A stretch of 64,000 nt of DNA, taken from assembly GCA_904063045.1 (NCBI GenBank), contig CAJFCJ010000012.1, forward strand, positions 1,364,001 to 1,428,000, given 5' to 3'. Source of the DNA: Dimorphilus gyrociliatus. Lineage: Eukaryota; Animalia; Annelida. The first letter of the stretch is position 1. Each line of letters opens with the position of its first letter. The position numbers were made by a program, and so were the translations under genes. Of the stretch, positions 1 through 64,000 are shown one piece after another. The notes below the pieces were generated by a model that was not told the origin of the DNA, did not search any database, and was given only the letters and a program-made list of their open reading frames with translations.

Positions 1-3000
1 GTTGAATAGTAGTCACTTTAATACCCTCGGGAGATACTTCTTGCCGAAGGGCTTGAGATAGTCCCTCGACAAAGAATTTAGTCCCACTATAAACCGCTAA
101 GCCAGGAAATCCCCTTCTTCCAGCATTAGACGTGATATTTATAATATGACCCTTCTTTGCTTTTATCATTAGAGGAAGAATGGGCTCCAAACAGTTTAAT
201 ACTCCCTTACAATTAATATCTACTTGCTTGTTCCACTCTTCTACTCGAGGATTCTTCATCTCTCCGTAGAACATGACGCCAGCATTGTTGACTAGAACAT
301 CTACTTCCCCTAGGCTAGTTCTAACATGATTAACTGCTTCTTTTACACTAGTTCTATCACAAACGTCGCATTCAATAGCGATAGCTGACCCTCCATTCTT
401 TGAAATTTCACCTGCTATTATTTTTAGCTTGTCCACTCTTCTAGCAAGTAAGGCAACTCGCATTCCGTTCTCAGCTAGTTTCCTAGCAATTGCTTCTCCA
501 ATACCACTGGATGCCCCAGTTACTACAGCAACCCGTTTATCTAAAATTCTCTCCACTGCAAAAATTATCGCAAATATTCCAATTAAGTAAAAAACAGAAG
601 CAATAACACATTATAGAGGGTCTCAACTGACCTATGGTATTTTTCCTAACAGGTAATATAACACCTCTACTAGCCATTTTCGAAAAATATGTTTGTATAA
701 GAGCGTGATCTAATTGTGGATAAGCTAAATCAAGCTCCCCTAGAATTTTCTCCGTTGACACGCGATTAAATATATTCTTGCACGTAAAAAATTCGTTCTT
801 TCTATGGAATCAGGTGTATATGATGAGTAAAGTATCTAAGAGAAGTTGATATTTGATACAGTACTTAACTGCTCCATTGATAAGCCTCAATAAGCTGTTA
901 CAGAACTCAAGAGATGAGTTCTCATTGAGCCTAATTTGAAAAAAAAAATTCGATTAATTTACCAGAAAGTGTATAGATTGAGAAATGGAAGAAAACGAAA
1001 GATATAACATGATAATTACAAGCTTTCCCATCTTTCAAAGGAGACGTATCGAATATTGTAGCCGTGGGATATAAGCCAATCAAATAACCATCTCGACTTA
1101 AGAGGATATGTTTGTATCAAATGAAGAACTTTCCCTAAACCCAATACCATTTGCTTTGTCAAATTGACAATAACCTTACTGGCAAAGTCAACTGGTGTCA
1201 TTTCAATTTCCCAATCGACATCGGGTGTTGCACCAACGCCAATGCAACATTGTAAATTCAATAAGTTAAAATCTTCGGGGTTCCAATATGCTTCTTTTGA
1301 GTCCCCGCTTAGATTTCCTTAGGAAAAATGTTAGAAATTGTAACACATACACATGTAACAATTTTTTTCATACCTAGTCTATAAATAGTAGCAGGTAGAC
1401 CTTTGTTCATAGCTCTTTTTACGAGTTGTTCTGCGACCCACTTAGTTTGGGAGTAACCTTCCGTTAACTGATCCGAAACTTGATTCATATCAGTATTTTC
1501 ATTGCAATCTCTCATGTCATGAGGAAACACGGCATTCGTACTATTTCGGAATTAGAATAAGATTACAAATTGAACTACAATCAATCTTAAGCTTTTACCT
1601 AATGTAGTGGAGTGGTTTAATCTTACTTGTACAGGAGAATGCTAAAATATTGCTTGTACCAAGAACGTTTGGGGCGTAAAGAGCCTATAAGTTTAATTAA
1701 ATAATCACTATTGAGAAGATAATTATCCTTATAGAAAATAGACATTACCCTATATGGATAAATAAGATTAACATAAGCTGCTGTGTGTATTATAAAACCA
1801 ATTTCGGCACACAAATAATTGTATTCATCTTCGTTAACGCCCAGTTTCATTAAGCTTATGTCACCTGTAGAATAATTGTATAGGTAAATGAAAAGATAAT
1901 GAAAGTTTAGTTTTTATGGACGGTAATTAAACACCTTTAACGGCGACGACCCGCTGCGAGAATTTAGCTTCGATTACAGTTTCTTCAGCTGTTGCATGCT
2001 CTTTGTTCAAAGGCAGTATGCCGTAAGATCTTAAATTTTGCTTTATCCTATCAATCCCCGTTAAATCCGCAGTGTCTCTAACAAGACAAAATATGTGCAT
2101 CTGCGGATTATTCCATGGTTAGATAATTAGATTTTACAATCAATTTAATTAATGGAAAAAACCTTTGTTTTTAATAGTAATTCTCTTATTAAGAAGGCCC
2201 CGAGGAAACCTGTTGCTCCTGTTAGTAAAACGTTGCTCTGATTCCATCTATCTCCAAATCGTAGAGACCTCCAGAAGGCTCTTAATTGCATATCCATGCC
2301 TGTTATAATCTGATCGTGTTTCTCCACTTCTTTTTTCAAGTCGACCTTTACGAGTTCATTTTCGTGTCTTCGTTCACCTTTCACCTTTAAATCTAATAAC
2401 TTTCCAAGATCGCTTACAGTATTATAGGCGAATAGATCTCTAACAGGAATTTCAATGTTGAATTCCTCTTGAATTTTGTTTAAGAGTTTCGTAGCTAGTA
2501 ATGAATGACCACCTAGGTCAAAAAAACTTTCATTGATGTCTACTGCGTCTAATGAGAGAACTCCACACCATATTCGCGATAATATCTTCTCAGTTTCTAA
2601 ATGATGTGAATACGATATGTTTACTATATACTATCATTAATTAAATAACACTTATACCAGTTGATGGTAAACAATCCGGATCTATTCCGGCTTTAGTGTT
2701 AATTGGGGGCAAAGCTTTTTTGTTTAATTTGCCTGAGGATGCTAAAATTGGGATTCTAAGTGAGAAGAGAATTAAGTAAATTATATTGTCATGATATCTT
2801 GTTTATATATAGAAAGTATTCATTTGTTAGAGAAATACAAACTTTTCTAGAAAGATAAAATGAGACGGAATCATGTAAAAAGGTACCTTCCGCTTCATTG
2901 CTATTCTAATGGATCTAGCTGTTACATCTGTCGACTTTTTCACTATATATGCAACTAATGTTTTTTCCTTTCCCTCTTCTCCAATAACTGAACATACTGC

Positions 3001-4837
3001 ATTTTGTACAAGGTCACTTGTCTCGAGTAAAGCAGCCTCAACAGCTTGTAGCTCTATAGAGTAACCTCGAATTTTTGCCATGCTGTCGCATCTCCCGCAA
3101 ATCTCAAGGCTACCGTCAGCTCTCATAAAACCCCAGTCGCCACATCTATAAAGTCTATCACCCATGTAAGATGGGAGGCTTTTAGGGCGCTTAATGAAAC
3201 GTAGAGCATTTAGATCTGGTCTATTGAGATAACCTCTTGCAAGCGTTGGCCCCCCGACATAAATCTTTTTTTTTTAAGGAACAATTATAGATTCATAAAG
3301 AATTTTGAATTTGTATAAAGTTTCTTACCTCCCCCTGGGCTCCTTGGGGCTGTACATTCAAATCGTCGTCTAAAATGACAACATGAACACCTGGAAGAAG
3401 GCTGCCAGTACCGCAATAGTTTCTCTCATCGTATTGACTCTATTAGTAAAAAAAAATATGATTATAGTATTGTATTAAATTTTGTAAACAAACAGAATTT
3501 TCTCTCCAGGATTTGCTCATATCATCGCAACTGATATCGTGGGCTTCAGAAACGCTATACAAATTAATGTATTGAATCCAGCTTAACAATTTCATACATT
3601 TCTTGAAAAGACTTGTCGTCACTACTTCACCGCAGAATAAAATCGCTCGCATAGACTTGAAAGAATTTTCTATATCAGCCAATTTACTATCCATGACGGC
3701 TTCGAGCAATGATGGCGTAAATAGCATTCTTGTTATTTTGTTGGTTTTCAAAAATTTACATAGTTCGACAGGGTCGTATATTATGTCATCGGGGATTATG
3801 TACATAGTTGTTCCTAAATTTTTTACAAAACGTTTAGATAATCCCTAAATCCTATTGGAAATACAATATCACAAACCTCTGAGGAGTGGTCTAAGCATTT
3901 CCCACACGAAGAATATATTACACGCTTCCCTTTCATCCTCACCGTAGGGGAAGGCTTCGTGCCGCCAATGATAAGAGAATACGGCTCCTCTATGCGGACA
4001 AAGGATACCTTTTTAGGTAGTAATATTAGTTAAAATCTCAATGGAATAATTATTTGGAAAAGAAATTGATTACCTTTCGGTTTTCCGGTAGTTCCAGAGG
4101 AGTAAACTGTATAAGCTAAATCATCTAGAGTTACTGTTGGTTCGCCAATCAATTTTGGATGGTGATCATTCTCTTTCACCATATCATTAGGCCAATTTTG
4201 CGATAGGACGATAACTTCTTTAGCATCTATAGTTAACAATTATACAAATTAGTCAACGTATATACAGCTTATACTTGTACACGTTATTACTTTGAACTTG
4301 GCTCTCGTTAGAAGGGAGAGTAACGACAGCAGCAGGTTCAGAATCCGACAAGATAGTGTCAATTAAGGATTGTGGATAAGAAGGATCAATAGGCATATAG
4401 GCTCCACCTTTATAGGAAAATATGATAGTAGATGATTTAAACTATTAAATAAAGGATATTTTAAGGAAATCAACCTGCTTTAAGAATCGCTATATAGGCT
4501 ATAGAGTACTCCACGCATCTCTTCATGTATATGCCAACAATTGAGTTGGGTTTTACACCCTTATGTCTAAGATTTATGCTTAAAATATCTGTTAGTTCAT
4601 CCAATTCTTTAAAAGTGATGCTGCCTCCATCGGCCGAAACAATTGCCGTCTGTGTTTTAGCGTTATTATATTTATTAAATTAGAAAGGAAAGACGTAACT
4701 AACATTTAGAAAATACAGTTAAATAAATAAAAAAAAAGTAAATAATTCACTTTATTTGGCGTAAGTTTGGCTTGACGACGAAACATGTCATGCAAAAGAC
4801 CAAGATGTTCATATTCGAACGTTTTTGGAGGAGCCAT
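1..4837 (-). CDS. ATRR: NRPS-like multidomain reductase, A-T-R(thioester reductase)-SDR, glycine betaine reductase (ATRR) type; multi-exon, 3' end beyond the window edge
   Basis: Spliced exons give an A domain (YSSGTTGKPKG, ACNIFFVWEMLRPL, FCGEVVT, NLYSVSEAHD, RLYRCGDWG, RCDSMAKIRGYSIEL), a carrier domain (FFDLGGHSLLATKL, Ser codon 2502-2504), a thioester reductase (LLTGATGFLG, HTAAYVN, GYSQTKWVAE) and a C-terminal SDR (VVTGASSGIG, LVNNAG, VYSGTK). First in-frame ATG is at 4837 (MAPPKT); an upstream in-frame exon near 4891-4949 may extend the N-terminus. Confidence 0.9.
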
Positions 4838-6020
4838 TCCTTTTGTCTTTATTAAGAACAAATTAATGATTGCACAAGTCCAAAGTTAACCTCTTTAAGC
4901 TTTTTATCTTGAAAAATTGATAAAAAATAATCCAGATAGAACTCGTCTGTTAAAAATAGAAAAAAAAGCAAACCAAAAATAAAAGGTTACTATAATCGTA
5001 AAAATGCTCATGTTTATTCAAATAATTAAGTTTGTCTTTTATCTCTTTTTAATATAAAACGCTTAATTAACCATTAAATTTCTATATAATGTATATATTA
5101 ATATTTTGTACATATAATAAAAATAGGTGATTGTTATTTATTTCAAAATATAATTATTAAAATGTATGGCGTAAACGTTGTAAAATTTATTCGTACGCCA
5201 TCTACCGATAAGAAATAAAGTTGAAAAAAGAAAATGAAATATCGTATTGTAAAGGGGCGGAAGGAACGCTTTCTAAACTACGTAAACCTTTGTTGACGGT
5301 AGTGGTCCTAAATTTAATTCTATTGATTTTAATACTATAAAGAAATTGAAAAAACTCTCTGATAATGGAAAATTTCTACTGCAAAACACTATTTCCAGAA
5401 TATGCTTTACATTAATGGCTTCTTTTTGACGATAGATTGACGTCATCTCTTTATGTCTTTGTTTCTTTCTTTCATATCTAATTTGATAATTCATAAAAAA
5501 AGGAAGCTTCTTGAAAGATAAAGCTTTAAAGGCAAAAGAGAAGTTAATAGTTTAATTAAAAAGAAGAAACCCTTTCTTTTAAACTTATAATAAAAGATTG
5601 TTAACAAATATAATTATATAAAAAAAAATCGATTCAATCAGCGTTTTCTTGTCAGTATGGTTTTTATTATTATTATAAAACAGAAAGCAAAAAGAAGAAG
5701 TATCAAATTTCGTAAAAAGATGAAAAGGAAAAAAATATCCTCAGCAGATAATAATAATTGTGCAATTCATTGGAAACAGAAATTTTTGAAGAAAAACAGT
5801 TACAAATTATACTAATATAAACAAATCAAAAATATTGATAGTGATTCTTTTTTTGTTCTTTCTTTTTACTGCTTCGTTAATCTCTTTCTCTTTCTTTCTC
5901 TCTCTCTCTCTCTCTCTCTCTGTCCCTGCCTCTTTTTTAACTTTATAAAATAACTATCTAATAACTCATTTTTTAAAACTCTGAAAATTATCACAATGGC
6001 TGTAAAACACTATTTATTTA

Positions 6021-9000
6021 CTACAAAACTGTTATTTCTTCTACATTCTCTTCAACTATTGGTTCAATAGATTGAAATAAGCTCGTTTGAAGTTTATCAA
6101 AACTTTCGTCATTCTCTTCAGATCCTCTATCGCCTTGTTCTTCATTCTGAGCTGAAGATGATACTGAAAAAAGTCTTTTTCTCTTAGCCCAGTTTTGAAC
6201 ATCTTCTTGAGCAGTCGATATATGGGTTTTTAGCTGTTCCTGCTTTCCTTCTCTAGTCAAATTTTTATCATGGTATCTTCGATCTTAAAGATTGAAAAAT
6301 TTTTTAATAAAGAAACATATAAAATGTTATTGCATATCGTGTATAATAAAGAATTATCTTTTACCGGCAGATTGACTTTTGAGAATTTTACCCAATCCTT
6401 CTACTGAAATATGTCTAGTTTTTCCAGTGTCTGTGTAAAGTTAATTTCCGTTTGAAGCGAAAATCAGAATAAAATTATTATAAGTATCTTACCAAGGGAA
6501 TAAGCTCGCTTAAGCATTTTTTTAAAGCTTGGACGAGTTGTCGTGATACCATTTTCCACGTCTCGAATGGTGTTTTTTGCAGCATCTGTAAAACAGTAGC
6601 CAAGAAGGGGAAAAAAACCCCAGTAATTTTTCACCAAATGTCCTGTATGTTCTCTAAATAACAAGACGCTATTTACCTTCTAGTGCTGGATTACTACTTG
6701 TATACTTTAGGAAACCGGTTGTTGAATCTCTATGTTTATGATTATGCATGAGAATAAAATTGATGGGAAAGTAGTTAAGAATAATTTACTTGAGGGTAAC
6801 TTTTTCATAGAGCTTAACCAAAGGTGGACCAGTTTCACTTTCTTTTGATTGTAAAATAGGACGACAATATCGGTTGTCGTAATATTTTAGATACATCTAT
6901 AAAATAGAAAGAGAAATGAAGAAATTAATATAGATTACTTCTAATCTAATTAATTAAATTGTTTACCCATAATAAAGTATCACCATACTCGTCAGTAATT
7001 CCTTCAATTCCTGCCAGAACAGAGTCGAAAACCTAATAGGAAGACCATAAATCATTTATGTAGGTAAAGAAAAAGGCCAACTCAGTAAAAGAAAATTTAA
7101 TAAAACCATCTAATTTATTACATTTTCACTCATTTCTTGGAATAAACTGTAATTTTGCCTTGACTGCATTTTTTTTATTTTGCAAAAGCCAACCAAAGGT
7201 TTAATAGTTAATCCCTGAAAATTTTCGTATATAAGTATAGATATTCGAGTAAATATTTACATTATATAATTTAATCTTTAACTTCGAAATAATAAGTGAA
7301 AACCTGAATGAAAACTGTCCAAATAATAACTCCAAAAGTAGCAGTCATAAAGATACTTTTAGTTTTTCCTTCCGTAAGAGTAGATGCTATAGCAAAGCAG
7401 ACTGCTCCTCTTAAACCTCCATAAAACTGTGGAGAACATTTAAGAGATGTTGCATAAATAAAAAATATCAACAAACCATTATAAACTGTTCTTCCAAGTT
7501 TATTTTATTTTCTCTCCAATAATTAGCCAGGAAAGTTAAGCCGAATACGCCTGTTTGAAGTAATGATAGGTTTTACTAGAAGCCTAGTGACATAATAGAT
7601 AGTTAAATACTTACTAATTGATCTATATATAGTGCATAAAAAGATAGACCATAGAACAAAACCCGAATGCCAATAATGATCGATAGTATATAATTCTATT
7701 CCAAGAAAGAGGAATATGATGGCGTCCATTGTACTACTGTGAAAAGAAAGGCAAAAGATTGGAAGGAGGAACAAGGAAATGCATATTTATAGACACGTTC
7801 TTTTAAATATGAAAAATACAAAATATGAATGTTTTAACCTTAACATTTTTGAAAAGTATTTTACGGTTGTTCTAGATTTTCTTGATATATTAAACATTGC
7901 ATAAGAATTTTGTACTAAACCACAGCCAATACAGCTTATTATACCGGACCAATGCACCATTTCGGCAACAAGATAAGCTAAATAGGCAAAACCAAACATG
8001 CATAAGGGTTCCACTACTCTAACGTGTAATGTATGCTTTGTTATAATTGATGTTATAACTCCGAATATAATTCCTATTGACAATCCCCCTAAACTAACTG
8101 TAAAAAACGATGCTATTCCTAGGCCTATCTGTAAGTGTAATAAGAACTTTAATTATGAACAAAGAGTATAGTATAAATTATGTATCATCTAACGTCCATT
8201 CCTTTACCTGATTAGCAGATACGTCACCAACAGATAAAAATGTACTCATTGTATTACTAAGCACAATTGTTACAGCATCTGTTTAGATGAAACGAGAGTA
8301 TATAATGCCAATCTTTGAATTAGGATAAAGTAAAGTGAATAACCATTTAATAATGATTCTCCGAATACCAAAAAATATAAGCATTTATTTACGCCAATCT
8401 CTTGAAAAATGGCTAGAACCTATTTTTTTTGTCACAGTTAAATAATTAAAGCTAAAGCGTATATTCCGGTTTTCAGTTTAACTTACAGCAACTGGATCAA
8501 CTGCAACTATAAATGAAGAGAATAGTAAGCACTCAAGTAGGGATAATGATATATCTCCCATTGCTTTTATTTGGCTCAGACCATATAAAGTTGGACCAAT
8601 AAATATCCAATTTAAGAGGGTACCCTAAAAATAAATTAAGATATAGTATATTTATATTGTGACATAATATAACAGTTGTGAATAGTCTAAGTAAATTTCT
8701 TACTACAACGGCGTAAAGTAAAATTGTACCCAAATTCTGATAGAAAACCTTGTCATTTAGACTATAGGCCGAGTCCAAGACAATTCTATATAGATTATAT
8801 AACATAATTTAAATTTATACAGTTTTTATAATTTAAAGTATTAAGCTTCTTACGGCGGTAGTAAAAATAGCATAAATAATCTTGGGCTCAGGTGAAAAGT
8901 GCCCGAATTATCCGTATGACTGTATGGATTATATAAATAGTAGCATAAATATGAATGACTAAATATATGAATTTTACTGTATAACGACTCCAGCAACTAG

Positions 9001-9419
9001 TCCGAGCAGAATTAGAATACTAGGGTAGAAGAAAGGAGGGTTTTTCTCATTATTCTATCTAATTGTATATTCTATTCAATTTCAACTACTCACCAAGATT
9101 CTGGAAGACACGATGACATAAAGTTTGCTTGATGAAAACCTATTTTCAAAAGTCCAGCAACTATAACGAATAGGATTATTAAAAGTGGAGTTTCAACATA
9201 GCTGAATCTCCAGGAGACAACAGTTATTCCATGTGAATTGTGCGTTTCCGAATGATTTGAATGAATTGTTGTTTGCCCATTAATCCAATTGATTATTACA
9301 AGTAAAATTATTAATTTGAAGAATAAATTTCTATAAAATAGTTAAAGTTTATCAAAAGAATAGAATGTTCTACTTATAAATCTTTTCAATTAAATTTATA
9401 ATTACCTTTCTAAATTCAT
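6021..9419 (-). CDS. SLC9A: Plasma-membrane-type Na+/H+ exchanger (SLC9A/NHE family), multi-exon
   Basis: Exons encode MNLER|NLFFKLIILLV (signal-like), GFHQANFMSSCLPES, VFYQNLGTILLYAV, VVEPLCMFGFAYLAYLVAEMVHWSGIISCIGCG, KSRTTVKYFSKML and YGGLRGAVCFA; acidic tail ending TVL* at 6021. Confidence 0.92.
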
Positions 9420-10685
9420 CTTTTCTATTTTCTTTGTAATTTCTCTCTTCTCTCTTCTTGTTGTCCTTTAACCACTGGAAATTATGGCATAAATGTATTG
9501 AGAAGTACAGAATTATTTATCCTAAATCTCTTTCAATTCTTTATAGAAACGAATAAAATAAGTGTTGAATTGAAGAAAAGAGAGAAGGAGAGAGACAGAG
9601 ACAGAAACAGTGATAAGCAAACAGAGGTCAACTAAATCACGTTACTGATGATAACGAAAAATATAAATACACTGCCCCTACATATTTTTTAAGTATAATC
9701 CATTAATTCAATGGATTTTATTAAGGAATGACTTATACATAATGCCTATTTAAATAGATCAAAACGTTATAAATACTGTCTATATAATTATTATAGTTAT
9801 AACAAATTATACCTATGGACGTTCAATTGGGCTGTGCTGTTTCTTGTTATTTACTCTTCTGATATCATATTCTTGTTAGTTTCACTTATTATAACTTTCT
9901 AATCAATTATTCTATTTACAATAGCCTATACTAAAAATCTCAACAAAGAAGAAGAAGAGTGATAAAGCAGAGGTAGAGAGAAAGAGAAAGGTTAATAAAA
10001 AATTGTAATACAAATGTTAAAGCGTTAATTTTCTGCAATAGAAAAACGTTTTAGAAAATTAATAATTAAATCCTTTTTAGAGTCATTTTGTTGTAATTTG
10101 TGATGCAAGGATAGAAGAATCCTAGGCTAAAGGGCAGCACTAATAGAGAGAGTGGGTTGAATAAATAGGCCTTTTTTTGAATAAGTAATATAAAAGTAAT
10201 TAACTCTGGTCAGGAAAAGTTTTTCCCATTGTATAAGTAGCATAAACAATTTAATGTATGCAGTTTATGTTTTTGTTTTAGTATAAAAATATAAAATATC
10301 TTCTAATCTAACTAGTTTTACGTAAAATACTATTTTATTAAGTAGTAGTAGCTGTTATTTATAAATAAAACTTGTGAGTGATAATAGGAGAGAAAGAACA
10401 TTTTAGTGTTTTCAATATAAAATTTATTAATAGCTTACACGGAGAAATAGTAATAATTTAATTGGTAAATAATACTAATTAAGCATTAATTAGGGACTAT
10501 TAAAAAAAACTAATGGCTTTAAGATAAGTCTGTATTTTATATGAATATATTAGTATAAATATAAATTGAATATTTTGAGATCGATTACCTGTTTTTGTTT
10601 TCGGCTTGCTACTCACTCAGCTTTATACTTAATACTATAGAAATACCATCCTCTTTTAAACTATTATGAGAGGATAGAGAGAAAA

Positions 10686-10727
<42 letters not shown>
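10686..10727. repeat. (GA)n microsatellite
   Basis: Directly visible run of GA units in the NHE/FCHSD intergenic region. Confidence 0.95.
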
Positions 10728-10731
<4 letters not shown>

Positions 10732-11972
10732 ACAAATGTAATTCATATAGTGTTTAGTAATTCCTTAATTAATTAAATAGATTGTTTAATATTCACAAAT
10801 ATTTTGTATTCGCATGTATAAATGAAGTTTTCTTTATCTTCCAAATGTTTGCATATGCATACAATTAATATAGAAATAGCAATAAAGTATAAAGTATTTT
10901 TTAATACTTACATAACTAGACAGCATCAAATGTAAATGATTATGACATATACGGTATGTACAGTATATATATATATATGTATATACTGTATATTGTATAT
11001 TTGTATATATCGTTGTTTATTAAGACGTATCCTTAAACTAGTATTATATCAGAATAAATACAAACATACATATAACAGACAAAAATCATATTAATCAACG
11101 CTACAGCTGTATTCAATAATAATATTAAAAAATTTCTAATAACTAACGTACTAGTGATAGGGCCGGTACGAAACTTCAACTATTCAATCAATACATTCGC
11201 TGTGTCATCCTTTTTCTTTTTTAGTTTTAATTATTCCTATAACAAAACAATGGAATAGTTATTTTTAGACGCCGGCGTTTATACTGGAATCAATAATAAA
11301 TAATAGTTTTTGCACATATAAATATACATATTTTCTTTATATCGAATTACTTATATGGCCTGAAACTAATCGAAAATTTCTACATAGATGATGCAAAAGA
11401 TGGCGATAGTGCATCCATCAATAAACGCTGTTCTTATTACTATTGCCCTAGGCCTATGCATCGCTTTTTCTCTCCTTTTCCTGATTTTGTCAATTTCCTT
11501 ATAAAGGATATTCGAGTAAAAAAATGGTATAGATACGTTTGTAAACTATTCCTGTTTAGTTTATTTTACATTAAACTAAGAGAATAAATAATACAAATAC
11601 AAAAAAACAAATCCGATTTTCTTCTAGAGAAAAGTATTGGCTTGCGCAATTTTCGTTTAGACGCCAGATGACGCCTAGCTTAATGTAGACGTTGAAAATT
11701 CTATTCTTCGCCCCTACCTACATCGACATATTCAGATCGAATCGTAATAGGGAAACTTTCTGCAATGTATACAGCTTTTCTTTTAATATAGTCGAATGGA
11801 TAATGAAAGAGAGATAATTGTCATTTCTTTTTTTTATAGTCATTTAGTAAGTGAACAGGATTCAGGGAGTAAGAACAGCATAGGAATCGCTTAATTACTA
11901 CGATATGGCGGCTAAGGATAAATTTTATCGTATCCTTTACTAAAATAAGATATAAAACGTGCCAGTTTGAAT

Positions 11973-14900
11973 ATGCAGACTCCTCAAAAATTAAAGGTAA
12001 TATTAATGAAGTGATAACTTATGAATTTTTCATTCTATTTATGCATAATCATTCTAAAATAGTCCCAAAAACCATCAAACATCACGAAAATCCATTCTGA
12101 ACAATTATCAAAGCTCAAGCAAAAACATCACCACGAATATGATCTTCTAGAGGACATTCGGTAAGGATAAAAATAGTTGAAAATACCGTAAAAAATCAAT
12201 GTATATAACGCGATGTACATAGACCTTAAATATAGCACGGCTTTGCCTGGCTTTCCTCTTCCTATCGATTTTCGTCTATATGTATCGATTCTGAATACTT
12301 TGCAGATCATTCAGCAAACAAAGGTCGATAATAGAAAAGGAGTATGCTCAGGTTAGTTTGTTAAAAAATAGAATAAATTTTTCACTTCTTTCTCCTCTCC
12401 TCCCCTTCCACCCCTTCTACACTTGATTTTAAACTACCCTCACCATTAATATACATTTGCACTCTATTTATCGGTAAAACTCTTCAATCTCCTACCGATT
12501 TTACAACTAAAGGACATTAGGAAAACTACATTAATCTTAACCAGACCAATTTTCTTGAAAAATTTACTTGTTTTCCTTTATATTTCAAAAGAGAAAAACC
12601 TAGTAGTTTCCCTGTAAAAACGTCATACAGTAAATAATTGATGCGCAGTCCTTTTTTCCCGACGCATAGTGAGAGCGGAAAGGCAACTATGTATAATGTA
12701 ATATATATTTTATACTTTTACAATTTATAATATTACTGTATATATATAAAATTAGATATCACAAACTTTACCTGTCTTGTTTTTCATTAAAAAAATACAT
12801 ACAGCTACGGTCGTTTAGTAGGCTTTTATACATCATACAAATAAAGAGTACAATAAGATAAATATATAATTGGCAGAAGAGAAAGAATACAATTTTCAGT
12901 ATAAAGATATTGTAAAATATGATATTTTAACTATCATAGATTTTTTCAAATTAGTACAAGACAAAATATTAAGTATAACGGACAGGTTGTTAGCCCTGAC
13001 TTGTTTGTCATTCGGGTCTAAGCTTGCTGTATATCGATTCTTCACACGATTGATCCGCTCACTGTTACTGTAGTTTTATGCAGTTGTACTACTTTATTTT
13101 AATACTTACGAATATATTACACTTTATCAAAGCGAGCCCTTTCATTAGTTGCGTTAATTTAGTAATTCACACACTATTAGTAGAGATTATTAGAAAGGGT
13201 ATACAGTATACAAAATACGTGCACTGAATATAAAAATTTTCAGTTTGAAATAACATCAATTTAGCTTTAGGCTTGATTTTCCTTGATAATTTATTCTAGT
13301 AAAAAGGACAGGAAATTAGTTGTTTTACATCTCTAAACGTCAATCTTTTACTGAGTAATGTTTGTTTTATAGGCTCTGACTAAATTGGCTCATGGTTATC
13401 TCCAAAAATCAAAATTTCCACCGCCTCCAGATATAAAAGAAAATCCTGAGTTCAGGTAAAATTAATATGTCAATGTAGATGTTTAAAGCGTATAAAATAG
13501 AAATGGAAACGAATATATAAACATCTTTCGTGATATATTCGAATGGATAGTAATAACTTCCGTTTTTTTTTTTACCTCCCTCTCTCCATCTCTCTTCCAA
13601 CAAATACTCCACTTTCAGGAAAGGACGGTAAGCTAGTTACATTCTTTGGTACTTTGTATGTATTTTGCTTATTCTTTTACGATTAATGTTTCTCTTTTTC
13701 CAACATCGTTTATCGTAGAACTATATCTCAAGTATGGAAAACGGTGCTAGAAGTTACGGAAGCTGTTGGAAAGACGAGGCAACAGGCTGCCGAATCCTAT
13801 TTAAATCAGGTTTCCGAACCGATTAAACCTATCAAGACAGCTAAAGCGCATACGGCAAAGAAGGTTCTTGACCAGTTGGCAACTCTACAAAAAGAATTAC
13901 AAGGAACTGTAGGTGAATTGAGCAAGAGTCACAAGTCTTATAGTGATGAAGAGCATTTGGCTCACGACGCTAGAACAAAATATGAAGAGGCCAATAGAAA
14001 GTTAGACATTTTAAAAAAAAATTAATAATATATAATTTGTTTTTTTAAAAAAAAAATAATAATAGAGTACAGAAGAGATCGACTGGTCTATTTACGTCGA
14101 TGGCGCAACTTCAACAAAAAAGTGCCAAGGTAGAATCATTTATTATTTGTTTAGTTGAATTAAATCTTATTATTAATTCACAGCTAAATGCTCGGAGGGA
14201 AACTTGCGATCAAAAGGCAAACATTGTTCGAAATGACTATATATTGAATATAGCTGCTTCAAATGCTCACCAAAAGCGTTACTTTTACGTTGAATTACCG
14301 CAATTAATGCAAGAATTGGATGGAGAAGTTTATGATAAAGCTCGCGAATTCATGACTATTATTTCGATGTCTGAATTAGAATGCTGCGGCCTTACTCAGG
14401 AATGTTTCACCAAGATAATGGCTGACTCCTGCATGGTAAATAAAATAACCTCTTGTCCCTTATCATTTCCAGTTATAATAACTATTTAAAAAATAAAAAC
14501 AGATTAGTAGAGACTTTAATCTCAATTGTTTCCTGCACGAAAATCCAACCTATCAAGAGTCTATTGTTTACCCATTCGACGCCCAAGACGGAGATAAAAT
14601 TACCCATATAGTTACTGAACAAACGTCTCTTTATGACCTTGAAAAAGATGGGAAAAATGCCGCCTTACTAGTCGCTCAATCGGATAGAACTATTCGAGAA
14701 CAAGAACAACTACTCGAGCAACTAAAGCATTTACCTCCAGTTGATCCGAAAAAGTTTGATCATAAAAAGAGCGAAAAGAAAAAGGATAAGAAAAAGGAGG
14801 AAAGAGAGGATAAAGAGGTAAAGAAGAGAGATAAATATAAGTTGTATTGTATTATTAAGAGGCACTTTTTTTTTAAATCAAACTTAGAATGATGAAGACC

Positions 14901-16695
14901 TCGATCCGGAAACGAGGATGGATTATTGTAGAAATAATATCCGTAAAGCCCAAACAAATAAGTTGAAAGCGGAAGCGAAATTAGAATTGTTGAGAGATGC
15001 TGGAATTTCAGTGGATGACTATATCGCAAAGGCTCAAGCCGACATAGAATCAGCTGAGAGGGAAGCTCGTGAAAGAGCAGCTGCAGCCGAGACTGTTTCT
15101 CGTTTGAATAGTGTAAGGTCTGATAAAGAGAGTATATGTGAAGATTCTACCGCCTCTTATACTGAAGACTGCACGACTGACTATTCCAATGCCCGTGCCT
15201 CAGTTTCTAGTCAATTTCATCCTGGAAGAAGTTATCCACTAACTGCCGTAGCTTTGTACAATTTTGCAGCTTCGACTCCTGATGAATTGTCTATGCAGCA
15301 GGGGGAAACTCTGGAGATAACTGCGGATGGGGATGGAGAAGGGTGGGTCAAGGCTAGAAATTACGAGAATAAAATTGGCTTTGTGCCAGAGAATCATTTG
15401 GATATTCACGGACAAGAGCCTCAATCAGCGTCAAGTTACGACAATACTTCTGGATCACATTGCGATGACTACTCTAGTCCACCAGGAAGTGCTACTCGGC
15501 AAGGTTATGCAGCAGATGAGACTCCTTATTCACCGTACGTTGATCAGGATAGTAATACATGGGCAAGGGTATTATATGACTACGAAGCGGTCAGCTCAGA
15601 AGAACTAACTTTAAAGGAAGGCGATATCGTTCAGATAACGAGCAAGCAACCAAGAGGACTAGAAGATGGATGGTGGCTCGGGGTCATTAACGATAGAAGT
15701 GGTATGGTGCCATCGATGATAATGGCCGAACTATCTTCTGACGAATTATTGGTCTACGCCGAGGTGTCAATGGCATCCAAATTAGAAAGACAGCCATCGA
15801 ACGATATGCCACCAGTTCATAGTGCATACGAAAATCTAGGTCAGTAATTTTTATTGATTTGCATTTAATTAAGGAAATGTACCTTTTGGTGTCATTAACA
15901 ATTTAAGCACCTTATGTATACAGTATATAATTATGTGTATTGATTAGGTATTCATGTATTAATATCGTCTTTAGTGACGTTTTATTACTTTAATATTGTT
16001 GTGCACCAATTATGAATATTTTTTGATGGGGTGGGGAGCAGAAAGTGAATCTACCGAAGAGAATCCAATGTTGCCGGAAGTTAGCGACGATTCAGGTGAA
16101 AGAGCTAAGTTCATTTACGTAACTAATAATCTAATATTTAGTTAAAACAGAACACAAAATTTAGTTTTCTAATTATTTTCACTTAAAAATAGTTAAACTA
16201 TACAAAATTTAAGATTATATTATAATCAAAGCAAAGAAAATCTTTCACACATTTCTTCCTCCCTCATTTATATTTCCTACCCCCAAATACTAAAATCAAT
16301 TTCTTGATGTTAATGTTGAGCATCGTTTCGTATCGTAATAGTATGCATTTTTTTTCTTTTGTGATGTGCGGTTAGGTGTTGCGACCACGAACGGTTTAAG
16401 CAATTTGGAATCTCCTTCTGTGGTTAACGAACCGACACAGGTTAGTTAATTAACTAAACAAATCAAAGTAAGTTAAAGAAGACAACCGAAGTTAGAATTT
16501 AAAGAGAAAATGAATACAAATAACATAAATAATCAGCTTTTATATCAATTTTTTAAATATATACATTAATATCTTTTCTATATTATTATTATATATATAT
16601 ATTCATATCCATATATTTTGTTTCTTGACCAATATTTCTTTCATTTTTTTCTCCTCCCTTAATAATTGGAAACTGTATAGGCCGACCTGAGATGA
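11973..16695 (+). CDS. FCHSD2: F-BAR and double SH3 domain protein (FCHSD1/2, nervous wreck), multi-exon
   Basis: MQTPQKLK|SQKPSNITKIHSEQLSKLKQKHHHEYDLLEDIR|SFSKQRSIIEKEYAQ... F-BAR with RNDYILNIAASNAHQKRYF; two SH3 domains (ALYNFAASTPDELSMQQGE...GWVKARN; VLYDYEAVSSEELTLKEGD...DGWWLG); last exon ADLR* at 16681-16695. Confidence 0.92.
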
Positions 16696-17081
16696 GAAGA
16701 GTAAGTAGCAATTTTCAACAAATTTTCCTTTACTACTAATAATAAAATAATGAAACAGAAAGCCCATTCTATGTCTAGAAAATTATGGAAAAAAGGATCT
16801 AGAAAAATTCGACTCTACCAATCGTTTTCTTAAATAAAACAAACAACAAAAAACAAGCAAAACAAACAAATAGACAAATCAAATCTTCAGACTGCAGAAA
16901 CACTACACAAAAAATAAATGATAATTACAATAATTCACCGTTACTAGTGCCGTAAAAAAAAGAAAAAATCAAAACAAAACAAAATGGAAAATTATGACGT
17001 AATTCTATTATCATCGAAATTAGAGTAAATTTTAAAATTCAAAAAGTCTTAGATTTAGTTGTGTTAGTTGTAGAAAGAAAC

Positions 17082-17106
17082 ATAATAATAATAATAATAA
17101 TAATAA
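17082..17106. repeat. (ATA)n microsatellite
   Basis: Visible trinucleotide run. Confidence 0.9.
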
Positions 17107-17741
17107 TTAAAATGCACATATTTCTGATTTATATATTTAATGAAAAATATCTACAATACTTATTAAATTATATGAATTATAATAATTTAATAAATATTAA
17201 AATATGCTTATGTTACGTCATGTTTGTTTATTTATTTATTTAAATATTGTATGTACTTTGAAAAACAATAAGGAACAAATTTTTCTTGTTTCCTTTTCTG
17301 CATAATTTCGTAGCAATAACGTGCAAATATCTATGCACCTCGTGTAATAAAAACAATATTGTATATAAATAAAGTTATATCTGTGTGTTATACCGTATTC
17401 GTATAGCATTTAGAATATATCTATATGTAAAACATAATGTATACTGTATGTAATACTTATAGATATTGAATACACATTTAAAGAAATTAATTAAAAAGTT
17501 ATTCTACGCATTTATATTAAAAAAAATATGAAATAGAGCAGTAGATTTACTTCGTATATAGTATCCCATTAAAGTTGAACTGACTGTAGAAAGGCCCCAT
17601 TTCTTTCTTATTTTTTTCATTATACTCTTGAATTGGGTAGGTGAAATTTTAGTTGAATATAAAATGTACAATCTTTGAATATATTTCAATGTGCTTTCTC
17701 CATTGTAAATTGTCTAAAGAAAGGATATATTTGTCTAGGCC

Positions 17742-18634
17742 ATGTCTATTCTAGATATTGTAGACACAACTACTCTAAAACATCTTGGCTTAGAAGGCAG
17801 AACTAGGAAGTTATTTAATAAAAAAATTTAGATTTCTGCTATTTTTCAGCTGTTCTCGGTAATTTTGTAATAAAGGTAAATGATCATTTCAAATTTATTC
17901 AATTGTGAATTATTATATAATTAACTTGTAAAACTAATTAACAAAATTACAGAAATTATACTCTTTTCTCAAATGAATAGGTAGCTAAACTAAGAGGTAG
18001 GTAAATATTTTTTAAAGCTAGAGAAAGAATAATCTGAATCATCTTCTTCCCTCTATCCGTATCCCCTCCTCACTCTGTCTCTTTAACTCTCGTTCTCTCT
18101 CTCTCCTTCGTTTAGGATTCTTGTGAATATGAATATCACAACTCTATCAAACGATGATGAACTAACAACGGAGAAAATACATACAACAGAGAAGAGCTTG
18201 TCAAGTAATACAAATTTAATTATTGGAGTTTCTGTTGGTTGTGGCTTAGGGGTTATTTTAATAGTTTTAGCAGTAATTATCTTTATTAAATTGAAAGTTT
18301 GTAGGAAAAGCGAAAGTGAAACTCAACGACCTCCAGGAATATTAGACGTTGTATTTGCTATTATATCATTTGATATAATTTAAATAAAAACTTTTTTGTT
18401 TAACAGATTACACCTGCAAATGCTTCAGCAACTGAAAATAACAAAACTATTAATCGTAATGATTTTAAAAATACTGAGCATAGTAGTGAAGAATCTGAAT
18501 TCTCTGATGAGGATGACTATGAAAATAAGTCAGCTATTGAACATTTTCACTCTTCCCTTAGTAATCTACAACCTAAAAACAATTGTCAAACTATACCGCC
18601 ACCAGTTCCGCCAAAAGATTATGTTAAAGAATAG
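17742..18634 (+). CDS. Orphan single-pass membrane protein with acidic Tyr-motif and Pro-rich cytoplasmic tail; 5' end uncertain
   Basis: Exon from ~18117 after a strong polypyrimidine acceptor encodes a Thr/Ser-rich stalk, TM helix LIIGVSVGCGLGVILIVLAVIIFI and KLKVCRK. The exon from 18407 ends ...EDDYENK...PPPVPPKDYVKE* (18632-18634). Upstream mini-exons are speculative. Confidence 0.6.
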
Positions 18635-19935
18635 ACCTTTCACTGTCTACAAAACTTTTTCTGTGGTGTCATTTTCTAGTGTCATTAACCTGAGCGTTTG
18701 TGAAGTGAAATATTAAGAAAAACAAACAATATAACTAAACTATTAAAATAGTTTTCTTGATAATTTATAGACGATTTACAATATTCTTTCATTTTAGAAA
18801 TAAGTTTCGGTAAGTATTAAAACTTAACTACACAGACAAGCCTACGACTGCTAATGTTACAATTGTCAAGGAAAAGTGGTACCCTGTTTATACTATTTCT
18901 GAATGAAACTTGGGCCTCCATTATCATATATCTGCTGTTTAGACTCTTAGTATAAAATTTTTGTTAGTAGCTTTTTCATTATCTGTATAATAGGATTATT
19001 CTTTATAAAGTTACACATGAAAAAACTTCTTTCCAGGAGATAAGATACAAAATCAATTGTCCTATCAATTTTTGCTCGTTAAGTTTCATCAACAATCTGC
19101 AAAGCAGAGTGGATAATTGAATATCAATTCATTAGTCATTAACAATACAATGATCAATAATTAATAAAGATTTTAAAATATCAAATCTTCAAAAAACTTT
19201 GCTTTCATTTATTTTCTGAAATTTTCAAAGCATATTTGAGAGTACTCCAGTATCAATTGCAGTAGAAATTTTACCAGAACTAATACAATTGCTCATATGT
19301 CATTTTTGACGAGAGGTAGCTTTATAGGACTGTTTACTTTAGCCATGCCCATAGTTAAGAAATATGAACATTGAGGTTACATATTTATCATATCAAATCT
19401 TGATGACTCAGACTATTGCATATATAGTAATAAAGCTTATAGACAATCAAGACGGTATTTTAAGATTATAATTAATAATTATTATTACTATCAAGTTAAT
19501 ATGCCAGCTCTTGCAGGAGGCAGATTGTTCTGGTGAGTTTGTTCAATTATTCAACTACTACAACATAACATTGTTCTTCTAGACACGTCTAAAGAATGCT
19601 AGAAAATAGAGAAAATTCTCAAACGAAGGGAATTGGGAAGGGGAACATTATCTTGATTACAAGAAACAGTTGCTTTTAAGATTATTTAGTATGCATGCAA
19701 TATTTATATATTCAAATGTACATTTTTCTATTTAATACAATATATCGTAGTAGTATTTGATAAAATAGCTATTGCTAATGATTTTTCAATTCATCCTTAT
19801 CTACTTATCGCGATTAGGTTTGGACTAGATGTTAATATTTTAGTAATAAATAAATGATAAGATTCAACTTGATTTTGCAATTTTTGCTTAAATGTCATAT
19901 TAATTGTATTTTAAAACAAAAATACAGTAAATATA

Positions 19936-20164
19936 TTATTTGTCATATTTTGCAACATAAGCAGCAATTTCTGGAATTTGTAGAACGTGTTCCCTTAGTT
20001 TTTGAATTCGTGGTGGGAAGTTTGGTTTCAAGTTAATACTCTTGCACCAACCGGTCTGTACGACAAGTTCAAGATCGGCCCAGGTAATCTGAAAGTGTTG
20101 GAAAATTGTTGAAAAAAGTAGAAATAAAACTCATAAGTCAAATTAAATAGAGAGAAACAAAAAG

Positions 20165-20222
<58 letters not shown>

Positions 20223-20897
20223 TATAAAAATACAATTACTAACATCTTTACCAACAAATCCAATACCCTCATTGTTTTGTTCTAGAAGCTTTTCAAGTTT
20301 AGCTAAACCTTCGGGCAAAACTCTATTTTCGTAGTCTGCCGCCTTTTTCTCCTGTTGAAGATAGAAAAAAAAAGATGAACTCTTTTTTCAAATATTAAAT
20401 ATAACGTACGAAATCAGGGGAATCTTTATTTCTTATGTATATCACAACAGCTGGTTCAATAACATCTGACATGCAGCCGATAACCATGTCAATCCTGGTT
20501 TCTTCTTCAATATTTTTTCCATAGTTACCTTAAATATCAAATAACCTATACATCAAGACTTTTCCCTGAACTATCATATACATACCAAATTTCTTTGCCA
20601 ACATTCTATTAATTGCTCCCGATTGACACAGTTTCTTTCCATCAACTTCCAAAAGAGGTAGTTGTCCGAAAGGCAAGTCACTTACTGAAAATTGCAATAG
20701 ATGAAATAAACTTTTAAATTTATATAACATTTAACAAATTGATGGAGAAATAGCTAACGATATTTGGGCTTAAGATCTGCCCATTTCTCCTTAGGTATAC
20801 GCTCCTCTTCAAATGGCACTTTTGCCAATAAAAACTGCCATCGAATAACTTCTGCTCTTCCAGGGAAATCAAAATAATACAATTTATAAGAAGACAT
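19936..20897 (-). CDS. GST: Sigma-class glutathione S-transferase, canonical copy (5 exons)
   Basis: MSSYKLYYFDFPGRAEVIRW, LPFGQLPLLEVDGKKLCQSGAI, ITWADL; catalytic Tyr retained. Confidence 0.92.
20163..20222. repeat. Compound (GATA)n-(GA)n microsatellite inside a GST intron
   Basis: Directly visible. Confidence 0.95.
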
Positions 20898-21425
20898 AAC
20901 TTGTTGCAGATGCTCTCAATTTGAATTGTCAAATAAGAATGAGGTCACTTATTCCTCATGCTATTCTTTTATACTATTTTATACTGCTATTACAATACTA
21001 TATGCATATAAACCAATATATATATATATATATATATAGATATACGGATAACAGGCTAGTCAAAAATATACTAAGAATAGCCTGACCCGTCTTTGAAAGA
21101 GGCCTATTTCAACGCAATATATTACATTAGGGGATTTGTCTGTTTCAATAAAACAACACTAACATCTAATATCCTTTATTTTATTCTAGTTATTCACTTT
21201 TTTAGCAAAATTATTACAACATTTCATCAGTGGTTGCTTAAAATAGCAATACACCTATACCTTTCATTTATCTTAAGTGATATTCTTAGTAAATTGATAA
21301 GACCCTTATTTTCAATATACATGTTTAAATATAGGTTAATTTTATTTATAAACTATTGCAAAAGTATATATGAAGAGAAATACGACAGTGACAATGATTA
21401 GAGAATCTCTGTTGATTGTCGACTA

Positions 21426-22184
21426 TTAACGACTTCGTTTAGCGTAATTTTCTCTGTATTCCTTTATCTGTGGAATATTTAGAACAGTGTTCATTAAATT
21501 CCTTAAATTTGATGGTAAATTCACAACATGTCCAGCTATTTCTAACCAAGAAAATTGAGATGCAAATTCATAATCTGCCCATGTTAGCTGTTATTGAAAA
21601 TTAATTAGTTTCAACTGAAAAAAACATAACTCTACATTTTAATAGTTGAATCACGCTTACAGTTTCTCCTACGAAGCCAGTCCCATACTGATTTTCGTCA
21701 AGAATATTTGAGAGACATGCGACTCCTTCTGGAAGGGTTGTTTCTATAAAGTCCTTTAGTTCTTTTTGCTTTTTAGATCCCTCATCCATGTAAAAAAATA
21801 TATGAAGACCACGATCCATTACATCGGCTATACAATCTACAACCATATCTATTCTGGCCTGCTCCAAATCATTCCTACCGTAGTAGCCATATCTTTTAGC
21901 CAAAAGTCTTCCAATTGCTTTGGATTGGCATATCTTTAATCCATCGATTTCTAGTACAGGTAGTTTACCAAATGGAGTATTTTCAGCTAAACATAAACAA
22001 GAGTCATTGGATATCGCTTGACAACTAGAATAGAAGAGAAACACAAACCTAGTTTACTATTACAATACCAGCTATTTAATGATATTCTATTATCGTGAAA
22101 AGGTATCAAATTCATAGCGAAAAACCATCTAGCAACATCACCTCTTCCTTCTGAATCGAAATCGGTTAGGGAATAAGAAGACAT
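21426..22184 (-). CDS. GST: Sigma-class GST-like protein, catalytic Tyr replaced by Asp (3 exons)
   Basis: MSSYSLTDFDSEGRGDVARW, TPFGKLPVLEIDGLKICQSKAI, LTWADY; stop at 21426. Confidence 0.9.
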
Positions 22185-23987
22185 TTTACAAAAATGTGAC
22201 TTTTTACAATTTTCTAATATAGTCAGATTAAACGAAAAACTACCTTTTATAGATGTTTGAGCTGGTTTACTGTACTAGTTTTTTTAATCTCAATAAATCA
22301 AATAAATCATTCCAATCTTGTATAACTATTAAGGATAGTATCGACCTCTATTCTTTATTTACTAATTGTGAATATTAGCACGATACCATAAAATCTACTA
22401 TTTAAAAATTGAAAACAATTAAATAGAAAAGTAAGGAGAGAGAGAGAGAGAGAAGGTAAATCTTTAATACTTCAATTCAGTTACTTTTTCTCATAAAAGA
22501 CAAAACTAAAAATAAATAATCATAGAATGTCTGTAATATGATAATGCAAAAAAGTCAACATTGATTTGACAAGAAATAACAAGAGAGTTGAAAGTTAAAT
22601 ATAACATGTTTTAAAGACATTTTATGTGGTTTTCTTTAGAGTTATTAAAAATTAGAATATAACTACTTCTATTTTATGTATGTTAATATATATGATATTT
22701 TATAGTTTTCAATAATATTCTTCTTTTAAACGATCATCTCTTCTCTATTTCCTCTCTCTCTCTCTCTCTCTCTCTATTTGGATGGTTGTTGAAAATAATA
22801 ATATAGTTATTAGTGACCTTTGTTAGATGTTTCTTAAAGATTTTTCTCCCTCTACTTGTATTAACCATATTGAAATAAGAAATATACAATTTATTTACAA
22901 TGAATAATGAAATATTTAATATCAAAAATTCATTATCTTATAATGGATTTTTTTGTCTCTCTTTAGCATTTTTCTTCCAAGAAAATCCAATTAGATAAAC
23001 AAGCCTACAATTGAAAAAAAAGGAAGAGTAAAATTGCACGAATAAGCAAAAAAAAAAAGAAAGAAGAAAGAAGAAAGGAGAAAAGAGTCTTCAAACTATA
23101 TTTGGAACTATCAGTTTTCATTATTTTTTCCAATTTATACAAGAAAAGGAGAAGAAAAGCCATATTACGATACTATAACAAAAAGAAAATGCCTTATAAT
23201 TTAATACATAATTAAATGAATTATTTAAATAGTTTTATCAATTAAAAAACTTTTCATACTAGAATAGAATTTCGTTTGTTTCATCATTTTATCATAAATG
23301 GTACAAAATGTTAAAAGGTTATGTACTAGATAGTCAAACGATTATTTATAATGATATGTAATATCTTATAGATAATAGAAACAATCTCATTTTTATGGCG
23401 CGAAACTTTATTTCCTTTTAAGACTACTATCATTTTTATTCTGTATGACTAAGATGATAAGCAAATTAGAAAAAAAAAGGATTGGAAGGAAATGAAGCTA
23501 TCATTCGATGAAAAATTATTGAAAAGTGCTTATTGTAAGATATGGAAAATATGGATTGTTTAATAATAGAGAAAGAGAAAGGAAACATAGGAAACTATAT
23601 TTAATAAATACTCTAACAACAAGATGTCAAGACACAACGAAAAGGATTTGATTTAATCAAATTATCATGACTTTTATTTTCTTGTCACATATCAAGGAAA
23701 GTAATAGAAAGATGTAAACAAAGGACACATATCTTCGATTTCCTAATAATCTATTATTAAAATTCATTATTAAATTACTTTCTTTTCTCATCAGTTTTTA
23801 CTAATTTATTATCTTAAAAAGAGAACAACAACAATAAAGAATACACATACAAATAATAATAAACATACAAAATTTCTCGCCTTGTATTAATATTAATAAA
23901 TAGTGGAAGAGAGGTCTTTTTATTGTGAAATTATAGATTTATGAATACAATATGGATTTATCCTGTTGTGAACTTTTAAACAAACAT

Positions 23988-24750
23988 TTAATAACTGTGT
24001 TTAGTATGTTTAGAGCAGTATTCCTGTATTTGTGGTATATTAAATACCGTATTCATTAGACTCTTCATCTTAGTAGACAGATTTGCATTATGTCCAAATC
24101 CTTCTAACCAAGAGAATTGTGACGCAAATTCGAAATCTGCCCACGTTAACTGTTAAATGTTAAATTAAATAGTTATTATGATATTGTATAGTAATTTTGA
24201 ATATACTTACACTATCGCCAACAAAACCCATTCCTTGTTTATTTTGATCCAATAATTTGGAAAGATTTTCTATTCCTTGTGGAAGTGTTTTATTCAAAAA
24301 TTCAGAGAGGTCCTTCTGCTTTTGAGGTCCTTCCTCCATATAAAAGTGAATTACTACACAATGATCCATAATATCGGAAATACAATCCACTATCATATCT
24401 ATCTTGGCTTGTTCAATATCGCCTTTTCCATAGTATCCTAATCTCTTCGCTAAAAGTCTACCAATAGCTCTATGTTGACATATTGTTACACCGTCAACTT
24501 CAAGGACAGGTAGATCGCCGAATGGTGTATTCTTAGCTGTTGTAAGGAGGAAAGAGAGGGTTATTCAATCATTATTAAATGTTTATCAACATCTTTAAAT
24601 GCAATTGTACATACCGAATCTAGAATCTGAAAGCCAATTTTGCATTGGTACTCTATTATCAATAAATGGTATTGAATGCATCGTAAAAAACCATCGAGCG
24701 ACATCTCCTTTGCTTTCCATATCGAAATCGGTCAATTTATAAGACGTCAT
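23988..24750 (-). CDS. GST: Sigma-class GST-like protein, catalytic Tyr replaced by Asp and G-site degenerate (3 exons)
   Basis: MTSYKLTDFDMESKGDVARW, TPFGDLPVLEVDGVTICQHRAI, LTWADF; stop at 23988. Confidence 0.9.
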
Positions 24751-25028
24751 TTTCCCAAATATCGTAGTTTTTATATTCTTACCTATGCCAGAATGATCTG
24801 AATTAAATTTATTTACAACTATTTATAGGATTTATTATGGGTGTTCTACTGTACTATTTTTTCGTTATTCATGAGTAATCGCTAATAGTGATGCCATCTG
24901 TCGGCTAGTAGACTAGAAATTTGTTGGCCTCAGCGTTAGTGTATGGTATTGGATGCTGGAGTTGTTTCACAATATTTTTGTGATCTTTTGAAATATATTC
25001 ATATAAAATTAACATTTAATGGAGAAGA

Positions 25029-26143
25029 ATGAGATCAAGTAAATTTGGATTTCTCTTGATATTAACAGTCTTCGTAGACTTTTCCAACCAATGGATTATT
25101 CCACTTGGTATAGGCGGTTTACTCACCGGAGTTGCCTGGAAATATTTACCATGTGCCTCTGTATTTTTTGAATGCTGTGATCAGAAATGGTTTAATAAAA
25201 ATAACATTACAGGTAGTGTAAAAAAAGCTTATGAGCGATAATACAATGATTATGTAATTTAAGGTCAACTTAACCTGCGTTGCTTTTTGCAGCATTGACT
25301 AAATCATTGGAAGAAAGTTTATATGGTCAACATTTGGTATTGAAGACTGTTGTTCCAGCTTTAAAAAGACATTTAACAAATAAAAATCCTCCAAAAGCAT
25401 TAGTTTTATCTTTCCATGGATGGACAGGTGGCGGGAAGAACTACGTTAGTCGTAAGATTGCTGAAAGCCTCTTCAAAAAAGGAACAGCTAGTAAATATTA
25501 CCACTTATTTGTTGCTACCCTTCACTTTCCCCATAAAGAAATGAATAGCATTTATAAAGATAACATACAACAATGGATTAAAGGTAACGTTTCCGAATGC
25601 CCTCATCAGCTTTTCATTTTCGACGAAGTTGATAAAATGTCGGCTGGACTTATTGATGCAATTCAACCATTCATAGATTTTCACGACAATGTTGAAAATA
25701 TTGACTACCGTCATAGTATATTTTTATTCCTCAGTAATACTGGAGGTGATATGATAAATAGGCAAATGGTTAAGATGTGGCGGAATGGACTAACACGGGA
25801 TGATATTCAATTGAAAGATATGGAGTCTCTTATACAGAATTTAGCATTTAATAATAAAGACGGAACTGGTTTATGGCATAGCTCACTAGTCGAGAGAAAT
25901 TTAATAACTGCTCTGATCCCTTTTCTACCACTTGAAAAGCATCATGTCAAGAAATGCGCAAGGGATTATTTACTATCACGTTCGCATACAAAGATAGCCT
26001 ATGACGATGATTTTCTGAACCAAATTGCCAATCAGATGACTTATCAGCCAAAAGATTCTCAATTATATTCGACATCGGGCTGTAAAAGGGTTGCTCAACA
26101 CTGCGATTTGTTAATTTATAACCATAGTAACGAAGATTTATAG
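25029..26143 (+). CDS. TOR1: Torsin family ER AAA+ ATPase (2 exons)
   Basis: Signal peptide plus hydrophobic segment; KALVLSFHGWTGGGKNYVS (Walker A), LFIFDEVDKM (Walker B), FLSNTGG, SGCK; C-terminal NEDL. Confidence 0.95.
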
Positions 26144-26665
26144 AAAAGTATATAAATGTTAAATATTCATTCCAATAATGTCTCTTTTTAAAGAATAAAA
26201 GAAATTTTTTGGTTTATTGGAAAATATATTTATTATTAGTAATAAAAATCTTGTATCGTTTTCACTTTTCCTTCTTTTTCTTGTGCAAAAAAATTCAATG
26301 TAGAAAAAAAAAACAAATAATATTAAATGCTTGTCTAATAAGAAAATATAAGAAGGCATAAATTAGTGAGAAAAAAAATCACATCTCTAATAAATTAATA
26401 ATTATTAAATTCAAGATACTATAGCTTAAATGAGTCAAGTAAACATAAATAAATAAGCTTCTTTTATTTCGCTTTCTTCATTTTAATTTCTTATTTGGCA
26501 AAAACAATTATCATTAACTTATCTATTATATATTCTTTCTCTTTCCATTGGCTTATTTTACACAACATACATACTTTTGAAAACCACATTAAATATGTCT
26601 TTTATAACAAATAAACAAGCAGACACTAAAAAAAAAATCAAGCAACCAACTGATTATCCTAGTTA

Positions 26666-28522
26666 TTACATATTCTTTATTTTAATTCCTTTTCTAATCT
26701 CCTTTTTTATCTTTTCCATTGTGAACTCCGTTCCTGACTGCCTCCTTCTTTGGTTTTTTATATGCCTGATATAAATAATATGGTAAAATGTAATTGATGA
26801 ACAATTAAATCTCCTACTCTATAAAGATATAACTATACTTTACCTTAACATAAAAGTTAGAGAACATAGCAAAAAAGATAACGGCGTATGATAAAATCCA
26901 CCATGTAAATAGAACTGGATAATTACATGGTATAAAGAATAGTTGAATTGAATGGATTGTCACGAGGGCAAATTGAAGCTATAATTATAATTTAAATATT
27001 AACTAAGATATACATATATATTTAAAATATTGTTTAAATAATCTACCAATTGCAAGCTTGTCATATACTTCTTCCACCAAATGTATTTTTGATAAGCCGG
27101 ACCTAAACCGGCAATGCCGTAATAGATGTACATCATAAAATGAATCCATGAGTTCAACCATCCGTGGAAAGTACCGAATCCACCAGCAACAAATTTTACG
27201 CCAAACCACCAACTAATTGGCATAACTCCGTGATGGAAAACGTGTAGAAAAGATATTTGATTAAATTTCTTTCTTAATACAAAAATTACCTGGGTAAAAA
27301 GAATGGAAAACGAAAGTAGAACAACAACTACAATACGTCTCATTTGTTAAACTTACTGTATCCAATAGTTCGATATATTTCGAGAGGTGAAACAACTGGC
27401 AAACTCTAAGCATCTATGAAAAAAACATATATACAATGTACAGTATATACAGTTTATATACTTTTATATATATACCCTTAGAGCGTTTGGTGAATTAGAA
27501 TAGTCAACAGGTTGACATCCATACGAATAATTACCAAACCAGCCGCAAATTCCAAACTGAAAAAAGTTAAAAATAATAATGTAGAATAATATTATGACTT
27601 GTAAACATATCTACACTACAAGTTTTATACATATTTACATTCAATTATTTAAATATATAGAAAACAGATAATGGCTACTTTTGTAATGTTGATTTTACGA
27701 TAATAAAAAATTGTCTAGTTAAAATTTTCTATAACCTCAATTGAACTCTGAAGTATTTATTAATTTAGCCTATTTCTTAATCTAACCTTCAAAGTTCAAA
27801 AGGCTTTTATATTCTTCATTACCACTATTAGGTAAAAGTAACAAAGCTCTATACTTTCAAAGCTTTTAAATAGGATTATAGAAAAATTGAACGATGGGAA
27901 TAATAAAGACTGTGGGATAGTATTATTGAATGACAAAAGGGTGTACTAGTCAAGGGAAGACCATTTGTCAACTAATTACCAATTAACTATATATAATAAC
28001 AGTCTCTTCTTCTTTTCTATTTTATGTTTGTTAGTTCTTCTTACCTCCATAAAAATATAGCCGGATAATATGACCATAGCAAAATTATAAACAATCATTA
28101 ATTCCTTTAATTTGAAAGGTTCCCGATTGGCCATTAATTTTGGTCCAATGACTTGAACAAAGATAACATATAAAATACATATGCTTAAACTTAACCATGG
28201 TGAGTCCATTAACAGCATTCCATCTGTTCGAGGATCTGCAACATAACAAAAGAAAACTTATTACAATTGTAAGAGAGAAGTGTTCAAGATTGTAAATTCT
28301 TTTCTATCTGTTTTATTTGTAATATATTATTTACAGGCAAAACAAGCCCATCTTATCGTTTATTTTAATATAAATCAGTGGAATATTATCACGTTTGTTC
28401 TTTGTCACGTGTACATTGATCGTCTAAGTCTTATGTAATATTAAATCAGAATTCCTTAGATACTGACCTGCCTTGGCCATTACACTCTGTGCATAGTTGA
28501 CGACTTGTTCAATGAGAGACAT
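26666..28522 (-). CDS. ELOVL: Very-long-chain fatty acid elongase (ELOVL1/7-like), 7 coding exons
   Basis: DPRTDGMLLMDSP, SKYIELLDT|VIFVLRKKFNQISFLHVFHH, NSWIHFMMYIYY, KKYMTSLQL, FSNFY; Lys-rich tail. Confidence 0.95.
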
Positions 28523-29023
28523 CCTTACTCGGATATTTATTCCTTTGATTATTAAGTTTAACCTGAAATATAAGTTCACAGTTATATTAAGTTATTAAGG
28601 ACGTGGGCAAAATTCTTATTCTCTAAGAAAGGGTACAGGTCAGTTTATTCTAAAGCATGTTCAAGCAGGCCAACAAAACAGTTTTCGGGCGGCCAAAAGT
28701 CTTATTATATCAATGTAATACGTCATCGTTTGATAGAAACCTTAGCGTATAAGCTAGAGAATAATACATAAGTCAATATATAGATTACCGGTCAGGTAGG
28801 AAATTTTTGCCAAACTTAATGAGCCAGAGTAATTTATGAACAAATACGTATTTTAAAATAATTATTCAAAAGATACTTACAAAAGCGCACCTAAATCAAT
28901 TAATGCACACTCCCGCTATAGAACGTTACGCCGTTCTCGATAAGGCGAATGATAGCAGGCAAGTAGACCACGCCGGGGAGGACTATAACCTACGATTAGC
29001 GACGGAAATTCCCCTAATACATA

Positions 29024-29031
29024 TGACGTCA
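29024..29031. promoter_or_regulatory. Perfect CRE/ATF palindrome TGACGTCA upstream of the ELOVL 5' exons
   Basis: Exact consensus in a GC-enriched patch 5' of ELOVL splice donors (~28880, ~28790). Confidence 0.4.
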
Positions 29032-29666
29032 CATTAGAATTCCTTCTGGCAAGTTAGCCTATAACATTAATATTCAGTATTATTATATTTCTTTTAAAGG
29101 TAGATGGCGACACTAAGATTTTCTAGAAGTAGTTACTTGCCTTGTCCTTCAAATACCACCTTAGAATAACTCAGAAACTAGGCAACAAAGAGTAAAAAAG
29201 TATGCGAGTTATAGATTTGGAACGAACGAAAATAATAGACTGTCTGTAGGAGAAAAGGTACGTTCCTTAAAGGATGCAAGCTGTCGACGATTCTCATGAG
29301 ACTGTACAGTAGTTTAGTTTAAGAAAAAGCCACAAGAACCACTTAAAGTATTCTAAACAATAAGATTTTGAGAGGAATATACATGAAAAAGTAATGTTAT
29401 TATTAATTTAAAGGAAGCAAATCAGACCTATCTCTAAATATATGTTGAATAGAAAAGATAGATGGCGATACTATATACAAATAGCTTTAAAGTTTTCTTC
29501 AATTAATTAATCGATCAAGTATTAATATAAACAATAACAAAGGCTAAATAATATTTATAACTGAAAATATAAATAAACTGTTTTTTATATTACAATATAG
29601 ACTGAAGAAGAAAAGATGAATTTCTCCTTGAAGAGTTTTAGATCATTCTCCATCCTTCTTCTTTTC

Positions 29667-31007
29667 TTAAATAGTTATATATTTTTCAATGTAAATATTC
29701 TCTCTGTCGGTCTGTCCCTTTCGTTCCTTAACCATCTTTAAAGCGTTTAAGTAGAACTCATTGATTGTATTTATGTCTCCTCGTTTCAAATGGGAATTTA
29801 AATGAGTTTTCAATATCATTGCGGTTTTATATTCATTCTTGCAAACCAAACAAATATAAGGTTTATCATTGGTGTGAATTCTTTTATGATCAAGTAACTT
29901 CCCCGAACTACTGAATGTTTTGTTACACAAGTCACAAGGGTATCTGGAAAGTGGATCGTGAATTGTTTTCAAATGTCTCTTTAAAGATCCCATTATATTA
30001 AATCTCTTTCCACATTCGGTGCATTCAAACTCTTCTTTTTTTTCATGTAAGGCAGCTATATGATTCTTTAAGCCAGCGTTTGTTGTAAGTTTTAAGCCGC
30101 ATAGATGGCATTGAGCTTTTTTCACACCTTGATGATGAGTACGAATATGAAAATTTACAGCGTAACGATGATGAAACCATTTTTTACATATTTCACATTG
30201 ATGTTCTTTGTTCATACCATCATGAAAGAACTTTTTATGCTTCTTCAATCCGGCTAATGACCTAAACTGTTTTGAGCATAAATCACATTTTAAAGGTGCG
30301 AAAGTCTTATGAATACTGGCTTTATGTTTATCTAAAGATGTTTTTGTGAAAAACGCTGCCATACAGGAACCACACTCAAATCTAGGAAATTTTTTCTTTG
30401 TATCGGATATTATTTTAATCGGTTTACCACTGGATTTGCTGACAATTATTTCGTTGATTTGAAGGTTATTCTGTTCTTTAATTTCGTTTAATCGAGGACT
30501 GGTACTGAGAAATTCTTTGTCTTTTTTTAGATCATTCTCTTGAAGTTCTTCTTCTTTGACAAGCATCTAAATTAGACAATGAAATATGTGGATTAACTAT
30601 ATTCAAGAATCTCATTTACTTACATAATTTTCACCATTAGCACATTCATATTCCATTATATCAATATTAGGTAATTCGACATCAATACTTGAAAAAGATT
30701 TTCTTTTTGCATTTTCGTATCCTTGCCGTAGACTACCATCAAGTTTTCTAATGGCTGTATCTAATTTCTCCAAGAGTCTTTCACTCTTAGAATATGTAAT
30801 TATTTCATCCTTTTTTGATAGTGAAGTTTCGTCCAGCCTTTCATCTTCAGTCAATGGCAAGTCTTTTGAGAGATCAGAATGAGTACTACGAAGATGACTT
30901 CGAATTGACTCTTTGCTTGTTGTTTCCTCACCACATATTGAACATTTAAACATTAAAATTGTTTTGTAGTATTGATCTATAGACTGAAAATCACATGATC
31001 CAGACAT
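29667..31007 (-). CDS. C2H2 zinc-finger protein (1 N-terminal finger plus an array of 7), 2 coding exons
   Basis: CSICGEETTSKESIRSHLRSTH in exon 1; seven CxxC...HxxxH/HxxxxH fingers in exon 2 (e.g. CDLCNKTFSSSGKLLDHKRIHTNDKPY); GT-AG intron ~30567-30617. Confidence 0.9.
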
Positions 31008-31447
31008 CTTCGCAAATTTAATAACAGCATTAGGAACGAAAAAAATAACCACTCCGAAATAACTGCTCACCGGTTAAGACCGGTTTCCATCAGCAGTTTT
31101 CAAGAACAAGTAAACACACTGCAGCCTTTCTCCTTCCCTCCTTCCCCAAAAGTCTAGATCAGTATTTCATAAAATGCAGTTTGATTTTACAAGTTACTAA
31201 AGCTGATATAATTGTAAATACCTTTACTGGGAAACTTTATTCCTAATCAAACCAAACTCAAAAGTAAAATATTCGAATTATTCAAATAAGAAAAGTTTTT
31301 TTCTGCAACTAACATATTAAGAAAAAGTACAACCACAGTGAAGTCAATTATACTTATATTAGTATTATTTTAAAAAACTAATCAATGACCTTGACTTTTT
31401 TTGGCACATCATTATTTAGATATAAATTTGCTGTGATACCAGGGTAG

Positions 31448-32708
31448 ATGGAGAAAGCCGCAGATTTTCATTACAATGCCGGTTAATACTATATCTTATA
31501 TTATAAAATTGAACTATTTAAATACTTAGAAGTATATTTTACATATTTTAAAGCTGATTAAAAATATTTACCCTCCATAAAATTGATTTTGTAGAAAAAA
31601 ATTTCGTGCCCTCCTAATTTTAAGTATTCTTTAAATTCGTTTATTTTTTTTTAGAACAAAATTACGACGAAGAAACAATAATACAACAGCGAGAGATAGA
31701 AAAAGAAGTTTGTAGTTATGTTATAGATAAAATATTAATATATCAATCGTTTATCTACATTTACTAGATTGCTGGGTGTCAAGATCTTGTCGGTCCTAAA
31801 GAAGATTTCACTACATTGGATCGAGAGTTTGAACATGACGTTGCATTTTTGAAAAAGATACAGGTTACATAAGATCTTTTCGCAATAAATTAGATATGTT
31901 GAAGAACAATATTCAAAATAAACAGGATGTGAAGCAACGATACAGACGATTTAGAAGAATTCGAGCCGATGGTAACTGTTTCTTTCGAGCATTTGGTTTC
32001 GCATATTTTGAAAGTTTACTGAAAAATCCCGATGAATTTAAAAGGTTTTATTAAAACTAATAAAGCAAAAATATTTTTAATTCCATAAATATTCATTAGA
32101 TTTCAAGATATAGCTTTAAAAAGCAAAGATGAATTGATAACCTTAGGTTTTCCGCAGTTCACTCTTGAAGATTTTCACGAAACGGTTTATTATTAGTATT
32201 ATATTAATTAATATAACTTATATTTATATAAGATTTCCGTTATTTTGTTATAGTTCATGCAGGAATTGAATAAAATCGAAACCAATAAGTCTATTGAAGG
32301 AGTCCTTCAAACGTTTAACGACTGTGGAACTTCAGACTACATAGTGGTGTATTTGAGACTAATTGTTTCGGGCTTTCTGCAGAAGAACGAAGATTTTTAT
32401 CAGAGTTTCTTAGATGGCGGACGAACAATGAGAGAATTTTGCAATCAGGTGAAACATTATATTTCTTTCAAAGTAATACTCTTTCATTAAAAAAAAACAA
32501 TTGTCGATAGGAAGTGGAACCAATGGGTCGAGAAAGTGATCATATTCACATAATCGCTCTTAGCCAAGCCACTGGGATTTGCGTCCAAGTTGATTATATG
32601 GATAGAGGAGATGGAAATCTGATTTCCCATGTCTTCCCCGAAGATAGTTCTCCCAGCATTTATCTATTGTACAAACCCGGTCACTACGATATTCTTTATA
32701 AAGAATAA
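31448..32708 (+). CDS. OTUB1: Ubiquitin thioesterase otubain (7 exons)
   Basis: RRIRADGNCFFRAFGF (catalytic Cys), DYIVVYLRLIVSG, EVEPMGRESDHIHIIAL, LLYKPGHYDILYK*. Confidence 0.95.
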
Positions 32709-33649
32709 TTAACTAAAAGTTTATTTTTCCCATGTAAGAATTATTTTTTAATACTGTACTATCAAAGATTTAATAATATAAGAAAGTGTGTATTAAAATA
32801 TAAATAAAGGCACTAAATCTTTTTAGTGTAAATCCTGTTTCATATAAAGCCATTTAATCTCATTACCACTAAGCTATTTTCTGAAATGGGTCAATTTGAT
32901 TTAGATGTACAAATTGGATATCAGATACGCTTCGATTGAAACATCATGCATAACCTTAAACATTGTAGAGAATCCGTGCATCAGTCTCATCTTTAAGGTT
33001 TCAATAAAGTATCATTAAATCGTTTCTCTTCAAAGCTTAGCGTACGAAAATATTTTCCTTGCTAATAAAATAAGTCTGCTTAGTTTCTAATGGAAAAGAA
33101 ATAGCATTAAAATTTCATGTAGTCGTATTAATTTTAAATCAAATACGGATAATTACATGCCCGGATCTTTATTTGTAAATAACCCATTTCTGATATCTTG
33201 ACCTTTTCATTGAGTTCTATCTATTCCGAAGTATTTTGATCTTATTTTTTGGCGGCTAATTTATAGTTTGACCCTTTACAAAAAAAAACTACTTAAAAGG
33301 AAATTTGCATAAAAATTGAAAAGATAAATGATATTTGAAAATTGAAATGATTGCATGTGATTAAACCAAAAGTAGCTTGGAAGAAAAACACCATTCTGGA
33401 CAGATGTTTTATAAACGAAAATCATTGAGGGGGTCCCTCACGAGGTCAAAAATTCAAGTCAGCAGGTGTTTTATACAATAGAAAATGGTGCTAATTTATT
33501 TTTGGAATGAACGATTTTAGTTTTTTAATGATGAAAAATGTTGCATAAGGAAATTGAAAATTCGCTTTTATTACTGTTTTAAGTAATCCTGCTGTTGCAT
33601 AAAAAATTATTATTATTCATGAAAAAGGTTTTATTGAGTCGTTGTAATA

Positions 33650-36600
33650 CTAAATTGGCATAATATAGAAAACTGGTTGAGTTTCGTTGTCAATCTTGTG
33701 GTGAATTTTTTGTATTTCTAACAGATACATAGGACAAGATGAAAGTTCAATCTCTTTCCACCAAATCTATGCATGAAAAGGAAGATTTTTTCCGTTTTTT
33801 ATACAATTATGAATACATTAGATGGTGTTTTATATAACCTGTTTACAAAGCTTAATCCAATCATTTTCCAAAGGAATCTTTGAACTTTTTTCCAAAGCCT
33901 CAACTATCAAATGATCAGCGTCTAGAGTTTTTCCAGAAATGTATTTCTAAAAGTATTATTATATATAACTATTATTCAGACAAGATTATCAATATAAACT
34001 GGTTATATCATACAAAATAAGCTTGATATAAAAGTGAACGTGGAGTAAAAACTTCATAATGCTTAGTCATTTTTATTAATTTATTAATCAGCTGTCAAAT
34101 AAGAAGAGCATCATTAATTTTAAATATTATTTGCTTGATATAGATGCAGGAAATGAAAGAGAGAGAAACGATGGAAAAGAGGAAGAGTAATAGTGTTTAA
34201 ATTTTATAATTTAAAAAAAATTGCTAGATAATGAAAAACCTTTCTGCTTTTATCTACTTCGCTAAATTCATCCGGCATTTGATAGAGCAGTAATAAGGAG
34301 CATTCCACTAATTTTACTAATGAACTAATAACGATAATTGAATTGCTTTGAGGAAGCCTGCTCTCTGCAAAATCCCTCCAGAAAACCGCCTCATCTACAC
34401 ACTCTTTTCTACTGTAACTATATGTAATATGAATCTTTATCATACCATATTTATCAAAAGTATTTAAAAAAAAGTTCTCACTAAAGAGCATTAGCTGATG
34501 CAAGATAAAATGATAATTCTCCATTTCGTCTATCTAATAGATCATTTGTTATTCTTGTTAAATTTTCAATATTTTCATTTAATATGCCTAAAAACATTAT
34601 AAATGATTGAATCTATTTTACTAATAGAAAAACAATCTCACCTGCAAATGTTACTAATTCCCATTTCATACAAATTGATAAGTCTAATGAGATATCATTA
34701 AACTCAGCTAATATTTCAGAAATTTTTCCAAAGCATTTTGCCATTAATAGACTGGTCATTAGGTTAGGTAAAGTTGCTAAATACAGAAAATTATCTCGTA
34801 AATCTGTTGATAATCTATGCGACAGGAACCCGGCATCCTGAGCCGATTCTAATGATCCTCTCTTTAATTCTGAATTTAAAATTGAACAGCAAACTTGAGC
34901 AACGCCAGACTTTGTTAAATTTGGATCGGATATTAGTAGACTAGCTCTATGTTCATAATTTAATGACAAATTTTTTAAATTATACGACTCAAGTACGGAT
35001 GCAAAGAGTGTATAGGCTTTTGCCAACTCGTATGCATTTCCAGTTGTTTCTGCCATGTTAACCAACTTAAGAACGTCACCAATCATTAAATGACCTTTAT
35101 GAATAAATTTTCTTGAATATAAAAGTAACGACAGGCAGCGAACAATCAAAATTTTATTAGGTGAACTTGAAAAGTAGGTTGACGGCTTCTTTGTATGAAT
35201 AAATTGTTTAACTACTTCAACGATGCAAACAATCCAACTATAAAATCTTCTATTTGTTATATTTTCCCCTAAAAGTTGAAGAGCCCTTTCAGCATAAATT
35301 GCTGCATCTGACCATCGTCCTTCTGAATATTTCGTTTCACCTAGAATATACTCTACATTTGCTTTGATTCCATTTAAATTGACATTTTTTAATTCTCCGT
35401 CCCACTTTGTGGAAAATGCGGTCCTTTCGTTGCTTAAACTTTTAACCATTCTTTTAACGTTTCTAAGATGGTAATCTAGTTTATCGTGATGTATATTAAT
35501 TAGTAATTTGGCTGTTTGTAGAGAATAATATAAAGCTCTTTCGATAAGTTTTGCTCTTTTCGAATGATATGCTAATTTTTCGCAAGTTCTTCTCACAATA
35601 TCAACACACTGACATTTCCCTGAATAGCTATTTCTTAATAAGCTCAATCTATCTTTCCTGTTATCAGTTTTTGTTTGCATTCTATACAAGTTAATTATTT
35701 AAATGGTATTAAAAAGAAGATTTACGTATCATTCATCTGATTTTGAGCTTCTTCATCTGAGGTTAATACTGATAGTTTGTTGTTTGCTAGTGGAGTCGTT
35801 ATCTTTATGTTTGAAGAAGATAGTCGATTAAACCTATATGGCAATGATAAACTACGAGAAATTCTTCTCATGAAACTCTTATCTGTTGGGAATTCTCATT
35901 CTATATGATATAGTTAGAAATTTTTTATACAAACAATTGTTTGTTTCTTGTTTCAATCTAGTATTAGAATACTTGGACTTTTGATCGTCGGCTAAATAAT
36001 TTTTGAACGTTTGAAAAGTAGTATCAATACTTCCTCTAATAATTTGCGTATATGGAAACACTTCTTCAAGTTTAATAGCAAATGATTGAGCATTTGTTAT
36101 AAAAGATGATAAAGATGACGTTGAAGTTTGAGTAAAAATACTTAATGAATCCTTAAATAGAATACAAAAATTCTCTTAAGTGGAATAGATCTCCTAAAAA
36201 GTAAGAGAAGAAGATAAGAGTAAATAGTTACGTAAGAATCCTTTTCATAAGAAAATCTTGAACTTTTATCGCATGCTGGGCATTTTTTATCTGATTTCTC
36301 GAAATAAAACACAATTTCTTTATGAATTTTTCGTCTCAGACTTTCTAAAACCCTTTTTTGTTATATAAATAGAAAAGATATGATTAGTCTAATGGATGAG
36401 AGATAATAGTCATTTATATACATTTCATAGGCGGCTTGCTGAACAATATCAGATTTAAACTTTATGGTTAAGCAAGGACACGTAGAAGTAGATTTTAAAG
36501 GACCTCTTTCCGGGTAACAATAGCAAAGTTTCGGATTAAAAGATGCTTCTTCCGGAAAATTAGCACAACAAAAGAATTCATTTTCTGTTAGATTCTTAAT

Positions 36601-39600
36601 CATGAAAAAGACTTTATAGCTTAGTGTTAACCTAAAAAATATACAAGTTTCTCTTGTCATTATTCTATAAATATACTTGAATGATTCTTTGAAATTTCGC
36701 TGTATAATCAGAAAGAAATTTTTCGGCTATGGTTTGAAGAAGAAATCTTTCAAAGGTTCTTCCACAAACAGCTGCGTACTTTATAAAAATTTCTTCCGCC
36801 TGATTCAACCTGTCCAATTGCGCTTGTACATGAACCTGTTGATGACCTTATGAACTCTTTCAAACTTTATTCAATCTGTTTAGATTCTACTTGAATGGAT
36901 TCGGGTATTTGTCCCAACAAGTGTTCGTTTATTATTATGCAAATTCTTTTATTGTCTTGTTTAGGTTTTTCCTCTTCGGTATTAATGTTTTCAGACTAGA
37001 AAAGAAACTAGAGTAAAATAAACGAATAAGTAATTTAATGGTCAAGCCCATACTTTATCAATATGATAAGATCTTTGACGAATAACTCTTATGATGTCAT
37101 TAGCAAGATAATACTGAACAGATGGAGAAGAAAGAAGTGAAGAGAAATGGAAAGGACAAATTAATATACACTGTATATACTATATATATATATAGTTTGT
37201 TTTTTTATATACTTCTAAAATCTGTTCGATCCATTTAGGTATTCCGTTTGATTTTTTCACAATATGTCTGCCGTAAAATTGGAAACTATACTATTATATT
37301 CAACATAATGTGTATTACGTAATCGGCTTACTTTTCAAATTTTTCCGACAAAGCATCACAGCTCAATAAAACTTTAGAAAGCTGTACAATATGTTCACTA
37401 GATAGTGGCTTTAATGTAATCTTCTTAATTCCATTGCTTTGTAATAATTCTATTGCTTCATCACACATTTCTGAAGATGTCTAACAACATGTATAGAAAA
37501 GAGTGATTTGGAAGGAGAGAGAGAGAGAGAGAGAGAGAGAAAGTTTGAACTTTTAATTGATTGTACATAAAATATATAAATTGTATGGATAGAATTACTT
37601 TCATAAATAAGATCGTTAAGCATCTTTTAGCTAATTTAAATATGTTAATAACTTTCCAAAATTCTCTATCTAATCCATTAGCATCATCAATTATATGTAA
37701 CAAAAATGTATCTTCGTTAACTAGCTATATTTTCGTAATATAATTAATTTTAATTAGTCTTAAGATATTTTTAACAGAAATGATACCTTTTCAACTAAAA
37801 GTAATATTAATTGATAGAGTACGCTCTCTCTTTCCTTTGATGATTTTAAAAGTAGTTTTTCAGATTGAAGTATCTATTTATATTATTAATTTCTACATTT
37901 AAATAACAAATTATGAATTTTTAATTAATTAAAGAGGGTTTTACTTTCGTATTTAAATAATCATTTAATAAACAAATACATTCAAGATTATCTCTTTCCT
38001 TCAGCTGTCTTAATTTATCTTCTTTTATCTTTCTATCAGAATCTAATTTAATACCTAAAAGTTGAGTTAAAATACTTTCCAGAGAATTTAATTTTCCTTT
38101 ATCATTGTATTCGTTAAAGTACGTAATTATCGTTGTCCTAGTAAGTAGCGTAATGGAAAGTAATGACACGTATTTATAAAAGTAAAGTACAAATTACTTG
38201 GTATCCCACAAAGAGATCACCTTTTCTATAAAAGTGTGAAGAAGAGAGGTTTTTCCATATCCCAAATCCCCCTCAACAACAATAATATTTTCTCTAGCGT
38301 TTCCCATCTTATTCAAGTATTCTACTTCGGCTAATAAGAAGCTAAGCTCTTTTTCACGACCTAATTAATAAGAAAGTTTTATATTAAATTTTTTTGGTGG
38401 ATATATCAATTAGCCAATTAGCCTATTATATTTCTATAAACATTTTCTCTTTCCTCCAAGAATTTAGGCAATTGAGAATTCCTGTTAGTTAACACGATCT
38501 TTACTAGCTATTTTTACCACCAATAAAGCAATTTTGCAACTCATTTACATGATATTTTTCTCACCCACATATTCTCTAATAATTCCCACGTTTAATATGC
38601 CTTTCAGTTCTTTTGCCTAAAGATAATTATAACTCAGAAAGTAACATAGATTTATAATTGATTTGATCATAATGTACCAACTTTAAGAATAGAAAAATGA
38701 AGAATGGGTAATTTAGAATAATGAAAGGTTTCTGAATCGCAACATACTTTTCCAGGATATTGAACCATAAGCCTAGCAGCCATGTTAACCTTTCGGCCCA
38801 TTACTATAAAAATATCATCGAGCATGTTTACATCCTTTTTATGTGCAATTATACAATTTTTTTTACCACTAACCAGTATATTCTTGTCTATGTAAATGAC
38901 CTACAACACCGCAGAACGTTGATCCCGTTGTAACACCAATGGATACTGTTCTAATTATAGAAATCAATTATCAAACTGGAAAAATACATAATTTATAAAA
39001 TATTTAAAATCAAACTCAATATCTTGTAAATCTTCTAATAAATGTTTCACTTCTAAAGAGCATTTTAACCCATGACAACATGCGCTGTCCTCCTTAAATC
39101 CTGGTAATCCGAATATCGCGAGAAAAGTTACACCCTTTATATTTTTTTCATGAAAGAAAAACAAACAACAAATAAAAAACAAAAGAAAATTATTTTTTGT
39201 TGTTGTTGTTGTTGTTGTTGTGTTTTATTTTCATGTTAAAGATAAAGTTTCAGACTTTATCAAATGTGAATATCTTATTTAGACATCCTCCATAGGTCGT
39301 CAAGGATTTAAATATCACATCAAAAGTATGTTGAAACATAAATGGCAATTCACTTCGGTGTGTCTTTGGTGCGTAGATGTTAATAAATAAAATTGTTACG
39401 TGACGCATATCGGAGATAAGATCTATTGGTTGACCACTTTCTATCTGAGAGAGAAATATTATACGGTTTCAAAGGGAATCTTTTATTGTATATAGAATAT
39501 TAGGTATTCTTGTATTCGTACTCTGTTTAGAACTGGCGATAGTATATACAAAGATAAACATCTCCATTTCTCCTCTAGATCTTTACCATTTATTAATTCA

Positions 39601-40947
39601 TTGTCGGCAACTTCTATTCTAACTATAAAAAATTCTATTTGACTTAATATTTTTACGTTGTTATCTTCTATCAGATTACAGAGTAGAACAAACCTCTGTC
39701 CGGTTTTGATAACAAACAAGTTTGCACGTCGAACTTTGCCTTATTAAGTGAATTTTGATTGATAATATAACTTTTTTCTTCGTATTTTAATAAAGTATTT
39801 GTACTGTTGTTTAGATTTTTACTGTTTGATTGTTTTAAGCCTATACGTTAATGGAAAATTAATTATCATGGCTGTAGAATAGCGTAAACAAACAAGTAAA
39901 CAACTAGAAACCATATAAATAAATCACATAATAAAATTACATTCATACAAATGTTAAAACCTATTTACAATTACGTTTCTTTTTTACAGTAGTAGCGGTT
40001 GTTGTCCTGCTATACGTATAGGAGTATTTTAAAGCTTTTAATTCCCTGTCAAGTTGATAATCACCACAATCAACTATCTAAAAATAATGTAAATTACATT
40101 TGACCAACACATAAATATGTAGCTTTTTCCTTGAGTAAACCTTTGCAAAGTTGATATTATTCGGAATGAAAGACACCTCAAGGGAGTTTAATCCCTCTAG
40201 AAACTTGAAAAGAGATTGCGATAAAACGACATCTCCAGATTCGCAAAAAGTTTCAGCCCTTGTAACTAGATTTACTGCTTCACCAACTGCCACATAGTGT
40301 CTAAATTGGTTATTACCAACGAAAATTAGGCTCACTTCTCCCGAAGCAAGACCTGAGAAAAATCGATTTATATGAAAAACAACTATGCATAATTTCAAGA
40401 TATAACCAATTTTAACTTTGAACTTTACACCAACATCAGTTACCCATTCGGAATAGGAATTTTGTATTTTCAGGGAACATCTTACCGCCTATTTCGTATA
40501 ATAGAATTAAAGAGGTATTTATAAAAGGGTAAATGACCGATCGAACTTGTATAATAGACTTTCCAAGAGACTTAAAACTATTCGACTTCCAAACAGCTAG
40601 GAGAGCATCTCCAGCATATTTTAAAACATCACCATCATGATCAATTATCAATTGGACAAGATAGCCGAAGAAGCGATTAAGTGTTTTTGTTAACTCTTCC
40701 GTTCCACTCTTTAATTTTACACTATAACGTTCAGTCAACGCAGTAAAGCCTATAAATCGTATTTAATCAATCGTAAACCATTAACCTGACTAAAAATTCA
40801 AATAATAAATATACCAGACACATCAGCAAATAGTAAAACCCCGTGAAATGATTCCTGATGGGGTAAAATTTTACTATGATCATGATAAACAACAATATGA
40901 GGTAACTGGGTCATTAATCTAATTATCGAATGATCCTGAAGTGCCAT
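33650..40947 (-). CDS. ADCY10: Soluble adenylyl cyclase, full length (C1, C2, P-loop/STAND, helical repeat tail), many exons
   Basis: VLLFADVSG|FTALTERY, DVLKYAGDALLAVW, C2 AIFGLPG and GPKVNMAARLM, Walker A GDLGYGKT; last exon ends ...VFYIMPI* at 33650. Confidence 0.9.
39197..39220. repeat. (TTG)n microsatellite in an ADCY10 intron
   Basis: Directly visible. Confidence 0.9.
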
Positions 40948-41851
40948 ATCTATATAAAAAAAATAAGAATCAAAGTAGGACATTCAAGTTAAAATAATAA
41001 TAAATATTATTATCAAAAATTTGTCTTAGATAAAATATTAATATAAATATTATTCTATAAATATATCTTAAGTTTTTATTATTTCATTAACAAGATTATA
41101 CCTTGAATTTTATATAAATTTTTCTATTATTGTAATAATTTATAAAAAATTCCCCATTTATTTTAAGTTTTCAAATTATTAATATATAAACATAAATTTT
41201 AATATATTTTGTACTTGTTTAACTTACGTAACGTTTTTTATTAAACAAAAAAATATATTTTACATTTTCAAGGTCTACCAGGGTCTCTGTACTCTAAAAA
41301 ATACTAATATTTTAATAAACAGTATTAATCTTATAAAAAGTCAACGACCTTACGTACTTATTACACTTTTCTAAATGATTTATTTATAAAATGGACTACA
41401 AAGAGAGAGATAGGTATTTTTTTAAAAACATACATACATTAAAAAACACAATAGCTATTACGATACATGTTGTTTACGTTAAATTTATTATGGATTAACT
41501 TTTTTTTTTGGGTTCTTTTAACATTATTATTTACTTAGAAAAGCATTTCTTTGTAAGCTATTTGAAATGTACTTGGAAATATGTTATTATTTGTTAATAA
41601 TGATTGTGTATCGATTTCTTAGTACAGGTGTATTTTTTGGAATGTTTTTATTCTGCTTCTATTTTTTGTTTGCTTACAATTTATTTGTGACGGGGCGCCC
41701 GACTACAGACTTTATGTAGGATTCCCGCACCACATTACGTTTTGAGGTCAGGGACGCGACGCCATATTGAAAACAGACCAACAACACTATTTTCTTAAGG
41801 AAATACTGGATTTCTTCAATAATTCACCGATTTCGAGCATAATATTTTAAA

Positions 41852-43493
41852 ATGCAAAACGAAATCGGGATTTCCCCTGTTTTACTTCAAGCCATTAATC
41901 ACACTTTAACGTCATCCGAATTCGAAAGTTCAAGGAATGAAGAAGAGGCAAAGACTCCAGTAAAACATGTTATGATTATTGAAGCTGATAATAAAAAGTA
42001 TATAACACAACACGAAGTACCTCTTCCATCTCAGGTTAATAATTATTTTTTGTTTATAGTGTCTTATTAGAATTTGAATAATCCTACTATGTAGATAGAT
42101 CTCTCACAAGTCCTCTGAAAATATATAAAAATGACCATAATAATTTTTGTTCATCACTTTTAACAGATTTCTTTAATAACGAACATTAGCACATCTTGTC
42201 ACTTTCATTTTTGACACGTGAATTATTTTTTTTTTAAAAAAACAGGAAGTCTCTCTTTCCTATGAAGATGATGAAGTTGTTAGAACACCGTCAGAATTAT
42301 GCCCTATTTGTTCCGATAAAGTCTCTGGTTATCACTATGGTATACACAGTTGTGAATCATGCAAAGGCTTCTTCAAAAGAACTGTTCAAAACGGAAGAAG
42401 TTATTCCTGTCATCGTACAAATGACTGCCATATAGAATTAAGTAATCGAAAGAAGTGTCCTGCTTGTAGGTTCAAAAAATGTTTAATAGCTGGTAAATTT
42501 TTTTTCTTTCTTATCCTTTCTGTTGTCTCAATGAAAAATATTATATCAGATATAACTATAGAGTTATAGGAAGATGATTATTGCTTATAACAAATATTGA
42601 AATTTTCCCCAGGCATGAAAATCGAAGCAATAAGATCAGATAGGAGTCGGGGGGGACGCTCATCTTATGACGGAGCTCACCGATCTGTTTCAACATCCCG
42701 TACAGTGTCAGCTAGACCGTCTTCGTATCATTTATCACGACTGTCCGAAGGAGCAGAACATAGAAGACTATTAGAGCAATTATTGGAACATGATACTACT
42801 CTTATTCCTGAAGAAGAGGAAGAGTGCTGTAGGAATTTATTGCAAGCCAGTGATAACGAACCTCTTCAATCAATAATGCATATAGCAGATCATTGTCTAT
42901 ACAAAATTGTTCGTTGGGCTAGAAATTTACCAAATTTTTCTAATATATCTACAGAAGATCAAGTGATCCTTATACAAAATAGTTGGTTAGAGCTTTTGCT
43001 ACTAAATGCTGCATGGAGGAATGTACAATCTCCAAACCGTCAGTTATATGTTGGTCATAAAAAGTGTCTATTGACAAAACAAGCCGTTGATATGGGTGTC
43101 AATACTTTAGTTCAACGGCTGCTAGTACTAAGAGATCAGTTGAAAAAATTAAATGTTGATAAAATGGAATTGTGTGCCCTGAAAACACTTACATTACTTT
43201 CTCCGGATGTAACAGCAGCTACGAAAAGTCTATCCAATGCTGAAGGAGTCGGAGAATATAGAATGAAACTAGCTATTGCTCTACGGCATCACTGCAGGCA
43301 GCAGAACAAGTATTTGCAATTGCTAACACGCACGGCTGATATTGCGAGATTATCAGCTGATGTAAGACAAGTTCTAGTTGGTCATTTCAATAGGGGAAGT
43401 GTACCAACAACTCTTTTGTTGCACGAATTACTAAAAGAAGATGAGGCGGCTGTTGGGAGTTGTTTGAGAGTTGATGAGGAGGTTGGAAAGTAA
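41852..43493 (+). CDS. NR5: NR5 (FTZ-F1 family) nuclear receptor, probably NR5B type, 3 exons
   Basis: [34 protein letters not shown] (P-box ESCKG), FTZ-F1 box [19 protein letters not shown] signature [26 protein letters not shown]-2-like LLLHELL. Confidence 0.92.
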
Positions 43494-45032
43494 CAATTTT
43501 TTTCATGTTGTAGGCTCATGTATTATAAATAAAGTGTAATCTATATACTTTTGAAATGTATTGAGATATTTAATATTTTTATACACTTATTCCAATCATA
43601 CTTTGTTTGAATAATTATATACAATGTCTATATATAATTAATATATTATTACATATATTAATATATATACAAATATAAAAAAGATGTATTCCCAGTTATT
43701 TGCATTACTAAAGAGATGGAAGATTAAGAATTGGTAATTACTTTAATATCGTAAAAAAATGAAGAAAACCGCCCGAAACCTTGGCTCTCAATTGATTTTC
43801 TTCTCGTTTTTTTTCCAAACAGTTTTATTGATGTTGTAAAAGCAACAAACTTAAGTAATTCTATTGAAATTCTCTATCATTAATAGATTATATTTAAGAA
43901 AAGTAAAAACTTGAAAAAGAAAAGATATCGATTGCCGATTGGAATAAAAGCTTCTGAATTGAACTTTGAACCCGTTGGTCCATCTTATTAATTCGCAGTT
44001 TTGTGTTTTCTGAGCAAACATCAAGTATTGTTAGTCGGTTAATTGAAACATTAGAAAAATATGTTCATTGGGTACGTTATAGTGTGACGTGTAATCAAAA
44101 ACTCTTATGAATTGTTTTCTTATTTGACGGCAGAGTATCAAATTATATAAAAAAAATCAGTCGGGGTTACTTTTAAAAGATGTTTTTATCTCTTAAACTA
44201 TAGTTTTCTTAATAAGACTTATAAAATTTAAAATCTTGTTTTTTCTTCTCTTTTCTGTAACTTGGTAAATTCCTCTATTCTGGCCTAGTAGGTAGTGAAT
44301 ACTTTAAATGATAATACTCTTCTTCTCTATCTCCTTGCGTGTCCTGGGCGATCGTCAAGAGCTTATTCAATTGAAAGAAGCTGTTGAGAATAGAATCCTA
44401 CTAAACTGTATAGATAAAAACTAAAGAGACGCCTATAAAGTATTGTAAATCGAATGCTATTATTTAAGAAAACGGTTTTAACATATTCAATGTTGTATTA
44501 TTAAAGCTAGTTATGAGCTGTAAACGTCTGCAAAGAATACCTCAATAGTGACGTTTATTGATATATTTAAAGTGCAGTTCTGCCAATGAAAATTATTGCC
44601 TGTGAATATAAAAACAATTGCAGAAGAACTGAAAAAAAGACAACATTTATAAAACATGGCATTTTTTTTTAAAAAAAAAAGAATGACCGAGTCTGACAAG
44701 GTTCTATGATTAAAATAATTATGATCTTAAAATAAAATGAAATAAAATGGCCACTCAAAAAAAGATTTTTACATATAATAAACAAAACAAACAAAAGAAA
44801 TATATATATATATATATAGAGTCTTTTTAGTGCAGATCTGTAATACTTAATAATTCTAATATAGGAACAATCGACGCATAAATATTATCCAGCACGAAAG
44901 AAGAGAGAATAGATAGAGCACATTCAAAATGAAAACCTGATCAACAACTCGCTGATTTTTGTAAAAAAAAAGAACAACGACGACGGAAAGATTATATGGT
45001 TTTCGGCAGTAAATACGAGTTTGAAGAGCATT

Positions 45033-48000
45033 TCAAGCCTTTTCATCAACGTGGACTATTACACCATTTGAAGGTCGTGTATCAACGATCTCATCAATAG
45101 ATTTACCATTATTCATAAAACATTCGTTTTGTGTCGGATCAAGGTCAACAAATATTTCTTCAATCTCCTCTTCCGTCATCTCGGGCTGTTTATGAATAAT
45201 TAAATTTTCTTAATAAATATTTAAAAGCAAGGAGAAAGAGAGAGCAAAAGAAATCAAGTATGCTTGTATTACTTACCAATGACCTTTCCCTTTTAAAGCA
45301 AGGCAAAAATAAGAGCATGACAGCAAAAGCAGCTACAATTAGACTTGAGCCACCAATATGATAAGTTACTGTTACGTCTAATTTAAACTTTTCATAAATT
45401 TCTCCAACCAATGGAACTCCACCTATAATAGCGATACCCCTGAGCATAGTGAGAATACCAAAGCCATTTGTTAGCTTTTCAAGACCGACCAGTTCACAAA
45501 GTGTAATCGACGTTAAAGATATCCATGTAGCTAAACAAAGTTTATAAAGAAAATACAGTATTACTTTTTACTATTGAATATTGTCTATTAACTCTATTAT
45601 TTAGTCTTTTAAATTTTTATACTAACCTACACTTAAACCGAAAATAGCTGCAAAAACCGTCATCAAAGCATAAGTTTTAAAAAAAGTCGATATTATAGAT
45701 ACAGCGCCTGCTACCAATATGGCAACGTTGTGCAATAAGAGGGGATCAACCGATTTTAAATCGGCTAGCCAACCGGAAATAACTCGACCGAGGGTATTAG
45801 TTATTCCTGTTGATTGGAAGGGGAAAAAACAGCATTTTATTAATTTTAAACAGTAAATAAATTTCTTATAATTTTAAAAACAGAAAACAAACCTATGACT
45901 GATAATAACAGAGAGCTTTTTTCATCATTAATACCAAGAGGTAAACATCTTGCCTTCATATATATGAATGGAACGTAAAGTCCAATCATACCCAAAACAT
46001 TGGCCAAACATACCATAGCAAATCTCTTATTAGAGAGCATCTTGAAATTAAACATTTCTTTCAATACATCAAACACTGGTTTGGGGATTCTTGAGGTAAC
46101 TTTTGCAAAGAAGCTATCCTTACCACTTTCACTAGCAGCTGGAATAGCTGTAATGCTGGCAACATAACTTCCCATATTCGGTTGAGAAGTAAAATTCGCA
46201 ATATGCATTATGCTACCACTATAAAATATATCCTGTCGATACATAGGTCTGGCGTAATCTTCTCGATGAACTCCTTGAGGTTTTCGAAGTTTCGGCTTTG
46301 GTACAGCCAGATGGTTTTCGGATAATGATTTAGTTCCATTTTGGGGTTTGGTTAATAGTAGTTCATTCTTTTCTTCATCTACCCCATTGGCAACTGCTGC
46401 CTTCGTGAACGATACTGTTTTAGGTTCCTTTTCTATCGCTTCAACATTTATCGTTGGTACATGACCATTAGATTGAGTGGTTGGTGGCTCCTTATTAACG
46501 ATTAATGATGGCAATGAACTGACTTCCTGTTCGCTATCTTCAACTCTAAGTCTTGCTTCCCTCATTAGCTTGGCTTCCTGAACTTTTTCAGCAATTTTTT
46601 CGTCATTCTCTTCCGTAGGTTTTTCTTTTCGTCGACTTACGCGTATTCTTTCACATAAGCGATCAAAGACATTCTTCCTTCTTGGTTTTGATTTGACTGG
46701 TTCCAAGGGCCGGAGAAGAAGTCCGCTAAATATTCCAAGCAAGACTATAGCAGCTATCACTCTTAGTGCATTTTTCCAACCTAAATGCTTAATTAGGGCA
46801 TTCCCTAGAGGAGCGAATATGAAAGTACCAACTCCGGCTCCACAAACAGCAATACCCGTTGCTAGTGCTCTTTTACGATCAAAGTAATACGACACGGCAA
46901 TCACTGATGGTAGGTAGATTAGACCAAAGCCTATTCCACCCATTAGTCCATAAGTTAATATTAAAATTTGTATGTTTGGGCTGAAACTTGCAATGAGAAA
47001 AGATGCGGATGTGAATATTGACCCTGTTTTTGAAAAGGACAAGTAGTTTGCTTTGTGAATAAACAATTGGGTCTTAACGGTCGAAATGCGAACGCAAAAC
47101 GTACCGAAAGTTTTTTTATCATTTCATCAGAAAAGAATACATATGTAAAATCACTTAGAAAGGATCAATGCCCAAGATTTATAGAGAGCACTAATCTTAT
47201 AAAACAAAGCACTACTAACCTGTTACGCAAACTGATCTGCATCCGAACTTGTTAGTTAGAGCACTTGCGATTGGACCTATTTGGAATATTTGTACAATTA
47301 TTTATAAATAAGTGACACACGAAAAATAAAATAATCTATTCGATACGTGAATGGGGAAGAAAAACTGATGAATTGGCAAAAAGAGACAAAGAGGCGAGAA
47401 TAAAGAAATAAGATTGATAATTTTCGATAACAGATACTAATACAGATAGAAAAAGAATCATAAGGACATTATCTTATCTTAAACTCTATTATAATTGAAC
47501 ATTAAGTCTTCTAAAAATACATTTCTATGACAAAATGAGCAAACAATTAAAACAACTAATAGGCTAATAAAGGTTAGTTACATAATTAGCTTTTAAATAG
47601 AGCACAAATTTTCCATTTCAAGGTAACTAGGACAAACATGTGCTTTAAGCTATAGGCCTTTTTCTTCCAACATTTAAATCGAAAACAGATTCCTTACCCG
47701 CTAACAAATAACCTCCACACAATAAAGAGCTGGCTAGAGTTGTCGTCCCTTCTCCAGACTTGAAATGCTCTTTAAACTCGGAAAGGAAATTGGAAGAAGT
47801 AAAACAAATTCCATCAACAATTACATGGTTTAAGAAGCTAGCTAGAACAATTATCCAACCGTACCCGCCTGTTTAAAGAAAGAAAAACAAGCAATAGTAT
47901 ACAAAAGAATTAACTAAATCATATATGAAAGCAGATATAAAATATATATATGTAACTATTACAGAAAAGATACAATATGCATATGTATTCTAATATATTG

Positions 48001-48135
48001 AAAAAAGGTAGATTGAATTAATAAAATAATTAAATACATAAAATAATCTTTACCATCTGGAGGTGTTGGTATGTAATATGAAATAGAATCTTGGCTGAAT
48101 GTCGATTCTCCAGACTTGTGACGCTGCTTAGGCAT
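45033..48135 (-). CDS. SLC16: Monocarboxylate transporter (SLC16/MCT, MFS), multi-exon
   Basis: PPDG|GYGWIIVLASF, YFDRKRALATGIAVCGAGVG, long central loop, GRVISGWLAD; last exon ends HVDEKA* at 45033. Confidence 0.93.
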
Positions 48136-51046
48136 ATCTGCTTCCGAAAAAGGGATATTTAGTTTTTTTTTGTATTGTTTCTTTCTTTTGTATTTTAGAA
48201 GAAATAAATTCAATTTTTTAACAAAAGAAAAAAAAAGAAATAAGAAATAGAAATAAAAATAGAAAAGTATTCTTTAAAAGTTGAAATTTTGTTCAATGAA
48301 CTTTATACAATAGGCGTTTACTCTACTATATTCCTACCTTTCTTACTTGACCGCATGATAGAAAATGATTGTAAAGAATTGGATGCTCCCTTTTAAATAG
48401 TTTTTTTTTTTTCATCTCTAAATAGGTCATAAGACATATAAGGTCATATGGAATTCATTAAAATCCCTATAAGGATCCTAGCCTATTTCATTGCACAGCA
48501 GAGTGCAAAAGAATTGTCTACGAAATAACTGCAGTAAACTGCGGACGTTTGCAGAGTTCGCTAACCTTTTATTATAATGATATAGTGACTGCTAGTATAA
48601 TATGTAAATGTAGGTAACGATAGGGCATTCAACGGCCTATTATTCCTATCTGTTCAAAAATTGTTTCTGCTCGATGTTTCCTTATCTAACTAGGACGGAA
48701 TACATACGTATTTTTTATTGACGCCGTCCTGAAGTTAGTCCTGCATCGATCAGCTGACTGCAGAGAATGTAATAACATTCAATGGGAAAAACATAGTAAT
48801 ATATTTCTCTAAAACCGATGATGATTGGCTGAAAGCGTCTAGGCCATGTTAGTTAAAACAGCGTATCATCCATTAAATTATTACGTAACATATGTTGTTC
48901 ATTGTAAATATCTTCATATATGCAGTTTTATATTTACCACATACAGTATATTTACCGGGTGAAGCAAGTACATCAAGGCCTAGAAAGTTATTTATGATAC
49001 TAGATCAGTTCAAACTGTTGTTTTTTTTATTAAAAAACAAAAATTGCCTCTTTGTAATATCTAACTGCGGAATATTCTTCTTATTATTATTATTATAACG
49101 ATTATTGTTGGTGATTCATTTAATTCCTCTTCCTTTTTATTCTAAATACAGAAATTACATAGAGCACAATTGTTTACGTTTTATTTTTCATTTACTTTCA
49201 CTCTCTCTCTCTCTCTCTCTCACTTTCTCTTCCTTCCTCCTTCTCTTTCTTTTTTATATATGTATATATTAACCGCAATTCCTCTCTCTCTCTCTCTTTC
49301 TCCCCTGTTGATTTGCCGTATATCTACTCGTACTATCTTAGATTCCATACTCAGTTAAATTAAATACGAAACAAAAGAATTAATTAAACCATAGATCACC
49401 GAAATGATACAATGAATTTGTAAGAAAAAAAATGCAAACATTATTGATAAGTGCAGTTCTTAGCTCTAAGCAATCTGTATACAAGACAGATAAATAAGCA
49501 CGACCTAGATCGTTCTAGATTAATTCTAAATATGCATATAAAATACAGAAAAATACAGATATTACTGTTTATTACTTATGCTTCATCAATCAGTAAATAA
49601 CATTTAAATAAAAACAATATATACTCAATCTTATTAGCTAAACTTCGATAAACAATAACCTGGAATATTTTTACCGGTATTTCTTTTATCTTTGTTTTTT
49701 ATAGAGTAATATACAATAATAATCAGATATACTGAGGAATACAAGCAGAATTGAGAGATTTTCTTTTTTTGGAGGGAGGAAAAGGGAGGAAAAAAGGAGG
49801 GAGGTGGGGAGGACGAAAGAGAGAGAGAATAGAGTTACAAGAATAAAATGGAATAGAGAGGGCCAAATAAAAACGATTTTTACTCTGTGTTTTACCTATT
49901 CAAATCAATAGATATTTGACTATTTTTTAACCCATAAACGAAATAGTAAATCAACGAGAAATTCTAGTACTAACCTGATCGAAAACTGAAATAAAAATGA
50001 ATAAAAAATAGAGAAGCGTCGGTGCTCTGGCGTTGTAAACAGCTGATCAGTGCATGGTGAGGCGAAAAACGTCAATAATGACGATCGTCGGGGAGAGCGA
50101 AAATATTTTTCTTCAATCTTCTTTTCAGAATCAACGCCAAATGTAGTTTACTCATTGTGTCTAATATATTATTATTTTATCTTAATCGTTCGATTATTTA
50201 TAGATAAGTAAAGTCAGAGATAAAAGATGTTGGTAATCTAGGTAAAAAATATTTGCTAAATTTCCCGGCATCCCATCCGATCTGCAGAGCGGAGAGAAAG
50301 GTCATGAACATTTGCAGAATGTGAGTCGGCGGGTCCATATATTTGTGTGTGTTTTTTTTTTACAACCAAGCCCATAAAAATATATTAACTTGCTTTAACA
50401 CCAAATTTATATCATTTGTTATTTTAATAAATTAGATTAAGCAGTAGCTTTAACTTAAGTTTAATAATATATATGTATTCTTATATACGTATGTAACCAT
50501 ACAAGTTGCTAAAGATCTTCATGCGCTGGTCACGTGAAAATGTTAATTTGATCCTTCCGTTTAATGTACGGAAGTTGATTTATAATATTTCACTCTTTAT
50601 TTCATTAATCGCTCTCTTTAAGTGAATAATTCTCTATAATTAAACAAAAAAAAAAACATAACCTATATATTTATAGGCCTAATAACTATGTGAAAAATAT
50701 CCCAAGTTCTCTTCGTATATTTTCAAAATTGCCGCCATTGACAGTCAGTGGAAGGTCAATGTGTTTTGACTAATGTTTATTCCACTTTCATTTCGTCATG
50801 CGACATCTGGTGTAAATAGCAGAGTAAATATTATTTAGCGGCATATTAGTCTATTAATAAAGCTTTTTAATCGCTAAACTATAAATAAAGTTTAACTTCT
50901 GAAATTTTTTTATTTATAATACAACATAAGCTTTTCGGAAAATGGAATATAAATGCAATGCAAAAGGAAATCATGATTTGTTTACACAATGCATTAAAAA
51001 ATCAGTCAAAAATTTTGCATATGTTTATAAATTTTAAATCAATTAG

Positions 51047-53286
51047 TTAGGATGCTGTTAATATATCTAGAGCTATATTATAGTCATTGTTGCCATTCTT
51101 TAATGCTTCTCTAATCTTTTGGTCGCTAAAGCCTAACTGTTTTAGACTGGAGAGGTGACGTAAGTAAGTTTTTGCCTAAAAACAAAGAGAAGAGTATAGT
51201 TATTTCTTTTGTAACCGAAATAGTAAAATTATATATTTGTTCTTACTCTATCAACATTTGCCTTGTTGACGTCCAATGCATTTTCAGCATCTTGAGAGAG
51301 AGCACCTGTTTCCTCTGCTAAAGCGTTAACCGTACATAAATAATCAACAACCTGCATAAAAAAAAAACATTGTAATATAGTTAACTTTTATATATATATA
51401 TATATATGTATTTGTATAAACGTGCAAATTATATACTGTATATTTTTTGTATTGAAATTAATATATTAAGAGGAAACTTTAGTAGGAGAATCTATCTAGG
51501 ATATGGTTCAATAGTTAATAATAAATAATGACTACCTTTTGTTCGTTTTTACCAAATTTTTCAATTGTTCTCACTACAGACGATCTAGGAAATCCCATTC
51601 CAATAATAGTTCTTGCTAATATTTTACACTCTTCGTCCAAATTTACCATATCATTTCCAGTTGGCGTTGTTGGAGGAAGCGGGTTATATGGATTCCACGT
51701 CTGCAGGTTGCCGTTTTCATTAACAAAAGAATTCAGATTTTTGTCATCACCACAACTTTTTTGTGAATTAGCAATAAAAGGATGAGTGGTATCCTGGAAA
51801 TTATGCATGCAATAAAACTTAAGAACACATGTTGGTGAGGTTAATAAAAGATAAAACTAAATCTGAATGTGTGCGCACGTGCTTTTCTTGAAAACAATAT
51901 AGTATTTACTTATATAATCTAATATATAAATAAATAAATAAAAAGCAAACAAAAAAATGCAAGCAAAATTCGACACTAATATAAAAAGAGGGTAAGAATC
52001 CAATCTAATATTTAAACAAAAATGCTGCTAAATTGGCCTATATAGTTTCATTGCTGATTTAATTATTATTAAAATTTGTAATTTTGACATGTTTTTTTTT
52101 CAGACTATGTCTGAATGACATAGCTGAAATATTCAGTGAGTCAAAGTTAGCACTTGAATTAATTATATATCAAGTTTTTGTACATACCTGTCCACTTGAT
52201 GGCCTTGGGGGTGGACTTTTACTTGAAGAAAGTTGAGAATGCACATCAGGATTGGATTTGGAATTATGGACAGGCATTGAATTCATTCTACCGTTCTGAA
52301 CATCAATAGTACTAATAGGTGGAAGTTTTGATGCTCTATCATCCAATGTGTAATCTTCATTATTCAAGTTTGATTCGTTCTCTTGATTTGACACATTTTG
52401 TTGAGGAAAATCCAAGTCTTTTACAGATACAATCCTTGAAGAATTTACTGTTTGTTGAGTAGAAGAGATTGTACTATAAACTTTGTTCAATTCTTCCATA
52501 TCGTTTAGGCTTAATAGTTCAATTTTGTCAAATGGATCTTCCTCGTTTTCAAAATGAGTTAAGTCGATTTGACGAGAACTGTCTCCTTTTATGTCGCTAT
52601 TTCCATCCTTTGATGTTGCGATTATTGGAGTTAAAATATCAGGTGTATTACGTATATTATTTTGTGAGTAATTTTGTTCGCATAAGTTCTTAGATTTAAC
52701 TTTTGTTTTATTTAAATCCTCTTCTTTAATCATTTCATTATTTTCGTCCTTTTTCTTATTCTTTTCTTGTTCTTTCCTAATAGATTCTTCTTGCTTTTTT
52801 CGTTCGCCTTCTTCATGCAGTTTTACTTCCCTTAGCACTCTATCTTCTAAACTCGTATTGATCTAAAGTATTTAATAAAATGGATAATAAAATAATTTAG
52901 TTTAAATGTTTTAGTATAAATAAAATATAGATAAGTAAAGGGATCAATAATATTTTAAATAGTCTTCCTTATAAATAAATGAGACTGCCTTATAGTATAA
53001 TGAATTAAAATTGTCTATAATATTTCCTACTTAATTTGCTTCCATTATACATATAAATAAGCTAAATACCACCATCTACATTAATAAACTAGAGTACCTC
53101 TTGAAACAAATATTCAGATGGCTGCAAATTCGAACATTCGGGAGGTATATCGACTCTCTCAGGAACTCTAAATTTCTCACCTAATTTCCAAGTAATACCT
53201 CTAACTGAAAGATATAATTATTAGCTAAAATCTTTAACAGTTGTATGTAATAAACGATTCTTACGTGCAGATTTGTCCAAAGCCAT
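51047..53286 (-). CDS. UBAP1: Ubiquitin-associated protein 1 (ESCRT-I subunit; UMA and SOUBA domains)
   Basis: MALDKSA|LRGITWKLGEKFRVPERVDIP (UMA), IDLTHFENEEDPFDKIEL, C-terminal UBA repeats MGFPRSSVVR and LGFSDQKIREAL. Confidence 0.88.
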
Positions 53287-53343
53287 AACCAGTATTTAGC
53301 AGTTGAAGTTACATAATAAACTTTCAAAAGAAATGACAATTAT

Positions 53344-54310
53344 ATGAAAGATCTATGTAGTCTAGAAATTTTATAAATATAGCAATATGGTTTTGGTACA
53401 CGCTTCCCAGATTTATTAGACTATACAGCGGCTATAATTATAGAATTTTCACTCAAAGATGAATCATATAACCGTAAGGTTCGCAGTGAATCTGGTCTAG
53501 CTAAGAACGGTGTGGAACATGATTTACTATTTTGTATTACTCACACGAAAAATTTACAAGTCATTAGAGATAACGCAACTTTTGACTTTATCGCTATCTT
53601 TAAAGAGGAAGTAGCATTAGTTTAAATATATGAAATATTCTTTTTGATAAGCGATTTTTGATATTAACTCTGAAACGTTATGTTGACCTGTGTACATTTT
53701 ATTATTAACTTCCTAGTAGTTGTTAATGTGTTTAATTATAATTTAATTATCTAAAAGAAACATAAAACATACAGAATTAGAAAAATAATTCCTTTTTTGT
53801 ATTTATTATTTGAAATATAATGATTAATTTAAATTTTTTCTAAAGCAAAAATTTGTAAGTATATATAGTTATCCAACCCGTAGAAAGCTTCTTATTTCTT
53901 TAACCTCAGAACAAAAATGTAATGTATTAATCAGTCTAACACAAAAACTATCTGAATAATTAAATATCAAATTTCAAAAGTATATCTTATTTTTTTATTA
54001 TAGAATCCTCTTTCAATTTTAATAAAGCTTAATGATGCTGCCGCTATAGACAGAAGAGTAAAAAAGAGAGTTGTATAAAACAAGCTCAAGACATCCCCTT
54101 TCGTTATTTAATGTTTAGTTAATCTTAATACGTACACATTGATATTACCAACAAAAACGTAAAACCTAACTTGAAAAGAGATATTATTATACGTCAGCTG
54201 ACCGGTGTTTCTATTATCCTTCATTAACAAAGGCGCCAATAGTTAAGAGATATTTTATTGAATTTTATCGTTCAATTACAGTTTTACTTCAAAAATATAG
54301 AAAATTGTAA
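53344..54310 (+). CDS. Candidate small spliced gene missed by the ORF track, weakly resembling RNase P/MRP subunit RPP30
   Basis: In-frame GT-AG chain: 53344-53356, 53411-53610, 53652-53689, 53869-53923, 54004 onward. Peptides FDFIAIFKEERFLILTLKRYVDL and AAIDRRV, plus a downstream frame YYPSLTKAPIVKRYFI (54179-54310), echo RPP30 motifs as I remember them. The 3' splicing is ambiguous. Confidence 0.4.
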
Positions 54311-54314
54311 CAGT

Positions 54315-54742
54315 ATGGAAAAGGATAAAGTTAACCAGTAATACTTTATTATTATATTTTGCTTATTTGGCATTAGTTTTCTAAATTTGCTACAAATATA
54401 TTATATTATCGCTCATATATATCGTTTGTGTCATATTAGAGAATCGATCGAAGCTGCTGAGAATATACTTGTTAAAGTTCTAAAGTACTCGTTAACTATT
54501 CTTGGATTGCCCGTATTTTCGTTTTTTGCTTTACAATTTATATTTGAAAGTAAAGTATCAATATCAAACTGTTATCTTACATATTTCATAATATTTTAAA
54601 CAACACAGGTTTATGCAAATTTAGTCAATCCGATAGCTACTTCTACTCAGCAATCGTTGCCGTTGTTATCATTCACATTATCCTCATAATGCTCATTTTT
54701 GAAGCAGCAAAGGTCGAAAAGAAACCACAGAAGTCTGATTAA
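54315..54742 (+). CDS. VMA21: V-ATPase assembly factor VMA21 (3 exons)
   Basis: MEKDKVNQ|ESIEAAENILVKVLKYSLTILGLPVFSFFALQFIFE|SLCKFSQSDSYFYSAIVAVVIIHIILIMLIF...PQKSD*; two TM helices, the SYFY(S/A)AIVAVV motif and a C-terminal Lys-based retrieval-like end. Confidence 0.88.
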
Positions 54743-54930
54743 TAAAACATATCTATATGTATTACAGTGTGATAAAATTGATATGTAAAATTTGCTCTTT
54801 AGTGGTTATTTCTTATCATAATTATCAGTTGAGTTCTTATCTACTCTAAAAAAAATTTTTTATGAAATATATACCATCCTCTACACAGAGATCGTGAAGC
54901 GCAAAGCTTAAACACTTGAAATTTATTGCG

Positions 54931-55920
54931 ATGAAGTGTTCTGTGTGTAACGGAACATGTAAAAATCCCTTCGAATTCAGCTGCTTACATAGAATTTGCA
55001 GAGATTGTTTGAAACCTGATTATAAATTTGAAAAGAAGCAAAAATGTTATATTTGCTTACGGAAATCAACGCGTAATTTTTACGTAGATATTCCAGAGCG
55101 GAAATGTTCTACTGATAATCACATAGAAGAAGTTATTCTACAATGCGAGACTTGCAACAATACAACAGTTTGTCCAAAATGCTTAATGGACCATAGCAAG
55201 GGTCATAAATTAGTTGTAAAGCCTCAAATTATACCAAGGAATAATATTAAATATACTGAAAGAGATGAAAAGAAACGCCTGTTAGATAGGCTCAATGATT
55301 TAACAGAAGCAATAAAAAGAAGTAGGGATTATACAAAGACTACAATCGATAATAGATGTAAAGAAGCTTTTTCTGAGATAGAAGAAAGACAACGAGAAAT
55401 GCATGAACATAATGAAGACAAACATAAACAACTACTTTCAAAAATTTGTGAGTACATTGGCGAAATTCCGCTACTTCACTCTGGTGATGACGCTTTAAGC
55501 GAAAGGGAAAATGAAGTTAAGGATATAGAATATGGATTTAGGAAAGCAGACTCTGAAAGCTTATTTTACTTCTTAAAAAGTTCTGCTATCCCGAACGTGA
55601 ATGATTTGGCTTTAAATGAACATTTTAAATGTTTCTTCGAAGATGAATATATAACAGTAAATGAAGTCGCCGCGGAAGAGACACAGCAAAGAGCATATGA
55701 ATGCCCCGAGTTACCTCCAAAAACGAAGAAAAAACCAGAAAAGTGGAGTTTTTCTAAATTACTAACAAGAAAGAGTTCTGATAAACAAAATACCTTAATT
55801 GAAAAGAGTCAATTAAATGATAGTCCTAGCGTGCATCAAAATATTGTACACGAATTACAACAAAAACATTCGCAGAATGAAGCATGTGATATCCCAATTT
55901 TGCCTCCGAGAAAATCCTAA
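54931..55920 (+). CDS. Intronless RING/B-box/coiled-coil (TRIM-like) protein without a recognisable C-terminal domain
   Basis: CSVC...CLH..CRDC...CYIC RING; C-x4-H...CETC...CPKC...H..H B-box; helical coiled-coil region; Pro-rich tail. Confidence 0.8.
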   Translation: MKCSVCNGTCKNPFEFSCLHRICRDCLKPDYKFEKKQKCYICLRKSTRNFYVDIPERKCSTDNHIEEVILQCETCNNTTVCPKCLMDHSKGHKLVVKPQIIPRNNIKYTERDEKKRLLDRLNDLTEAIKRSRDYTKTTIDNRCKEAFSEIEERQREMHEHNEDKHKQLLSKICEYIGEIPLLHSGDDALSERENEVKDIEYGFRKADSESLFYFLKSSAIPNVNDLALNEHFKCFFEDEYITVNEVAAEETQQRAYECPELPPKTKKKPEKWSFSKLLTRKSSDKQNTLIEKSQLNDSPSVHQNIVHELQQKHSQNEACDIPILPPRKS

Positions 55921-56415
55921 AAGAGAAAAAAAGTAGAAAATTCCGACATTTTATCTTTGTAAAGTAATAATATTTGAAGATAACGTCATAAACTTTTATA
56001 CAGCTAAATCAAGTATAGAATATCTATTAATTGTTTTAGTAAAAGTATTCTGCCCAAGTATATTGTGATCCGTTACGTTGTGTTTATCTTTGAAAGCAAA
56101 CAACTACGTTCTTTTATATACAATCCATTACATGTTTATGCAAATAAATTAGTGAATATCATAGTAGATGCCGACTTGAATTTCTTTTAAGCTTACTAAA
56201 CGAGTTTACACTTGTAACCTTTCAAATTCAAGTTTTCCCTCTTAACCTCCCTGGATTTTTTAAATTGGACACTGCTTTAAAACACTGGAATACAAACTTT
56301 GTCCTCATTCTGGATCAATAAACATTACAATATATATACAGTACTACTATTTACCTATATAACCGTAACGGGTACTATATCTTGCAAATCAAATTGTTGA
56401 GAGTCTCGATGAAAA

Positions 56416-57518
56416 ATGACTTGTATGAGAAAAGTTATAGATGAAATCTATGGCAAGGAAACAAAAGAAGGAGTTGGAGCCGCAGTACGTCGTAGCATCG
56501 GAGGAGGAAAGGTATAATTTACAGTGTTACGTAACGATAGATCAGTATACATATAAATAACAATTGGTGTATTTTCAGTATTCAGAATTTGATCCCTTTC
56601 TTTTGCTAGATGATTTTACAGTATCCCCACCAGCCGGTTTTCCGGATCATCCCCATAGGGGATTCGAAACTGTTACTTATATGCTATCTGGTAGATTTCG
56701 GCACCAAGACTTTCTGGGTAATTCTGGCGTTATCGGTACTGGTGACATACAATGGATGACTGCCGGACGAGGTGTTGTTCATTGCGAAATGCCTGATGGT
56801 GAAAATGGAGGAAGAGGTCTTCAATTATGGGTAAACTTGTCTAGGAATCAAAAACTCTGTGATTCAGAATATCAAGATATTTCTCACAAAGACCTTCCGA
56901 TTGCTGAAAAAGACGGTGTTCAAGTAAGAATCATTGCGGGTGAATCGATGAATGTCAAGTCGAAAATCATTACGAAAACTCCAACGGTCTATTTAGATTT
57001 TACATTGAAGCCTGGATCGAAATTTGAGCAGGCAACTTTCAAAGGCTGGTCGACCTTTGCTTACATTCTCGATGGAATTATATCGTTCGGAGGAGACGGA
57101 GAAGAGAAGGATGTCTCTCGGCACAATACTGCAATTTTTAGTGATGGCGATAGTGTGCGATTCATCAACAAGGTTAGGATATTTCTATTCTATCCTCTTT
57201 TATCTTTCGTTTGTACACTTCACCCTTTTAAGGCTGTAAATAATACAATACTTCATTCCGCAGGGATCAGAAACAGCAAGATTCGTTTTTATAAGTGGAA
57301 AGCCCATTGGCGAGCCAGTTTGCCGAAGAGGTATGTTCAATTATAACAATGCGACAATAAATTACTATCAGATATCCATTGGATAATATCACACTAAACA
57401 TGTATGAACAGGGCCATTCGTTATGACAACTCAAGAAGAGATTGAGCAAGCTCTTTCCGATTTCAAAAACGGCGTAAATGGCTTTGAGAATGCAAGAGAA
57501 TGGAAATCAAAAGTCTAG
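56416..57518 (+). CDS. PIR: Pirin (iron-binding cupin), 4 exons
   Basis: EGVGAAVRRSIG, DPFLLLDDF, GFPDHPHRGFETVTY, WMTAGRGVVHCEMP, QLWVNL, GPFVMTTQEEIEQA. Confidence 0.96.
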
Positions 57519-60500
57519 AATATTAAGTTCGTTACTAAAATATCAATATTTCTAATAGCTTTCTATTTAAGTAAAATACTCGATTAACACTGGTAATAAA
57601 AAATAATATTGACGTGATGAATATTCATGAGAAAGGTTAATCAATTAAATAAACACAAAAAGGAGAAGAAAATTGAAAAATTATTTATATGTTTATGCAA
57701 ATTAGGAAATAGAAAAGAGAATTTTTCATCTTCCTTATTCAATGTTCTGTAAAGTTATATGATCCGTTATAGAAAGTGAATCCAAGCATAATTTTAAATT
57801 TTTCCCACAGGAATGGTAGAGCCCCGTCCTGAAACCGTTTAAACAATTCCCCAAGTTAGATGCCCCTCCTTTCTTTTTATTTCCGTATCCCCTATCTAAT
57901 CTTACAAATTATCGGGTCCGCCCTCTTCCTTTCTCTTCCGTTCCTTTTCCTTTTGATAAATTTGATAAATGGCATAATTTTACTAATGGTATTATTGATG
58001 GAATTAGGAAAACTTTTACCTACCAAGTCAACGAATCACCTTGTTAATTATATAAGAGAACGAAAATGAAATGAGAGAATAGACAAATTGTGTTAGTTTA
58101 AGGTGAGTGAAGAATATCAAAGTATTGGCAACTATATATCCGATTATCCAGAGAGAATAATAAGGAATTTACAACTGACTGGAAATAAAATCTCCGCCGG
58201 CTATCGACCCTTCAGGATGTAATATTGTATCGAAACACCATTACGTCACGCCACTCCATTAACCGGTAGTAATTACTAGCGTAATACCATCAATTTGTCG
58301 GCTATTCGTCCACTTTCGATGCGGAGATAGCGACGTTAGCGAGAAAATAATTAAGTCAACCGCGGGCCTGCCACGTTGTCCACCAGAGGGAGTTTCTCAT
58401 TCGTTAAGGCACCTGGTGGTTTTTTATTCATTTTTAACGAGCATTTTCCTTTCTATTCTTTCCTCTCCTCCCCTTTTCTTTTCGGCTTTTTTACTTTGTT
58501 ATTATAAGTTGAATCGTTTAAGCGAATATAAAAAAACAATTTCACAATCCTGCATATTTACTGTGGAACGTTCAATCAAACGTCGATTACATAGTTCTTG
58601 CGTCTGCATTAATCAAAAGTGACTTAACGCTGAAAATCTTCCTCTGACGAGACGTCGTAAGACACTTAAATCATGACTATGATGCGTGACGTGAAATGTT
58701 GTCATGCTTTTGTGACGTCGTCACTCGAGTTTTTTGTACTCGGCGCCTCTTTTACTCTTTTTTTGTCTATATTCAATTTTCCGCCGTCTTTGACGCCGAC
58801 ATTTTTCGTCAAAAACGAACGAACTGATAAAACGTCTGAGTACAGAACGAAAAAGACGCTCTTAAGGAAAAGCAATTTCTTTTCGACGCTCCTTTTCGAA
58901 TTGACAAGGCGGAATTATAAGGTGTTATTAGATATGCTCGAGCAAACAGTTATGCATTATGCATGCACTTCGTGTATTTTCCGAATGATTGACAACTGAA
59001 CGTTGACGCCGAACGTTAATGTAATTTCACATAAGCAATAACAATTTCTTTTAAAGTCGAAAACATGGGCTGCGCGCGCCTCGTAATTATGCATACAAAT
59101 CGCACGTGGCCCGCTCCACAGGTGGTCATCTGCAAATCGTGTGAACTTGGCCGCTAGGCAATCTGCCGAACTTCAATCTTTACCTTATTTAAGAAAAAAC
59201 TACATAAGAAATAAGTATAAAAAAAGGAGCTTAAAATATATACATTATGTATATTTACATTTGTATACTTACGCTTGTACCGTACGTCTTGTGTATATAC
59301 TTGTATTATAATAGTACAGTAATAGTATATGGGTGTTTAAAAGAGAAGAGGAAATAGATTTGCTTGGCTAAAGGATAGCTTGGAGGAAGACGTCGTTCCT
59401 TGCGGCGTCCTAAAGTCCCACCCAAGAAGTAGAGTCGGGGTCAACGCGAGCGTCACTCGGAAAAGTGCTTATTTCACGTTCCACCGAACAGCTTGGCGAA
59501 ATCCGATTGCGAGTTGACGAGCATTTTTTCGAGGGGAGAATGACGTGTGGTCAACGGCGGGAGCGGTAGAGAAGTCACGCAAAGCACGTCACCGCTGAAA
59601 TTCTATTGAGAGACACCACATTAAGTGTATAAGATAATTATACCTACTTCCATTTACCACTTACCTCACTCGACTCTATCCATCTCACTGCCTCTTATTC
59701 CTTTTCTATAATAAACCACCCATTCTATCAGTCAGACCATCCCCCACCCTCTCTCTCCACCCACTTTATTTTTTTTCAACCAACTGTCCCCCCTATTCTA
59801 GGAGTCAATTTTTTCTTTCTAACTCGGCTCTAAAACCCCTTACTCCTCCTCTTTCGCTTCATATTTCGTTTACGTTACACGCTATACTTTATAGGAATTT
59901 CTCTATTAGATTTAGAGAAGGTAGGAGGGGTCGAATTAAAAAAAAAGAAAAAAAGAAAGTTTTATTTTACGAAAGACGAAGCACATGTTCGAATAATAAA
60001 AAGACCGGTAGAAAAAGTGGCGCCGACGGCAAACTAGCTGGTCCTCAAAGTGTTGGCAATAAACGCCATTTGGTACCCTTTTCTTCTTCGGACAAATTCG
60101 TTTTTTATAGGCCTATTTTTTTCTTGTACGCCAGAAAAACGACATATTGCGGCGTGTATGTTTTAGAAAATATTTAAATCCCAGCCTCTTCGCATCTGTG
60201 CGTTGAAGTCTCTTACGGGGCTAGGTGCGTGGAATGTTTTTGAAGTGTTTAGGACGTCAGATGGAAGGTACTTGTAAAATAAATATTCCGAAGACAGAAC
60301 GCTTGATATATGAGGTGAATGGAATGTCATTTATATCATGAAGAGGAAAAAAAAAGAGAAAAGAGAGAAAAAGATGAACAGAAATCTGCTACTGAATACA
60401 TAATTTCTTTTTGTTATTTATTTTAATTTATATATTATGTACGCCTTACTCCGTTACCTTTTGGAGAAAAAGAACAAAGACAATTTAAGTAACGCCTGTG

Positions 60501-60795
60501 AGACGGCTAAGATGCGGCGAAGCTTTAGAAGCGTTCGAAAACACTCGCACGCGCCTATTTGGCACTCAGGAAAATTGGGTAACGTCATAAAGCAGGCGTC
60601 ACTTCCCATTTACACATTGCTCAGCTACTGGCTAAGACTTTGATGACACAGCAAAGTAACGCTCGAACGACTGCGGTCATTTTGCAGTCGACATCTTCAA
60701 AGACGGCGCGAACAGCCGTGTTTGCAATCTGCGTGTGCGGCGAGGCGTCACCGAGCGTTTCTTGCAGGACAATACGTATTCGTTCCACCGTGATT

Positions 60796-60812
60796 TGACC
60801 TTTGTCAGGTCA
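60796..60812. promoter_or_regulatory. Everted repeat of two perfect nuclear-receptor half-sites (TGACCT-N5-AGGTCA) upstream of dachshund
   Basis: tgacct ttgtc aggtca seen directly. Confidence 0.4.
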
Positions 60813-61674
60813 TACTGCAACATCGACAGAGCGCACATGTGTTTCTCTATATTAAATGCTTTCTCTTTCTTAACAATACGTTTACGGAAAAAAAACCCCG
60901 TGTGCCATTCCTTTACGTATCCTTGTCGCGTATTCTTTCTTTTTAATTATGCTACACCGCGTTTCTTTCGAAAGCCGTACGAAAAACACGTCGCTTTGTA
61001 GTAAGAGGCCGATTATGTAACAGGGTTCGTATTATTCGTAAACTTAAGCACGTTCTAAACATTTACAAGAGAGAGCGCGTTTGACCATCACGTGACCATT
61101 ACGCGATTATCGGCCAATCATCACGCAACGGTCGTTGTTTATGGGATTAGAGGACGCTAGTTTGTTGAGCGTGGAAAAGTAGAGAGGAGAGAGAGAAAAG
61201 TAAAATAAAGGGGAAAAAAAGAGCAGGGATTGAAGAGTAAAAAATATAAAGGGCGGTAGCTAGGATAAAGGAAATAGTGCGGCTTTGCTAAGAAGCTCAA
61301 GGCCTATTATAATTATTATTAATATTCATATATTTTCCATCGATCCGCCAAAGGCGTCCCGGGCGATTAATTATGGATTAATTACTTTTATGTCATAACC
61401 GTGATGAGTTTTCATTTCTCGGGCGCTATTTTGCTTCAGGGGATTTTAGGTAGAAAAGAAGGGAATAGGAGAGGGGGTGGGGGCGACAAGACGAAATAGT
61501 AAAGAGGAGGAGAATAGGCAAGGGTGTTAGCGAAATCCCCATAAATAGAAAGCGATGTAATTAGAATGCACGGGCGGCGCGAAAATTTATTACGGAGTAT
61601 TTAACTAGTTGCTAGAGCGTGTAAGCGCGGCCGAAAGGGGTGGCGCAATCGCAATAGAAACGGCATGATAAAAC

Positions 61675-61709
61675 AGCCAATCACCAACGACGCCGTTTTC
61701 TGATTGGTT
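61675..61709. promoter_or_regulatory. Inverted pair of CCAAT (NF-Y) boxes just upstream of the dachshund coding exon
   Basis: AGCCAATCA (61675-61683) and TGATTGGTT (61701-61709), ~60-90 nt before the ATG. Confidence 0.5.
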
Positions 61710-61766
61710 GAGATATTTCCGTTGTGAATGTTCTATTTCTATGTCTATCTGTCTCTCGCAGTCGAC

Positions 61767-62257
61767 ATGGACTTGTCTACTAGATCTTCTCCTCTTGTTT
61801 TACCACCGATTCTTGTTCCAAGTACGACAACACCTATGATGAGCTCTTCCTACAAGACGTCTGACAAGATTTATTCATCTCCGACACCTCCGAATGCTGG
61901 TACCACATCTTCAGTTAGCTCGAGCGGAACTGTCACTCTTACAGCCGCCAATACGCCAGATAACAACATCTGCAGAACGATATCTTACAGAGGAGCGCGT
62001 GTTGCTTCTTTCACAGTTGACGGTCGGGAATTGATTTGCCTTCCACAGGCCTTCGAACTCTTCCTCAAGCACTTGGTGGGCGGACTACACACAGTCTATA
62101 CGAAATTGAAGCGTCTCAATGTCATTCCAGTGGTTTGTAATGTCGAACAAGTAAGAACGCTCCGCGGCCTAGGCGCGATTCAACCGGGCGTCAACAGGTG
62201 CAAACTGATCGCGCCCAGAGAGTTCGACGTTTTGTACGAAGATTGTACGAGTTCAAG
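61767..62257 (+). CDS. DACH: Dachshund, first coding exon (DACH-box N / Ski-Sno domain); the gene continues beyond the window
   Basis: CRTISYRGARVASFTVDGRELICLPQAFELFLKHLVGGLHTVYTKLKRLNVIPVVCNVEQVRTLRGLGAIQPGVNRCKLI; Ser/Thr/Pro-rich N-terminus; no RPGRPPKR exon found downstream in the window. Confidence 0.95.
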
Positions 62258-64000
62258 GCTAGTATTCAAATTGTAGCATTTGCGAACGACAAACAAAGCG
62301 CGGTTTTGTTTGTCGAGTATAGAATTCGTGTAAATTTTTAATTAGAATCACTCGAATAATTGCTCTCTATTTATCTTCTACGATTCTCTGTCAATACGCG
62401 AACGTCGTTGTTTGCGCTCCTAATCCCTGCTATATATGAGAAGATTATAGATAAGATAAGGCATAGAAAAGGGAAAGCATTTAGAGACTAGGCAAATGTG
62501 ACAAACACGTGTTTCCAGTTATGTAAACGACTGAATATATTTTAGCATTTAAAAGCATTTTATAATATATATCGTGTGAGCGCAAGACGCGATGCCAATT
62601 CGAAAGTATTAGGATACGTACTTGGGGGAACCTTTCTCCGTTTAAAAACGTGCCCTGACCCTTTATAAACTAACCATCGTTAATACCCTCTTACGTCGCG
62701 TGATTCAGTCGGTCTTCTTTCATATTGTCATATCGGTCCATTTGTTCGGCGAATTCGAAGAATATTAAATTTCAGTAGCAGATACAATTTAGATATATAA
62801 AAATTTCCTTTTTAGCCCTTTAAACCCTATCCCACTTATGTTCTTCCTTTCATATAATTTATTTAATCCTATTATTATTTATTTTACTTGTGTAAACATA
62901 ACCCTTATTATCTATTATATAGGTTATATATAGAATATATACTGTATATATGTATATATACATATACATATATATATATTTAAGTAAAAGTACTTTTTAG
63001 GTTTGCGTATCCTAATATCAAAGTGATATAAATGTAATTACACTGTAATATAATGGCCTATTTATATACTGTATATATAAATATTACATATATGCTATAT
63101 TATATAGTATATATGTTTATATATATATGCATACTTTTCATATTTACATAAAAAATTTCTCTTTCTATTTGAGCTTTAAAGCTTATTCAAGAGGCGTAAA
63201 TGGAAGATTAGAGAGGCATAGGATATACTCGAGCGAGTATAAACTAGATTGATGAATAACGTCTAATTACACAAACAACACGTTCGCCTGTACATGTATA
63301 AAGTTGAATACATTTATATTAATATATTAATGTATTAACAGTTACTAAATTAGGAATAGAAAAGAAGCTACTTAGGCGGGAGGGAAAAGAGAGCAAATGA
63401 CTTTATATATCTCCGTTGCCGAGATTAATTTGTTTTGCTGTTTAGGGAAATTTTTTTGTTGTTCTCTTTCGTTGTTTCCGTAGATTTATGTGCACGTGTT
63501 ACTTGGATGGAAATATGTAGAAATTGGCAAAATGTCGGTAACCTTTCACCTTCATACTTTACTTGAATAACGACCTGTGCCAATCGTTTTCGAATTTGGC
63601 GTAAAACGCGCGAATCGCCGGTCGAAGATAAATGGACAATGGTCAAGGAGGCTTTCACTGCTATATATACACGAAAACGGTTTTGTTATAAATCGTCGTA
63701 CATCTGTCGAATTTTTTTTTGAAAGTGAAGATCGTATTTTAAAGGGTCTGCACCTGAGGGGTGTCTATATACCAGATAAACGTCGGCATTGGATAAAAGG
63801 GTTTTGTTTTTATTATCAGTCTTCTCTCCGCAACTCTTCATAGAGTCTACTTAATAGATTATATATATGAGATAGAATAGTCACAAATGAAAGTTTATTT
63901 TTTAAGACTCCTCCCATTTTTTAATAACCGATAAAAACTGAAAATAATTAGGAGCGTCTCTTTGATGATGCAATGCGGTTTTCACCACCTGCGAGTTTAC

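What the first reader, a model, noticed from the sequence alone, without database searches (positions are those of the whole stretch)
1..4837. Animal NRPS-like A-T-R-SDR enzyme: a possible betaine-to-choline reductase
Seen: one spliced gene encodes adenylation, phosphopantetheinyl carrier (GGHSL), thioester reductase and a fused classical SDR. More than a dozen short introns match the neighbouring genes, so it is a native nuclear gene. Established: this four-domain order is that of fungal ATRR, which activates glycine betaine and reduces it in two NADPH steps (aldehyde, then choline). The textbook animal flux is the opposite (choline oxidation to betaine), and NRPS-like enzymes are rare in animals. 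Inference: this invertebrate may recycle its osmolyte betaine into choline for phosphatidylcholine or acetylcholine. I know of no biochemical characterisation of an animal copy.
Basis: partly seen in the sequence, partly recalled or inferred. Interest (0 to 1): 0.85.

Follow-up and report, generated by a model that had tools for sequence, protein, structure and literature searches.

The report
Animal ATRR-type betaine reductase gene
This is a real, expressed and conserved animal gene for a four-domain enzyme of the ATRR family, which in fungi turns glycine betaine into choline. The family was already reported in invertebrates, so this copy is a new member, not a new kind of enzyme.

Summary
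A minus-strand gene starts at the ATG at 4837. It has 18 exons and 17 GT-AG introns of 54-101 nt, and it runs off the window start about 64 codons before its stop. One spliced transcript contig (run X3, 100% identical) joins every exon, so the adenylation (A), carrier (T), thioester-reductase (R1) and short-chain dehydrogenase (R2) domains sit on one mRNA.

All catalytic motifs are intact. Comparison with a related species gives dN/dS of about 0.06.

Full-length orthologues with the same four domains, 44-53% identical, occur in at least eight animal phyla. The window protein falls inside that animal clade, together with the nematode ATRR group.

The substrate pocket lacks the amino-binding Asp. 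It keeps two of the three fungal cage aromatics, F210 and W213, and an acidic residue, D314. The third aromatic, fungal W270, is Leu here, and this position varies across animals.

A betaine-to-choline function is therefore plausible, about 0.6, but unproven.

The finding is not new in kind. Hai et al. (2019) noted invertebrate copies, Zhang et al. (2024) studied the Meloidogyne enzyme, and a 2025 paper mentions mollusc homologues. A diatom enzyme with the same architecture is reported to reduce tryptophan.

This scan also noted the same stretch from an overlapping window.

The parts
1..4837 (-). ATRR-type gene, coding sequence from the ATG (4837) to the window edge. The 18 exons are 4837-4751, 4649-4475, 4407-4291, 4226-4074, 4008-3877, 3813-3494, 3439-3329, 3264-2843, 2755-2658, 2596-2163, 2100-1935, 1864-1749, 1684-1599, 1540-1374, 1317-1020, 930-865, 801-632 and 555-1.
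   Evidence: Model. Every intron is confirmed by the spliced contig of run X3.
2713..4816 (-). Adenylation (A) domain, aa 8-520, exons 1-9. Core motifs: YSSGTTGKPKG, NLYSVSE, YRCGD, GRCDSMAKIRGYSIE, and SSGKLNKK with K515.
   Evidence: Pfam AMP-binding and AMP-binding_C. Motif positions.
3899..3916 (-). Pocket motif IFFVWE. I209 replaces the amino-binding Asp (PheA D235). F210 and W213 are the equivalents of A. nidulans F201 and W204.
   Evidence: Family alignment: F210 is present in 22 of 22 animal sequences and W213 in 21 of 22.
3626..3640 (-). LFCGE. L280 (3638-3640) is the equivalent of A. nidulans W270, the third wall of the aromatic cage.
   Evidence: Spacing to the flanking landmarks is 67 and 34, against 66 and 34 in A. 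nidulans. The position is W in 10 of 22 animal sequences and L, I, V or H in 12, with at least 6 changes on the tree.
3533..3565 (-). A5 motif NLYSVSE followed by D314, the acidic pocket residue equivalent to A. nidulans E304.
   Evidence: D is present in 22 of 22 animal sequences.
2376..2579 (-). Carrier (T) domain. The phosphopantetheine attachment Ser570 lies in GGHSL (2499-2513).
   Evidence: Pfam PP-binding, 2.2e-19. Position.
750..2234 (-). Thioester reductase R1. NADPH motif TGATGFLG (2199-2222). Catalytic YSQTK (1441-1455), where Y835 is the equivalent of A. nidulans Y811.
   Evidence: Pfam NAD_binding_4 on three exons. TIGR01746 passes its cut-off on the orthologue P0284.
2..541 (-). 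Classical short-chain dehydrogenase R2, cut by the window edge. Motifs: TGASSGIG (497-520, G1053 equivalent to G1036), NNAG, the Ser in NITSNAG, and YSGTK (77-91, Y1195 equivalent to Y1178). The ARR after strand 2 points to NADPH use.
   Evidence: Pfam adh_short, 1.3e-55. The best solved relative is clavaldehyde dehydrogenase 2jah at 2e-39, and YdfG 3asu scores 5e-26.

Best explanation
The gene encodes the animal orthologue of ATRR, a single-module NRPS-like enzyme that reduces a carboxylic acid to an alcohol.

Inferred mechanism, from the fungal enzyme and the intact motifs:
1. The A domain adenylates a small cationic carboxylate, most likely glycine betaine. The substrate is held by F210, F211 and W213 and by the acidic D314, not by the usual amino-binding Asp.
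2. The acyl group is loaded on the phosphopantetheine arm of Ser570.
3. R1 reduces the thioester to the aldehyde with NADPH (Y835/K839).
4. The fused R2 reduces the aldehyde to the alcohol, choline, with a second NADPH (S1182/Y1195/K1199).

Shown here: the gene structure, transcription as one mRNA, intact motifs, purifying selection, and orthology with a family spread across animals that includes the nematode ATRRs.

Inferred, not shown: the substrate and the physiological role, which would be turning stored osmolyte betaine back into choline.
For: - Domains and motifs.
- One spliced transcript covers all 18 exons, and spliced pieces also occur in two marine metatranscriptomes.
- dN/dS is 0.061 over 739 codons against the related contig L003. 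Of 14 variants seen in the environmental transcripts, 11 are synonymous.
- The window protein is 44-53% identical over its full length to A-T-R-SDR proteins of annelid, mollusc, nemertean, echinoderm, tunicate, cnidarian, insect and nematode species.
- The tree puts it inside the animal clade (SH-aLRT 90), whose subgroups follow the phyla.
- The pocket is almost fixed in animals and lacks Asp235.
- Spacing of the landmark residues matches A. nidulans ATRR.
- R2 is closest to an aldehyde-reducing short-chain dehydrogenase.
- The fungal enzyme's chemistry is established. The nematode orthologue relieves betaine toxicity in yeast.
Against: - The equivalent of W270, one of the three cage aromatics named for the fungal enzyme, is Leu here. 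It is non-aromatic in 12 of 22 animal sequences.
- The acidic residue is Asp, not Glu.
- No fungal ATRR sequence could be fetched, so orthology to the characterised enzyme rests on architecture, landmark spacing and the literature.
- I found no in-vitro assay of an animal enzyme.
- A diatom A-T-R1-R2 enzyme is reported to make tryptophanol from tryptophan.
- The 2024 paper says nematode ATRRs differ from the fungal enzyme at 5 of 10 pocket positions.
Confidence: 0.6

Rival explanations
1. The chemistry is the same, a carboxylate reduced to an alcohol in two NADPH steps, but the substrate differs. Candidates are another small onium acid (dimethylglycine, dimethylsulfonioacetate or another osmolyte betaine) or an aromatic amino acid, as claimed for the diatom enzyme. 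The product would then not be choline.
For: - L280 stands in place of the fungal cage residue W270, and D314 in place of E304.
- The position of L280 has changed at least 6 times among animals.
- Diatom PtNRPS1, with the same architecture and an F215-V216 pocket motif, is reported to make tryptophanol.
- Nematode and fungal pockets differ at 5 of 10 sites.
Against: - The Asp that binds an alpha-amino group is absent in every family member, which argues against a normal amino-acid substrate.
- F210, F211, W213, C282, L306 and D314 are fixed or nearly fixed across animals, including the species that keep Trp at the variable site. One shared substrate is therefore likely.
- The nematode enzyme, with Ile or His at that site, still acts on betaine in yeast.
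- In the diatom paper aromatic amino acids were poor substrates in the adenylation assay, and the authors allow for other substrates.
Confidence: 0.27
2. It belongs to another animal or fungal NRPS-like family: Lys2 alpha-aminoadipate reductase, Ebony, AASDH/ACSF4-U26, or a generic carboxylic acid reductase.
For: It shares the A-T core with all of them and the thioester reductase with Lys2 and the carboxylic acid reductases. Weak NCBIfam matches to these families exist.
Against: - The orthologue P0284 scores 398 bits on the Lys2 model against a cut-off of 1030, and 172 bits on the carboxylic acid reductase model against a cut-off of 1300.
- None of these families carries a C-terminal classical short-chain dehydrogenase, which is present here on the same mRNA.
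- No Ebony-type or PQQ-repeat C-terminus was found.
Confidence: 0.03
3. It is not the animal's own working gene but a contaminant, a recent transfer or a decaying copy. Other notes of this scan report microsporidian-like contigs in the assembly.
For: Earlier notes of this scan mention contigs from a different organism in the same assembly.
Against: - The same contig carries typical animal genes: torsin, plus ORFs whose translations I read as a nuclear-receptor ligand domain and zinc fingers but did not search.
- The 17 short GT-AG introns are spliced in RNA.
- The protein sits inside the animal clade.
- The reading frame is open, and dN/dS is 0.06.
Confidence: 0.02

Closest known systems
Aspergillus nidulans ATRR, glycine betaine reductase (Hai, Huang and Tang 2019; bioRxiv 10.1101/559534)
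   Same: - Domain order A-T-R1-R2, with a YdfG-like short-chain dehydrogenase as R2.
- No Asp235 in the pocket.
- The F and W of the aromatic cage and an acidic pocket residue are present.
- Both catalytic Tyr residues and the R2 NADPH Gly are present, with the same or near-same spacing (3 / 66-67 / 34 / 142).
   Different: - The third cage aromatic, W270, is Leu.
- The acid is Asp, not Glu.
- The gene is in an animal and has 17 introns.
- I could not align the two sequences directly.
Meloidogyne incognita MiATRR and the other nematode ATRRs (Zhang et al. 2024, PMC11050029)
   Same: - Same architecture and same animal clade. Bursaphelenchus P0301 is 44% identical over the full length, and the Meloidogyne enterolobii fragments P0317 and P0347 are 44-45% identical.
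- Same pocket, apart from the one variable site, which is non-aromatic in the nematodes too (His or Ile).
   Different: - Different phylum and different life style.
- The nematode work links the enzyme to plant parasitism.
- Its evidence is yeast growth and RNAi, not enzyme assays.
Phaeodactylum tricornutum PtNRPS1 (Nat Commun 2026, PMC13194791)
   Same: A-T-R1-R2 architecture and a four-electron reduction of an acid to an alcohol.
   Different: Its reported substrate is L-tryptophan and its product is tryptophanol.
Clavaldehyde dehydrogenase (PDB 2jah) and E. coli YdfG (PDB 3asu)
   Same: The R2 exon matches them at 2e-39 and 5e-26. All are NADPH-type classical short-chain dehydrogenases acting on small carbonyls, and 2jah reduces an aldehyde to an alcohol.
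   Different: Both are free-standing bacterial enzymes with other substrates.

Membership tests
ATRR (NRPS-like glycine betaine reductase) | [quoted passage not shown] | tested here: met
   Pfam per exon. One spliced transcript joins all exons. R2 matches YdfG-type short-chain dehydrogenases.
ATRR (NRPS-like glycine betaine reductase) | Catalytic residues: T-domain Ser, R1 Tyr (Y811), R2 Tyr (Y1178) and the R2 NADPH-site Gly (G1036) | tested here: met
   S570 in GGHSL, Y835 in YSQTK, Y1195 in YSGTK and G1053 in TGASSGIG. The G-to-Y spacing is 142, as in A. nidulans.
ATRR (NRPS-like glycine betaine reductase) | The A-domain pocket lacks the alpha-amino-binding Asp (PheA D235) | tested here: met
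   I209 occupies that position, and it is Ile or Val in the whole family.
ATRR (NRPS-like glycine betaine reductase) | Aromatic cage residues F201 and W204 | tested here: met
   F210 and W213 are fixed or nearly fixed in animal orthologues (22/22 and 21/22).
ATRR (NRPS-like glycine betaine reductase) | Aromatic cage residue W270 | tested here: not met
   L280 is at the matching position (spacing 67/34 against 66/34). Trp is kept in 10 of 22 animal sequences and in all bacterial, oomycete and dinoflagellate relatives.
ATRR (NRPS-like glycine betaine reductase) | Anionic pocket residue E304 | tested here: inconclusive
   D314 is an acid but one carbon shorter. Asp is found in 22 of 22 animal sequences, and Glu only in the two dinoflagellate sequences.
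ATRR (NRPS-like glycine betaine reductase) | Groups with characterised ATRRs in a phylogeny | tested here: inconclusive
   It groups with the nematode ATRR lineage inside an animal clade. No fungal ATRR sequence could be fetched, so the link to the enzyme that has been assayed in vitro was not tested.
ATRR (NRPS-like glycine betaine reductase) | [quoted passage not shown] | not testable with these tools
   This needs an enzyme assay.
Lys2 (alpha-aminoadipate reductase) | Passes the curated equivalog model TIGR03443, with an A-T-R architecture and no second reductase | tested here: not met
   The orthologue P0284 scores 398 bits against a cut-off of 1030. An extra short-chain dehydrogenase domain is present.
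Carboxylic acid reductase (NF041592) | Passes the curated equivalog model | tested here: not met
   The orthologue P0284 scores 172 bits against a cut-off of 1300.
Ebony / AASDH (ACSF4-U26) | A-T followed by an amine-selecting domain (Ebony) or by PQQ-type repeats (AASDH), with no thioester reductase | tested here: not met
   The region after T is NAD_binding_4 followed by adh_short. No sequence comparison with named Ebony or AASDH proteins was possible.

The most novel reading that the evidence does not exclude
In this lineage, and repeatedly in other animals, the Trp wall of the betaine cage has been swapped for an aliphatic residue while the rest of the pocket stays fixed. This could mark a shift of the animal enzymes to a different small zwitterion. 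The enzyme would then make a choline analogue or amino alcohol not yet known from animal metabolism.
Probability: 0.2. Interest if true: 0.6.

Novelty: new member of a known kind. Interest (0 to 1): 0.35.

Why it matters
If the enzyme reduces betaine, many invertebrates can run the choline-to-betaine pathway backwards at the cost of one ATP and two NADPH. Textbooks treat that pathway as one-way in animals. Such a route would let marine animals draw choline for membranes and acetylcholine from their osmolyte pool.

The idea is already in the literature for fungi and nematodes. This gene adds another lineage and a clean, transcript-supported gene model.

The search also showed that the family spans at least eight animal phyla. 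One cage residue flips between Trp and aliphatic residues, which gives a ready set of natural variants for testing substrate specificity.

Tried and rejected
**The main obstacle.** The spliced protein has no reference, so I could not hand it whole to the search or fold tools.

**Searches that failed:**
- The one representative-library search, run with exon 8, returned only giant multi-module NRPSs, because scores add up over modules.
- A profile built on a bacterial A-T-R scaffold (A3) was flooded by bacterial NRPSs. A local rebuild showed my own protein would score 833 bits, below the listing cut-off of 953.
- Adding more exons made the tool's MAFFT scatter the fragments.
- A scan of metagenome contigs with the pocket exon found nothing.
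- The first plasmid accession I asked for was not in the collection.
- A Ralstonia plasmid locus (L001) was dropped unused. The tool says proteins known only from such loci should not be handed to profile searches.
- A profile with a junk row first (A6) found only relatives of the junk row.

**The search that worked.** Alignment A7 has the pocket exon as its first row and three more exons below. It also includes a 798-aa antisense ORF of a Streptomyces NRPS gene (L002), used only to widen the length limit. That row has no biological meaning. The hit P0277 belongs to it and should be ignored.

**Other dead ends:**
- The protein atlas gave neither the organism nor a fungal cluster.
- Rfam found nothing in the window.
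- No ATRR structure is in the PDB.
- I could not name the organism. It is marine, and the tree does not resolve it to any phylum represented there.
Full report
**Gene model**

Six-frame translation of 1-5000 shows a chain of minus-strand coding segments. Listing the frame-preserving GT-AG pairs between them gave a model of 18 exons and 17 introns of 54-101 nt. It starts at the ATG at 4837 and yields 1224 residues before the window ends inside the last domain.

**Transcript evidence**

Reads settle the model. One 4930-nt contig of run X3 lies on the stretch with no mismatches and skips exactly the predicted introns. The tool displays 15 of the joints. The contig's own coordinates account for exons 3-5 to the base, which covers the two joints that are not displayed.

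The short-chain dehydrogenase is therefore on the same mRNA as the adenylation, carrier and thioester-reductase parts.

A coral metatranscriptome and a marine metatranscriptome hold spliced pieces that are 95-99% alike. Of the 14 differences seen in them, 11 are synonymous and 3 are conservative.

The X3 contig runs 1210 nt past the window start. Only about 195 nt of coding sequence are expected there, so the rest is a long 3' UTR or something else that I did not resolve.

**Domains and catalytic motifs**

Pfam on single exons gives AMP-binding, AMP-binding_C, PP-binding, NAD_binding_4 and adh_short. The motifs needed for each step are present:
- A domain: A3 YSSGTTGKPKG, A5 NLYSVSE, A7 YRCGD, A8 GRCDSMAKIRGYSIE, and the A10 lysine K515.
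- T domain: carrier Ser570 in GGHSL.
- R1: TGATGFLG and YSQTK.
- R2: TGASSGIG, NNAG, the Ser in NITSNAG, and YSGTK.

The R2 exon is closest among solved structures to clavaldehyde dehydrogenase (2e-39), an NADPH enzyme that reduces an aldehyde to an alcohol. It also matches E. coli YdfG. The ARR that follows the second strand of R2 is the usual mark of NADPH-preferring classical short-chain dehydrogenases. That reading comes from my own knowledge of the family.

**Selection**

A Logan genomic contig from a related species (L003) carries the same gene, exon for exon. Over 739 aligned codons dN is 0.063 and dS is 1.02, giving a ratio of 0.061.

The last exon of L003 continues for 64 residues after the point where the window ends and then stops. 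The protein is therefore about 1288 residues long and ends with the short-chain dehydrogenase domain.

**Relatives**

Getting relatives was hard, because a spliced protein has no reference. Details are in the field on failed attempts.

The search that worked returned full-length proteins of 1230-1350 residues carrying AMP-binding, PP-binding, NAD_binding_4 and adh_short from:
- Annelids: Capitella.
- Molluscs: Lymnaea, Physella, Bulinus, Aplysia, Argopecten, Pinctada.
- Nemerteans: Lineus.
- Tunicates: Phallusia.
- Echinoderms: Acanthaster, Patiria.
- Cnidarians: Rhopilema.
- Insects: Macrosteles, Diploptera, Bacillus rossius, Lycorma, Planococcus.
- Nematodes: Bursaphelenchus.

Shorter or partial sequences came from Nematostella (cnidarian), Babylonia, Potamilus and Batillaria (molluscs), Timema and Bradysia (insects), and Meloidogyne (nematode).

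The window protein aligns with them from residue 7 to its last residue, at 44-53% identity.

A maximum-likelihood tree puts it inside an animal clade (SH-aLRT 90). Within that clade, molluscs, insects, echinoderms plus tunicate, cnidarians and nematodes each group together, which is the pattern of vertical descent. The window's own branch is unresolved and has no named sister.

Outside the animals lie:
- unnamed eukaryotes, one on an intron-bearing contig;
- a protist from the MMETSP transcriptome collection;
- dinoflagellates and an amoebozoan;
- oomycete proteins with an added hydrolase domain;
- bacterial A-T-R proteins of about 995 residues.

**The substrate pocket**

The motif SVWEM of PheA aligns in register with FVWEM here, which lets me read off the specificity positions. 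For positions 235/236/239/278/299/301/322/330/331/517 the code is I F W S L C L D I K.

Hai et al. name F201, W204 and W270 as an aromatic cage and E304 as the nearby anion. They also stress the loss of Asp235.
- Here Asp235 is Ile.
- F210 and W213 match F201 and W204.
- D314 sits where E304 does.
- L280 sits where W270 does.

The mapping rests on spacing: 3, 67 and 34 here against 3, 66 and 34 in A. nidulans. The R2 Gly-to-Tyr distance is 142 in both.

Across 22 animal sequences, F210, S256, C282, D314 and K515 never vary. F211 and W213 vary once each, and L306 twice. Position 280 is W in 10, L in 4, I in 4, V in 3 and H in 1, with at least six changes on the tree.

The nematodes have His or Ile at this position. 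That agrees with the single variable pocket site reported for plant-parasitic nematodes.

The near-fixed remainder of the pocket argues for one shared substrate in animals. The missing Asp and the kept aromatics and acid argue that this substrate is a small cation-bearing acid, not a normal amino acid. Betaine is the best candidate, but that remains an inference.

**What is already known**

- Hai et al. wrote in 2019 that atrr genes occur mostly in fungi and also in several protist and invertebrate species.
- Zhang et al. (2024) found ATRR in nematodes of clades III and IV. They showed that the Meloidogyne enzyme lets yeast grow on high betaine and that RNAi against it impairs parasitism. They did not assay purified enzyme.
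- A 2025 paper on mollusc NRPS genes mentions the molluscan glycine-betaine reductase homologue in passing.
- A 2026 paper assigns a diatom enzyme of the same architecture to tryptophan reduction. It reports that aromatic amino acids were poor substrates in the adenylation assay, and its authors allow for other substrates.

Function outside fungi is therefore not settled, and I found no in-vitro assay of an animal enzyme.

**Other families**

On the Capitella orthologue, the Lys2 equivalog model scores 398 bits against a cut-off of 1030. The carboxylic acid reductase model scores 172 bits against 1300. The generic thioester-reductase domain model passes its cut-off.

Ebony and AASDH do not carry a thioester reductase or a terminal short-chain dehydrogenase. 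The closest solved structures are bacterial NRPS modules, and no ATRR structure has been deposited.

**Verdict**

The family assignment is sound on architecture, motifs, landmark spacing and orthology with the nematode ATRRs.

The betaine-to-choline function is the most likely reading, at about 0.6. It is weakened by the Leu at the W270 position and by the diatom report.

The gene is a new member of a known kind. The wide spread of the family in animals and the flipping cage residue are the most useful by-products of this check.

Noticed in passing
P0314, P0316, P0319-P0323, P0328, P0332: Bacterial A-T-R proteins of about 995 residues, one of them from a deltaproteobacterial genome bin, carry nearly the same pocket (I F F W S W L N T D V K) but no second reductase. 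They could be betaine-to-betaine-aldehyde reductases. The 2019 paper called atrr exclusive to eukaryotes.
   Followed up: partly
P0336-P0338 and P0326: Oomycete proteins (Peronospora, Phytophthora) and one unnamed Logan sequence have the animal-type pocket. They lack the short-chain dehydrogenase domain and carry thioesterase/hydrolase Pfam domains. A region of about 280 residues that does not align precedes their adenylation domain.
   Followed up: no
P0309 (Capitella teleta): Capitella has a second, closely related paralogue of 1030 residues without the short-chain dehydrogenase domain. It has Tyr in place of the cage Trp at position 239.
   Followed up: no
window 1, continuing beyond the window: The X3 transcript contig runs 1210 nt past the window start, although only about 195 nt of coding sequence remain. 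This is either a 3' UTR of about 1 kb or a contig that merges with a neighbouring transcript.
   Followed up: no
L003:1088-6160: A related species (Logan contig from SRR23372228) has the same gene with the same exon layout. Per-exon protein identity is 85-100% for the eight exons compared, and synonymous sites are near saturation.
   Followed up: yes
window 25283-26140 (+): A single long ORF encodes a torsin-family AAA+ protein. The atlas score is 0.99 to Torsin-1A clusters.
   Followed up: partly
window 1-64000: No Rfam family reaches its gathering score anywhere in the window.
   Followed up: yes
other contigs of the same assembly: Earlier notes of this scan describe microsporidian-like contigs in the assembly. 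This window's contig carries animal genes and is not one of them.
   Followed up: no
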